NCBI GenBank assembly: GCA_002633005.1
Contig: NMRA01000223.1
Location: 24,491 to 88,490 of the forward strand
DNA from: Phoronis australis
Lineage: Eukaryota; Animalia; Phoronida
Direction: 5' to 3'
DNA length: 64,000 nt
The notes under the pieces are model-generated. The model was given only the letters and a program-made list of their open reading frames with translations, was not told where the DNA came from and made no database searches. Both the position numbers and the translations under genes were made by a program. The number at the start of each line of letters is the position of its first letter. Position 1 is the stretch's first letter. Below, piece after piece: positions 1 to 64,000 of the stretch.

Positions 1-317
1 TGCTATTTACAGCGTACTTTTCATTCTTCACTACTGCTAGCCACTTCCTAAGCATTTCGTACTCTCGAGGAAGTCGATAAAATGATATACAAGCTTTCCT
101 CACAGCTGCATAGTTCGGACAAGCGGGAACGATGCACCGCAACATAGCGGCATTCACTCTGCAAATGAACCACTGACGTCGCTGCGTCATTTCTCACCTT
201 CCTCACATGTTTACGCGACACCTCTCGGCAATTTAAGGTCGACCGTATGCGAGGCGATGTGGATATAGACGGATTAAGACGGCAAAAAAGACAAATTCAA
301 TCGGGTGGCATTCTCCT
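1..317 (-). mobile_element. Partial non-autonomous Kolobok-like element with THAP relic (continues beyond window start)
   Basis: Ends in GTGGCATTCTCCT followed by TTAA (318-321); reverse complement matches 50148-50470 and it aligns with 30685-31003. Confidence 0.75.
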
Positions 318-1120
318 TTAAGTTGATGCTTCGCCCACTTTTAATTTATCCAGGCCCCCAATATAATAAAAACTTTGCAAATGCCAAATATTTACCGAAG
401 CACTATTCAGCAGATGAAAAAAACACATTTCAACCAAAAATTCGTCCTCAAAAGATATAAATATTGTGCAACATATACTTGTCTAAGGTTCCGAAATGCA
501 TTAGTAAATAGATATCCCATGTTTCGCCAAACTGTCATTAACATATTGACCTGGAATTTACAAAAAACACACGCAAAGAACAATCTTTGTCCATAGCAAA
601 TTCTGGAAATGGTTGTAACCATGGCAATCCATTCCATATACAAAAATTGAAGATGTTTTGAATTTTGATGTATAGACTGATTTTTGAAAATCTACTGGAT
701 ATTATATAGACTGCCTCTTAATCAGTATCATTCACCACATCTGTGTCAACATTCACATAGCAAAAGTACCATCACCACATGTGTGTAAACATTCACATAA
801 TTATGCAAAGCACAAGTGAGATAAAGAACAGAGACTACTACACTAACCCTTTGATTGTAGTCTCAATTTCATGTCCACATCTTGAACAATACAAAGCTCT
901 TGAAGTCTTTATGTCGTGCATGTTAGGCATAAACGAAGGTAAATCACCATCGTCACCAACAGGTGGCAACAGAATCTGGCTGGACTCATTCAGACGCAAC
1001 CTCAGATGAAGCTCACCTAGATAATGATAAAGATTTGATAAACTTTAATTCATAGACTGAGGATAAATCCACTACAAAGGCTAATATACAGCATAGCACT
1101 CTTACAGCAATACATTAAAT

Positions 1121-3505
1121 AACACAAGAGCAACCCGGAGCATTGAAATGCGCCCACGAATGTATCGCAAATGGTGTTCTTTTAGGGTTGTTAATTGTAT
1201 CATTAAAATGGCCACTAGATGATGCAAAATACGTCGAATCCATCTGAAAACCACAAAAAATTCATTGTTTTTTAAAAGAAAGCCATTTACCAACTTTCAT
1301 TAAAATTCGCCGAGGAACTTCAAAGAAACAGAGGAAAACAAAACAAGAGCAACGCGGAGTGTTGAAATGCGCCCATGAATGCAACACAAATGGAGAGCTT
1401 CTAGGTTTGTTGATTTGTTTCATAAAAATAGCCACAAGAGAGCGAAAAAACACCCAATACATCTGAAAATGGGTACATGCCATCGCTTCTTTAATAGAAA
1501 GCTATTTTAGCAAATTTCATAACAAGAGCAACGCAGAGCGTTGAAATGCGCCCACAATTGCACCGCATATGGTATCCTTCTAGGGTTGTTTATTGGTACC
1601 ATAAAGTGGCCAGTAGAGGGCATATATGTAGTATGTTGTACTTTGCAAAATGGAAAGGCATGGTCCTTGTCTCCTCAATAGGCTAGGGGCAAAATGTGAG
1701 TAATCTTCATAATACAAGCACATCCTATACACCAGTTGCTTAAAGCACCACAGAAACATAGAATTAAAAACAAATTTACCAACATACGAGATTAGCACAG
1801 CATTAGAATGCCAGAAACAAATTTCTACTTGGAACTTTTCCTTCACAGTCACGAAGTAACACAAAGTATACACCTGAAGACCTATGAAAATACAGAGGTC
1901 AATGTAAAATACTAAAATTGCCACTAGAGGCAAATACTAAAATTGCCACTAGAGGCATACCGGTAATCAGAATCATCCTAAAGTCGTCATCGTCCGTTGT
2001 CAACATCACATAAATACACTTGCTAAATTTAGTAAAGATCCTGCAAACGGTTTGGGAGATACAGCCATGGGCGCAAAAAAACAAAACTGCCACTAGGAGG
2101 CGCCACAGTAGTCCAAATCGTCTGAAAATCATTGTCAGCTGTCTTCCTTATAGTAAGCACATACACGCCAATTTTCACAATCATCCTTTGAGCGGTTTGG
2201 TTGATAGAGGGGTGGACGCAAAAATACAGACTCGAAAACAGTAAAAATGGCCACTAGGTGGCGCAAACTACGTCGAATCCATCTGAAAACAGTAGGATAG
2301 CGTCATCTCACTAATAGGTGCCTACATACCAAATTTCATGAAAATCCGTTCAATACTTTTGAAGATACAAAGGTAAGCGTAAAAAACTAAAATTGCCACT
2401 AGGGGGCACACCGGTAGTCGGATCCGACCAAAAGTCGTCATCTTCCGTTGTTAACATCATATAAATATACTTACACAATTTGTAAAGATCCTGCGAACGG
2501 TTTAGGAGATACAGCCATAGGCGCAAAAAAACAAAACTGCCACTAGGAGGCGCCACAGTAGTCGAAGTCATTGGTAAATCACCCTCAGCTTCGTAGTAAG
2601 AACATATATGCCAATTTTCACAATCATCCTTCGTGCGGTTTGGATGATAGATGGGTGGACACCAAAAACCAGACTCGAAAACAGCAAAAATGGCCACTAG
2701 GGTGGCGCAAACTACGTCAAATCCATCCGAAAACGGAAGGATAGCGTCATCTCACAAATAGGTGCCTATATTCCAAATTTTATGAAAATGCCTCGAGGAC
2801 CTTTGAAGATACAGAGGTAAACGTAAAAAAATTAAATTCCCAATAGGGGGCACACCGGGAGTCAGATACGTCAGAAAGTTGTCGTCATATATTGTCAACA
2901 TCATATAAATACACTTGTAGAATCTAGTACAGTTCCTGCCAACGGTTTAGGAGATACAGCCATGAGCGCAAAAAGAAAGAGACAAAACTGCAGCTAGGAG
3001 GCGCCACAGTAGTCGAAATCATCGGAAAATCATCGTCAGTTGTTCTCTTCATAATAAAAACATACATGCCAATTTCCACGATCATCTTGAGAGCGGTTTC
3101 GTTGATAGTGGGGTGGACGCCAAAAACAGACTCGAAAACAGCAAAAATGGCCACTAGGGATCGCAAACTACGTCGAATCCATTCGAAAATGGGAGGATAG
3201 CGTCACCTCACCAATAGATGCCTATACGCCAAATTTTATGAAAATACCTTAAAGACCTTTGAAGATATAGAGGTAAGCGTAAAAAAACTATAATTGCCAC
3301 TAGGGGGCACACCGCTAGTCGTATCCGCCCAAACGTTCGATCATGCCGTCCCATCCATGATAGGAACATATGTGCAAAAGTTCATGAAAGTACATCAAAG
3401 CGTTTTGGAGATAGAGCAGCGGACACCGGACGGACGCCGTAAGGACGCCGTACGGACGGAGGTGACGGCATAATGCATCCACATATAAATATGTGGGCGC
3501 ATAAA
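1121..3505 (-). mobile_element. Helentron-associated non-autonomous element (HINE/DINE-1-like) with central tandem repeats
   Basis: Minus-strand 5' end TTTTATGCGCCC-ACATATTTATATGT-GGATGCAT (subTIR/IR hairpin) followed by GTCC-like microsatellite (3420-3505); 3' end GGGCGCAT + small palindrome + CTCTTGT present three times (about 1121, 1341, 1521); ~150-bp internal repeats. Confidence 0.7.
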
Positions 3506-3920
3506 AGAGAAATTGCCACAAATGGGCACAGCGCTCATCGGATCCATCTAAAGTTGTCATTTCCTCTTGTTAACTTCATATAAATACACATGCTAAATTT
3601 AGATCCAGCAGAGATACAGATATGGGTGCAAAAAAATTAAAACCGCTACTAGGAGCCAAAGTCATCAAAAAATCATCAGCAACCGTCCCCTTCATAGAAA
3701 GAACATACATGCCAACTTTCACAATTATCCTTAGAGTGGTTTGGTTGACGGAGGGACAAACGCCATAAAACAGAATCAAAAACGACAAAAATGGCCACTA
3801 GGTGGCGCAAAAAACCTTGAATCAATCTGAAGATGAATGGCTGGCGTCATCTCACTAATGGATGTCTATGTGCCAAATGCCAGATTTTATGGAAATCCAT
3901 TGAGTTTGAAGATACAGACC
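1900..3920. repeat. ~150-bp tandem repeat with ~450-bp (3-mer) higher-order period; each unit carries a GCCACTAGRKGGCRC motif
   Basis: Motif variants recur at about 1943/2393/2840/3294, 2088/2538/2988 and 2248/2691/3148, also 3644 and 3793. Confidence 0.85.
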
Positions 3921-3946
3921 GGCAGCCCAGAGCACTTAGCATAGAT

Positions 3947-5468
3947 AAAAAAAAAACAGTGCAGGTGGTCTGATGTCACTTGCGTGCATCAGACGTGCGC
4001 AGGCCTCTTGGTTGGGCCCATTGCACAAAACACCTGAGCAAAGGCACGAGACCCCAATTATGGCTCCTCGTGAAGAAAGTTTTCAAGTCTGCCAGTCTCC
4101 TTTAGGAAAACGGACAGACGTTTCCATTTGTTGCCATGCACTATATGTTGTAGGCATGTAACAATGCCATCCAGTAGGTTGCTCCTTAGCCTATAAAAAG
4201 CTGGGCAAGACTCTACCAGGTGTTTAGGAGATTCTACGTCAGTACCACACTCGGGACACACAGGGCTCCCCATATGCCCAGTAATGTGTCTGTGTCGGGC
4301 TAGGTTGCAGTGGCCCGTCAAAATTTGAATGACGTGTCTTATACCCAATCTATCTAGACTCAGAAGGCTTTTTGAACCTTTTGGTTCGATCACGTTGGGA
4401 AAATTCTCCTTGGTCTCTCTGCAGGAGTTAAGTGATGCCCACTGGGCTGCTGACTGGGTATGTACCCAGTTGCGTATACTCATCCTGCAACATCCGTAAG
4501 ATACCGGGATAGCAGGTTCAGGCACAAAATGCAGAACGCTTGCTCCTATCTTTGCGAGTCTGTCTGCATTCTCATTGCCATCAATTCCCACATGGGCCCT
4601 GACCCAGCGTATATTGACGGTTCTTTCAATTGCAAGCTTGTTAAGCTCATTAATACAAGCATTAACACAACGAGAGTTGACCCTTAGTTTCTTTAGGGCT
4701 TTTATTGCTGCCTGGCTATCTGAAAAGATGGTAATTGGGCCTATTGCCAAGTTCAGTGTTATATTGTGCCAGTTGAGCAGCTCTATTAATTGCAGTGATC
4801 TCAGTCTGAAACACCGTGGCAAGATTGCCTAACGATACCCAGTTTTCTGCATCTGCAACAGGAAGGCTTGGAAAGTAGACCCCAGCACCTGTCTGGCCAT
4901 TTTCCAGTTTAGAGCCGTCCGTATAACAAACCACCTCATTCTTGTGTTCTGCGGTAGGCCATCCATCACCAATTTCCGCGAAGAAATTGTTTGTATGATT
5001 TAAAGCTGTGACCTGGTCATCACTAGGCATGTTCCATAGTTGCCCAGTCTTGGCCATTAGCTTATTGCAAACATTCCTGAGGCTTCTGTGTGCAACGGAG
5101 TCAGGGATGTTAGTTTTCACCCACTGACCATTATATTTGAGACGAAGTGCAGCACATGCAGCTTCACCCTCAAGGTATATGTTCAGTGGAGGTAGACCGA
5201 TTAGCATTTCTAGGGCTGCAGAAGGCATTCCTGGAAAAGCAGAGGTTATGCACAGACAAGATAGACGTTGCAGCTACCTAAGTTTGTTGATAATTGTAAT
5301 CTGTTTTAATGCCGTTCCCCAAATCGACGAAGCATAGGACATTATAGGTCAGATAACAGCAGTATAAATCCAGAACATATTCTTGGGGGACATTCCCCAA
5401 GTTTTACCCACCGCACGACTGCATCTCACCAATGCAGATTTGGCTTTTGAGATTTTTTCTGTAATATG
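3947..5468 (-). mobile_element. 5'-truncated non-LTR retrotransposon (I-group, Loa/R1-like) with RNase H and C-terminal CCHC; frameshifted
   Basis: YTDGSK...VFQTEITAI and IFSDSQAAIKAL...WVRAHVGIDGNENADRLAK RNase H motifs; CPECG...KHLVESC knuckle; split over ORFs 4716-5228 and 4058-4822; 12-bp TSD CTTAGCATAGAT at 3935-3946 and 5469-5480. Confidence 0.9.
4058..5228 (-). pseudogene. LINE ORF2 C-terminal part (RT thumb remnant, RNase H, zinc knuckle) with a frameshift near 4780
   Basis: Two overlapping ORFs each carry half of the RNase H catalytic motifs. Confidence 0.85.
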
Positions 5469-5480
5469 CTTAGCATAGAT

Positions 5481-8091
5481 GAACGAGGTACCAACATATG
5501 ACCGGGAGCATTTAAAGTCCACCTCAGTATGTACAAAAATGGACGTCTGCCGTTGTCTGCACTCTGGGTGTGATCCCTGGGGGCTTACAAAGGGCCCAGA
5601 AAATGAGCTAGACTAGATATACGAAGTACCAACCAAAACTGATTTAAAACGAATAATAGTACCCCACTGAACACCGAATGACCCATGACAGACAAATTGC
5701 ACTATGGAATGGGTCCGGCAGAAACCAAAAAAGGACCCTCCAAAAATGAGCTAGCACATACCGTATTCGCTGTAATAACCGCCCATGCCCCTATAAGCGC
5801 CCTCCCATGCGTTTTCAGACTTTGCTGAAATAAGCGCCCAGTCCATGACCGTGCACATGCGAACAATGACGTACCTACAGTCCTAAAACTCGACTACAGT
5901 AACGTCTTCAATTTATCAAAAAATTTTTGCACGGGTCTACAAGACCACCAGTGGCACTGCTACGTTTGTAATTAGCCGTGACTTTACACTTCAAAGTAAC
6001 GCAGCGCTTCAAAAAGAACGCAACAGCGTTGCTACGCTCTCGCGACGACCGTGTCCCACTATGGTCTGACCTTTCAGTAGACACATCGATTGTCTCATGA
6101 ATAAAAATAACTCGGTGTTAAACACACATGGCCAGGAAGCGTGTGCTACATACATGAACCTGTCATCAAATACATTAGTCGGGAACTATCCATTCATGAA
6201 ACGGGTGGCATAGCATCGATAAGAAATGAATATTGGCATTAATTTCCGACAATTTCTAATACTACAAAACATGTTTGCGTTATTTTTGAGATGGATTGTT
6301 TGATTAATCATAATTGGTGTTTTTAAGCCGAATATTCGATAAAATGACAACTGACAGTGAATGCTTACACACCCTTACACTGAAAAGTAACTGTCAGATA
6401 GTTACGTACGCATCCAGCTACACGGCGACTAACATGGGCCTTACCGAGACAAATGTCGAAAGTTTTTAGCAAGAGACCGGCAAGTGCTGAATGAAACACG
6501 CTCTGGTTTAGGCCTACTGCTTGTGCAAATTTCGTTAGACACATCTAGCTAGTTAGATTGCGTGACTCTGGTCAAAAGACCGTCTCTGCTTTGGCAAATG
6601 AACTCTGGTGACACGCACGCGCTCGCTTACTCGCAGACAAATTTCAAAACAAACGTCACGTGACAACAACATGTGTGTTCGTCCAGACATTTTTCTCGCC
6701 GTGTTGCCGATCACACATGTAGATGGGACGATGTTGCACAGATTTGTACTTAAACCTGCCATTAATCCAGACTCCACGGGAACTTAAAAAATCTTAGAGA
6801 CGCTACTTATAAAACTTAATCAGGATTTCAGGTAATTTGCTTGAGTCAAACCCATTTTTATTCAAGCATTGAAGTCGCCATATCGAAGACGGCGATTTCG
6901 AGGCAGTCAGTCGGAGAGTTTTCGCCCTGGTATTTCAGCACAATTTTCTGTAAAATGATCGTAATTTAGCAGCAAAGTTTGATAGCAATGACCACAGTTT
7001 TGTTGAAAGTCTTTCATTGTTTACATATATGTCACAGAGCGTAAATTTGATGAATCTTAGATTTCGTTTCGGAGACAGAGTTTCAACCGCCTTGGGTTAT
7101 AATAAGCGCCCCCCCTGAACCGAACTTTTCTAAGCGCCCTGGGCGGTTATTACAGCGAATACGGTACATTCGAGGTACCACACAAAATCAATTGCATATG
7201 GTTCAATATATGCACAGATCACTAAAACCCCAATGACAGACAAAATACACTCTGGGTTGTGACCTGCAGAAACCACCAAAAATCTCAACCATGGTATGCC
7301 ATCAAAAATTTGAGCTAGACTAGATATTCGAGGTACCGGTCAAAACTGATTTAAAACGAGCAATAGTACTGCACTAAACACCGAATGACCGATGACAGAC
7401 AAATTGCACTCTGCAATGGGTCCGGCAGAAACCAAAAAAGGACCCCCCAAAACTGAGCTAGCACATACATTCGTGGTACCACACAAAACCAATTCCATAT
7501 GATTCAATACATGTCACAGATCACTAAAACCCCTATGACAGACAAAATGCACTCTGGGTTTTGCCCGGCAGAAACCCCAAAAAATCTCAACCATGGTATG
7601 CCATCAAAATATGAGCTACACTAAATTTTTGAGGTACCGGCCAAAACTGATTTAAAATGAACAATAGTACCACACTGAACACTGAATGACCCATGACAGA
7701 TAAACTGCACTCTGGAATGGGTCAGGCAGAAACCGAAAAAGACCCCCCCAAAAATGAGCCAACACATACATTCGAGGTACCACAAAAAACCAATTACATG
7801 AGATTCAATACATGTCATAGGTCACTAAATGCCCTATGACCGGCAGACAAAATACACTATGGATTGTGCCTGGCAGAAACCCTCAAAAATCTCAACCACG
7901 GTATGCCATTTTTGAGACTGTTAGATTTTCAAGGTATCGGCTTAAACTGATTTAAAACCAACAATCGTGCTGCACTGAACACCCACTGATCCGTGAAAGA
8001 CAAATTTTGCTCTGGAAATAGTCGGCCAGAAACCCAGAAAGGATCTTAAAAAGGGAGTTACAATTGTTCATGCAGCTTCCACCTGCTAGTT
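5481..8091. repeat. Second ~150/300-bp tandem repeat array (probably HINE-internal), interrupted by a MITE
   Basis: GAGCTAGACTAGATAT/GAGCTAGCACATAC...GGTACC units at about 5606, 5748, 7312, 7456, 7613, 7756. Confidence 0.75.
5761..7164. mobile_element. Non-autonomous Tc1/mariner/pogo-type DNA transposon
   Basis: Perfect 24-bp TIR CCGTATTCGCTGTAATAACCGCCC; TA duplicated at 5759-60 and 7165-66; uninterrupted unit CTAGCACATACATTCG at about 7458 confirms the empty site. Confidence 0.9.
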
Positions 8092-8489
8092 CAAATACAA
8101 GATGTTAAAAATTGCACCACGGAAATCGAAGTACACATATTCTCAATTGGTGATAATAGTGGTGTATTTAATAAGTTAACTGCAAAAAATGGGACCGCAG
8201 GATACAAAAACTAATTATAGAAAACTTTCGTTCACCAAAGCCTTTGTTTACTCTCATGATCACAAGAAGCGAAAAGCAGACGGGTGTCAAGATGTGAGAC
8301 AGTTAGCTTGCCCAGTGGTAAGTTTTTGAAGAAATTTTTACATGATGTCGAAATTCAGTGTACTGTATAGTGTTTCACAGAGTCACTTGTCGATGGCCGA
8401 TATAAAATACAAATCACCCCTAATTTGGTGCGCAGCCATGCGGTGGAGTCCCAATGCTATTTAAATAAACATATAAACAACAACGTGTT

Positions 8490-8765
8490 TCAGTAACAAG
8501 GGGTCTCGCTGCAGCATTGCCTGGTCTGCATGCGGTGACAGGGTGTGACGTCACAGCAGCACTGTATAAGAAAGGGAAAGTGAGGCCTCTGGAAATCCTC
8601 ATGAAAAACTCATTTGGGACACTTATCAGCTTCTTCTCAGACTCAATAAGCGTAGATGTCCAACTTGACGAAAGAAAGTTAGAAGAATACATATGCCTCT
8701 TATTAGGGAGGAATCAAAGATGTCAATGAAGCGAGATATCAGAAATTAATTGAGATGACCGCTCT
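8490..8765 (+). pseudogene. Fragment of XPG/FEN1-like (H3TH) domain of the kind carried by Academ(X) transposons
   Basis: ALPGLHAVTGCDVTAALYKKGK motif, then LEEYICLLLG; no long ORF. Confidence 0.55.
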
Positions 8766-8814
8766 TAAAGATGATTGTAAAAATTGGCATGCATGTATTT
8801 TCTTACTATGAAGA

Positions 8815-9370
8815 GAAAGCCTGACGATGATTTTCTGATTAATCTGGCTACTGTGGCGCCTCCTAGTGGCAGTTTATTGGTGACATGATGCTATCTCACT
8901 ATTTTCCAAATTATTTGAGACATTTTGCGCCACCTAGTGGCCATTTATGTTTTTTTCCAATTGGTTTTTTGGCATCTGCTCCTCAATCAACTAAACCATT
9001 CTATGGATTATTGTGAAAATTGATATATCTGTTCTCAGTTTGAAGAGTATGGCTGACGATGACGACTAACTACTGTGGCGCCTACTAGCTTTTTTGCGCC
9101 TATAGCTGTATGTCCTAAGCCTACTGCAGGATCTTAATTAAATTTAGCAAGTGTATTCATATCATGTTGAGAACAGATATTGACAACTTTCAGGTGCATT
9201 GCCCCCTAGTGGCCATTCCATTTTTTCCGGTCTTCCTTTGTTTCTCTATAGTTTCTTGATAGATTTTTATGGAAATTGGTAAATACTTTCTATTAAAGAA
9301 ACGATGTTTCTGTTTTCGGATGGAGTTGACGTGTTTTGCGCCATCTGGTGGCCATTTTTATGATACAAAT
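8815..9370. repeat. Inverted copy of the ~150-bp CCACTAG repeat family of 1900-3920
   Basis: GCGCCTCCTAGTGGC, GCGCCACCTAGTGGCC, GCCCCCTAGTGGCC at about 8857, 8927, 9201. Confidence 0.75.
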
Positions 9371-9375
9371 AGATG

Positions 9376-9610
9376 TCACAAGAAGCATGCTGTTTGTGAT
9401 GCCGAATTGCTTCAAAATTTTTCGCTCTCCGGCTGCCTTTCGGCGGGGCCCTTCACAAGAAGCATGCTGTTTGTGATGCCCAATTGCTTCAAAATGTTTT
9501 GCTCTCCGGCCTCCTTTCGGCGGGGCCCTTCTATATTAATATAGGTGGCCCCGCTCTCCGACCTCCTTTCGGCGGGGCCTTCCTATATTAATATAGGCGG
9601 CCCCGCTTTT
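9376..9610. repeat. Short tandem duplications ending in a GC-clamped hairpin
   Basis: TCACAAGAAGCATGCTGTTTGTGATGCC twice; GGCGGGGCC..CTATATTAATATAGG..GGCCCCGC twice. Confidence 0.7.
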
Positions 9611-9849
9611 GAGGTCCAAAATTCAATTTTTTGCCTATGTCATTTTAATAAGAATAAGTCATTTTAAATAATAAGCTGTTATTAATGTAATCTTTATTTA
9701 TGTTAAAGGTTTTACTAGCGTCCTATTTAATTGTACACGAATGTGAATTTGTTGAAATCGCTGATCCAAATCCTGGCCAAATGTGCGCATTATGCTGAGA
9801 CCAACCGTCTGATCAGGCCCACCGAAGAGTAATTTAGTTAATTCGCTCA

Positions 9850-10531
9850 CTAGACTATGGCTGAAGGTCTTCGTAAGGACAAGAGTTCACCAGTCACTGC
9901 CATTGGAAGAAATTTAGCGGACATTTTTCGTCAAAAAGTTTACCAGATAGTTTTCATCGAAACGGAGAAAAGGAAAATGGATTTGTGAAGACAGGATTAA
10001 GTAGTAGGCCTACCAGAGCCTCTTAAAAACACCCATCTCCGAAGTGACGTGAACAAATGTACAAGTTTTTTTTTGGAAGAACAACTTCCATTCACGTCGA
10101 CGCGAGAACATAACTTTTTCTCCCACAGCGGATTTTGGGGTCTCCGTACACTATGGAAGCTAACGCTTCTGCATTTCGCCTGCGTAGCCGAACAACCGGC
10201 CACACAGCCACCGACCAAGATTAGCAGACGACGTACTTGCCGGAAATTACACCAGATAATTTAGCCAGGTGTCGCCAGTGAATAATGACGTAANATTTTG
10301 GGGTCTCCGTACACTATGGAAGCTAACGCCTCTGCATTTCGCCTGCGTAGCCGAACAACCGGCCACACAGCCACCGACCAAGATTAGCAGACGACGTACT
10401 TGCCGGAAATTACACCAGATAATTTAGCCAGGTGTCGCCAGTGAATAATGACGTAAAAGCTTGTGCGCAAGCTCACAGATTTCGTCCATTGAAAGTATAC
10501 GGAGTTGGCGGTCCATGTACTATAGTCTATG
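9850..10531 (-). mobile_element. Small non-autonomous THAP-bearing DNA element (P-like?)
   Basis: Imperfect TIR TAGACTAT...ATAGTCTA; ORF 9997-10218 MVGGCVAGCS...SFH...P...W resembles a THAP N-terminus. Confidence 0.4.
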
Positions 10532-12994
10532 ACGCAACAGACCTGGAAATCCAGCGAAACACTTCTATCTTAAAAATCTGACAATACCTAGTCTCAGAAA
10601 ATTTGATCACCTGGCAAAAATACTAATGATGATTTTCCGGTGATGATTATCATCCACTTTGTTTATTTACTTCACCTACACAATTTGAAATGCTTGGTAA
10701 AATAAAGCCCATTCGAGTAAGCACCATGTGGGTCCCAATGCCAACCCAATATATGATAGAACCCAAAAAGCTCAAGTTGCGGTCAAATCAGGACGGGCAT
10801 GACTAAGGAAATTTACTTAACCGAATAAGAATAAGATACAGTGTTGCTACAGTAAGCACGTGCACGATACTTGGTCCATTATCAGATCACCAATGGCGCA
10901 AAATTTCGAAAACAGCTGGATTCTTAGGGAGTCCTGTTACTGTTCTATTTATTTTCAAAACTTTATATTGTGTTACATTGAATTTATTTTCTGTTCGACT
11001 CATTGAAACCATTTAATATGAATGCATTCGACACAATTACTGCATTGTAAAAACCAAAAGTTGTGCTCTATCAACATTATACAAAATCAGTTAACCCCTT
11101 TCTTAAAAAATGGATTAAAATTTGGAAACAGAGGACACAAGTTTCCATCACTTGTAACGTAGATTTTCGACATTGATGTTGGGGAGGAACATCATTCTGG
11201 CGACATCAACACGGAATCGTACGTTTTTGTTTATGTCTTTTTTCAATACGGTTAAGGGTTACTTCTGAATCCAGGAACAAGAACTGAAAGAGGCAGGGTT
11301 CGCAATAACGTTGAAGAACGGTAACATTTATATAAGGTGTTACAACTGTCATCGATATTGTCACCTCCTCTGTTTTCATCCAATCTAACAAAGTTAATAT
11401 TTTTCTAAACCAAAAATATTAAATTAATATCTTTTGCATTCACAGGTACTCCTAAGTTGGAATTTGTGCACAAACATGCTTTCGTAGTTTTCCCAGTTGG
11501 CCCATGTAAACCATAAATCACAAACTGTCCGATAACTATACTGGTATTGGGCAAGCAGACGACATAATCAGTCGGCACCGAAGTTTGAATTTTGTAATTA
11601 ATTACCAGCAGCATTGTCAAAAGTACTCACGATACCAACACTTCTACTACTGGAAGACTGTGAACAGCGTTTCAATGCCGAAATTAATATTTTTTCGTTG
11701 TACTGGACAGTAAAGTAGATGCAAATATTTCTCGTCAAAATACACTTACCGGAAACTGCACCAGAAAATTTAGGAGAGTGGCGTCGCCTCTTGGCTAGCA
11801 CGTAAGTAAATGTCGGAGTTGCGAATCTGTTTTCTATAATCTATGGTGGCAATGACACCTGTGTTGAAAGCAGGTGAAGTGAATACGTGAATTAGGACAA
11901 ATTACGACGTTATTTTGCCAGTGATTTCGAAATACCCAAAGAATTTAATGTTACAATCGTTGTGGATTCTTTTCTAATCCTGCAGCTATTCAAGACTGGT
12001 TGATAAATACTATATCCGACACTGAAGTTTACATGATAAGTCAATTTACGAAAGAATGTTGAACTTTCGGATCGAAATTTTTATACGAAGTTCTGTATTT
12101 CGATGCTCACGAAAGCGAAGATAGAAATCAATTATCAGATATGCCATGTTTGTACTTCTTTCTTAAATTCTGCATTTTCCACTTCAGCTGGCCAAATAGA
12201 ATACATGTATCAAGATATAGCACTTTTTTCTATACTATAGTAAATGTAGATCTCAATATTATTCAGCACATACGCCAAGAACAAAACTGTTACTGAGTGA
12301 GAGCTTGCTGAAAGGAGTGGCATGGTCGTTCTACAGAAGAGCCAAAATACGATTGTAGAGTGCTTGTTTTCCGGAAGACAGCTCTTTGCAAGTGCTATGG
12401 CTTACGACCACATTTTGCACTTTGTAAGGGAACACGATACACTTGCTTCATTGATCAGTATGTTGTCTGAAACTTTGTGCATAATCATTGTGAACGTCTA
12501 GGTACAGTACACACTTCATGGGCGGCACACAGTAGGGGGCTGGAGGGGGGNGAAGACAGCTCTTTGCAAGTGCTATGGCTTACGACCACATTTTGCACTG
12601 TGTAAGGGAACACGATACACTTGCTTCATTGATCAGTATGTTGTCTGAAACTGTGTGCATAATCATTGTGAACGTCTAGGTACAGTACACACTTCATGGG
12701 CGGCACATAGTAGGGGGCTGGAGGGGGGGGGGCTATATCCGCCCACACACTTGCAAACATTGTCTGCTTCTAGAGAAAATGAACCAAAGCCCCCTCTTCA
12801 CATATGATGTCAACATCTCACTAAATATATAAACACGACTTGTATTTTTACAGTATTCTCTATCCAGAATTTGTTGAATACACGACACTTTTCATTTTTC
12901 ACGGTTTTATTCCGTTGCGTTCATACTTTCTGAACAAAACTCTACTCTCTACTGAACATAGATACAGTAACTGACCTAGCGACATAATTAAAAA

Positions 12995-13037
12995 GACACA
13001 GGATATTTCGAAACATACTTGTTTCATTCTCAAGTGA
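12995..13037 (-). ncRNA. Minimal type I hammerhead ribozyme of the Penelope element (U3-A8 core variant)
   Basis: Minus strand reads CAC-TTGAGAA-T-GAAAC aagtat GTTTC-GAAA-TA-TC-c-TGTG: stem I, core, stem II, GAAA, AUC site. Confidence 0.65.
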
Positions 13038-13152
13038 AGATAAAATGACGCAGTAATGCCACCACAGAGTATAAGCTGACGACACACACAGTGAGACACA
13101 GCGGGTGTGAAATACTGCAAAGAATGACTAAAGAATTAGGGTAACAGGAATG

Positions 13153-15021
13153 TCATGCAAACAAGTGTAACGTGCGGCGCGACCCTGTTTGCTGCTCATT
13201 CAAAATAGGCTTCTCAAAAGCAATTAAAAGGGACTCTAATACTTTCAAACGCAGCACATCTTGCTCCACGTAGCGAATTGACGTGTTTTCCACAATTTCT
13301 TGACGGGTGATTTTACGTGCGTGGTATTGCAGAAAATGATCTTGAATGGCGCCATTTTGAAGATGCATGGATAACCGACGGGAAAGACTGCAAACCGTTT
13401 GACCAATGTAACATTGTTTGACGTTTGAACGAAGACATTCATTCATAGGGCATACAAATTCATAAACAACACTACACTGTGCAACGGGGCGGACTTTCGC
13501 TTTAGAAATGTTATTTTTCATGACCAAGTTGGAGGACTTCCTATTCCGATAATAAATAATAACATCAAGGTAATCATCAGGCTTACAAACTTTAACGTTG
13601 TCCCTTATGATTTTCTTAATGGCGTGTTCGTCCTGGAGGTAATTATTAGACATGACATTTTTGTAAAATATCTTTTTGGTGACACCAGTCCGACGTGCAG
13701 GGACTTCATAGCTAATTGTGGACATAAATCGCTTAATATGGAAGTCCACGAAAGCATTGGTATACCCATTATTCACCAGTGTTTGTCTTATGCGATCTAC
13801 CTCTTGATTGAACAATAGCCAGTTAGACGACACCGAATACGCCCTCTTTAGGAAGTTGACCACAACGGCGACCTTATACCGCTCAGGGCACTCACTTTTG
13901 GCGTGGAGACAGAAACCTTTATCAGTGGGCTTGTGGTAAACTGATGTAGAAAATTCAGACGGAGAATGGTTCACAAGAACGTCCAAAAACGGAATCTTGT
14001 CATTTACAGGAAGCTCGTGGGTAAACTTCAATACAGAGTGGCGCTCAAGTTCATCACGTACTGATAACAAGTCATCAAAGGCACAATAAACAAAAATATC
14101 ATCTACATAACGTACATAGATAGGAATACCACCAATCACATTGCTAGCCCTCTTTTCCACTTCAGACATATAAAATTCCGAGAAAGTGGGACCCAGAGGA
14201 GAGCCCATGCTCACACCATCTTTTTGCAAAAACAATTTCCCATTTATATGGCGAAATGGTACTTTGGTTGTGCAGATGGTTAACAACTCTCTCAAATGAG
14301 TAGGTGAAATGTCGGGTGGCTTTAAATGTGGGTGACGGTATACATTATCCAAAATGATAGTAATGGTCTCATCCACCGGCACGTTGGTGAACAAAGACTC
14401 AGCGTCAAGCGACATAGGTTGGTAGTGGGGGGATGGCACTTGTGTGCGCAAAATGTCAATAAAATCCTCACGACATTTAATGGAGTAACGGCTCTGAATG
14501 TACGGCTTTATGATTTTATCAAGATGCTTCGCTGTCTTGTACGTGGGCGTCAGGACTTGGGATATTATCGGCCGTAGAGGAACATCTTTTTTGTGTATTT
14601 TAGGGTTACCATAGAGATAACCTTCGGAGTAATCACCTTCGATTTCGGAGAAAATGCGACGACCAGCCTCAGCATTTATAGCCCTAATGTGACGATTCAA
14701 TTCACGTTTAAGGTCAATGAGGGGTGACCGACTAATGCTGGTAAACTTGGAAGGGTCACATATTAATAGACTAAGTTTATCGGAATAGTCATCTTTGTTT
14801 AAAATAACATACTGGGCAGACTTGTCGGCGCGGCGAATAACAATACCACCATTATTCTTGAGGCGTTTAGAAGCATCTAGTAGTCGGCTGGAGAGAGCAC
14901 ATCGATGATTTTTGCTGCGGCACTTAGTGCCTTCCGAGCGAAGCTGTTCTCGTATATTAGGGTTGACACTGAGGAAACCATCACCTTTTAGTCGTAAAAT
15001 ATCATTATACAGATTTTCCAA
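13153..15021 (-). CDS. Penelope-like reverse transcriptase with C-terminal GIY-YIG endonuclease
   Basis: RRADKS, LYGNPKIHK..PLRPIIS, SLDAESLFTNVP, GVSMGSPLGP, YVRYVDDIF; VVYEFVCPMNEC...YIGQT...LSRRLSMH...ESLLI...PILN; 622 aa uninterrupted, annotated start is TTG (true start lost). Confidence 0.95.
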   Translation of the reverse strand: MENLYNDILRLKGDGFLSVNPNIREQLRSEGTKCRSKNHRCALSSRLLDASKRLKNNGGIVIRRADKSAQYVILNKDDYSDKLSLLICDPSKFTSISRSPLIDLKRELNRHIRAINAEAGRRIFSEIEGDYSEGYLYGNPKIHKKDVPLRPIISQVLTPTYKTAKHLDKIIKPYIQSRYSIKCREDFIDILRTQVPSPHYQPMSLDAESLFTNVPVDETITIILDNVYRHPHLKPPDISPTHLRELLTICTTKVPFRHINGKLFLQKDGVSMGSPLGPTFSEFYMSEVEKRASNVIGGIPIYVRYVDDIFVYCAFDDLLSVRDELERHSVLKFTHELPVNDKIPFLDVLVNHSPSEFSTSVYHKPTDKGFCLHAKSECPERYKVAVVVNFLKRAYSVSSNWLLFNQEVDRIRQTLVNNGYTNAFVDFHIKRFMSTISYEVPARRTGVTKKIFYKNVMSNNYLQDEHAIKKIIRDNVKVCKPDDYLDVIIYYRNRKSSNLVMKNNISKAKVRPVAQCSVVYEFVCPMNECLRSNVKQCYIGQTVCSLSRRLSMHLQNGAIQDHFLQYHARKITRQEIVENTSIRYVEQDVLRLKVLESLLIAFEKPILNEQQTGSRRTLHLFA

Positions 15022-16884
15022 CTCAACTTTCTTGCGGTAGGTGTCAAACTTCTCTATCCAGCAAGTTCGCAGTAGTGCTTTACCACTACATCTCCAATGA
15101 TATTTGAAAGCGCAATTTTTGAAGTTTCCAGTGTAATCATGTGCTTTGGTAGGACATCGGCCATTACAGTGGAAGATATCATTTCATGGAAGGTGCCTTC
15201 GTGTCGTAATTGGACTCTAGCCCCGGAAATACAACTTGAAGCGATTGAACGATGGATAGACCAGGCTCTGGTCGAAACTTTTGATAATTACTTTCTTGAG
15301 AAACGTTTCTTCCTCGGCTTTCTGTTCCCCAGACGTTATTTGAAGCTGTCCTCTTTCCTGATTTTGAGACAACTTCTCAACCAAAGCACCTTGAGAAACC
15401 AGCAATTTCACCTTTTCAGTTTCTATTTAGTCGAGAGGGAACCGTTTTTCCTCAGCGCAAAGATGCCGTTGATCAGTTAGACCCACTGAACGTGCCGCTC
15501 CATATATTTGGTTAGTTGTCGACTGGCGGAACAATTGTCGTCTTGCTAGGATTCGTCACGGTTGATGAAGGTTATAGCAGCATTGCTAAATTTTGTCATT
15601 TCAGCAACGAATAGAGTAATGGCTATCTGAAATTGGAATATTTTTATTGTTTTGCTTCGGTATTTATTGAATCCTGATCAGTAACCCGTATATGAAAATA
15701 CTTATCATGAGATCTAGAGGGAATACTTTGAATAAATTCTTTGCTTCCTGCTACGTGTAACTTTCATCTCATCGTAGTTACTTTTGTTTGATATCATTTT
15801 CAGATATTAAACGTTGTTACCTTAGTGCACTTTTTATTGTATTTTATAATTTCTGGAGTCTGTTTAAGGAAAAGCGCCCTAAGACTAGAGTCAGAATTTT
15901 GATTTATGCTCCCCACAACTATTTCTGAAAAATACTTAAATCTCACCTGAGCAAAAAACAAAGTATTTGAGATTATACAAATATGTGCAACATACGGAAT
16001 TAATTATTTTTTACTACAGAGCGCTCAAATTCACTTGGCTAAAACTTTAAGTTTTAATAATCAAATGTTAACGTAGGGCAAAATCGTCTCTCATTAGGCC
16101 TGAGTCCCAACTATCCTATCTTTCACCTCCGTGGCTACTTTCTAGGAGAAACGGGAACTTTACATTAAACCAGGTGAATCTACAGATGTTCAAAAGTCAA
16201 TTTCAAAAAAGTTCTCAAGTATACACTTGCACGTTTAGTAAGAATTTTAATTTAAATGTTAGAAAAAATATAACCTCAACTGATGTGCTAGCCACCAGGT
16301 GTCAGAGCAAAATGATCCGAACAGCCAATGAAATGCCAGGAAATCATTGTGTCTACACCTTTCACCTTCAAATGTCGTCTGCTAGGCATGAAAACATTCA
16401 TCACAGGACCGACAGCTGATGTTATCATGCCGGCTTAGCTATCTTGCTTATTGCTACTGACTCCAATGGATAGTATTTAATTTCTTGGATGGGTGTGCAA
16501 GTAAGAGGCAATTACCAAAGGCCAAGGCTAAAAAACCAACAGGCAGCAGTTAGGAATTGAGGACAGCCAAATCAAATGTCATCGTACTGTAACAATTCTT
16601 GGCGCATTCCTGAATCATTTTGTGTTTCGCAAAGAACAGTTTTGGGACAGCTAGGACTCTGCTGAAACCATGAAATATTGATCGAGAGTGCGACTTCACA
16701 ATAGACTGGCAAGATTTCTGCTCCTTGTCATATTCATGTGTCAGGTTCTGCTCAAATTACTTAGCTGGATTTTTCAGACATTTCCTGGTCTAGGCTACTG
16801 CAAACAAACGTATCAAAATTGAGTGCAAGAGACGTAACATTGCCGATAAGTTTTCAATTTTTTATGAAAAAACAAAGCTCTTGT

Positions 16885-17132
16885 CATGCGCGCATCCAGG
16901 GGAGGGGGGGGCTCAGGCACTTGAAGGGCCCCAAGTGGACGAGAAGGTTCGCCTCAGAGAAACAAAAACTCTGAAAATGTAGAAAACGAAGTAAAAGTTC
17001 ACTTAAAAGGCAGGAACTAACAAAATTCAACGAACCCAGAATGTGTGGCTCTGAAGTACCCCGTGAATGTTAATAAATTTCCCCACACTCTCAAAAACTC
17101 GTGCCCCCATTTTTAGGCTTGGTGCGCGCATG
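16885..17132. mobile_element. Small MITE-like element
   Basis: Inverted ends CATGCGCGCATCCA / TGGTGCGCGCATG; related end at 20577; no clear TSD. Confidence 0.5.
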
Positions 17133-17847
17133 CTTCTATCACGGATATAAAAAAATGAAAGAACTTTTAAACAAGAAAAAAACAAAGCTGATGTTGCAAA
17201 TAATGTTGCACCCACTGGAAAATTAAAGAGACTGCCACTGTCAGTTTCATTGTCATTTAACAGTGGTAAAAGAAATACACCGTGTATGTCTTGCCACTAC
17301 AGTGAACCGTTTGCCACAAATCAAATTTCATCACAGGGGAACTTCGCAAACAAAAAAATTGAAAACCTATCCCAGTTCCAAACATTCAATTGTAGATAGG
17401 CCTACCTATTCTTAATTTTAAAAGGTGTCGTTTGTGGTAAATAATCTTTAGTTTAGGTCAAACTACAAAAACTATTTTGCTTGATAAATTTGTAGTAATA
17501 GTCGTCTCATTCTACAAATGTACTGGCATGAGAGTGATCAGCCTATTTTGAGACCAATTTAGGCAAAATCATGAGCAGTGTGTGGAATTTCAGAAATATA
17601 AAAAAGCAAATATTGCCTGTATTATGTAATTCATTTATCTGATAGGGCTCGGACTCCTATTACAAATGCAGCGTGGACCATACTCAGAATGAGTAGTTGT
17701 AGCCATAAAAGATCTATAAATTTGCTTTTGTTGAAGCTTGAAATTTTTTCGAAATCACAAAAATGTGAATCCATAAATGAACATATTAGCCTCACGTACC
17801 TTATCAATTAATTATCTCTCCTTCATGAGACTTGGAGTATTTTTCAG

Positions 17848-18045
17848 GGGCAATATTCTTTTGAATTGAAACCGAGAGGAGGAAATCAAGGAGGTGCATA
17901 AGGTTCAAAACGAGGATAGTGGAAGGGTGGGGACCTGTGTGTTCTTAAGTGGGCGAGAGTCTTGGCCACCTGGATTTGTCTACGAAAAAGCAAGTCATAG
18001 CTGGAACTGATGGCTGAGTGTGACCTGATACGTGACGGTTACAGT
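17848..18045 (+). pseudogene. Possible degraded PAN/apple-like exon upstream of the kringles
   Basis: Acceptor TTTTTCAG; translation ...GTCVFLSGRESWPPGFVYEKASHS... fits PAN spacing with lost cysteines; stops and frameshifts present. Confidence 0.3.
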
Positions 18046-18140
18046 GAAATTAAGTGATGTGATATCTTAAGAAACTACGTTATTGTTTTGTCATTTGATA
18101 TATAACACTGTGAAGTAACAAAATATTTGTATTATCACAG

Positions 18141-18413
18141 AACCATGCACACGTAAGTTTTTTGGAATGGACTATATTGGATCAAAGGCGACTACGTCCA
18201 AAGGGGAACGGTGTAGAAGATGGTCCCACCCGGATGTAGTTCGACGACTTCACGAGACAGAAAAGGGAGAATGGGCATTTAATCAAATGCCCTTGCACGT
18301 GCAGAGGCCAAACTTGTGTAGGAATGCTGACCTCAGTCCGAACGGCCCTTAGTGCTACATCGACAGCAAATTCCCAAAGTGGGGCTACTGCGGTATTAAG
18401 CAGTGTCCAAACG
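18141..18413 (+). pseudogene. Kringle-domain exon 1 (phase 1-1) with in-frame TAG at the conserved Trp
   Basis: cacAG|..PCTRKFFGMDYIGSKATTSKGERCRRW...LCRNADLSPNGP*CYIDSKFPKWGYCGIKQCPN|GTAATG; TAG at 18350-18352. Confidence 0.88.
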
Positions 18414-19732
18414 GTAATGTCCAGTTTCTTCAATGCCTGCATATTAAACTTGGTCAAACATATCATTTGCATATTTCATGACAGACGACTTTAATTTAAC
18501 TAAGCATATCGATTTATAGCTTATTTTCGCATATCCTATTCCTGATTGCACGAAACAGTCCCAAACAAAACGTCAACCGAGTTTCTAAAAATTTCGTCGT
18601 GTCATATAGATATCATAAATTTTGTAAACCATGACTTGAAAAATATTATTTCATCATTAGGAAATAGGCAAATCTGATAGATCATTACAACCAAATAATG
18701 ATTACGTACAATGTATCAGTCATAAAATGCAGGTGTAACATATATAATTTATTTACTTAACAATTTGACTCAAAACCGTAATAAGTAGGGGGGTCTAATG
18801 GGAAACATTCACCAATAAACAAACTGTTTTTGCCGTTACCATAGTCGACACACTTTAAACAATCTCACTTAAGGATGAATATTAAGAAACTCGTAATTGG
18901 AAACGATAAAAGTTGAGCAGTAATGTGAAATTTGTAACGTAACGCGATCAGCACTTTATGCAAATTTTCTAGAATGCATATATTTGAAAAGGAACGCGAA
19001 GAGCTTGTTCTAGCATGAAAGCCATCCCTCTAATAGTATGAATTTTGAGTGCAAAACCAATGTATTAGGCCTTCAATACATAATACATGTAACTACGTCG
19101 TTCTTGCCCATGAAATCACAATTTCATGTCATGCTTTATAGCATTTACGAAATGCATAATAATGTATCGCCATAACGGAAGGAGATATGATAGTCCGTGT
19201 CTGAAGTCAAAATAGAGGATGCACCGTTGCATATTTTGAAGTCTAGTTTTTGACTTGTTGAAGAGGCGCCTTGTTAATCGTTTGAAAAGTCTTGGTTCTG
19301 CTCCAGTTGGCACACGTAAGTGAACTGAGCATGTAGAACTTCCTTGGATTTTGTGAGGCTGTGTTAAAAAATGAAGGTGCTTTTTAAATGGACTGTCCGT
19401 CAAATCGTTTTCAAAAGGATTTTATACACAATTCAAAGAGAAATGGATTTCAATACCCATTGGAATTTTCACAGTTTAGAGATGTGGTTGTATGGAATAA
19501 AATTCGGCGACCCCAACGTTTTTGCACTTTAAATGTTAGGCAAGTACGAAAATGCAAGTTATAAAATAATCGGCCATTAATCAAAACTGTGTCGATCACT
19601 TTGCGTCCACGAAAATATTGTTTTGGCCAACGGGGCAGACACCTTCCCAAACTCATCTCTAGAAAAGCGCAGGTGTAACATCGTGATAAACAATGTCTGC
19701 ACTTAGGAATCCTTTGTGAAATATTTTTGCAG

Positions 19733-20014
19733 CGAGAAATCTCACATGCAAAGATGGTATCAATGGAATTGGCTATAACGGTCCCGTTAACGTCGCCTTC
19801 TCGGGAAAAAAGTGCCTAGTATGGTCCAGTCTTGAAGTTCAGAGGCTCATGCGCAAAAGTGAACTTTTAGGCTACTTTAAAAAGTGGCCAAAAGAGGTGC
19901 AACTTACGAATGTCTGTCGAGATCCAGCTGGTACGAACGGCGGTCCTTGGTGTTACGTAGAAAGCAAGCCTGAACCATTCTGGCAATATTGCAGCATCGA
20001 TATTTGTCGTAGTT
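19733..20014 (+). CDS. Kringle-domain exon 2 (phase 1-1), intact
   Basis: tttttgcAG|RNLTCKDGINGIGYNGPVNVAFSGKKCLVW...VCRDPAGTNGGPWCYVESKPEPFWQYCSIDICRS|GTAAGT; six cysteines. Confidence 0.92.
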
Positions 20015-22027
20015 GTAAGTATATGTACTAATATATCATGCATGCATATGCAGTTGAAGTGTTGTTATTGTATGTACATGTCTGATATGTTAACTTCAAA
20101 ATTCCATGCATTTCTTATGATCCCACTTATGTGAATTCTGTACAGCTCTCACCCCTTCATGTGTAATGGGGAGATGCATCCACTGTGGTGAATCTAGGAT
20201 ACCATAAGGAGGGCAACATCCTCGGGAAATTGGGCAAAGCAAGGTTGTATCCTGTATGTGCACAGGCTGCCCGAATACTGCAGGGCCCGAGTATGTAGAC
20301 CTTATGTTCAGAAAACCTATCGGTGGACTAAAGAAAAAAAACGACGTCCGCTACCGGTATTAGCTTGTGAACTATATGTTTCTTCACGTATAACCTGTTT
20401 TGCTGTTTCATAGTTCTTGCGGCAGTCCTTGTGCCCCCCTAAATCCGCCTATGTTGCAAAGGCATTCTTGGGGCATTCCTCTTGTTCAAGGTACACCTGA
20501 CGCATATGTAGTGCACTTATCATTTTAATTCGATCTCTTAGAGACTGGGATGTCTTTTATCTGTGAAAGTACCAATCATGCGCGCACCCAGTCGTCAATA
20601 TGGAGGGGGTTCGAATTCCCGACGTTGTGGACCTTTTACTATCAAAAGAGCGGGCGGACTAAAAAAAAAACAAAAAAACGTCAGCACCATTGTGATTTGC
20701 GCGTTTGCGCTTGTTTAATGTGGACCTTTTCTCCCTTTTGTCTCTCGGAGGCTGACCGTTTTGCACACTTCGCCAAATGGGGGCTCGTTCGAGCCCCCGA
20801 GCCGCCAAAGAGCCCCTGGCCACCAAGCTCCAGAATACAATAAGTTTGACACACAAACTGTGTATATCTCCGTCTACGGCAGATGCCAGCACGTGCAAGT
20901 GTATCTATTCGTTTTAATAATGAACCAGTAAGAAAACATGATACGACACGTATAATAAGTGAGAGTTTTAAAATGATTATCATTATTGCATGTATAGGTA
21001 ATGATACAGCTCCGCAATAACTGTGTTATTGTAATACCGTGAAATACGGTGTACGTACGAACTACTTTCCCTATTTCCTCTAGAGAAGTTATTCGTTATC
21101 ATATCTAGAGAAAAACACAAGGGGCAAGCCGTAAGAATTGCAGTTTTTGGTAACCTAAATCCATAAGAATTACGGTAATACGTCTAATTCATTTGTCTAA
21201 GCTTCTTATTCACGGGGCCATCATTAAAATCGAAAGCGAAGCTCTCTGAAATAAACAAAGCGGCAGTTGACATTCGGTGGGTTAAAAGCTTGTCTTTCGA
21301 GTCCAACCTGGATATTAAATCTTAAAAATGTGTCAATAATTAATCACAGAAACGTAGAAGAATGCCAGGAACAAATTTGTCTGACGAAACATGAAAAGTA
21401 AAAAGGACCAAATTGGGGCGATCAAGTTGTAGATCAAGTATTTGCTGAATGCAGCCTTAAAGCTTCTTTATCTAGGTTGTTGATCAATTTTTTATTCACG
21501 ATTTAGATAATCTGCTCGTATTTTGTTGACTTGAAGATATAATAGGCAGTGATGGCTCAGGTGCAAGTCACATCTGATTTAATTTTGTGATTACCATATT
21601 AATATCAAACATAGACTAGGTCCTGGTAGTGCCTAGCTGGCCCTAGGTGTGCTTTGTCATTGATATGCAAAAAGTCATTTGTTATTATAGTGAAAATCAA
21701 GGCTGGTAATTTAAGCTAAATTGTTTTACCATCAATACTGCTTTCTTGGTTTCAATAATGATTATATCTGTTTCATTTGTTAGGTTTCAAATATCACCGT
21801 GGACCATGTTGATTTTTAAAATGAAAGCCCACAATTCGTTCGTCCAGTGCATAACTTGAAAATTAACCAATCTCGTTTTAGAGCTTAATTTTATTTAACT
21901 GGTCAGAACAAGCATATATGTACATGTAGTTCTAATACTCTGGCCTGGCTCACCGTTAATCAAAATCATGGACCAGCCCTCAATATAGACCTGAGCTTAG
22001 CATACATCCAGTTTACAAGTTGAATCC

Positions 22028-22195
22028 GGTGTGTGTGTGTGTGTGTGGGTGGGTGCATGTGCGTGGGGGTTGCGTGTGTGTGTGTGTTTGTGTGCTTGTG
22101 NAGTTGAATCCGGTGTGTGTGTGTGTGTGTGGGTGGGTGCATGTGCGTGGGGGTTGCGTGTGTGTGTGTTTGTGTGCTTGTGTATGTGTGTGTAT
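22028..22195. repeat. (GT)n-rich microsatellite with contig-join duplication
   Basis: GT repeats; near-identical blocks either side of n at 22101. Confidence 0.9.
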
Positions 22196-22303
22196 TGTAG
22201 CCAAAATCGTTACTACTGCCAACTATTTAACAACCACACACCGTCGAGTTTTATGCCATATTCATTGCCAATTCTGCGTAATGAACTTTTCTTCATTCAA
22301 CAG

Positions 22304-22416
22304 CATTTGAAGAAATCGGCGCATTGGGAGGAATTGGTCAGGGAGGGCAACTGAGATCCAACACACAAAAGCTTTTCTACGGTCTTGTGTGCTGTCTTGT
22401 CTATTGGAAACTTTAA
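22304..22416 (+). CDS. Probable terminal coding exon of the kringle gene; GPI-anchor-signal-like tail
   Basis: ttcttcattcaacAG acceptor; phase 1 gives FEEIGALGGIGQGGQLRSNTQKLFYGLVCCLVYWKL*; GTAAGT donor at 22422. Confidence 0.5.
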
Positions 22417-25400
22417 CATGGGTAAGTCTATTTTTGTTTTGGGGAGATTGTGCTACATTTTGTAACATGTACATACTAAAAAATTCCTTGCTTCCGAATT
22501 GATGTTATCGGGAAAAAAACAAGATAAGATTAACAGTTCACAACTTACTCAAACTGCAGCGTGTAAAGTATCAGGACACCAATATTGAAGTAGTCGAAAT
22601 TATATAATAACGAAATAAAAAGTACTTGTATTTCACACCTTCAATTGTATCCAACGGTATTGACCTCTTACATGTATACCATTTCGATACCCAAGAACAT
22701 TTACTTATCCAAGGCGAATTTAAAAGACAAAGCTTTCTTACTTACCGATTTCTGAGAATACCTACGGATAGTTCTGCATCAACCTTGCGATTCTCCTGAA
22801 ATTTTATGAGGACTTGGCTATTCCTAGGTATGCACTAAGTCAGCTTTTTGTTTTTTGTCAGAAGCATCGTTTTCGTTTTCATGCAGATCTTGCAAACACG
22901 ACTTTTTCGACACTGGCCTGCAGTGAAAAAATGTGCCAACTTCACGAAACTATTGTGACATCTTAAAATTTTGGAACAACTATAATTTTGTAAATGTACA
23001 CTGTATCTAACCTTAAGATTCAAAAATACTTTTGATGTATAAGACAGACATTTTAGTGTTTACAGTGTAAGTAACTGCAATTCAAAAATTGAAAAAATTA
23101 TGAATGATCAAGTGGCTGATTTCGGCCCTTTTTATTGAGAAAGTGAGAAAAGGATATAACATGTGTGAAAAAGAAACCATTGTGAATTTATAGCTTTGTG
23201 CTAATTTAGTACATACATAAAGTCAAATGTTTGTTCTTTTACCGACGCTTACTACTTAACCTGTAAATTTATTGAGTAGACCTTGCACAATTTGGCTACT
23301 CCGATACACAGCAATTGAAAAAAAAAATGTTACAAACGTCACGATTTTTATATGTAAAGTGGATTTAAAGGTATTTTAAAAAGTGGGATTTGGGACCTTA
23401 GGGAGCCCAGGAAGGGGTGACGGAGGAAAGGCAGTTGTTTTCCTTTTGTGAACTCAAGAGAATTTCTATGATACTAGTCTAATGACAACGTTCACTTCAA
23501 ATTGGTAGTGATACGGTAGTAGCGTGATGGGTATGGGATAAGAATGAAATTGGGCATGATTGTGAAGGTTCTGTAGTGAGGAGGGCGACTTTGGTCCTTC
23601 AACAAGTTACAATATGTCATTTCACTCATACAGCAGGGCCTGCGTGTATAACACAGAGTTACTGAGGTCAGTCCATAAAATACACCATCTCAGAGTGTAC
23701 CATGTACAATGTAGCTAGAAAACATAACTTTTGCCTTTCAACAAGCTTAGGTTTGGATTATGAAATCGCCTCATATTTCTCATTTTTTAAAATTTATTTT
23801 ACGGACAATACGCTTTAGTATAAATAACTGATGGAAGCGCAAGCTTCACATTTAACAATCCAAATGTAACAAATTTCTGTAAACAAATAATACTTTTCAC
23901 ATTTTGTAGATTTTTTTAGTGTTACTTGTTACTCAATATAAATCAACAACACAACTAATACATAATTTTAGAAAAAATGTCCTGTTGTGAACAAAATTTG
24001 GCTTCCAAAGAAAAACGATTTTAAATCAATTGCAACAGTATTTGACTGTTAGCATTTTGCAAGGTCAGTTGAATGGGCAAGTCATATGGATGGAAGATTC
24101 ATAATAGTTATTGCACAGGCACCGGAATAATATTCAAAACTTGATTTGTAGCAATGCGGCTACAAATGTGTTATATTTAAACCATCACCGATGACAGCGT
24201 AGCTGGTTGAACATGTCTTTCAATTCAGAAAATTCGCTATTTTGTCAAAAGTGAATTTTGACCACTCGATAAGTTAACTTGCATGAATACATTCCCTCTT
24301 GGATTGTACAGAATGGTAGGTAAGGATATGTGTCACTAAATTTTACGTCTAGAACAGTTGTGACAATCATGTTTAAGTACTTTTAAACTCATAATGTACA
24401 TGTATGTTGCTGATATCGTTCAATGTCTGACCTAATAGTGAGTCCAAATTCGACACACTAATGGCAATTACTTTTGAATGCACCATTCGATTTTGTTATT
24501 TTTTCAATTTTGTATTTCATACATCGGTGCCTTTCCTTGTGTTGCATGTTTTGTCTTCGTACTGAACAAATAATTTCCGGTTTATTGTTATTGTTGATAA
24601 ATAAAAGCTACACTACGTTGAAATGGTGCGGAAATCGAAATTACTCATTAAATAATCACAAAAGTATTCTTGTCAACCGTGTTGGGTATTGTCAACAGGC
24701 AAATGTATCATCGCCTGTGCCATCGTAACCTCTGATCTACAGTCAGTTAAGAATGCGAAATGAGTGAAATGGCAATAAGGTCATGTCAGACAGCATTATG
24801 GTCAGTAAAATGATAATTCCCATAATCCGTTTTAAGTGTAAAGAAGTTGCTAAAAGCATTCGTTTAAAAGCGTAGAATACGCACCATTGGGGCTTTTTCA
24901 GTACAAAAACTGAAAAAATAGCATTCCAGAAATTTAAAAATTGTTGAAACATCCAAGATCTACACAAACACATTCATAGCATTGTTCACAACCCTGTAAA
25001 CTGGCTTGTAGAAGCACTTGAGTGTTACCCACACTTTCAACACACATTACATAAAACGCTCCCGGATTTCTCTCCCGTCACGTGATGGATGAAGCGAAAT
25101 TTTAGGTATCGTTCTTATTTGATAATTCTTATGTCCCACTTCTTAATCCCATGATGTGTTTTGTCCAATACATATAGCATGTAGTCTACCTGTTATTTAT
25201 ATTTGGAGAATTGTTGTTTTCGGTATGCAAAAAGTGCCATTATTTCGTAAACCTTTGCAGGCCTACATATCAAAAACAAAAATGACAACAGGCGCAAAAT
25301 TGGTGATTTTTTCATACACTACCTACCCCACAATTACAGGCTGAATCTTAAGGATGACCCTAGAGTGTTTTTTTGGTTTTGTTTTGAAATGGTTCTTACA

Positions 25401-26982
25401 TTGGTCTTAAGTCCATTCAACTAAACGCACCACGTGTTCGTGTTCAGTTTTAGTAAAAATTTTAATTAGGACATTACTCTTCAGAAATAGGTAGGCATAC
25501 ATGTATATCTGTTTGCGCGTGCAATATGAGCAAAAAATGCTTGTTAATAGAATACATTTAGTTGAGACTGGTTTTAGGAGCTTGGGGTCCTTAAATTAAA
25601 TCAAATGGATTCGACTTTTGAAGCGTAAAGACTGTTCATGAAACAGGTCTCAAGTAACTTAAAGAATAAAGCATCAATGACAGACAGTCAAGTTTCTTGC
25701 CGAAAGTGTATCTCCGTTCATATTTGTCATGTATTTCAGGGGCAAGGCCGAGTTGGATAATCGAAGATGAGAGACAGACAAGGAAATGAAATACACTTTT
25801 CTTACGAACCATAACCAAGCAAAGTCAATATCATACATGTCGATACAAACTGATTGTCTGTGTAGTAATTTCGTTTTTTGAGCTCCAGTGCCGTATTATC
25901 CTGCTGAAATCGGCCTCAAAATAATTTTGACCATCATACAATACGATAAGTCTGCAATCAATTCCGTGTCAAATGCAATGCGTAAATTTTCCAATTTTCA
26001 GGGTTGGGCAACGTCAAAACTTCCTGAAGCGTTTTCTTTGGACGTAGAAAGATTCGGAAATCGTATTGGTCAGAGTGCAACTGGCGTCAAATGCTTGCAT
26101 CAGACATTAAAGCCTGAGTCGGCTCGAGGAACAACTTGGGGAAGTTAGTTGGGGTCATATCTGTTGTTACTCGAACCACAGCAAACCATTCGTCGTCAAT
26201 GTACCTGTGTCGCACTCATTCAAAAAGAACGTTGTTGAAATTTCTGGAAAGTAATGCAGCAGTGTGCACAAATAGGCATCAGCACATTAGAGATATTTAA
26301 GAAGGGAAGAACTATACAGTTCACTCTTAAATTTTTCCTGGCAGTACCTATATCAATGGATTTGAATGGTCCCTGTCCTGTGAAAACCAAGTTTATTATC
26401 ATTACACCTCTAAGGAACTTTGCAAGGACGCAGTACATTTTGTTCGCTTTCATATCATTACTCCGTCTACTTCCCAAGTCTAGAGGTTCCAAGTACGCCT
26501 TTCAGCCCCAATTAAAGCATCCGTGCCACTTTTTGACACGAGACAGCTCAAGATGCAGAAGGCATATTCTAGAAATATTGACCAGCAGTGCCGCCATGCA
26601 ATCATTTTACCTTTCCAAGTTATTCGAGGGCTACCGCAAACGCAGCGAAATCTTGTGGCAAAGCAACGCAGAGTCTGCTAGAGTGAACCCCCCCCCAAAG
26701 ACAAGACATCCTGTAATTAATAAGGAACCTAACGGCCCCTGAGATCACACTGAAGTACAAAAGTTGGGGCAGAGTAGGATATTAATATCATTAAAATAAA
26801 TTTTCATTGATGACTTCACTATCAAAATTGCCAGTTAATTTTTGATAGAGTAACACCATCAGTGAAAGTGTTATCAAAGCAACAAATGTGCAGAGAACAC
26901 CATGTAAGCATGTGTTCTCAACCATAATTATATATAGGAAATTGCAAATTCTATTACAATTTAAATGTTTATATAATAGTAA

Positions 26983-27385
26983 CCCTTACAAAAATGAACT
27001 TAGGTTTTCATCGAAGAACATAAGTTTTTGGTCTGAAAAACTTAAGTTTTCATTCGCGATAAATTAAGTATTTTGGAACAAGTTCTTTGGAACAAATTTA
27101 AGTTTTCGAAACTTAAGTTTTCAAAAACTTAAGTTTCTGAAACTTAAGTTTTCCAAAAACCTACGCAATTTGGAACAAGGTTTTTTGGAACGAACTTAAG
27201 TTTTTAAACTTATTTTTTCGGAAAACTTAAGTTTTTGAAAAACTTAAGTTTTTCGAACTTAAGTTTTTGAAAACTCAAGTTATGAAAACTTAAGTTCGTT
27301 CCAAAAAACTTGTTCCAAAATACTTAATTTTTTTCGCCAAAAACTTAAGTTTTCATCGAAAAACTGAAGTTCATTTTTGTAAGGG
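26983..27385. mobile_element. Foldback MITE built from AAACTTAAGTTT palindromic units (animal CACTA/EnSpm-like)
   Basis: TIR CCCTTACAAAAATGAACTT / AAGTTCATTTTTGTAAGGG; 2-bp AA duplication on both flanks. Confidence 0.75.
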
Positions 27386-27621
27386 AATCCCCTGTTATAC
27401 ATTGGCCTTAGTTGCTAAAGACACAAAAGTAATGTTTGATGATCTCGTTACACCACTTATTTTTCCCAACACCTATGAAACAATAACATTTAATCATATG
27501 ACAAAAATTGCCCTGGCGTAGGTCAGTCTAACCAATTAAAATAGTATTCTTTGATCAACCCCTTCAAGCATATTAAGGACAGATCATTCATTGGTTAACT
27601 CAGTATGTAACTGATTTTGAC

Positions 27622-27622
<1 letters not shown>

Positions 27623-27671
<49 letters not shown>
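27623..27671. repeat. (CA)n microsatellite
   Basis: Perfect CA run. Confidence 0.98.
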
Positions 27672-27675
<4 letters not shown>

Positions 27676-28349
27676 AATTCTTCCGAGAAAAACTCGTAGC
27701 TTACATATCAGAGAGTCCCTCAAGATTCTTAAATCAATAGAATTGTGTCATGATTCTTATCATCTGCTTCATAGTCATTCACTGAAATGGACTATTGATA
27801 TCTGTTGTCACTTATGATCTTTCGTCACAGGCATTTCTACCGATATCAAGTAAAGCTGGTGTAAACTACCATCACTTAACATAAAAAGTAAACAATAAAT
27901 TGTCATCACTTTTACAACCTCTTTTCTTAAACCAGATCCTTTTATAAGCAAGATCTGTTATTCATCAGTTTTACAGTTAACTACACACTGAATTTCAAAA
28001 TTAATTACGCACAAGTTCTCCAAATTGGAACTGTGAATAATTATAATGATCACACAATTGCCAGCCATGAATTCAAGGGAACTGGTAACAATTTTAGATG
28101 TTTGTCTTGAGAGTCAATTTATAAACTTACAAAAGGATTCTTGCAACCTGTTATGCTAAAACCCAGCAATCGGAATTGCAAAAGTACGAAAATATAAGAT
28201 TCCCTCTTGCTGCAAATTCCAGGATGCAAAAAATCAAATTTCAGCAATGGTTTGTGAATTCAGTAGGTCTACTGGAGAGTTTTTAACGTGTTATATCACC
28301 GATCTAATTGTTGTCATCAACGTTGTCAGCTTTGCTTAAAATTATACCT

Positions 28350-29160
28350 CAAAAACAATTATAAGGTATGAAGTGATCCATGTTTTGCAATGAGAAATGA
28401 GGATGACGGATTCACGCAGCAGTCAGTAGCCTCTGTACATCACAGAGTTGAGGTTTTCTTGCAAACACAGCAATCCCATACATTATGGCTACAGCGAAGT
28501 CATAGTCTTATCAATATGTAGTGAATGACACACAATAACAGAGGTGGTAGCCTATTTGGACGATTTTTCACTTTTTCACAATTTTCCAAAGAAGCAGCTG
28601 GTCATCGTGGTCCTCATGGGAAGTCTTAGCACACATTAGTCTGAAGTCTTGAAAAGATCATCCAAAAATGTACTGACTTTAAACAACAGTTTCCAATCAA
28701 TTTGCTCAGTTCAATCTTGAGTCCTCTTTGAGAGGAAAGGGTTAGATTGTTGGTATTCATGAGATACTGAATACCCACGGTCAAATAAATCGGACTCAAA
28801 ATTTAAAAATCTCTTTTTTCTTGTTGGATTCTTCTAAGAAACAAGTAGCAAATGAATTAGTACGTTTTCTGCTGATCTTCAGACTGAGCAATGGTATTGT
28901 TGACCTGCAATCTTTCTGATTTCTGCAGCTGCGTGAGTTTTGAACAAAACAAAATGCTTGAGCTGCAGATAAAGACAGGCCTACTGTCCATCAAACCATT
29001 GTTGAATTGAATGTCAAGGAATGCAAAAAATCCAAGTACCTCTGCTTTAATGCAGCATTTTTTAACATTGTGTGCGTTAGAGTCAGAGTATAACAATTTT
29101 CCACATAATGTACATGTCTTTGACCTTGCCTTTTTCAGTGGAGTATTACAGCTCACCGTC
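28350..29160 (-). pseudogene. Decayed DNA-transposon coding relic (Academ-like N-terminal region?)
   Basis: CTLC...FIC zinc-ribbon-like start (ORF 28857-29156); downstream DYDFAVAIMYGIAVFARKPQLCDVQRLLTAA; multiple stops. Confidence 0.35.
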
Positions 29161-29589
29161 TGAAATTAAATGTGATTAGCAAAGGCTTTCAATTTTTGCT
29201 GGCATGAATGATGTGCCACCTAGAATTATCTGTGCTTAAGTGAGTTGGCTTACAACTGTAAAATTTTATTCACTGATCAATTATAGAACCGGAGATGGGA
29301 AATATGTTTTTTTAAGCTTTTGCACAAATTGTATAGTTACAGACATACGAAAAAGGAATCTGCTCAGATATAATGATCCCTGACATGGATAACAAGTTTC
29401 ATCCACAGATAGCAACGCCAGAACATTTCTCACACTGGCGGGCCAACTAAAAATAGGAGGGCGCACAGTGTAAAAATGGGCGGTTGACGATTTGGGGAAC
29501 TGAAAGGACAAAAAATGATTACAGGATTATTTGTTCGAGTTGGAAGGAATTAAAGACATCAATGGGCACCTAAGGTGTCTCTCTGTGCA

Positions 29590-31003
29590 CAAAAGGTGGT
29601 TTTTACACGTAGTCTGTCCAGCAGTTCACAACACGGGTTACTGGTGTCAGCTTATCGCTTGAATTCATCGTTAAACAACAATAAATTATCAAGCTTCTAT
29701 GTAAAACCCTTAAAAATATACCGAGCTTTTATTTTATTTTGCTGTTACTGATATATTGGTATTTGGACACACCGTAGCCTACAAAGTTCGGCAGGCCAAT
29801 TTTCCAAGGTCCGAAGCCGAGGGAATCTGTTCGGAGATAAATTCGAAGTATTCTTCCTTGAAATACAGGCAGCAGGGCTTAGATCTGTGTTGTTTAGACT
29901 TGTAATTTTTTGAGTTATAAACACACAAAACGTTTTTTATCCCGGCCAGTGAATCGGATCCCGATCAGGCCCGTCGCGGTCGCCGGGACTGACACGAACA
30001 TAAACCAGCTTGAGTTGGAAACTAAGCCTTCAGTCACGAAAAGACTATAAAAGCGAGCCAAAGAAATAATGTGCACTAATTATTCATGTGAACTAGCCAC
30101 GAAACTGAAAATCTACTTACTTGTCGGGGGCCGCGAATTCGGGTTCCCGTTCCACTGACCGTCGGGACAAACGTTGTACAGTTACAATGATTTGAATGGT
30201 GTATTTCTATCTCTTAATAAAGATTCTCCTAACATGTGACTATAGAATATAAAATCGAGTAATTCTTTCACAACAGCTTTCTGTCAGCAAACACTGAATT
30301 AGCATGCACTCACGGGGCCTCGGTGCCCGGTCAATTACCTTTATTGCCAACATCAAAAGCCGGTAACGCAGTGGTTTATTTATTGCTGGCTTCTCAACAT
30401 TTGCACTAACTCATAAATATTCCACACAGAATAATAAACGTCTACATGGCAACTAGCCCGGCGCTCATCCGACAAAGACTTCACGGGTCGGATCGTTAGG
30501 TTTCACAGGCTATCTGTTCGAACCGAAATACACTGATCAAAACATACAGTGTACTAGAGAGGCGCTCTGAACAAGCACTGTCAACGGAAAATATGGGTAG
30601 TTCTTTGGTAAGCTGAAATTCGTCAGAGAAATCACCGTCGACGAAATGCTGGCCAAAGACACGGAGATGTTTCACGGCCTCATACTTGCTATTAACAGCG
30701 TACCTTTCGTCCTTCACTACCACGAACCACTTCCTAAGCATTTCGAGCTCTCGAGGAAGTCTAAAAAACGATATACCCGCTTTCTTCGTAGCTTCATCAA
30801 TCGGACAAGCGGGAATGGTGCACTGCAATATAGCGGCATTCACTCTGCAGACGAACCGCTGTCGTCGCTGTGTCGTTTCTCACCTTCCTCACATGTTAAC
30901 GCGACACCTCTCGGCAAGGTGAGGTCCACGGTATAAGAGGAGATGTGGCTAGAGACCGATTAAGGCGCTAAAAAAGACTACTTAAATCGGGTGGCATTCT
31001 CCT
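29590..31003 (-). mobile_element. Non-autonomous Kolobok-like element with THAP domain relic
   Basis: Reverse complement of 50148-51640; end GTGGCATTCTCCT+TTAA; ORF 30496-30843 CTIPAC...FFRLP...W...RVFGQHF...DF. Confidence 0.8.
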
Positions 31004-32999
31004 TTAATTCGATAGGAAACTTGACATTTCGCTGTTTCGATCTCAAGCTCACTAACCGCTTAAACCACCCACCCGATTTCCATTATCCATTTCGTACTTG
31101 AGTTTCATAGCGGTCTCCGGGCGCGTTGTGTGTACTATTGACCTACTTTAAAGTGAACCACAACGCGCCAGCTTCCCCACTTAATATGTCGGCTCCAACT
31201 GCATGATCTATTTGGACTCGATGGATTGGAAATCGACTTGTCGGGTGAAACGTTTCTGTGATAATTAAGTTACGCACTTCAAATTCTTTTGACATTGCGC
31301 GTGCTTTTTTAAGCAGTGAACATTTTATTAAGGATACAACATGTATAGGTTATAATTCAGTTGACAATGCGTGTGAACTTTGAAGTAGCGAACATGGTAC
31401 TGATTATAACATGCATTGGTTATATTGAATGGAAAATTCTCAACAAAAACCTTAACACTCACAACTTAATCGTTTTTTTCTCGGCTTCGGGAAATCAGCT
31501 TAATGGGAGTTTAGGAATACGGGCTCTCAAAAACGGCTGTGTAGGTTATAATGAAACTTTCCAAACTTAATTTTTATTATTCAATCAAAAAATCCAGCAG
31601 GATTATTGATATAAGGGTTTGGTTTTTGTGTAATGTAAGAAAGACAAATACGACTTCTATTTTTACAAAAATGCATTACGATTTGCGAGTAGATTTATCA
31701 TGGAAACCAAATGCGAAAACTAAACGAAAATTCAGCAACTACATACATGCATCTGGCTGCGGAGGATTTTTTTTGGCAGACAGGTTTTAACGTTACATTA
31801 ATGATATGTTTGTAAAAGAGCCTTCGGAGAAGCAGAATTGTCTGCAGCTATTCAAGATCGACATGAGAGTTTATTTTCATGTCAACCTACGACAGACTTT
31901 AAACTCTGCGCTCCGTTTTTCTTGTGTCGGACTATTGTGCTATACCGACAGCAGACCTGCAACATTTCTCTCTCTATCTCAAATAATACATGGGACCCAT
32001 GGATGTCGTTGCGTTTGTTTTTAAACGTCATTTTCAAGATTTAACTGGCTAAAGGAATACCTTAATTGGCTATTCATTCTCATAAAATTATTATCTTGAT
32101 ATGCCTTCTTCCAATGATTAATTTTTGTGACCGTGGTTCGGAAATGGAGACTTATTACAACAGATATCGAACTAAATTTAACTCCGGGATTGTGAAAATT
32201 GCAGTTCAATCCGTCGTGATTCTAGAATAAAATGATTATTTTGGGTTCGGAATAATACTGCTTACTACCAACAGTTAATTTTCTTTGCGTTTTTCACCAA
32301 TTACGCAACAATACCCCCTGAAGTCCCACAACATCCCAACAGATGTCAAAATTTTTAAACTTTATCGAAAGTCTTAATGTTCTGCGTGGTGCGGTGGTGA
32401 TGAGTTTTATGTACCGAATGAATGTGCTTGTATGTCCCATTCCATCCTCTACAAGTTAACCCATTAGGTATTGCCTGAGACATGTGAATAGCAGAAACTT
32501 GAAAGTGGACTCCGGCAGCATCAGAAGAAAATGAATATAGGAGACCTGTTGAGCTACGAAGTGCAGTCATTGAAACCTGGAATCGGTTTCTCTGCATTAA
32601 CGGGAACAAACTGGCTTCAAACGTGGCTAAAAATACTACCAACAATTGATTACCACAGAGAGGAATTGGCGTTCTTCGTTACAACCGACAGGACTTCTGT
32701 GTTCTTGTGTTATACAAGCGTGTGGTGGCTGAAATTTACATAAATATCAGTTCACTAACACACAAAGGATATGGCGTTATTTGCTGCATTCGACAGGACT
32801 TGTGTACTTTTGAGCAATACTCGCGAGAGATGGCTGAAACTCAGTTATCCATTCCAAAGGAAGCCGTAAAACAGGGAGGCATAGAATACGCACAATTGAT
32901 GCAGACGTGGCAGTTCTCAACATATCTGAACGCTATGAATTCTCTTTGGAGTCTTAAAGAGCTTCAGGTAACCTTCCGCTCTTGAAGTTGCCTAAGCTC

Positions 33000-33200
33000 T
33001 GAGTCCCGACCTGCGTTGGTCCTTGCAGATGTTCCCCCCTTCACTGGATGTGACACGGTGTCCTGTTTACGAGGAAAGGGCATGCGATGGCGTGATTTGC
33101 TTGCTAGAGAATAGTAGCAAAAATCCAAAAGAATACTCCATGAGGGAGGGTGGTGATGGTGTAATACAATGTATGTTTACGATTGAAACTAGAGGAAAGT
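33000..33200 (+). pseudogene. Second XPG/FEN1-like (AcademX-type) fragment
   Basis: FTGCDTVSCLRGKG encoded at 33040-33081. Confidence 0.5.
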
Positions 33201-36200
33201 ATATAAAAATATTCCATCTCATAAGCACTTAGAACCTAAAAGGTTCTGAACACAATGAGAGACTATAAATACAGGGCTCGCGGGCGTGTAAGTTTAAAAA
33301 TGAATTGGGTTGAAATTGAGGTTGATTTAAAGAAGACATTATTTTCCATCTCATTTTAGCAAAAATACAGTTAATAACGTCTTCTCGTAATTTTATTAAA
33401 TAGTCGTGCCTTACTTCGAAAGTGACGTTTTAGGGTGTTAAGAATTTGCTCTTTACTTTAAATTGGTTGTACCAGGCCATGTTCACAGCCATCTCTCTAT
33501 CGTCTTTTTTCTTCAGCAGAGACTGACCAAACTGACACCATTGGAGAGGTCTCACACAGACACTAACTTAGGTCCAACATCCAGATGCCTCTCCACAACC
33601 TTGCTGGTATCAAAATCTATTGGAAACTTTAATTTGCGTACCGGTAGGTCAATTTCTGTCTTGGCATGTGCGTTTTTGTGCGTCATTATAAGATTAGACG
33701 CTTTGACGGTAGTATCTTTTATTCCGCGTCTACAGCCAAACTATTATAGGAATCCGTTGAACTCTACTGTTTGTCTCACTTACACTGTAAACCTTTTCAG
33801 TGGGAAATCACACTTGTTTGACCCAGATGACTCTGCAAGTACGCAGCTTGCCATGAGTATAGTTGACTTTTCTTTGGGAAAAACAATTGACCCTTGGCAA
33901 TTGTGGGCTGGGAAATTGCCCTTTGACACCCAGCACTGTGAACCACAACTTTTAATTGGAAAACAATGATTGTGTTGACAAGGGAATGGAATTCCCTTCT
34001 TCATCAGTGCTCAGTCTCAGTGCTCAATCTGTATTAAAACAAAGGCAATGTGGATTGAGCATGTACGCTTCAGGCGTTACGGGCACGTGGAACTTTCTAT
34101 TTGCATCAATGGCACTTAAGCAGATTACGCGTAACACCTTACTCGTTGTGCACACGGGTACGAATGGAGAAAATGTCTATCTCAAACATGCTTCAGTCCC
34201 CTCACATTTGATTGCACACGTTCTCGAAAATACTGTTAACTTTTGGCGTCAAGTTCAAGCAGGAATTTTGAGAATACATGAAAATTGCAAGTGATTAAAG
34301 AAAAGTTTATTTTTGGTATTCTGACTAGCCGATATTTATCATTTGAGTTGACTCTGTTGGAAAATCTGAATGGTCTCTCCCTTAGGCTGTGTTACTGAAG
34401 CAAGCTAAGCATGTTGTTGGTGAAACTTACGGTAAAGCCATGATAGTTCGATGCAGAAACAGGGCACAGACAACGCGTAGACGATCGCATATTAGCAAAT
34501 TAAATTTGAAAGATAAGTTGAATAGCAAATCAGTAAACGTTTTCTCAATTTTTATGTGTTTCAGACGAAAGACCGAGATGGGTCCTGGAAGAGAGAAACA
34601 AACGAATTGCATGTACTTTTCTGATGAACCATGTCAAAGTAAAATCAAAGACATATAATTCTATACTGGTTTGTTGTTTCAGTCAGAACTTAGTTGATTA
34701 CATCCTAGTACAAGGACCTAAACACTTCCAAGTACTCATCAAATTGTAGTCCTTACCGTAAAATTAGTCGATTTTGGCAACCATATCCGAGCCAATTGCA
34801 ATGTGTACATGTCTATTAGCCACTTTGGAATTTGCAATCTCATGATTGGATAACCCCCGCTCCCTGACACGTTTTTCCGGGTGGGTGATGGTTCCGATGA
34901 CTTCTTTGGTACTGCCAAGGAATGTTTTGTTTAAGAAAATTAGGAGACAAAAACACCTAATGTAATTGTGCCACTTCTTCAGCTTAACAAATTGTAAATG
35001 CATCACTATCGACCAACAGTCTACTCGGAATTCGTGCGCAATTCGGTCCCCATCCATGTTATTTTGCCAAATGTGATGTCCCAATACATGAAGGTTTTTT
35101 CTAACAAGAGATCTGATAAAAAACTCTAAGGTATAAACAAAAATCGTAGACGATTTTCTGCTGTTATAAACAAACCGTGTAACGAATTTGATGATGCTTC
35201 AGTAATAATAAGCAAAAGGTACACTGTGTCATTATTACCAACCCAAACAAGCCTCAGACCTGAACTTTGGTGATTTTGACGTGTTTAAATTCGGAAGTTT
35301 AGAACTATTTGCTTGCCCATGACTTAAGCTTCTAGAAACCTGTTACCTACAGGTATTTCCAACCAGGGATTCTAAAGCTGATTTTTAAGTAGCATACACA
35401 TTTTCCGTGAACCTTTCTCTTTTAAATGGTACCTATTCAATGCGTTACCATGATCATGTGAGTGTTCCCAAACTCAAGACTGGATCAATTGAAGCAAACT
35501 TGCATGGGCGTACACACGTCTTTTGTTTTGCAACCCTTCAGTCGAAAACTAAATGTTGTCATTGTGCCTCATTTCGTTATTGTGACTGTGAAGCGAACTT
35601 TAGGGTCTTCAGGGAGTGTATCCCGGAGACGTTATTATCACTGGCTCTAATTCCGTCCACCAAAAAGGTGGAAAATGAATTAAAAAAGAGATTCCTACAC
35701 TGGTCTCAGGTTTATGACATGACAAAACATCATGGAAATTTCGTCAAAGTCCGAGGCTTACTGATTTGTCAGCCATAGTCTTGTCACCTTCGTGGTATTC
35801 CGACATTATTTTGTTGTCGCGCGTTCGGTTGTTTAGTGTTGTGCAGACGACAAAATGTAAGGCGCGTGGCTTTTTACTTTGCACTTCTTTGTGATTCGCC
35901 CATGTACAGGTAATACAAAAAATACGCACTCTGTGTTATTAACCATTCATTTCGTAACACATGTCAGGTCATGTGAGAAATCATCTTTAAAGTGAAATGC
36001 AGTTCACGGCAGGCAAACATGCAAAGACAGGTGATTAACCCATTATCACTGATTTGAAGCATACTATGGATATTAGTTTCATTGAGATGATAAACACCTC
36101 AGTAAATTCAAGGCTCTTTTTACCTTGTTTAAGTTGAAGAAATCAGCTGGCCTCTTTTTTGGGTTAAACCAAGCAATGGGCTCATCTAAAACAGCGTTTT

Positions 36201-37933
36201 TGCAATGCAGAATAGAAGTTCTTATGCGCAAGATAATAATTTTCCATAATTTTAATGAAGCATTTTTGGCTTCATCAGGATGTTAAAATATTCCCGTTAA
36301 TTCTGTCGGTAAGTTCGCAATTTCAGGATTAAACTATAAAATGATCAGAGGTTAACAAGGCATTGACATTTCATCTACAGTTTCAGCAGCTGTATCTCTG
36401 CTGTTCCTACAGAAATCAACACCGCACTTTTAGACAAGATGTATCTATCTTAGTAATGGTGATAGATTTAATTAAGCTGTCTGTCTGTGAGCATTTTCCT
36501 ACATGTATTAAAATCACAGTCCTTTAACAACTACCCCAGTAGAAATTACATCTACAACTGATACATGTTTGGAACACTGTCACAGCAGTAATATACAAAC
36601 ATGAAGGTTTGATTAAACAATGTCGTTATTAATATTTAATTTAGTTTCATGAATTATGGTGGATTTCCATCAGCTATTTTTCCATTTCACTTAAATGCCA
36701 CGATTTTCGCAAATCCATTTTGCATTAACAGGTGTCAATTCAGAGGTGGAAAAATGGTTGACCAACTGACTTGCCGTGTTAGTGTTCACCGGTTTAAATG
36801 ATTGTGTCTACTGTAATGAAGTGTGTGGCACCTCTAAATTTTATCCAAAGAGAAACAGTGCGAGGTGCTTTTCTCATGTATGGAACCTACATTGTATTAA
36901 CAATCACTTGATGCACCATCAAGGGAGTACGAAATCACCACAACTACAAAGAATGGAAACTGGTTTTGGCGAGAGCAGAAAAGCTTACAATTGCGTGTCC
37001 ACCATACATGAATGTGTGTTCAAGATACCGGGCTCATCTTGGAATTTGATGGACACCAAGTAGACTGTCGAAACATCCACTTCATAGAAGTAGATAGACA
37101 CTGACCAACGGCTCTAGCTGGCTTTTCGGCAAATTGTGCCTCTAACCGATTGAACAATCGAAGTCACGTTGTTAAAAGTACCTTTTGGCATAGCGGGATA
37201 CATTAGGGTGCTGTCGGTGTTTTTAATTTCTTCGATATTGCACGAATACTCCGATTATCAAACTTTTCCTTCGAGCAGTCTTTCGTTCAATTCCCAAAAT
37301 AATAAACTGACCATCTTTAACTCGGTGGCAAGAAGTGGTATCACGTCATAACCATAGTTACCCATTTTGGAAACTGAACGAGAGATTGCTCGAAAAAAAA
37401 GTTTGATAACGGCAGTATTTCTCCAATTTGGATACAATTAAATACATTTCCGGCCTTCTAGGTTGTCCTTCAATGTCCAAAAGGTGCATTTTTATAGCAA
37501 TTGTACTTTGAGGTTTTAATACCTGTAGGTGGGAAGGTACTTAAAAACGTGACCTTTTCGTCAGTGCGAGGCATAATTCCGGCGTATAGAGCTCATGTAG
37601 GAGTTACACGGTATCTTCTGAGCCAGCGGTGGTCTCTATCTTACGACTACTTTGCCTGCCAAGCCTGGAATGGGAAAATCGACTCACTGAAAAGAAAATA
37701 AAATGTTCCTCACCTGTTGAATCCAGTGAGTACTGCTTCGATGGTAGCATTTTGCTAATAGTCAGTATTATAGGTCCCCGATTTGAGAATCAGTTAACCC
37801 CACTAAATAATGAGTAGATTGTGGAACAGGTTCAAGGTACTGGAGAATACGTTCGTCATTGGTCTCTAGAGGCATTGTAGATGTAAAAATCACTTGCTTA
37901 GAGACGTGGTTGGTTGTTAGCAGACGTTTTGAC

Positions 37934-38187
37934 CAGGGGCCCGTTCCAACAAAACTGACTTAGCTAAGACAATTCTTAAATTTTACTAAATTTTAAAATA
38001 AAAGTTAAATTTGTCTCAAATTCATTTTAACGGAGAGATCTTAAGCTTAATTTAAGTGTTTGACAGATGCTTTGTCTTAATTTTGACAAACTTGCCGGAT
38101 GTGGAAGTTTCAAAGATTGGAAGTTAAGAAAAATCTGAGACTTAAGTCGAAAATGAACTTAAGTCAGTTTCTTGGAACGGGCCCCTG
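37934..38187. mobile_element. PIF/Harbinger-like MITE
   Basis: TIR GGGCCCGTTCCAA.AAAACTGACTTA / TAAGTCAGTTT.TTGGAACGGGCCC flanked by CAG and CTG (CWG target). Confidence 0.75.
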
Positions 38188-38981
38188 GTCCGCCAGGTCC
38201 TTGTCGATGAATGAGGGATTTACCGCCTTTCGCTCGTAAAAATGCTTTCGAAAATGACAATTTTGTTCCTTGGCTAGGATCCTGGATGTCGCTAGAGAGA
38301 TGGTGTGCCGAGTCGCAAAATTATATTCCCCCACAGCTGTAGGGGAACACAGATTAGTTATGGTTTATGCATTGTTTGCTAATAAAAGCTGGTCAGGGCT
38401 TCAGGCTAACCAGGTAACACATATTTTAATTTTTCTTTCAAGTTTTATGACAATCTAAAGCATATAATGATCTGATGATGAAACTGTTGGCAACTGAAAT
38501 GTCTCCTTACTAATGTTACATGGACATTCCACAGGCGCAACCAGGGTTAGAGACGAAAGTTAAATCTCACTTGCATACTCTCGCACATACATTTTGAAAC
38601 TTATCCCAAAACCAAGAAGCATTGAATTTTCTTATCAGATGGCTTCAAGAATCTTTGAACTTGTTAAAACTTATGAGGGCATTGGTTAAACCAAGGACAT
38701 ATTTCATTTTGTTTCAAATTCAAGCCTTGATAGCTGCACTATTTTTAAATAAACAATTAAACATAGGAAGCTTTACCTGACATGTGGGTGTAGACAGCCC
38801 ACTACCACCACTGTTGTGAATGGTCCGATGTGTACGTTTGGATGACCACTCTTCGAAGTACTCCACCAAGTTCATAGAGAGCTGAAAACAATGAGGAGAT
38901 ATGAGCAAATGTAACAGTATGTTATAGCGTCTTAAGAATTCCGACACAAACCATTTACGGGAAACGTTATCCATGTAATGA

Positions 38982-39135
38982 TCAAGGGCGGATCCAGAAT
39001 CTTGAGTTATGGGGCCAGGAAGAGTAATAGCCAGGGTTTTGCATATCAGACATTCGTATCCCCAACTACTAAATGGAGTCTGGGAGATTTTTAGGGGGGC
39101 ATGGTTCCCTTGGCCCCCTTTTAATTCCGCCACTG
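38982..39135. mobile_element. Short hAT-like MITE
   Basis: CAAGGGCGGAT ... TTCCGCCACTG inverted ends, same terminal family as 53753. Confidence 0.5.
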
Positions 39136-42100
39136 AAGATACTGACATGGTCTTAATAAGCTATCTAACACAACCATAATAGTTCACAGTACGAATATAA
39201 TGAGATTTATGGCACTCTGACATAAATCCTATTATTTGGGCAAATACCATTATGGAGCCCTTCATGCTTCATATCCAACTGCTGGTTAGTTCCTACCAAG
39301 TCCGACGGTTGCGCTGTTTGTTCTTTCTCTCCAGCTTCCTGTTGGCCCAGCCTCAAGCAACAGTACATTCACTCGTAAGTTTTTCTAATTAGACAAGTTT
39401 ATAACTAATAGACTCCTTCCCGTTCGTCGTTAATGGTCCTGGACAAACGATACTTCCCTTATTTATTATTTGTAGCCACAGATGGCTTTTCTAACGGCCG
39501 ATTTCTTTCGATTTTAATGATCCCTCAAACCCAAGCCAATTCCTCGCCATTTCACCACTTCCCTGGGTATAAGTGGGATGTCGGGTGACAATCGCCGTCT
39601 GCTTTGGGGATGAGACCCGGCGGCGAGGTATAAAGGTTATCGGTTCATTTCTTCATGGATTCATTTATTTTACTTCTATACATATCTTCGATGAAGCTTA
39701 GTTATGAGATTGGGGTGATTTTGCCGAAGAATTTCAACTCCACTTTTTTGGTTCCCGTTGACTTTTTCACCGCGCGCGCCATAACCGAAAGTATGTCCAC
39801 TGAGTCACGCGCGTTAGGCAAAGGCTAGCGCGTGACAGAGGGAAGCGCGTGACAGAGGGAAGCGCGTGACGATAGTGCGTGACACTAGCTATTTTAAGCC
39901 TTGAACAAGCAGTGAAGCACAGTTGGGGTCTGGATACCCATGTAGAACGAGCTTGAATGCCAGCGGTTTGACAAGTGTTTGACCTCGGCTCCAGACGTAC
40001 TTATGGTTTGGGTACATGGCGGATACTGGAATTACATAACACTGGAGTTGGTACTATTCCAACAGGACTGGAGGTATTATGGGTGTAAACAGATGGGATT
40101 TACAATGGTTAAGACCTAGATGGGAATCTATCCCATATCGCCCTGAAGCCTGGTGCGGTAAAGCTCAAAAGTGCCGCGTCTAACACATGGAAGTGTCCTC
40201 ATATAGCGCGCAACCACTTTGGTGGGTAAAATAATAGTAATGAAATTTAGGTACTAAGTAAAACAAAACAATAATAAAAAGTAATAATAAAAAAACAAAA
40301 AGTAATAATAATAAAAAATAATAACAAAAATAATAATAAAAAAGTCAAAAATAATTATAATAATAATAAATAATAATAATAATAAAAAACCCTTTGGATG
40401 TCACTGTTGACATTTTATTCGACTTTCCATGAAAGATACGGAGATACTGTACTCACCCTTGGAAATGTTGTTTGTTAGGCCTTTTCAAGTACTTCGTCAC
40501 CGGCCCTAACCCTACCATGTTTATCTACGCTTTTGATCGGCATACTTCCTTCTGAACAACACTTAAAAAAGATGTATACTTTACAGACGCACGAAAAAAA
40601 ATCAATAAAAAAAATTTAAAAAAAAAAAATTAAAAAACCAACATGTAATACAACTAATAAACAAACTAAAACGTACACTAAAACTTTCCTACAAATTAAA
40701 TAAATAATAATTGAAAAATAAACTAATAAAATAAAAATAACAACAAAATGTGTTAAACATTTTAAAACACTCGTGTCAATTGCTATCACATAATACTTCA
40801 CATTTCGTTCTCTCGGCATAATTTACACCTATTCCAACCGCGCTTAAGTTACGGTAATGCGTCAACTTTTCTTTTCGTCTAGCATCGTGGTCGGGTATTT
40901 CCCACCAAGACGATTTTCGAATAGTCGACTACTGTAGTGGCAGATAGGCGGACGTTACGATCGATGAGATCACGTCTCACATGCCTGCTAAGTTGTCCAC
41001 TGCCCAGGCGCGTATAGCTTAGTCGTACGAAATCTGCGCTCGAGTGCCTCCAGAGCGAGGGCATGACCGGCTCTAGCTGTTTCTTTTAATTTTACGATTT
41101 TCGTATATACTAGTTCATTTCGGTGTAATTAGGTCTAAGCCAGTCACTCTAACAGTTGTCCTTATCCGCGGAAGTAGGGTCGTTTTCATCTGCAACCCAG
41201 GATCCACTACACCCGGGCTATTAGTAGGCCTAAACAGTATCCATGTCACTGCGCCAAGTTTTTGAAAACGCGTCACTCACACTAGTGGGTTACATCTGCC
41301 CGTTAGGCGTATAAATCATATCAGATTACCGGTAATGTCTGACATATTTTAACACAAGATTTTTAATTTACGATTTCAAAATCTTGTAACCTTTCATTTT
41401 GTTAACCTATATTGCACGCAACTGTGCCTAACCTAGTTCCTAAAATTTTGTCACCAAAGCACACTGGGATCACACTAGCCCAAATTCAGTTGCAGCGCTC
41501 ATTGACCCAGATTTCATGGTAATGGGCCAGCCTGTGGTTTCACTCTTATGTAATTACATAATAACTTGTTGCATAGTGCTGATGACCTCGTGCCAGCAAT
41601 GGAACTTTCTAGACTAAATTTTCATGATACCAGAACCCTAGGCTTAATTGCATTTCCTAACTAGTTGTGACCATCTTTTCCTTACATCGACAGCTTAAAT
41701 GATATTTGTCCTTTTGAGTAGCTCTAGGATATTCGTTGAACACAATGATAGGGTGCTAGGCCTTTACTGCCAATCATATTTTGTAGACCAAGTTGCTTCC
41801 TGATTTGTGTGCTTGATGTTGTCTATTTTATACGACTCGGGGTATCATTATTCCTGAGAGCCTGTTGCTCTCTCCTCTCTCGTATAGTTGTGTTGGGTAG
41901 GATTTTTATAGATATTTCATTTTTCTTAGACATATAGTAGACATGCAAGTTTCCGTATGAAGGTCTGTCTGTGGCCGATAGCTTGATACATGGTTTTAAT
42001 TAATGATTTTTATCAATCGGTCAGTTTTCAACTTTAAAGCATCAGCAAATAAATAGGACTGTTTGAATAATGATTTTAGATCTGTTCATAATATTTATAT

Positions 42101-42169
42101 GAAACGACATCTCCCATGCTGATGGTCTTTTACCTTTCCTGCACCATTACTTCTTTTCTAACTTATACA

Positions 42170-42530
42170 AAAAAATAAAAACAAATCAAACTATTTAAAA
42201 AAACTAAATAACAAATATAAAAACTAAATAAAAATATAAATTTAAAAAAGTAAAATAATATTAAAAAATAAATAAATAAAATATTTCAAAATTTACATAA
42301 AATATTTAAAAAACACACAAATGAAAATATGAGAAATAAAAAATAAAAACAAATCAAACTATTTAAAAAATAACAAACATAAAAACTAAATAAAAAATAT
42401 ATATTTAAAAAAGTAAAATAATATTAAAAAATAAATAAAAAAATATTCTAAAATTTACATAAAATATTAAAAAAAAAATACAAATGAAAATATAAAAAAA
42501 AAACTAAATAAAAATGTTTTATAAAAAGAA
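42170..42530. repeat. A-rich low-complexity tandem duplication (~170 bp unit)
   Basis: AAAAATAAAAACAAATCAAACTATTTAAAAAA at about 42171 and 42339; similar A-rich tracts at 40230-40390 and 40595-40760. Confidence 0.8.
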
Positions 42531-45379
42531 ATCTACAATCTTTCTGTTCTCAGTACAATTTTGCAGCGAGTTTCCCTAATAGCACATGCTTCCGTGTGAG
42601 GTCACTCCCCAGCCATTGTCACAACGCTTACCTCTTCTGGTACGCAAGTTAATTGTTCCACCGCAATACCAACACCTTCGCACATAGGAACCTGAACGTC
42701 AGTTCTCTTGGGCTGCTCTACCCTAGCTCATACACGTACATGATGCATTGGATTCGTAATAATTGGGGGGCACTAAACTTGGGGTACTAAAGTGTGCCCT
42801 AAACTGGCTGAATTTCGCTAGGATTTGCCGCGATATGAGTGAGGGTTAGTTGACCTTTGGGGGCGGCTTGGACCCGGGGAAAGCCCGGCCGGGAGTGTAG
42901 GGTGGTCCTGTCCCATGCGATGCTCGGGTGGGAACCACCGCAGGTCCTCCAGGTAGGTTTGTGCTTGCACCGTTATGTGGTGCAATTTCCCTTGTAGTTA
43001 AGGCATAGCAGTGTCTGCTAGGTGAGTGTGGTATGGGGTCAGTAGAGGTGCCTGTAATGTGCAGCAATCACAACTTTCTCTCGGCGACCAGGGTGTGGCT
43101 GGGCTTCGAGCTTGGCGGGAGCGGTACTGTTCACCGTGAGGTATCCAATCTGTCCTCGTGTGCCGTGCCCCAAGTCTAACATCGTGCCTGCATCCCGGAG
43201 GGCGGGGGGGGGCAGCTTCACTGCATATGGAGTCAAATCCGGGACTGGTATTAGTCCTTTTCTCATTGGTTGTGACTACCTTTTTCTCCCATCCCCTGTC
43301 ACTCCCCTACCAGGGTCAGGGCCCCCACGTGAGTTGTGGCGGTGGACAGGATTGTTCATCCATGAACAACCCTGCCCATGTGGCACATACTGAGCCACAA
43401 CACCACGTTCCTTACAATATCTCTTTTTATCACTCCGGCTGGTCTGCTCACTCAGCTTGTCCGGAACCTGCTTTGCAGGTTGTTATAGCCCAGTTGGCTG
43501 TTTGGTGTACCCACTTGGTACTTTATATGATATTTGCCCATTTGGCAGTTTGTACCCACTTGGTACTTGTTATTGAATTTGCCGCTTTGCTCGACCCAGT
43601 TGGTAGGCAATCGGCCAATACCCATTTGGTATTATGTACCCATTTGGTACTATGCTAACCTGTGCCACTTAGTATCCGATACTCAGTTACACTTTGGGTA
43701 TCGGAAATGTGTGTGTTATCTCTTGTAATTAAGGAACCCATCTGGTTCCTTCTGTGAAATATTTATTTGTAGAGCTGTGACCCTGAAATCGCCAATACAA
43801 CTTAAAATATTTATTATTCTTGTTGTTTTATTTGTCCCCAATAATAATAATTATCTTTTGTCTCGCACAGTAAAATAAACGACTCCGACCAATCAATTAG
43901 ATGGTTGACATTTGCAAAGATATTAGATTGAGGTTCCATGCAAGTCCCATGAGGGAGGAGGAACATGCCCCTCCTGACATGTAGAGATCATTCCAGTCAC
44001 TCCATATTCAACTCAATTCGCACGTATGTCAAGCTGCACACAGATTAACTATCTCTTCCATCATGATACTGAAAGATTTGACTTTGATATATACGAGTCG
44101 ATCTTGCAATCAATCTGAAATATTTAAGTCTGAATGTCGAAAACTTTTGCGATATTCTAGTATTCCATAGCCCAGTAAAAAATCGAAATCATGTATTCAC
44201 CGCTTCAGGCCGATTTTCCCTATTCACGTTGAATAACCGAGTTCAATTAGATAGGAGTTATGCAACTTTTACTGTACGTAACACTAGTAAACACGTTGAC
44301 CAGTGAGACTTCACTGATTTGCATTGTGACCTAGTCCAGAGATATTCCATTAAGGGTAATAGTAGCGGGATGTCCTTTCGTATTCAATTATCTACATCCT
44401 CTCAACAAACCTGAGCAATCGGTCAAAATAAGTAGCCAAAACTAATTGAAGAAAAAATTATCCAGATCAATACAATAGTTACATTGGTGATTCAGAAATT
44501 TGAGAACAAGGCAATTAAAACTTGCAAATAGTTAACGAAATATGATTTCAAAATCAGGAGCTACCACGAATTACCACAAACACATACAACCAATGCCAAT
44601 ATACCCAACTTGCGGATGATAACATTTTGGGAGCCCCCATGCATTAAGGCTCACTGACAGAACCTCAATTACCTTAGAAATATAACAGAGTACTAGCGTT
44701 ATATGAACGTTATGATTAACTAATGGACCACATGCAGTGTATTTCACGATAGAATTATAATAAGGTTAGCACAAACAGATTACATTCCATGTGGCTATGT
44801 GACAGCGTGAGTGGCTGAAAATAACTGAACTTCAGATATCAACCACAGCACCGATTGTGGCCATTCGATTTTAGACCACTCTCTGGCACAAACCTGACCT
44901 CCACAACTCTTGAAAGGTCTTCTTGTAAGCTTAGCATGTAGTTATAAACTTAATTGCCGTGGGCCAACCAACAAAATTTGTCTCCTTCGAAGCTGACCGT
45001 CAGTTATGAAATTCAAACAGTTGCCTTTCTGTGGAGACTGCCTTACGAATACAACTCAACCCAAGGAAAAGCTTCACAAATACTAAGTTTTATTCGTGTC
45101 TCATGGGTTGGACATTGCAGTGAATTTATGCTGCTTGGTCACCGTTGTTCGTCTACATTCAAATTCACGAAGACCTCCGGTAATGATTGCAGTTAAATCT
45201 CTGAACTCATAACTTTCATTGTTTGTGGTCTGTATCGATATAAATGTTAAGTAACAAACGGTTTTGCACAAGCAAACAAGAATTATTTGTTGGAATAGTT
45301 GGGCAAACTTCGAACAATAAAAATCAAATATCTTACGTTTTTCAAATGTTTAAACGTGCAAACGTATATTTGAATCACA

Positions 45380-45849
45380 TAGAAACCTTATAGTTTTCAA
45401 AATTAAGTTTTCCATATGTGAAAAACTTTAGTTTTCTGAAAAGCTTAAGAAGTTAAGAAAATTTAAGTTTTGCAAAAACTTAAGAATTCATGAAAACTTA
45501 AGTTTTTACATTTCGAAAAACTCATGTTTTCTGATAAACTTAAGTTATGAGAAAAAAGAACTTGTTTTGGTAGTATTAATAACTTAACTTTTCGTAAAAA
45601 CTTATGTTATTACTTGAAACTTAAGTTTATTTGTGAAAAAGTTTTAATCTCGAAAAAACTGAAGTTTTCCGAAAACCTTAATTTTTTGTCGAAAAACGTA
45701 AGTCTTAGAAACTTAAGCTTCTTTTCAAAACTTAAGCTTTTCGTAATATCTGAAAATTTTCACCTAAAACTTAAGTTATTTTAAAAATCTTAAGTTTTTG
45801 CGCAAAAAAAAAAGTTTTCAAAGAAAACTTAAGTTTATTTTTGTAAGGG
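45380..45849. mobile_element. Second, one-ended copy of the AAACTTAAGTTT foldback family
   Basis: Same internal unit; right end TTTTTGTAAGGG as at 27385. Confidence 0.65.
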
Positions 45850-46674
45850 GCATGAACGATTTCCAAAATGCTAAAATTGTCACTGGTGTGGCAGTACAGG
45901 TTAGATTCATTCGAAAACGTGTATGTAAATAATATTAATTTAATTTTTGGCGAAATTAGAAGTATATTTCAAGTAAAAACAATATTAGTTATTATGGACT
46001 TTTCCCTTCAGCTGAAAATTAAAGATGGAAATGCAAATACATGGACGTATTTATGTGTTTTGATGAATTCTGACCACCGAAGAATACCATAAAAGTGTAA
46101 CAATGTTCAAGTCTAGTGCAATGCGTCAATTGAGAAGTTGCGTCAATTTCTGTATTGGTCAACACCCAAACTCCCTGATGCATTTTCCCGGGTCGTTGAT
46201 GGTTTCTATTATCTTGTTGTTCGGAATACAACTAGTGTCAAATGCGTCAATAAGGACCGAAAGCGGGAGTCAGCTCCACGTGAAACTTGGGTTTACGTTT
46301 GTTTTGACCAGCTCTACACCAAACCATCCTACACGTACGTCTGTGTACAAGCGTAGCACTGGTTCAATAAAAACTTTGTAGTTGCCACATCGACAAAAGG
46401 ATACATTTTTGTACACAATTAGGCGCAACAGGCTTGAAAATTTTACGGAGGATGCACTATGCAAATCTCTATAGGTTTTGCCTGGTTGTGGCTCTGGACT
46501 AGAACTTTGTTTTCTTGTCCAAAACCAAAATTTATTATCATTACACCTCAAAAGGAACATCGCATTGCCACCTTCGATTTCATATCTTTACCCCTTTCAC
46601 TTGCCTGTCCAAATGTGTCAAAAGGCCTTTCAGCCCAAAGCAAAAGACCCCTATCAATTCTTGACACGATACAT

Positions 46675-46838
46675 ATAGATAATTACATGGCGAAGTCGTT
46701 ATCCCCCGTTATCTAGAGCCCGAGTGGATTTTGGAGAATTATCACCCGAGGGGCGTTAGCCCCGAGGGTGATAATTCTCCAAAATCCACGAGGGCTCTAG
46801 ATAAGGGGGATAACGACTGAGAACATGTAATAATCTAT
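46675..46838 (+). repeat. 164-nt imperfect palindrome (hairpin) at the left end of the Crypton
   Basis: Arms pair around GC-GTTA-GC (46753-46760); GA/GA mismatches at 46748-49:46764-65, 46722-23:46790-91, 46692-93:46819-20. Confidence 0.95.
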
Positions 46839-47147
46839 TTATACCACATACTAAACGATGAACATTGCAATGAATCGATCTACCTTTCTCGACTCGTCTC
46901 GGCTATGGAACTACTTTCCATGTCAGAGACAAGGGGTCGGAGGTCATGACCTCTTAAGAGACGCCGAGTCATTTCTTGCTAAAACAATATTTTTACTCAA
47001 AACCAACTAAAATTTAAACAAAATTGAACTAAGGTGAACCTATAAAACAAGTTTTAAACAACTTGACTACCTTACTACGCATTTTATGCTAAGCGTCTAT
47101 CGTCAAAATATCGTCTGCTATAGTACAGTAGGTTACCTGGTTACAAT

Positions 47148-48443
47148 ATGTCTAGGATTCCAGACGACAAGCTACCGACATTTAAATTGGAAATCGACGA
47201 ACTCGAATTTGGAGAAAATGACAGATACCGTGAAAAGTTTAACGCTAGAGACGTTAAGGACTTTGTCGAATCGAAGAAAAATTCAAACACCGTAAGAAAA
47301 ACCAAATACGACGTGGAAACATTCAACACCTGGCTAGCAGCGACAAGACCAGCTGAGAAGAGACACATCCTTGAGCTATCAAAAGAAGAGCTGGATGCTT
47401 ATTTGAGCTGTTTCTTTCTTGAAGTAAAAAAGAGAGACAGATCGGAGTATGAGCCAGACACTCTTTTAAGTTTTCACAGATCTATTGATCGTTTTTTGCG
47501 AGAAAATGATTCCAAGTTTTCGATTTTAAGTGATCAAGCGTTTAGTGGATCAAGAGCAGCGCTGCAAGCAAAGCGAAAAGACCTGAAAGCTCAAGGAAAA
47601 GGCAACAAAAGTCATAAAGCAGAGGAGCTTACTGCCAACGATCAGGAAATTCTATGGGCCAGGGGAGTAATTGGACTGCACAGTCCAACTGCTTTACTCA
47701 ACTTGGTGTGGTTGAATAATACTCTCTTGTTAGGATTTCGTGGAAACGACGAGAATAGAAAACTCCAGTGGGGCGATATCACATTGCACAGTACAACGGA
47801 AGGAGAATACATTGAATTCAATGAAAGGGCAACCAAAACAAGATCAGATGGGTCATTAACCAGACCATTTAAACCGAAGCAATTTGCGTTGGAAGCAAAC
47901 CAACCCCACTGCCCAGTAGCTGCGTATAAGAAATACAAAGCAGTGAGACCAGAGATTATGATGGTCGCAAACAGCCCATTTTATCTTAAACCCAAGCATG
48001 GTAGGCCTTCATCTGATGAGCCTTGGTTCACGGTGCAGCCGGTTGGTGTAAACACTCTAGCCAAAATGGTTCCGCGTATGTGCGAGGCAGCTGGAATAGT
48101 TGGCCGTAAAACAAACCACAGCATCAGAAAGACAACATGTTCCACGTTACTCAAGTCCGGAGTGCCCCCAACCACGGTGATGCAGCTGTCAGGACACAGG
48201 AATATACAGAGCCTGAACAACTATCATACAGCAGACATTACCGAGCAGAGGCGTTTATGCTCTATACTTACTGGTTGCGAAAGTGCATCATCCTCCAGTA
48301 ACATCTCAGTTTCCCGCACCTCCTCTGCCTCATCAGGGTTGTTGTCTGTATTTGGAAACTCAACAATCACCGGTGGCACGTTCAACATCACAATAAATCA
48401 AGACAGAGCTCCGAAGAGAAAACACGAGGAAGATGTCGACTAG
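47148..48443 (+). CDS. Tyrosine recombinase, Crypton/DUF3504 type (related to ZMYM/KCTD1/QRICH1 domain)
   Basis: 431 aa, intronless; YEPDTL, catalytic set GFRG (R), TKT (K), NHSIR (HxxR), SGHRNIQSLNNY (H,Y); C-terminal FGNSTITGGTFNITIN tail. Confidence 0.93.
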   Translation: MSRIPDDKLPTFKLEIDELEFGENDRYREKFNARDVKDFVESKKNSNTVRKTKYDVETFNTWLAATRPAEKRHILELSKEELDAYLSCFFLEVKKRDRSEYEPDTLLSFHRSIDRFLRENDSKFSILSDQAFSGSRAALQAKRKDLKAQGKGNKSHKAEELTANDQEILWARGVIGLHSPTALLNLVWLNNTLLLGFRGNDENRKLQWGDITLHSTTEGEYIEFNERATKTRSDGSLTRPFKPKQFALEANQPHCPVAAYKKYKAVRPEIMMVANSPFYLKPKHGRPSSDEPWFTVQPVGVNTLAKMVPRMCEAAGIVGRKTNHSIRKTTCSTLLKSGVPPTTVMQLSGHRNIQSLNNYHTADITEQRRLCSILTGCESASSSSNISVSRTSSASSGLLSVFGNSTITGGTFNITINQDRAPKRKHEEDVD

Positions 48444-48729
48444 CTGTTGCTAATAATAGCTGCGAAGACAATATTTTGAACTGATATGACCTAGTTCTTG
48501 TTTTACACATTTAGATTCATTTCTATTACATTTCTCAAGTGTCTACACGTATAACTTACGTCGCACGTTATTTATTTGTTTGTTTGAATTTTAATGAATT
48601 AAAAAAGTCGTTTTTCATTGAAATTGTGCGTTTTGTTTTTCACAGCGTATATTTGTGTCAGTGCAATGCGGTTTGTTGTACATGAGATTATTGCGCGTGC
48701 TCATTTAAGTATTCTATTTTCACTCTTGA

Positions 48730-48812
48730 TGACGTCAGGCGCTGCGTAGTGCAGTGGTTAAAGTCAGTGACTAGCAAGCTAATGGTCCCGGGTTCGACTC
48801 CGTCCTCGATTT
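48730..48812 (+). promoter_or_regulatory. tRNA-derived Pol III type-2 promoter preceded by a CRE palindrome
   Basis: TGACGTCA 48730-37; A box TAGTGCAGTGG 48747-57; B box GGTTCGACTCC 48791-801; acceptor and T stems do not pair. Confidence 0.7.
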
Positions 48813-48900
48813 CCCGCCAAATCGTTATCTCACTAGTGAGATAACTATATGGGTTATTACACGGTTGTATCTGCCATTTGACGCTAATGTTGTGGTATAA

Positions 48901-49773
48901 ATATAGATTATTACATGGCGAAGTCGTTATCCCCCGTTATCTAGAGCCCGAGTGGATTTTGGAGAATTATCGCCCGAGGGGCGTTAGCCCCGAGGGTGAT
49001 AATTCTACAAAATCCACGAGGGCTCTAGATAAGGTGGATAACGACTGAGAACATGTAATAATCTATTTATACCACATACTAAACGAGAAACATTGCAATG
49101 AATCGATCTACCTTTCTCGACTCGCCTCGGCTTTGTAACTACTTTCTATGTCAGAGGCCCGGGGTCGGAGGTCGTGACCTTTTAAGAAAAGCCGAGCTAT
49201 TTTTGTCAAATTGTACGTATACTCAAAACCAATTGGAAATTTAAACAAAATAGAAATGAAGTGAATCTCTAAATTAAGGTTAAGCAACTATTATAGCTTA
49301 AAACACGTTTTTTACACGCTAAGCTTCGACCGGGAAATTATCGTCTGCTAAAGTAGGTTACCACTGGTAACTGAATGTAATTCTCAAGTCAAAGATCCTG
49401 ACGACACGATACCTGCATTCAAACTGGAGATCGGTGATTTACAAGTAAGAGGACATGAGAGAAAAAATTCACTTAATTAAGATATCATTTTTATGGAAAT
49501 TATGTGTCTTATTTTTCGGAGCGTATAAGTACAATACAATGCGGTTTGTTGAACGTGCGATTATTGCGCGTGCTCATTTAAGTATTCTATTTTCACACTT
49601 GATGACGTCAGTCGCTGAGTGGTGTAGTGGTTAAAGTCGGCGACCAGCAATATTAGGGTCCCGGGTTCGACCCCGTCCTCGGTTTCCCGCCAAATCGTTA
49701 TCTCACTAGTGAGATAACTTTATGGGTTATTACACTGTTGTATCTGCCATTTGAGGCTAATGTTGTGGTATAA
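48901..49773 (+). mobile_element. Non-autonomous internal-deletion relative of the Crypton, head-to-tail
   Basis: Repeats left end and hairpin (48903-49066), a diverged ORF start (DPDDTIPAFKLEIG vs IPDDKLPTFKLEID), then the right end with A/B boxes and GTTGTGGTATAA. Confidence 0.88.
49603..49685 (+). promoter_or_regulatory. Second copy of CRE + tRNA-derived A/B boxes
   Basis: TGACGTCA 49603-10; TGGTGTAGTGG 49620-30; GGTTCGACCCC 49664-74. Confidence 0.7.
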
Positions 49774-50147
49774 AGCTTAATATGCAGATGTCATTTTCTG
49801 TACATGTATTTATTACACAAATATTGAGCAGAAGTTTTGCCATTCAGTTATTTTGTCATAAATTTCCGATTATTTGAGGGCTACAGTGAACATGCGAGCA
49901 CGGATACTCAAGACTTTAAATTCTAGGGAGAGTGAAAAATTCATTGTGTCGGCAACAGCACACATGGAGATGTTTGAACGTCTAGGGCATTCAAATGGTC
50001 CGTAAACAACTGCAGATCATTCTGGTGTTGAATTTGGCTTCTTGTTAAGGGTGTGGAATACTTTTTTCAGTGTATTCCTTGCGTAATCGGATGTGCCATA
50101 TCCAATGCCCGACTTTTAAATAGTCCCAACATGCCAAAACTTATTAA

Positions 50148-51750
50148 AGGAGAATACCACCCGATTTAATTAGTCTTTTTATACCGTTTTAATCGGTCTA
50201 TATCCACATCGCCTCTTATACGGTCGACCCCACCTTGCGGAGAGGTGTCGCGTTAACCTGTGAGGAAGATGAGAAACGACGCAGCGACGTCAGTGGTTCG
50301 TCTTCAGAGTTAATGCCGCAATATTGCGGTGCATCGTTCCCGCTTGTCCGAACTATGAAGCTGCGAAGAACGCGGATAAATCGTTTTTCAGACTTCTTCG
50401 AGAGCCCGAAATGCTTAGGCAGTGGCTTGCTTTAGTGATGAGTGAAAGGTACGCTGATAATAGCAAGTATGAGGCAAACAGTGATTTCTCTGACGAATTC
50501 CGGCTTACCAGAGATCTATCCATTCGTTCCGTTGTCTGTGCATGTTCACGGCGCCTCTCTGGTATTTCTTGATCAGTGTATTACGGTTCGAACTGACAGC
50601 CTGTGAAACCTAATGATCCAACCCATGAAGTCTTCGTCGGGTGAGCTCTTGACTATGTCGGTCCTGGCACCGAACGAGGTGCCACGTATTCTGCGTTCTG
50701 TTTCAAAATAAATTATTCTCTTCCTAACCAATGCTTATATAAAACTGAAATAAAGTCTGTCTCACTAGATACAATTTGTAATATCTTTGCAGTATTCGTG
50801 AGTGCAAATGTTCAGAAGCCAGCAATGAATAAACCACTGCGTTACCGGCTTTTAATGCCGGCAATAAAGGTAATTGACCGGGCACCGAAGCCGTGTGAGC
50901 GCATGCTAATTCAGTGTTTGCTGACCGAAAGATTTTGTGAAACAAATACTCGATATTATATGCTATGGTCAAATATTAGGGAAATCTTTATTTAGGAATA
51001 CAAATACATTATTTAAATCACTGTTAATGTACAACAGTTGCCCTGAAGGTCTGTGGAAGGAGAACCTGAATTCGTGGCTCCGACAAGAAAGTAAATTTTC
51101 AGTTTCGTGGCTAATTAACGTAAATAATTACGTGTACATTATTTCTTGGTTAAATATTATAGTATTTCCGTAACTGTAGGTTTAGCTTCCAAACTCAAGG
51201 TGGTTGTGTTCATGCCACTCCCGGCGGTCGCGACGGGCCTGATCGGGTTCCGAGCCACTGGACAGTCGGGCGGCGACATGCCTTACCGTTATCCGAGCCA
51301 CTGGCCGGAATAACATGCGTTTTACTTTTTTTAACTCAGAAAATCACAAGTATAAACAACACAGATCTAGATTCTCTTGTCCGAATTTACATTCGAACAG
51401 ACCCCAAACTCCAGCTACGGATCTTGGTAATTTGGCCTGCCAAATTTGCAGTACCAATAAATCCGTAGTAGCGAAATAAAACAAAACGTTTTCTTTTTTA
51501 TAAAAACTCGGTGTATTTTTAAGGGTTTTACATCGAAGTTTGGTGATTTATTGTTGTTAAACGATGAATTCAAGCGATAACCTGACACTAGTAACCCGTG
51601 TTGTGAACTGCTGAGCAGACTGCGTTTGAAACCAATGACGCCATTGAATAAGTTCAGCACCTCCGTCTGCCGTCAGGTGTGCCATTATCGAGTAGAACTA
51701 CTCGATCTAAATTGATACAAGATAGGTTCTTATTTGAGTGGCATTCTCCT
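50148..51750 (+). mobile_element. Complete non-autonomous Kolobok-like element with THAP relic
   Basis: TTAA|AGGAGAATACCAC ... GTGGCATTCTCCT|TTAA (AG..CT termini, TTAA TSD); ORF 50324-50572 CIVPAC...FFRL...W. Confidence 0.85.
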
Positions 51751-54009
51751 TTAAGCTAACCATTTCAGTTTATCAGGTTGCAGAATTCAGAAACAGTAGG
51801 CCATCTTTGTCCCCAAAACATAGGTTGTTAGAAGATTTTTACCTGCGCTGCAGACGTGGAGCTACACTGTACTACACGAGCCGCATTTGACCTTGCGGTA
51901 CCACTGAAAAACTGCTCAAAAGCAGGGTACCGCTAAGTACGTGTATATAAATAGCACATCATGATGTTATCATGAATATTACAGAAGTCAGTAGCTATGT
52001 GTATAATGTATGCTCACTTGAGTTATATTAGATTTTCATAATAGTTTAGATACACCGTAAGATGGCAGTTTTACGTTAAGTGAGATATCAAGATAGATAA
52101 ACTTGGACTAACCGAGTACTGATGTCAAGTAGCTACGTATAAACAAACACCCGAATGATGAAAGTCCGGGGAACGTTCATTAACGCTAGGATCTAGCTAA
52201 ACTTTATTCAAATGCACATGTTCTTATTGGAAATACAAGGCGTTATCATACCTAACCTCGCAAGATCTTGCTTTTACTTAACAAATGCCTGGGTAATGCT
52301 TTAAATAGCGTGCGTAAACTTATGAATGCCGGCAACCTCAATCCACTGAACTCCGGTATGTCAATAACCTGCGAGTTAGGAGTCGCTCAGAGCTGGTATT
52401 GCTGTGCTGGTAAATGTAGATTATCTTCAGGTAAGAACTAGACTGAACATTATACCAAAAGGGTTTGCAACCAAACCCAGAATACACAGGATGCCGCCAA
52501 ATCAAGTGAGGGCACGGAAAAGCATGGACTTTTACGGAATGTCCATTTTCACATATTATCGAGACAAGAGCACTTAATGTTTATGCTATCTCCTATTTGG
52601 CTTAAATTTGAGGAATACCGTGGAAACAACGTTTTGAAATTTTACAGTCTACGTCTCTCATTTCTACTTTTGTTTTTAATTAACCCTTGTACTTTTGTTT
52701 TTTAATTAATCCTTGTACTTTTGAGTGAAGTAAGCACGAGATATAGTCTTGAATACGTGACACAGAATTGGTTGTCTTTTTATCTTGTAAACGTTGTACT
52801 TTTAAGCAAAGTGACCACGTGGTATGGTCTAGCTTATGCGATAATGAACCGAGCCACGAGAAACGCCACTAACGTTCAGACACTGGTGAAAACGATGTTC
52901 CATTAATCCATTATGTAAGTATTTTGAATATTGCGGATTGTGAAGCTGTTGCAGAGCCGTAATTAGATCACTTGCTCGCAAACACACGCTTACACACAGT
53001 AGTCGGTAAACTAACCCAGAGTTTGAAATCCGCACATCGAAAACGTAGAGTTCAGTCGGAATGTTTTTTACAGATTTGTAAAATTGACATAAATCAAAAG
53101 CATGGGAGGAAAATACTTCTCGAATAAATCAGTAAAATCCAAATTAACTTCCTTTGACATATTTAGGGAACTCCAAACGACTTTACCAGCTTTGGCATAC
53201 TTTTACCTTCCTCTAAAAGCACCTAATCACATCCTCACCCATTTTCTACTCTCAATTTTTTTACTTAATGACGTCATGAAATGAGCAAAATTACATTAAG
53301 TTATGGAGGGTTGACTGTTTGTCTTCAAATTCAGGAGTCAAATGTTGTTGCCATTTATGATTGTTTGGAATATTTTAGCCTGTAGGTGAAATTTCTCTCA
53401 CGTGACAGCAAACCAACGCCTAATAAAAGTGTTCTATGAATTGAATTTTTACGCTCAAACAGAAATACTACAGAAGTGACATGGAAGTACAAAATAAAAT
53501 AAAAATGAATTGGAAATTGGAACACTGCTGCTATAAACCAATGCCAAAAAAAATGAATGTAGCATTAGGTTAGAGGTTTTTCTGTGCTGGCGCCAATAAT
53601 CTAATCGAAACATGGGTATTCCTCTGTGAAAACGGAAAAGGATATTAACAAGCTGAGAGATTGTACCACGTATGTTTTTTTCATTCAAATTAGTGCCTAC
53701 ATTGCCGATATTGTGTTAGTTCGCACTATGTCGCGACTATTTCGTATAATCGCAGTGGCGGATCTAGGATATCACAAGGGGGCCCAACATTTTGTCCGGC
53801 CGTAAGCATTTGCGCAAACTGAACCACGACTGTAGATGCGCATAGCACCGAATGAGGGGAGGTCGGGAGGGGGGTTTGCCCCACTCCCGCCCAGGGAATT
53901 TTTCTGTTTTTACCTCTAAAAATCAAATATTTTCCTTGATTCCTGAAGTACTATCCAAGAAAAAAAGCAAACAAAAAAAACACGGAGAACGTGTCAAACA
54001 GGAAAAGCT

Positions 54010-54080
54010 GCAAGTTCCAAAGATTCGAACTCACGACCTGGAGCATAGCACGCGAGTGCGTTACCACTACACCACCTCGA
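54010..54080 (-). promoter_or_regulatory. tRNA-derived A/B box sequence (SINE-head-like)
   Basis: Minus strand TGGTGTAGTGG (54064-74) and AGTTCGAATCT (54021-31); degraded copy at about 63600-63662. Confidence 0.6.
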
Positions 54081-54710
54081 TTTAACTACTATTCTTTCAC
54101 TAAGAGACCTACTTGTTTATGGTCCACAGCGTTCGCGCGAAACCTACTTCTTTTTGTAAAGCTTATTACACGTTTTGTGCCATCGATTCTTAACAAATTT
54201 GTCGTATTTCAAATAGTCTTCAAATGCTCAAAAGACCAAATCCTTTTCGTGTTGGCAATAATGACGGGATTGCTTTGGAAATCGTCTTAAAAAAAGATAA
54301 GGTTTGACAAAGAGGGTATTTGCGAGTTTCTGAGTGATTCACGAAGGCTTCGATTAAATTTCACATCTTACCAGCAGCTTCTGTTCTTTCATCGTCACTC
54401 TTTAAAAAATGTCTTCATTGCACAGTGGAGCAGATGACGAAAACGGAGTCGTAGTGCGCAGCGCCACTGTCGGTCGCCTGGGATATCGCGGGAGAGCCTA
54501 TACTTAGCCATAGTTCCGTTACGAATGCGATGAGTTCCGAATTTGACACTTGAAATTGGATTCGAGCCCCCCCCCCCAACACTAAAGCTGCACACATTCC
54601 AATCTTTTTTCATCCGTATAATTTTAATTACCGGGGTTAATTAATAAACTGAACATTTACTTACGCTCTTACTGTTTTATTTTTTGCGGCAGCCAAGGGG
54701 GGGGGGGGGN

Positions 54711-55033
54711 NNNNNNNNNNNNNNNNNNNNNNNNNNNNNNNNNNNNNNNNNNNNNNNNNNNNNNNNNNNNNNNNNNNNNNNNNNNNNNNNNNNNNNNNNN
54801 NNNNNNNNNNNNNNNNNNNNNNNNNNNNNNNNNNNNNNNNNNNNNNNNNNNNNNNNNNNNNNNNNNNNNNNNNNNNNNNNNNNNNNNNNNNNNNNNNNNN
54901 NNNNNNNNNNNNNNNNNNNNNNNNNNNNNNNNNNNNNNNNNNNNNNNNNNNNNNNNNNNNNNNNNNNNNNNNNNNNNNNNNNNNNNNNNNNNNNNNNNNN
55001 NNNNNNNNNNNNNNNNNNNNNNNNNNNNNNNNN
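54711..55033. other. Assembly gap
   Basis: Run of N flanked by poly-G and poly-C. Confidence 1.
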
Positions 55034-56759
55034 CCCCCCCCCCCTAAATCCGCCTATGAATCGAAAGAACTAAAGTCTGGACTCATGGTCTGTGGGTCAA
55101 ACCTTAGAACTACAAGTAAGTGATAAAAGCTGTCTCATACACTGTACATAGTGCGGGTAAACAACACTTAATGTATGGAACAGACATGCTGTGTGGGGCA
55201 TGGAAATCAGCTATTTTTATTCATAAGATGATACATCAAAACTCTAAATCAGTCTTTTGACTACAAACTAACATAAATCTAAATATATAATATTATGCTG
55301 TTCGCATGCATGGTAATTAGCGTGAATCCAAAGCTGGGGACAGGGAAAGGCGGTTCTGGATACCCAGAGATTTTGTTTGAGGCACATTTGTTAACATCTG
55401 GCTCTCTCAACGGTGTACTCAGTGGAAAGACATACAGTACAGAGAGGCGCTATTTTTTCTGGAAAAGATGTGTGAGAGAATGGGAAGAACTTAATAGAGC
55501 AGTTGTTAGAGGAACATTACATCCCCCATGAAAGATTCTAGTGCTCTTCTCAAAATAGCCCAAGCTTGTAATCGTGGGCATCTCCCATAAAGCCAGGGAA
55601 TTACATTGGGGCTGATGTAGTCTCATTGCGAAAAAAGGATTTTGCAATTTTGCTGGCAACACTGTAACTTTCTTGTTCTTCACAAACTTGAGGTGGCTGT
55701 TTGTACGGAGAATTATGTACCACATCAATGTTCCTATCAACAAATAACCACCACAAAATGAATAATTGGCTTGTTGTTTCCAATTAGACTGCATTTTTGT
55801 AAAGAAATAGTCATGGAAAAATACTTTTGCAACATGGTTTGCATTACAATTGCCGAGCGATTACAATTGTACATACATGTACATACTAGATCATGGGAAC
55901 CATAAAATGGTCAATTCACCAAACACCGAGGAGTTCCTAGAGCTAATGAGGCAACAACTTTCAGTAGTGCAACAAACAGAATACGTTTGAAGTGAACATA
56001 AAACAACTTTTGATTTAGACAAAGTATCATCATGAAATAGGTATTATTTCCTGGTCACAATTTCAAAATTTTGAAACAACGGGCAATATGGAAACACTAG
56101 AGACCAGTCTTTATAAGATGGTTTGTTTAATAGTGTACGATCACTTCCCATCTGGATAAGGAAAAAATTGAGAAACAATTATAAAGGTAAATGGTCTAAT
56201 TCAAAACTTTACCTCCTGGACGGAATGTGAGTTTACATCCCAGGCAGAAAGACACATGAAAAAACAGCCGAACTGCAACAGGGGCTCAAATACCAGAAAT
56301 AAATACTCATTTACAAACAATAATCCGTAATGGCAAATAAAATACGGAAACATGAATTCACATCAATTACATCATTTTTAGGAAAAGAACCAGTACAGTG
56401 GTCCCAAATCATGAAACGAACGCCTAAACGTAATGGCCACGCTGAAAAATCCTGTCAAGCCAAAAAATCAAGTGAATAAAAAAAGAACACGGTACCATTA
56501 CCATGTGGCTTTACCAACTTAATCAACTGGCCCAGGATCATGATCGTAGGCTGGACAAAAATTCAATCAATTAAAATTTAGATTTGTGCTCTTTGCACAA
56601 GTCTACTTCCCTATGTGGCGGTGCTGACATAATAATGCCACCACTAGATTTAGCACATCAGTCGGAATATGTACAGATTCAGCCAGTGTACTGTTTCTTC
56701 CCTTTTACATTGCTACATCTGAAAGTGCAGATTCCCTCTTTCCAATGCACACACCACTT

Positions 56760-58200
56760 CCGCTGTCATATCTCCTTCATCCAACTGTCCCAGTCTCCCA
56801 CATTTTCTGAGAGTGGCAACAAATTATTTTGGACCTGTTGTGGTATAAGCCAGTAATCTATAGCATATGCTTTTTCTGCGACTCCATCCTCAAGTTCCAA
56901 AATTGCCATTGATACATCTTTTGGGAGGACACTTTTCGGCCTTTCTCTAGCCCCCTAACTTAGTTGTCCAGAAGTGATTTGCCCCCTTTCCGGCTACCTT
57001 TTTGCTGGTTTTGAACTTTTCCATACCAAGTTCCTCAACTTCAATACAAGCCACTCTCTTCTTCAGCATTAACCTTTCCTGATTCCTACAATTGCATTGA
57101 AAAAATAAACGTGTTCAATTTAATTTGGCCATTTTGTCTCAGAAAATACAAATACCAAGCTAAAGTGAAGGCAAATAAGTCATTTAGATTTGATTATAAA
57201 AATTTACGATATTAATATCTATGTTCCTGACGGTAGGAGAAGGGTATAAAACAGAAGTATGGCACACTGCACGTTAGAAAATAGTGACAGCGTTCATTGT
57301 GAAATGCATGAGTTGTGCATTATATTTTTTCATAAAAATGAAACATAAACCATGTTCAGTCTATTAAATCACATTAGGGATGAGTAAAGTTGGGTGAAGA
57401 TTGACACCACTGAGTTTGGTGGTTTAGGAGATACAAGGGAAGTCCTCTGGAGGCTAAGTGAGGCAATTTCTTCATGCGGAATGTGTCATTTTTTACTACA
57501 TTTTCTACTGCAATTTCTTCTTCAAACAGAGACTTTTCTGAATAATTTTGATATCACATGAGAGGTTCATGACCAATATAACAAAAACGACATCGACAGA
57601 GATTGTCTCTGTCCAATGCAACATCAAACCCATCCAGTTTCCCCAGAGTTGCTGAGAGTGGCCTATCTCAATAAATTACTTTGGACCTGGTGTGGTATAA
57701 GCCAGTAATCTTAGGCAAACACTTCTCTCCGACAGGTTCCTCACATCTTCTGGGAGTGGACTTTTCGGCCTCTCTCTTGCCCCCTCGCTTAGATGTCCAA
57801 AAAGATACCTTCTTGCTGGTTTTGAACGTTTCCATACCGAACTTTTACTAATAATTAGCAGGTTTCAGACATCATCAGAGGCCACTTCTTCAGCATAACC
57901 CTTTCCTGATTCCTAATATTGTATATATGAAAAAATAAACATACAATACTAAAGTTATTGTGCCCATTTTGGCTCAGACAATATGAGTACCAAGCTAAAG
58001 TGAAGGCATCACAAACAAGACATTCAGATTTGATTATAAAAAAATACAAAATGAATTTCTGTGTACCTGGAAGTAGAACAAAGGTATAAAACTGAAGTAT
58101 TGCACTTGAGATGGAGAAAATATTGAGACCAATTTAAGTTATCCGCGCTACATGTATTGTGAAATTCATACTTTGCGTATTACGTTTATTTTGATAACAT
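56760..58200. repeat. Diverged tandem duplication, period about 850-870 bp
   Basis: TTTGGACCTG.TGTGGTATAAGCCAGTAATC at about 56828 and 57680; CTTTCCTGATTCCTA at 57074 and 57901; TACCAAGCTAAAGTGAAGGCA at 57153 and 57988. Confidence 0.85.
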
Positions 58201-61200
58201 TGAAACATAAAACAATTGACCGATTTTATGCTTTTGCGAAATTTGTTACAGATTTTTTCAAGTACTTCACCCACTTTGAGATTTCATTAAGTCAGCGTGT
58301 TTTGTCGGGCAGCTTCTGCACATCCGTGAAAATTCATAGTTATGTTCAATCAGCTGTATTGGAAATATCTTTTGTTGCATGTTCACAGTGATATGATAAA
58401 AGGAGCAACTAAATAAAAAAAAACAAAGCCCTAATAGAGGTGGTTATTCTAGTGTGCTGGAGTAGCAGCCACTGCAGACTGTGTATTTGCTAAGCAATTT
58501 CTTTCAAAGCCGCCTAACAGTCTCAATGCAACCGTACAAGATCTCTGACCCTATTGCTCTAGTTTACTACCATCCTGGTTTTGTATAACCTTAAGTAACA
58601 CAAAACTGTAGATGACAGCCGATTTGACCCCCAAAGTTCAGCAATACTATTCTGCACTTCACACGAACCCACCTTCACGTTGATCGCAAAAAGTTAGCCA
58701 TTTCAACAAAACAAATTTCCAGACCAACATCTGACTTCTGTTATTGTGTTTGTTAATCCATTATAGGCATATAGCATACACTATATTTCTTGCACAAGTA
58801 TGAAATGGAAACGCTAGGTTCAAGATCCTCGATAAAAATGTGGAACCCTCACAACACCCACTGACTTTTTATTAGTTTGCCCTAAAATTCAGAAATACAC
58901 CACTGTTCGAAAATCATATGAGGAAAACATAATTTTGAACTCTACTGCAATTTCAGCAAGCATAAAACAACGCCGGAATCCTTTAGGTGGCTATCAGATC
59001 AATTGACCAGCAGGGCCTCAAATCAAACTTGGGGGACACATGGGTCATGTTAGAATTTCCTGTCTTTTTTATTCCAATCTTGGGAGGGTGCATTTTGATG
59101 TGCGACTCTACCTTCTACCTCAGCGATGAGTGATTGGGCAAAGCTGTGAAGTGCACGATAGGAATCCAACAGTTCTACTTTTTTGATTTCCATTATAATT
59201 TTTACCCTAACCATCTTTAAAAGTTTCACTAGTTGCAAAATCACTACTTAATATCAAATACACTGTACTTCATATTTTTGACGGCCTAGGCATGTTTAAT
59301 CAATTCCCCATTCAATCGCAGAAATTCAATGGCGGACATAACATACTATATTGTCTTTAAAAGTAGGTCATGGGCAGAAGTCATGTAAAATATTTAAACG
59401 CATTTGGTGGTTATCATGAAAGGTTACGATGACTATCTATTATTTATGTCAACGGAACATAGTTTAAGTTAAGTAAAGCAGTGAGCTATTCTCCTTGTAT
59501 AGCTCATTGAGTAAACATACTGACCATTAAAGCCTTAATTCAACGGAATTTTGTTACTTTAAATGGACATGTATTAGGCTAACCAGACAGTCCCAGCAAA
59601 AACATAGTAAAATAAGAAAACGCGAGTTCAATCGCGCAACTGTAAGCCGGTCAAATGATAAGCGAAGCTGCCTTTTCGTGCCATGTTGCGTCACCGCGAG
59701 ACCCCAGAGCAAACAACAAAATGTTGTATTGAATAGGGGTCTGAATAGAACACCATTGCGTGCGGGTGTTTTTCGCAGCTGTTTGAATTAAAAGGTGATT
59801 TTCTCGGTGACGTAGACAAATAGAAGCTCTATACGCCTAACGGTTCGTTACACTTGGTGATTTATGGAACCAGTGCGTTAAAAACGATTGTCTTAACATA
59901 CTGCAGGAACAAAATTTACATGTGTTACCTTCTGCAGTCATATAATCGTTGTGTAACAATATTTGTTCAGTGTCACTGCATATACTTGAAGACATTTAAA
60001 ATACGATATAATTAAGTAATAAGGGCCGAGTTATAAGAAATCACGGGGCGTCAAATAAATGTATTTATGCTTCAATGACGTGCTCCTACAAACATTCCTC
60101 AGGTTCACACCCCGGATTTTGATGATGTCTACTTGAGCTCACACCGTATCAATGATTCGGGCAAGTGAATATACATGTACTAGGGTATATTATCTTGTTC
60201 TTGGTGCACACCAGCCTCAGAGGCAGACAGACTTCTTCTATGCATGAACACGTTCCTCCCACGTTCCACGTCCTTCACCACACATCCCCTCACTTTTAAA
60301 GTTCTCAGGTGTCTCGCTAAGTTCCATGTGATTTTCCCAAGAGTTTTCAAAGTTATTTCTCTCGGCAAAATTAACTCATTTGTTTGAACTGGCGGTGCCA
60401 GACAAATAGATAAATTGGCAAACCTGCACTTTAGATTAGCCATCATTCAGGCAACGTATACTGTATGCTTTAGTTTGGTATCCAACGACTTGGATGAGCA
60501 AATCTAGTGTAATCTATTTATATAGCGGGAACTGGTTGTTTCATTCAAAATAATTAAAAACATTTAAGCAAACCAATTGTGTTAATTGTTGTATTTTACC
60601 ACGCATTTTAATGCGTATAAATGGAGCACAACTAGTGACTGGCTTAAAATGACACATTTGTGCGGTCTCAAAATAGTGGATTTCAGACACCTATTACCAA
60701 GCCGGTATGATGGGCCTTCAAATACTTTTTTGCATTGATTATGAGGGCATGAAGTCTTCTACATGCCCATGTTAACATTTTCAGTTTTCTCGTGGGGGCA
60801 GCTTCGCTAAAAAGGTATAACTTATAACTTACACCTGGTTTTACACAAGCATGATATGTACCTCCACGGAAACAGTTCCAGTGTTACCATGGAAGCCGTG
60901 GTCGGTGGATCAGGTGGCCTGGTACATAGTTTTTTGAAATGTTCGTGACACAGCTATTTTTCAAACGTTTGGAATAACGAGTAATACTAAAGAAGTAATA
61001 TTAACGGAATTCAAAATTGGTCATGAGTCCAATTCTTCGCTAAGACCATTTGCCTGATTGATGCATGCAGGCACATGTAAGATACTTAGACTTACGCGTT
61101 TGCGACAACCGCACAATAGTTACGAGGGAGGGGGGGGGGTGTATACACTGGTCAAATCTCCAAGTTCCTATCTAAAATAAGTATAAAGGCGGTTTAAAAT

Positions 61201-63342
61201 AGGAAAGTGACTAAAAATCGAAAACACGTTTTATTGTAGTTGTTTTTTTTAAATATCGACTTTTTATTTTTCAAAAAATCCAATTTTACTTCGATTTTTT
61301 CAAAATGCACAGGGATGATAAACAACTGTTTCTTTAAGCAAAATTCTAATGATCCATACCTAACAAAAAATAAAAAAATACAAAATAAAAACAAATCATT
61401 ATCACCTTGATTTTGTGGCACTTTTGCGTGTGGGCTGAGAAAAACTGCTTTGAAGTTAAGTGGGTACCGATTGCCACTTGAGATCAAACTTCGTTCAGAA
61501 GGCGCGGTCATTATGTTCCATTTTCTGTTGATGTACTAGAAATAAAGCTGAAACATTGTTTCATATATAGAAAAAATGAAATACCTGTTTGTTCACAGCG
61601 TAATTTTATTCATTTTTGCGAACTTGTGAGGGGAAACAGACGAACAAAACAAATATGGCTGTCACGTGGGCGGAGGTTAGCGTTGATCTATTGTGTGCTC
61701 TGCTGACCACACATCATTAAAACCATGTCTTGATTGTTTATGTGACTCATCTGTTCTCTCCCCTCAGTCTAGTAAAATGCTCTCTAACTATAGTATATGT
61801 ACCTATTTGTTACCTATTTGTTTATTCCAATATCATATGTAGTTACCGTCTCTTCATCAACCAATATAAGTGTTATATCAAATCACTGCGTTACTGTCTA
61901 CACCATAACAATGTAGGCGACGAGGATAAGGAACTTCTCTCAGCGTAATGGTTCAACATTATCACGTGCCTCTGCCTTCAACGTTTAGACTGAATGGTCT
62001 TTGGTATTAGAATATAGCACTTTCTGCGCAAATAGCGTAGCTTGGGTGAGATTCTCAAAAGTTACCGAAGTTTCTTATCTTGCTTTCACTAAAATCGTAC
62101 AATAATATCGGGGATACGTTTGATTCTATGCACTAGAACAATTTTGTTGTGTTGAACACTGAGTCTGTCTCTAATCGTTCGGGTAACGGCCTGCGGCAAC
62201 TTCAAAAACCCACTGAGCTTGGCAGACTAGTCTTTAAACGGCGCGTTCCTGGCACCGAAGCACGATTTATCTCGAAAAACTCTAGTCTTACGGCATGTCT
62301 TCAGAGCCCGTGCGTGCGCTCTCATCGAATCGTGCAACACCACCTAGGGCGACGCTTAGAGTCCTCTCGCATGACAGCGTCCTGTCGTACAACAACCTTT
62401 CCAGGCGTTTGGGGTTTTGAACGTGCGATAACATTATTTCTCCTTTGTTAACTGCCAAGCACAGTCTTTTGCCCCATATGACAACGAGCAAGCCCATTAT
62501 CTCCCAGGCTTCAAATGGTTACTGAAACCTGGCAGAATGGATTGTCTTAACTTCTGTTGTTGTTGGGCGATATTGGTAATTCAAAAACTAAACATGACCA
62601 GCATTTGAAAAGGAATTTAGAAAAGCTATTGCTTTATGTTCAAATATGTTATAACTTAACTTTCAATTTTAGCAGGACAGCCCAGTCAGGCTGCATAAGA
62701 TCTGATCTGAGATTAGAGCAAACTTCGACAAAAAGAAAGCCGGCCCTCCAACCCTAAATGCCAGAATGGATTTAATCTTTCCTGTAAGATATATTGCCTT
62801 CAGGGGTGATCTTCCCAGCTTGTTGTAACGCCGTAATGGCAAGACACCTCACCTTTCCGAATTCTTTTGCACACATTTGGCATTTTCTGCACTGACTCCT
62901 CAAGTTGAGTGCAGCGATGGCTTCGGTAGGACTTGGCGTACTCAACTTAATTTTGTTTGCAGATGGGCAAACAAGTTCAGGCTCTCAACAGGAGTTCATC
63001 ATTTCACCACCAACTTTCACATGGTCAAAATAGAATTATTTTATTCTTGGTCTCGCTACAACATATCAGGTGGTACAGCGCTCTCGATTGCCCGGTTACG
63101 CAATGTTTGTTTACAGGATAGATTAGAGTTAGTATAAGCTCGGCCCCACTTGTCAGTCACTGAGCTGGTAAGCAGTCAAGTTTCTGATGTTGGTCAAATA
63201 CAAAAACAACTTTGTATATTCAGAATGATTTTATTTGTCTTCACTATACTGTTCATCAAGAATTAAAGGTTAGGATAACATAAAACTGTAAAAAAACAGT
63301 CAGAATTTGTTTGTGGGTATCCACCTGCCTTAAGTACATTTT

Positions 63343-63990
63343 CAGTGGCGGATCTAGGATATCACAAAGGGGGGCCCAACATTTTGTCCGGCTGGAAGCA
63401 TTTGCGCAAACTGAACCACGATTGTAGATGCGCATAGCACCAAATGAGGGGAGGTCGGGAGGGGGGTTTGCCCCCCCATCCCGCCCAGGAAATTTTTCTG
63501 TTTTTACCTCTAAAAATTAAGCATTTTCCTTGATTCCTGAAGTACATGTATTATTCAAGAAAAAAAAAACAGAGAACGTGTCAAACAGGAAAACTAAACG
63601 TACCAAAGATTTGAACTCACGACCTAGCGGATAGAGAGCACGTGCGTAACCACTACACCACAACGATTTAACTAGTGATCTCATACTAAAAGACCTACTT
63701 GTTTATGGTCCATAACGTTTGCGCGCTAAACCTATTTCTTATCGTAATGCTTATTACACGTTTTATATTTTGTGCCATGAATTCTTAACAAATTTGTCGT
63801 ATTTATAATAGTCTTCAAATGCCCAAAAGACCAAATCCGTTTTTCGTGTTGGCAATAATGACGGGATTGCTTTGGAAATCGTCTAAGTTAAGGTTTGACA
63901 AAGAGAGTATTGCGAGTTTCTGAGTGATTCACTAAGGCTTCGATTAAAATTCACATCTTACCAGCAGCTTCTGTTTTTTCATCGTCACTC
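63343..63990. mobile_element. Second, truncated copy of the 53753 element
   Basis: Collinear similarity from CAGTGGCGGATCTAGGATATCACAA to TTCATCGTCACTC. Confidence 0.85.
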
Positions 63991-64000
63991 AGGTTCCATT

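What the first reader, a model, noticed from the sequence alone, without database searches (positions are those of the whole stretch)
46673..48900. Crypton-like recombinase element whose left end looks built to fold as a strand-specific ssDNA hairpin
Seen: an intact YR ORF preceded by a 164-nt palindrome. Three of its few internal mismatches are 5'-GA/5'-GA tandems, the cap is GC-GTTA-GC, and all of these are retained in the second copy. Established: tandem sheared G.A pairs and GC-GNNA-GC caps stabilise single-stranded hairpins, and integron attC and CTXphi attP are recombined by tyrosine recombinases as folded ssDNA. Inference: the + strand folds well while the - strand would carry TC/TC bubbles, so the fold, not a duplex binding palindrome, is under selection. 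This suggests a ssDNA or cruciform substrate or replication origin for a eukaryotic YR transposon whose mechanism is essentially unresolved.
Basis: partly seen in the sequence, partly recalled or inferred. Interest (0 to 1): 0.85.

Follow-up and report, generated by a model that had tools for sequence, protein, structure and literature searches.

The report
Crypton transposon with folded-DNA end
This is an animal jumping gene with an intact Cre-like recombinase whose one end is a long DNA hairpin studded with G·A mismatch pairs, a design shared by distantly related elements, which likely means these elements move as one folded DNA strand, a route known from bacteria but untested for this class.

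Summary
46673-48900 is a CryptonA element (intact tyrosine recombinase), joined exactly head-to-tail to a gene-less relative (48901-49773). The 164-nt hairpin has three GA/GA tandems and a GCGTTAGC cap. The design generalises: in 10 representative hairpins, 18 of 22 two-by-two loops are GA/GA and all 10 caps are C-(GNA, GTTA or AAA)-G on the same strand, although several stems are unrelated in sequence. The GA strand follows the element end, not the gene, which is reversed in two relatives. One empty site shows no target duplication. Best model (0.55): the recombinase likely acts on a folded single-strand junction, integron-style. Against: computed strand preference is small (2 kcal/mol), some copies lack or invert the apex, four related families show no such hairpin, and nothing biochemical was tested. 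Nine literature searches found no description. This scan noted the same design before on four other windows (unchecked AI notes).

The parts
46673..48900 (+). Copy 1: autonomous CryptonA element, 2228 bp, ATATAGA...GTGGTATAA
   Evidence: (loose ends before 48901 and behind 48900 in the equivalent junction)
46673..46679 (+). Left terminus: 7-nt spacer before the TTAT-like box; 2 nt longer than its complement in the 3' arm
46675..46838 (+). 164-nt hairpin with GA/GA loops at 46692-93/46819-20, 46722-23/46790-91 and 46748-49/46764-65
46753..46760 (+). GCGTTAGC mini-hairpin cap; the same octamer is reported at phage St-1 and alpha3 complementary-strand origins
   Evidence: sequence; PMC13037366 passages
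46839..46848 (+). Tail TTATACCACA, reverse complement of the element's last 10 nt; with the 3' arm it would splint the joined ends (inferred)
47148..48443 (+). Tyrosine recombinase, 431 aa, DUF3504 / KIAA1958-like, R-K-H-R-H-Y intact, Cre-like predicted fold
48747..48801 (+). tRNA-like A-box/B-box stretch, preceded by TGACGTCA at 48730; only in this family; not called a tRNA by ARAGORN
48824..48845 (.). Perfect 22-bp palindrome near the right end; role unknown
48891..48900 (+). Right terminus TGTGGTATAA; predicted cut follows the final ATAA
48901..49773 (+). Copy 2: 873-bp internally deleted, non-autonomous relative of a very abundant subfamily; both ends intact
48891..49076 (+). Natural head-to-tail junction: right end of copy 1 plus hairpin and tail of copy 2 fold into an extended stem with a 2-nt bulge at the join

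Best explanation
This is a CryptonA transposon with an intact tyrosine recombinase, lying in tandem with a non-autonomous relative, and its end hairpin likely serves as a folded single-strand recombination site. INFERRED: when the GA strand is transiently single (for example at a replication fork), the left end would fold back and the tail would pair with the right end, bringing both ends together on one continuous splint strand. The recombinase would make one strand exchange at ATAA^AT and release a single-stranded circle whose junction is a complete stem with a 2-nt bulge. That folded junction would recombine with a duplex target resembling ATAW^ATAT, and host replication would resolve the product, as for integron attC sites. 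The other strand keeps the donor copy, which would allow copy gain. The GA/GA blocks and cap would bias folding and recognition to the correct strand while interrupting an otherwise unstable perfect palindrome.
For: (1) 18 of 22 2x2 loops in 10 representative hairpins are GA/GA, all in pyrimidine-GA-purine context; leaving out the window and the one hairpin found by a GA motif search, 13 of 17. (2) All 10 caps are C-GCA-G, C-GAA-G, C-AAA-G or C-GTTA-G on the GA strand. GNA and GNNA caps are very stable in DNA, and the one RNA counterpart quoted, r(GCGAAAGC), is much weaker (PMC13037366); CGAG blocks form sheared pairs by NMR (PMC10085684). (3) The window's arm is 0.49-0.61 identical to arms of L002, L060a, L058x, L039x and L081, the level of shuffles (mean about 0.5); 11 of 46 pairs change on both sides in families A/B/C/E. 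(4) The tail matches the far end in the window and families A and B and probably L081 (8 nt, chance about 0.04); L026 is a second natural tandem. (5) In L081 and L002 the hairpin lies 3' of the gene with GA on the antisense strand. (6) Nested insertion L035 against its empty site shows no duplication or loss; right flanks match the element's own 7-nt spacer fully in only 1 of 22 (per position 17, 14, 12, 11, 14, 7, 7 of 22), unlike full-homology Cre-type exchange. (7) attC precedent for folded-strand, single-exchange, replicative insertion (PMC3458562); DIRS-1 precedent for an internal sequence complementary to both ends (PMC7192593).
Against: No biochemical test and no circle detected. Computed advantage of the GA strand is only -0.1 to 4.6 kcal/mol over 10 hairpins, 2.2 here. 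The apex is deleted at 5 independent family-B loci (8 of 19 rows) with no shared diagnostic change, so recurrent slippage and a mobile apex-less lineage cannot be told apart. The apex is inverted (TC on the end-defined strand) in L012 and in L050, L075 and L059. No such hairpin was found in four relatives with at least 600 nt on both sides (L003 group, L008, L017, L020). The L026 tandem lacks the 2 extra nt, and the 7-nt spacer is exact in only 9 of 15 family-A and 8 of 16 family-B rows. The model is closer to Cre (Z 18.8, rmsd 4.0, 302 aligned) than to integron integrase (Z 14.2, rmsd 5.3, 264 aligned). 60 of the 80 loci come from two assemblies that share loci.
Confidence: 0.55

Rival explanations
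1. The element passes through a single-stranded circle, but the hairpin is a second-strand priming or SSB-excluding signal; the recombinase acts only on the duplex circle junction, as in the classical Crypton model.
For: GCGTTAGC is reported at St-1 and alpha3 priming origins, CCGAAGG in ssiA, and mini-hairpins bind SSB poorly (PMC13037366). The apex lies 60-80 nt from the crossover, beyond a core recombinase footprint (inference). The duplex junction has an ATAA-N7-TTAT pattern. Starships form circles (10.64898/2026.09.21.753150). The fold is Cre-like.
Against: Does not explain why the 3' arm plus tail complements exactly the joined ends with a 2-nt offset, nor the lack of spacer homology at right flanks. 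It still needs a way to make the single strand.
Confidence: 0.22
2. All sites work in duplex DNA or in an extruded cruciform; the arms are binding sites, the CGAG motifs are same-strand repeats for an accessory protein, and the mismatches mainly protect against palindrome instability.
For: Small computed strand gap; copies with deleted or inverted apex exist; an intact duplex copy of the junction-like site is always present inside the element (arm plus tail).
Against: A symmetric duplex site would place GA on opposite strands, giving TC, not GA, in the second arm. Any mismatch would break the palindrome, yet 18 of 22 are GA/GA and the caps co-orient. Spacing between CGAG motifs varies between families.
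Confidence: 0.11
3. The element is a Helentron-like rolling-circle element moved in trans by an HUH Rep/helicase, with the recombinase as cargo or resolvase.
For: Read on the minus strand, the layout (short inverted repeat at one end, subterminal copy plus terminal palindrome at the other, no target modification, T-rich targets) resembles Helentron/HINE ends (PMC4067079).
Against: Helentron palindromes there are 5-10 bp and do not include the terminus; here the stem is 50-80 bp. Six gene-linked families carry a recombinase and this end type, and no Rep/helicase ORF is in the 2.2-kb element.
Confidence: 0.06
4. The hairpin works as RNA (5' UTR control, small-RNA source or reverse-transcription signal).
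For: RNA reads carry strand-specific T>C and A>G changes in the arms, an A-to-I editing signature, so the arms pair as RNA. Mouse mir-763 consists of the Crypton relic Eulor5A (PMC3495686; PMC5753468).
Against: Both strands are transcribed and edited at similar depth; the GA strand is antisense to the gene in L081 and L002; the caps are DNA-type, and GUUA and AAA are not GNRA loops; Rfam gave only sub-threshold generic hairpin hits; no reverse transcriptase in the element.
Confidence: 0.06

Closest known systems
CryptonA DNA transposons and their non-autonomous derivatives (Kojima and Jurka 2011, PMC3212892; parts 1-2 of 7 and passages read)
   Same: Single DUF3504-type recombinase, no C-terminal domain hit, abundant non-autonomous derivatives, no terminal inverted repeats or target duplication.
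   Different: That paper found no terminal repeats in animal Cryptons and has 0 occurrences of 'hairpin' or 'palindrom'. Here there is a 164-nt terminal hairpin plus a 10-nt tail complementary to the far end.
Integron attC sites / IntI, and CTX phage (Loot et al. 2012, PMC3458562; passages read)
   Same: Tyrosine recombinase; long imperfect palindrome with strand-asymmetric unpaired bases; site completed only by the neighbouring unit or in a circle; head-to-tail arrays.
   Different: Eukaryotic; enzyme encoded inside the mobile unit; asymmetry comes from GA/GA blocks and mini-hairpin caps instead of single extrahelical bases; single-strand use shown for attC, only inferred here.
DIRS-1 internal complementary region (PMC7192593; passages read)
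   Same: An internal sequence complementary to both outer ends placed side by side, in a tyrosine-recombinase element with single-stranded intermediates.
   Different: No reverse transcriptase or long terminal repeats here; the complementary sequence is the 3' arm and tail of a terminal hairpin.
Helentron / HINE / DINE-1 ends (PMC4067079; passages read)
   Same: Asymmetric short inverted repeats, a terminal palindrome, no target modification, AT-rich targets, occasional reversed gene.
   Different: HUH Rep/helicase there, tyrosine recombinase here; 5-10 bp palindrome there, 50-80 bp GA-studded stem here.
Eulor5/Eulor6 vertebrate relics (PMC5753468, PMC3495686; passages read)
   Same: Crypton-derived; Eulor5A underlies a mis-annotated pre-miRNA hairpin, so a hairpin in Crypton relics was visible indirectly.

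Membership tests
CryptonA | DUF3504-type tyrosine recombinase as sole gene | tested here: met
CryptonA | Catalytic R-H-R-Y intact (element, not a domesticated gene) | tested here: met
   R198, H324, R327, Y359 plus K230, H350
CryptonA | Dispersed multicopy family with non-autonomous derivatives | tested here: met
   over 100 contigs with unrelated flanks at the left end; depth about 1e5 over copy 2, about 200 over the ORF, about 40 in flanks (rough; the tool warns that depth is no copy number)
CryptonA | No terminal inverted repeats or target-site duplication | tested here: met
   one empty site (L035 vs L078) and flank tallies; the 10-nt inverted match is subterminal at one end
CryptonA | Placement in the CryptonA clade against Repbase reference elements | not testable with these tools
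   no Repbase or Dfam sequences available; nearest named proteins are KIAA1958-like
Integron attC-type folded substrate | Imperfect palindrome with conserved strand-asymmetric unpaired bases | tested here: met
Integron attC-type folded substrate | Only one folded strand is bound and cleaved; single exchange resolved by replication | not testable with these tools
   needs biochemistry
Integron attC-type folded substrate | IntI-type integrase with its specific insertion | tested here: inconclusive
   fold search ranks Cre first (Z 18.8) and IntI fourth (Z 14.2); the insertion itself was not examined
DIRS retrotransposon | Reverse transcriptase / RNase H and gag genes | tested here: not met
   only one ORF of 100 aa or more in 46673-48900
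Helentron | Rep/helicase gene; short 3' stem-loop after the subterminal repeat | tested here: not met
   stem is 164 nt and includes the terminus

The most novel reading that the evidence does not exclude
A large branch of animal Cryptons are single-strand 'peel, fold and paste' transposons: a eukaryotic tyrosine recombinase excises and integrates one DNA strand whose ends are aligned by an internal splint and whose identity is written in sheared G·A blocks and mini-hairpin caps, a eukaryotic counterpart of integron attC and CTX phage recombination.
Probability: 0.45. Interest if true: 0.9.

Novelty: new variant of a known kind. Interest (0 to 1): 0.74.

Why it matters
Crypton transposition rests on a model by analogy, and animal Cryptons were described as having no terminal repeats. 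The anatomy found here names a strand, a fold, a predicted cut site (ATAA^AT), a 2-nt bulge and a target pattern, so the mechanism can be tested with oligonucleotides and one 431-aa protein. If the model holds, folded single-strand recombination by tyrosine recombinases extends to eukaryotes. It would also offer a small enzyme that inserts single-stranded DNA at AT-rich sites without duplication, and a way to read hairpin-shaped Crypton relics in vertebrate genomes.

Tried and rejected
No whole genome is held for the window. Viral contigs gave no relative of the protein and no match to a hairpin arm; an apex-type pattern gave one hit, L082, in a phage terminase region with no long hairpin, rejected as chance. 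Prokaryote genomes gave one locus, L081, whose microsatellites and family match suggest animal DNA inside a bacterial bin (inference). ARAGORN found no tRNA. Rfam hits to mir-5881 and mir-36 are below their gathering scores and treated as generic hairpin matches. No RNA holder was listed by index. Low variation at GA positions within the window's family was considered as evidence and set aside: only 3 of 164 hairpin positions vary at 8% or more in run X1, so no variation at 12 GA positions is expected anyway. The binomial value is not used because families share ancestry. Covariation alone was not taken as proof, since arm-to-arm conversion mimics it. Whether apex-deleted family-B copies form a clade could not be settled. 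The 'palindrome' at 54696-55045 is an N gap. A recalled database description of Eulor repeats as 'hairpin-tail' was not confirmed by search. No earlier scan note matched by sequence. Supplements (for example Additional file 1 of PMC3212892), Repbase and Dfam entries, and Goodwin 2003 were not seen and may already show these ends.

Full report
Observation. The window looks like repeat-rich animal DNA; no genome is held for it. The ORF at 47148-48443 encodes 431 aa with DUF3504, Phage_integrase and QRICH1 matches. Its 130 relatives are 32-52% identical among the 120 listed, and the named ones are mostly KIAA1958-like. R198, K230, H324, R327, H350 and Y359 are present and conserved in a 48-sequence alignment. 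An AlphaFold model (mean pLDDT 84.8) matches Cre best (Z 18.8, rmsd 4.0, 302 aligned), then QRICH1, XerA and integron integrase (Z 14.2). The hairpin 46675-46838 folds at -73.0 kcal/mol on the plus strand and -70.8 on the minus strand, with 0 of 200 shuffles as good for either. It has three GA/GA loops and a GTTA cap, kept in copy 2.

Ends. Laying public reads showed a very abundant short subfamily matching copy 2 (depth about 1e5 against about 200 over the ORF and about 40 in flanks; rough only, and run X1 may be the window's own sample). Loose ends put the right end after ...GTGGTATAA (44 contigs leave behind 48900, 38 behind 48901) and the left end at or just before 48901 (26 contigs before 48901, 114 before 48897, where AT-rich host DNA extends the match). 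Copy 1 is therefore 46673-48900 and copy 2 is 48901-49773, joined with no intervening base. The 10 nt after the hairpin are the reverse complement of the last 10 nt of the element. At the natural tandem junction the stem extends across the join and leaves 2 nt bulged.

Relatives. A metagenome scan kept 80 of 150 confirmed loci; 60 of the 80 come from two assemblies that share many loci. A genome scan added L081. A hairpin search with no bonus for GA found long hairpins 300-400 nt upstream of the gene in families A, B and C, and others nearby. Multi-copy comparison fixed the ends of A and B: left end ATATAT..., right ends GTACCTAATAA and GTACATGATAA, each complementary to the tail after its own hairpin. 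L026 is a tandem whose junction completes a perfect stem, without the 2 extra nt. A family-A short copy nested in a family-B copy (L035) compared with the empty site (L078) shows no duplication or loss and a 7-nt spacer. That spacer is exact in 9 of 15 A rows and 8 of 16 B rows, so the first two bases are less certain in B. Of 22 right flanks, 1 matches the element's own spacer fully.

Mismatch census. Ten representatives were aligned arm to arm. Family C, L069a and L055x were left out, C because its apex is decayed or inverted and the others as close kin of included rows. Of 22 two-by-two loops, 18 are GA/GA, 2 are GA/AA and 2 are other. All 18 are pyrimidine-GA-purine. Without the window and L039x (found by a GA motif search) the count is 13 of 17. 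All 10 caps are C-GCA-G (5), C-GAA-G (2), C-AAA-G (2) or C-GTTA-G (1) on the GA strand. The window's arm is related to A and B (0.70, 0.66) but at shuffle level to L002, L060a, L058x, L039x and L081. Among A/B/C/E, 11 of 46 consensus pairs change on both sides. NMR work shows that CGAG blocks form sheared pairs (PMC10085684 passages). A review describes GCGNAGC and GCGNNAGC as extraordinarily stable DNA hairpins, gives r(GCGAAAGC) as much weaker, and places GCGTTAGC at St-1 and alpha3 origins (PMC13037366 passages). The stability of C-AAA-G loops is recalled, not checked.

DNA or RNA. In L081 the gene ends at 4311, the hairpin lies at about 4480-4640 with GA on the minus strand, and the only 8-nt match to its tail lies upstream of the gene (2811; chance about 0.04). 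L002 has the same reversed layout with its far end probably off the contig. So the GA strand follows the element end and not the transcript. RNA reads cover both strands similarly and show strand-specific changes nearly absent from DNA run X1, for example 48942 T>C in 61 of 134 plus-mate against 2 of 121 minus-mate reads, and 49027 A>G in 0 of 61 against 26 of 109 (run X7). This is the signature of A-to-I editing on transcripts of both strands; the RNA runs are from other samples than the DNA run. It shows that the arms pair, not that RNA is the functional form.

Mechanism. Shown: anatomy, conservation, end complementarity, insertion pattern. Inferred: on a single GA strand the arm-arm and tail-right-end pairings would align both ends on one splint; one exchange would release a single-stranded circle with a bulged junction; one exchange with an AT-rich duplex plus replication would insert it. 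The precedents are attC (single folded strand, one exchange, replicative resolution; PMC3458562 passages) and the DIRS-1 internal complementary region (PMC7192593 passages). That attC and Xer sites are cut after an AA or ATAA arm is recalled and comes from no call. I give this model 0.55; a priming-signal role with duplex recombination 0.22; duplex or cruciform 0.11; Helentron-driven 0.06; RNA 0.06.

Against. The computed strand gap is -0.1 to 4.6 kcal/mol. The apex is deleted between CGAGTGC repeats in 8 of 19 family-B rows (5 loci), with no shared diagnostic change. It is inverted in L012 and in three old family-C copies with partly similar flanks. The hairpin was found at an end of six gene-linked families (window, A, B, C, L002, L081) and not in four with at least 600 nt on both sides (L003 group, L008, L017, L020); the rest were too short or fragmentary. 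No circle was detected and no enzyme assay was possible.

What is known. Kojima and Jurka found no terminal repeats in animal Cryptons (PMC3212892, parts 1-2 of 7 and passages). A 2026 CryptonA paper has 0 occurrences of 'palindrom', 'hairpin' or 'single-strand' (PMC13465315 passages). A Starship preprint reports circles and has no occurrence of 'hairpin' (passages). Eulor5/6 are Crypton relics (PMC5753468 passages) and Eulor5A underlies mir-763 (PMC3495686 passage). Helentron ends are similar in outline (PMC4067079 passages). PMC11872487 and PMC7334843 passages were not relevant. Nine searches gave no description of GA-studded Crypton ends; Repbase, Dfam, supplements and subscription papers were not seen. 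Four earlier notes of this scan describe the same design in other genomes; I read them after forming this view, and they are not independent support.

Verdict. A real, conserved and apparently undescribed end structure of a known transposon class, which makes an open mechanism directly testable. New variant of a known kind; interest 0.74.

Noticed in passing
window 48903-49066 (runs X7-X9): Strand-specific T>C and A>G changes in RNA reads, nearly absent in DNA: a likely A-to-I editing hotspot on transcripts of both strands of this abundant repeat.
   Followed up: partly
window 48730-48801 and 49603-49674: TGACGTCA followed by a tRNA-like A-box/B-box pointing at the right end, in both copies and not in families A or B; possibly a captured SINE head that could transcribe across a joined junction.
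   Followed up: partly
window 48889 and 49762: Both tandem copies carry G where about 97-99% of the family has A, a shared rare allele in their right ends although the copies are otherwise 83-94% alike.
   Followed up: no
L081 2811-4640: A frameshifted CryptonA-like element amid microsatellites in a 439-kb contig of a record titled as a Nitrospirales bin; likely animal DNA in the bin.
   Followed up: partly
L074 2610, L078 2746, L081 2921, L055 2790: A GCATGCGC-like motif sits just upstream of the gene whichever way the gene faces; a possible promoter element (NRF1-like, label recalled).
   Followed up: partly
L027, L058, L059, L062, L063 left flanks: Several Crypton copies sit at the same spot at the end of another repeat, suggesting a preferred target or passive carriage.
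   Followed up: no
window 13153-14415 (-): 420-aa ORF with reverse-transcriptase and weak GIY-YIG matches, Penelope-like retroelement.
   Followed up: partly
window 1-300, about 29600-30990 and about 50180-51630: Three diverged copies (83-89%) of another dispersed repeat, one inverted, 400 nt right of copy 2.
   Followed up: no
window 54696-55045: Apparent perfect palindrome is an assembly gap of Ns flanked by G and C runs.
   Followed up: yes
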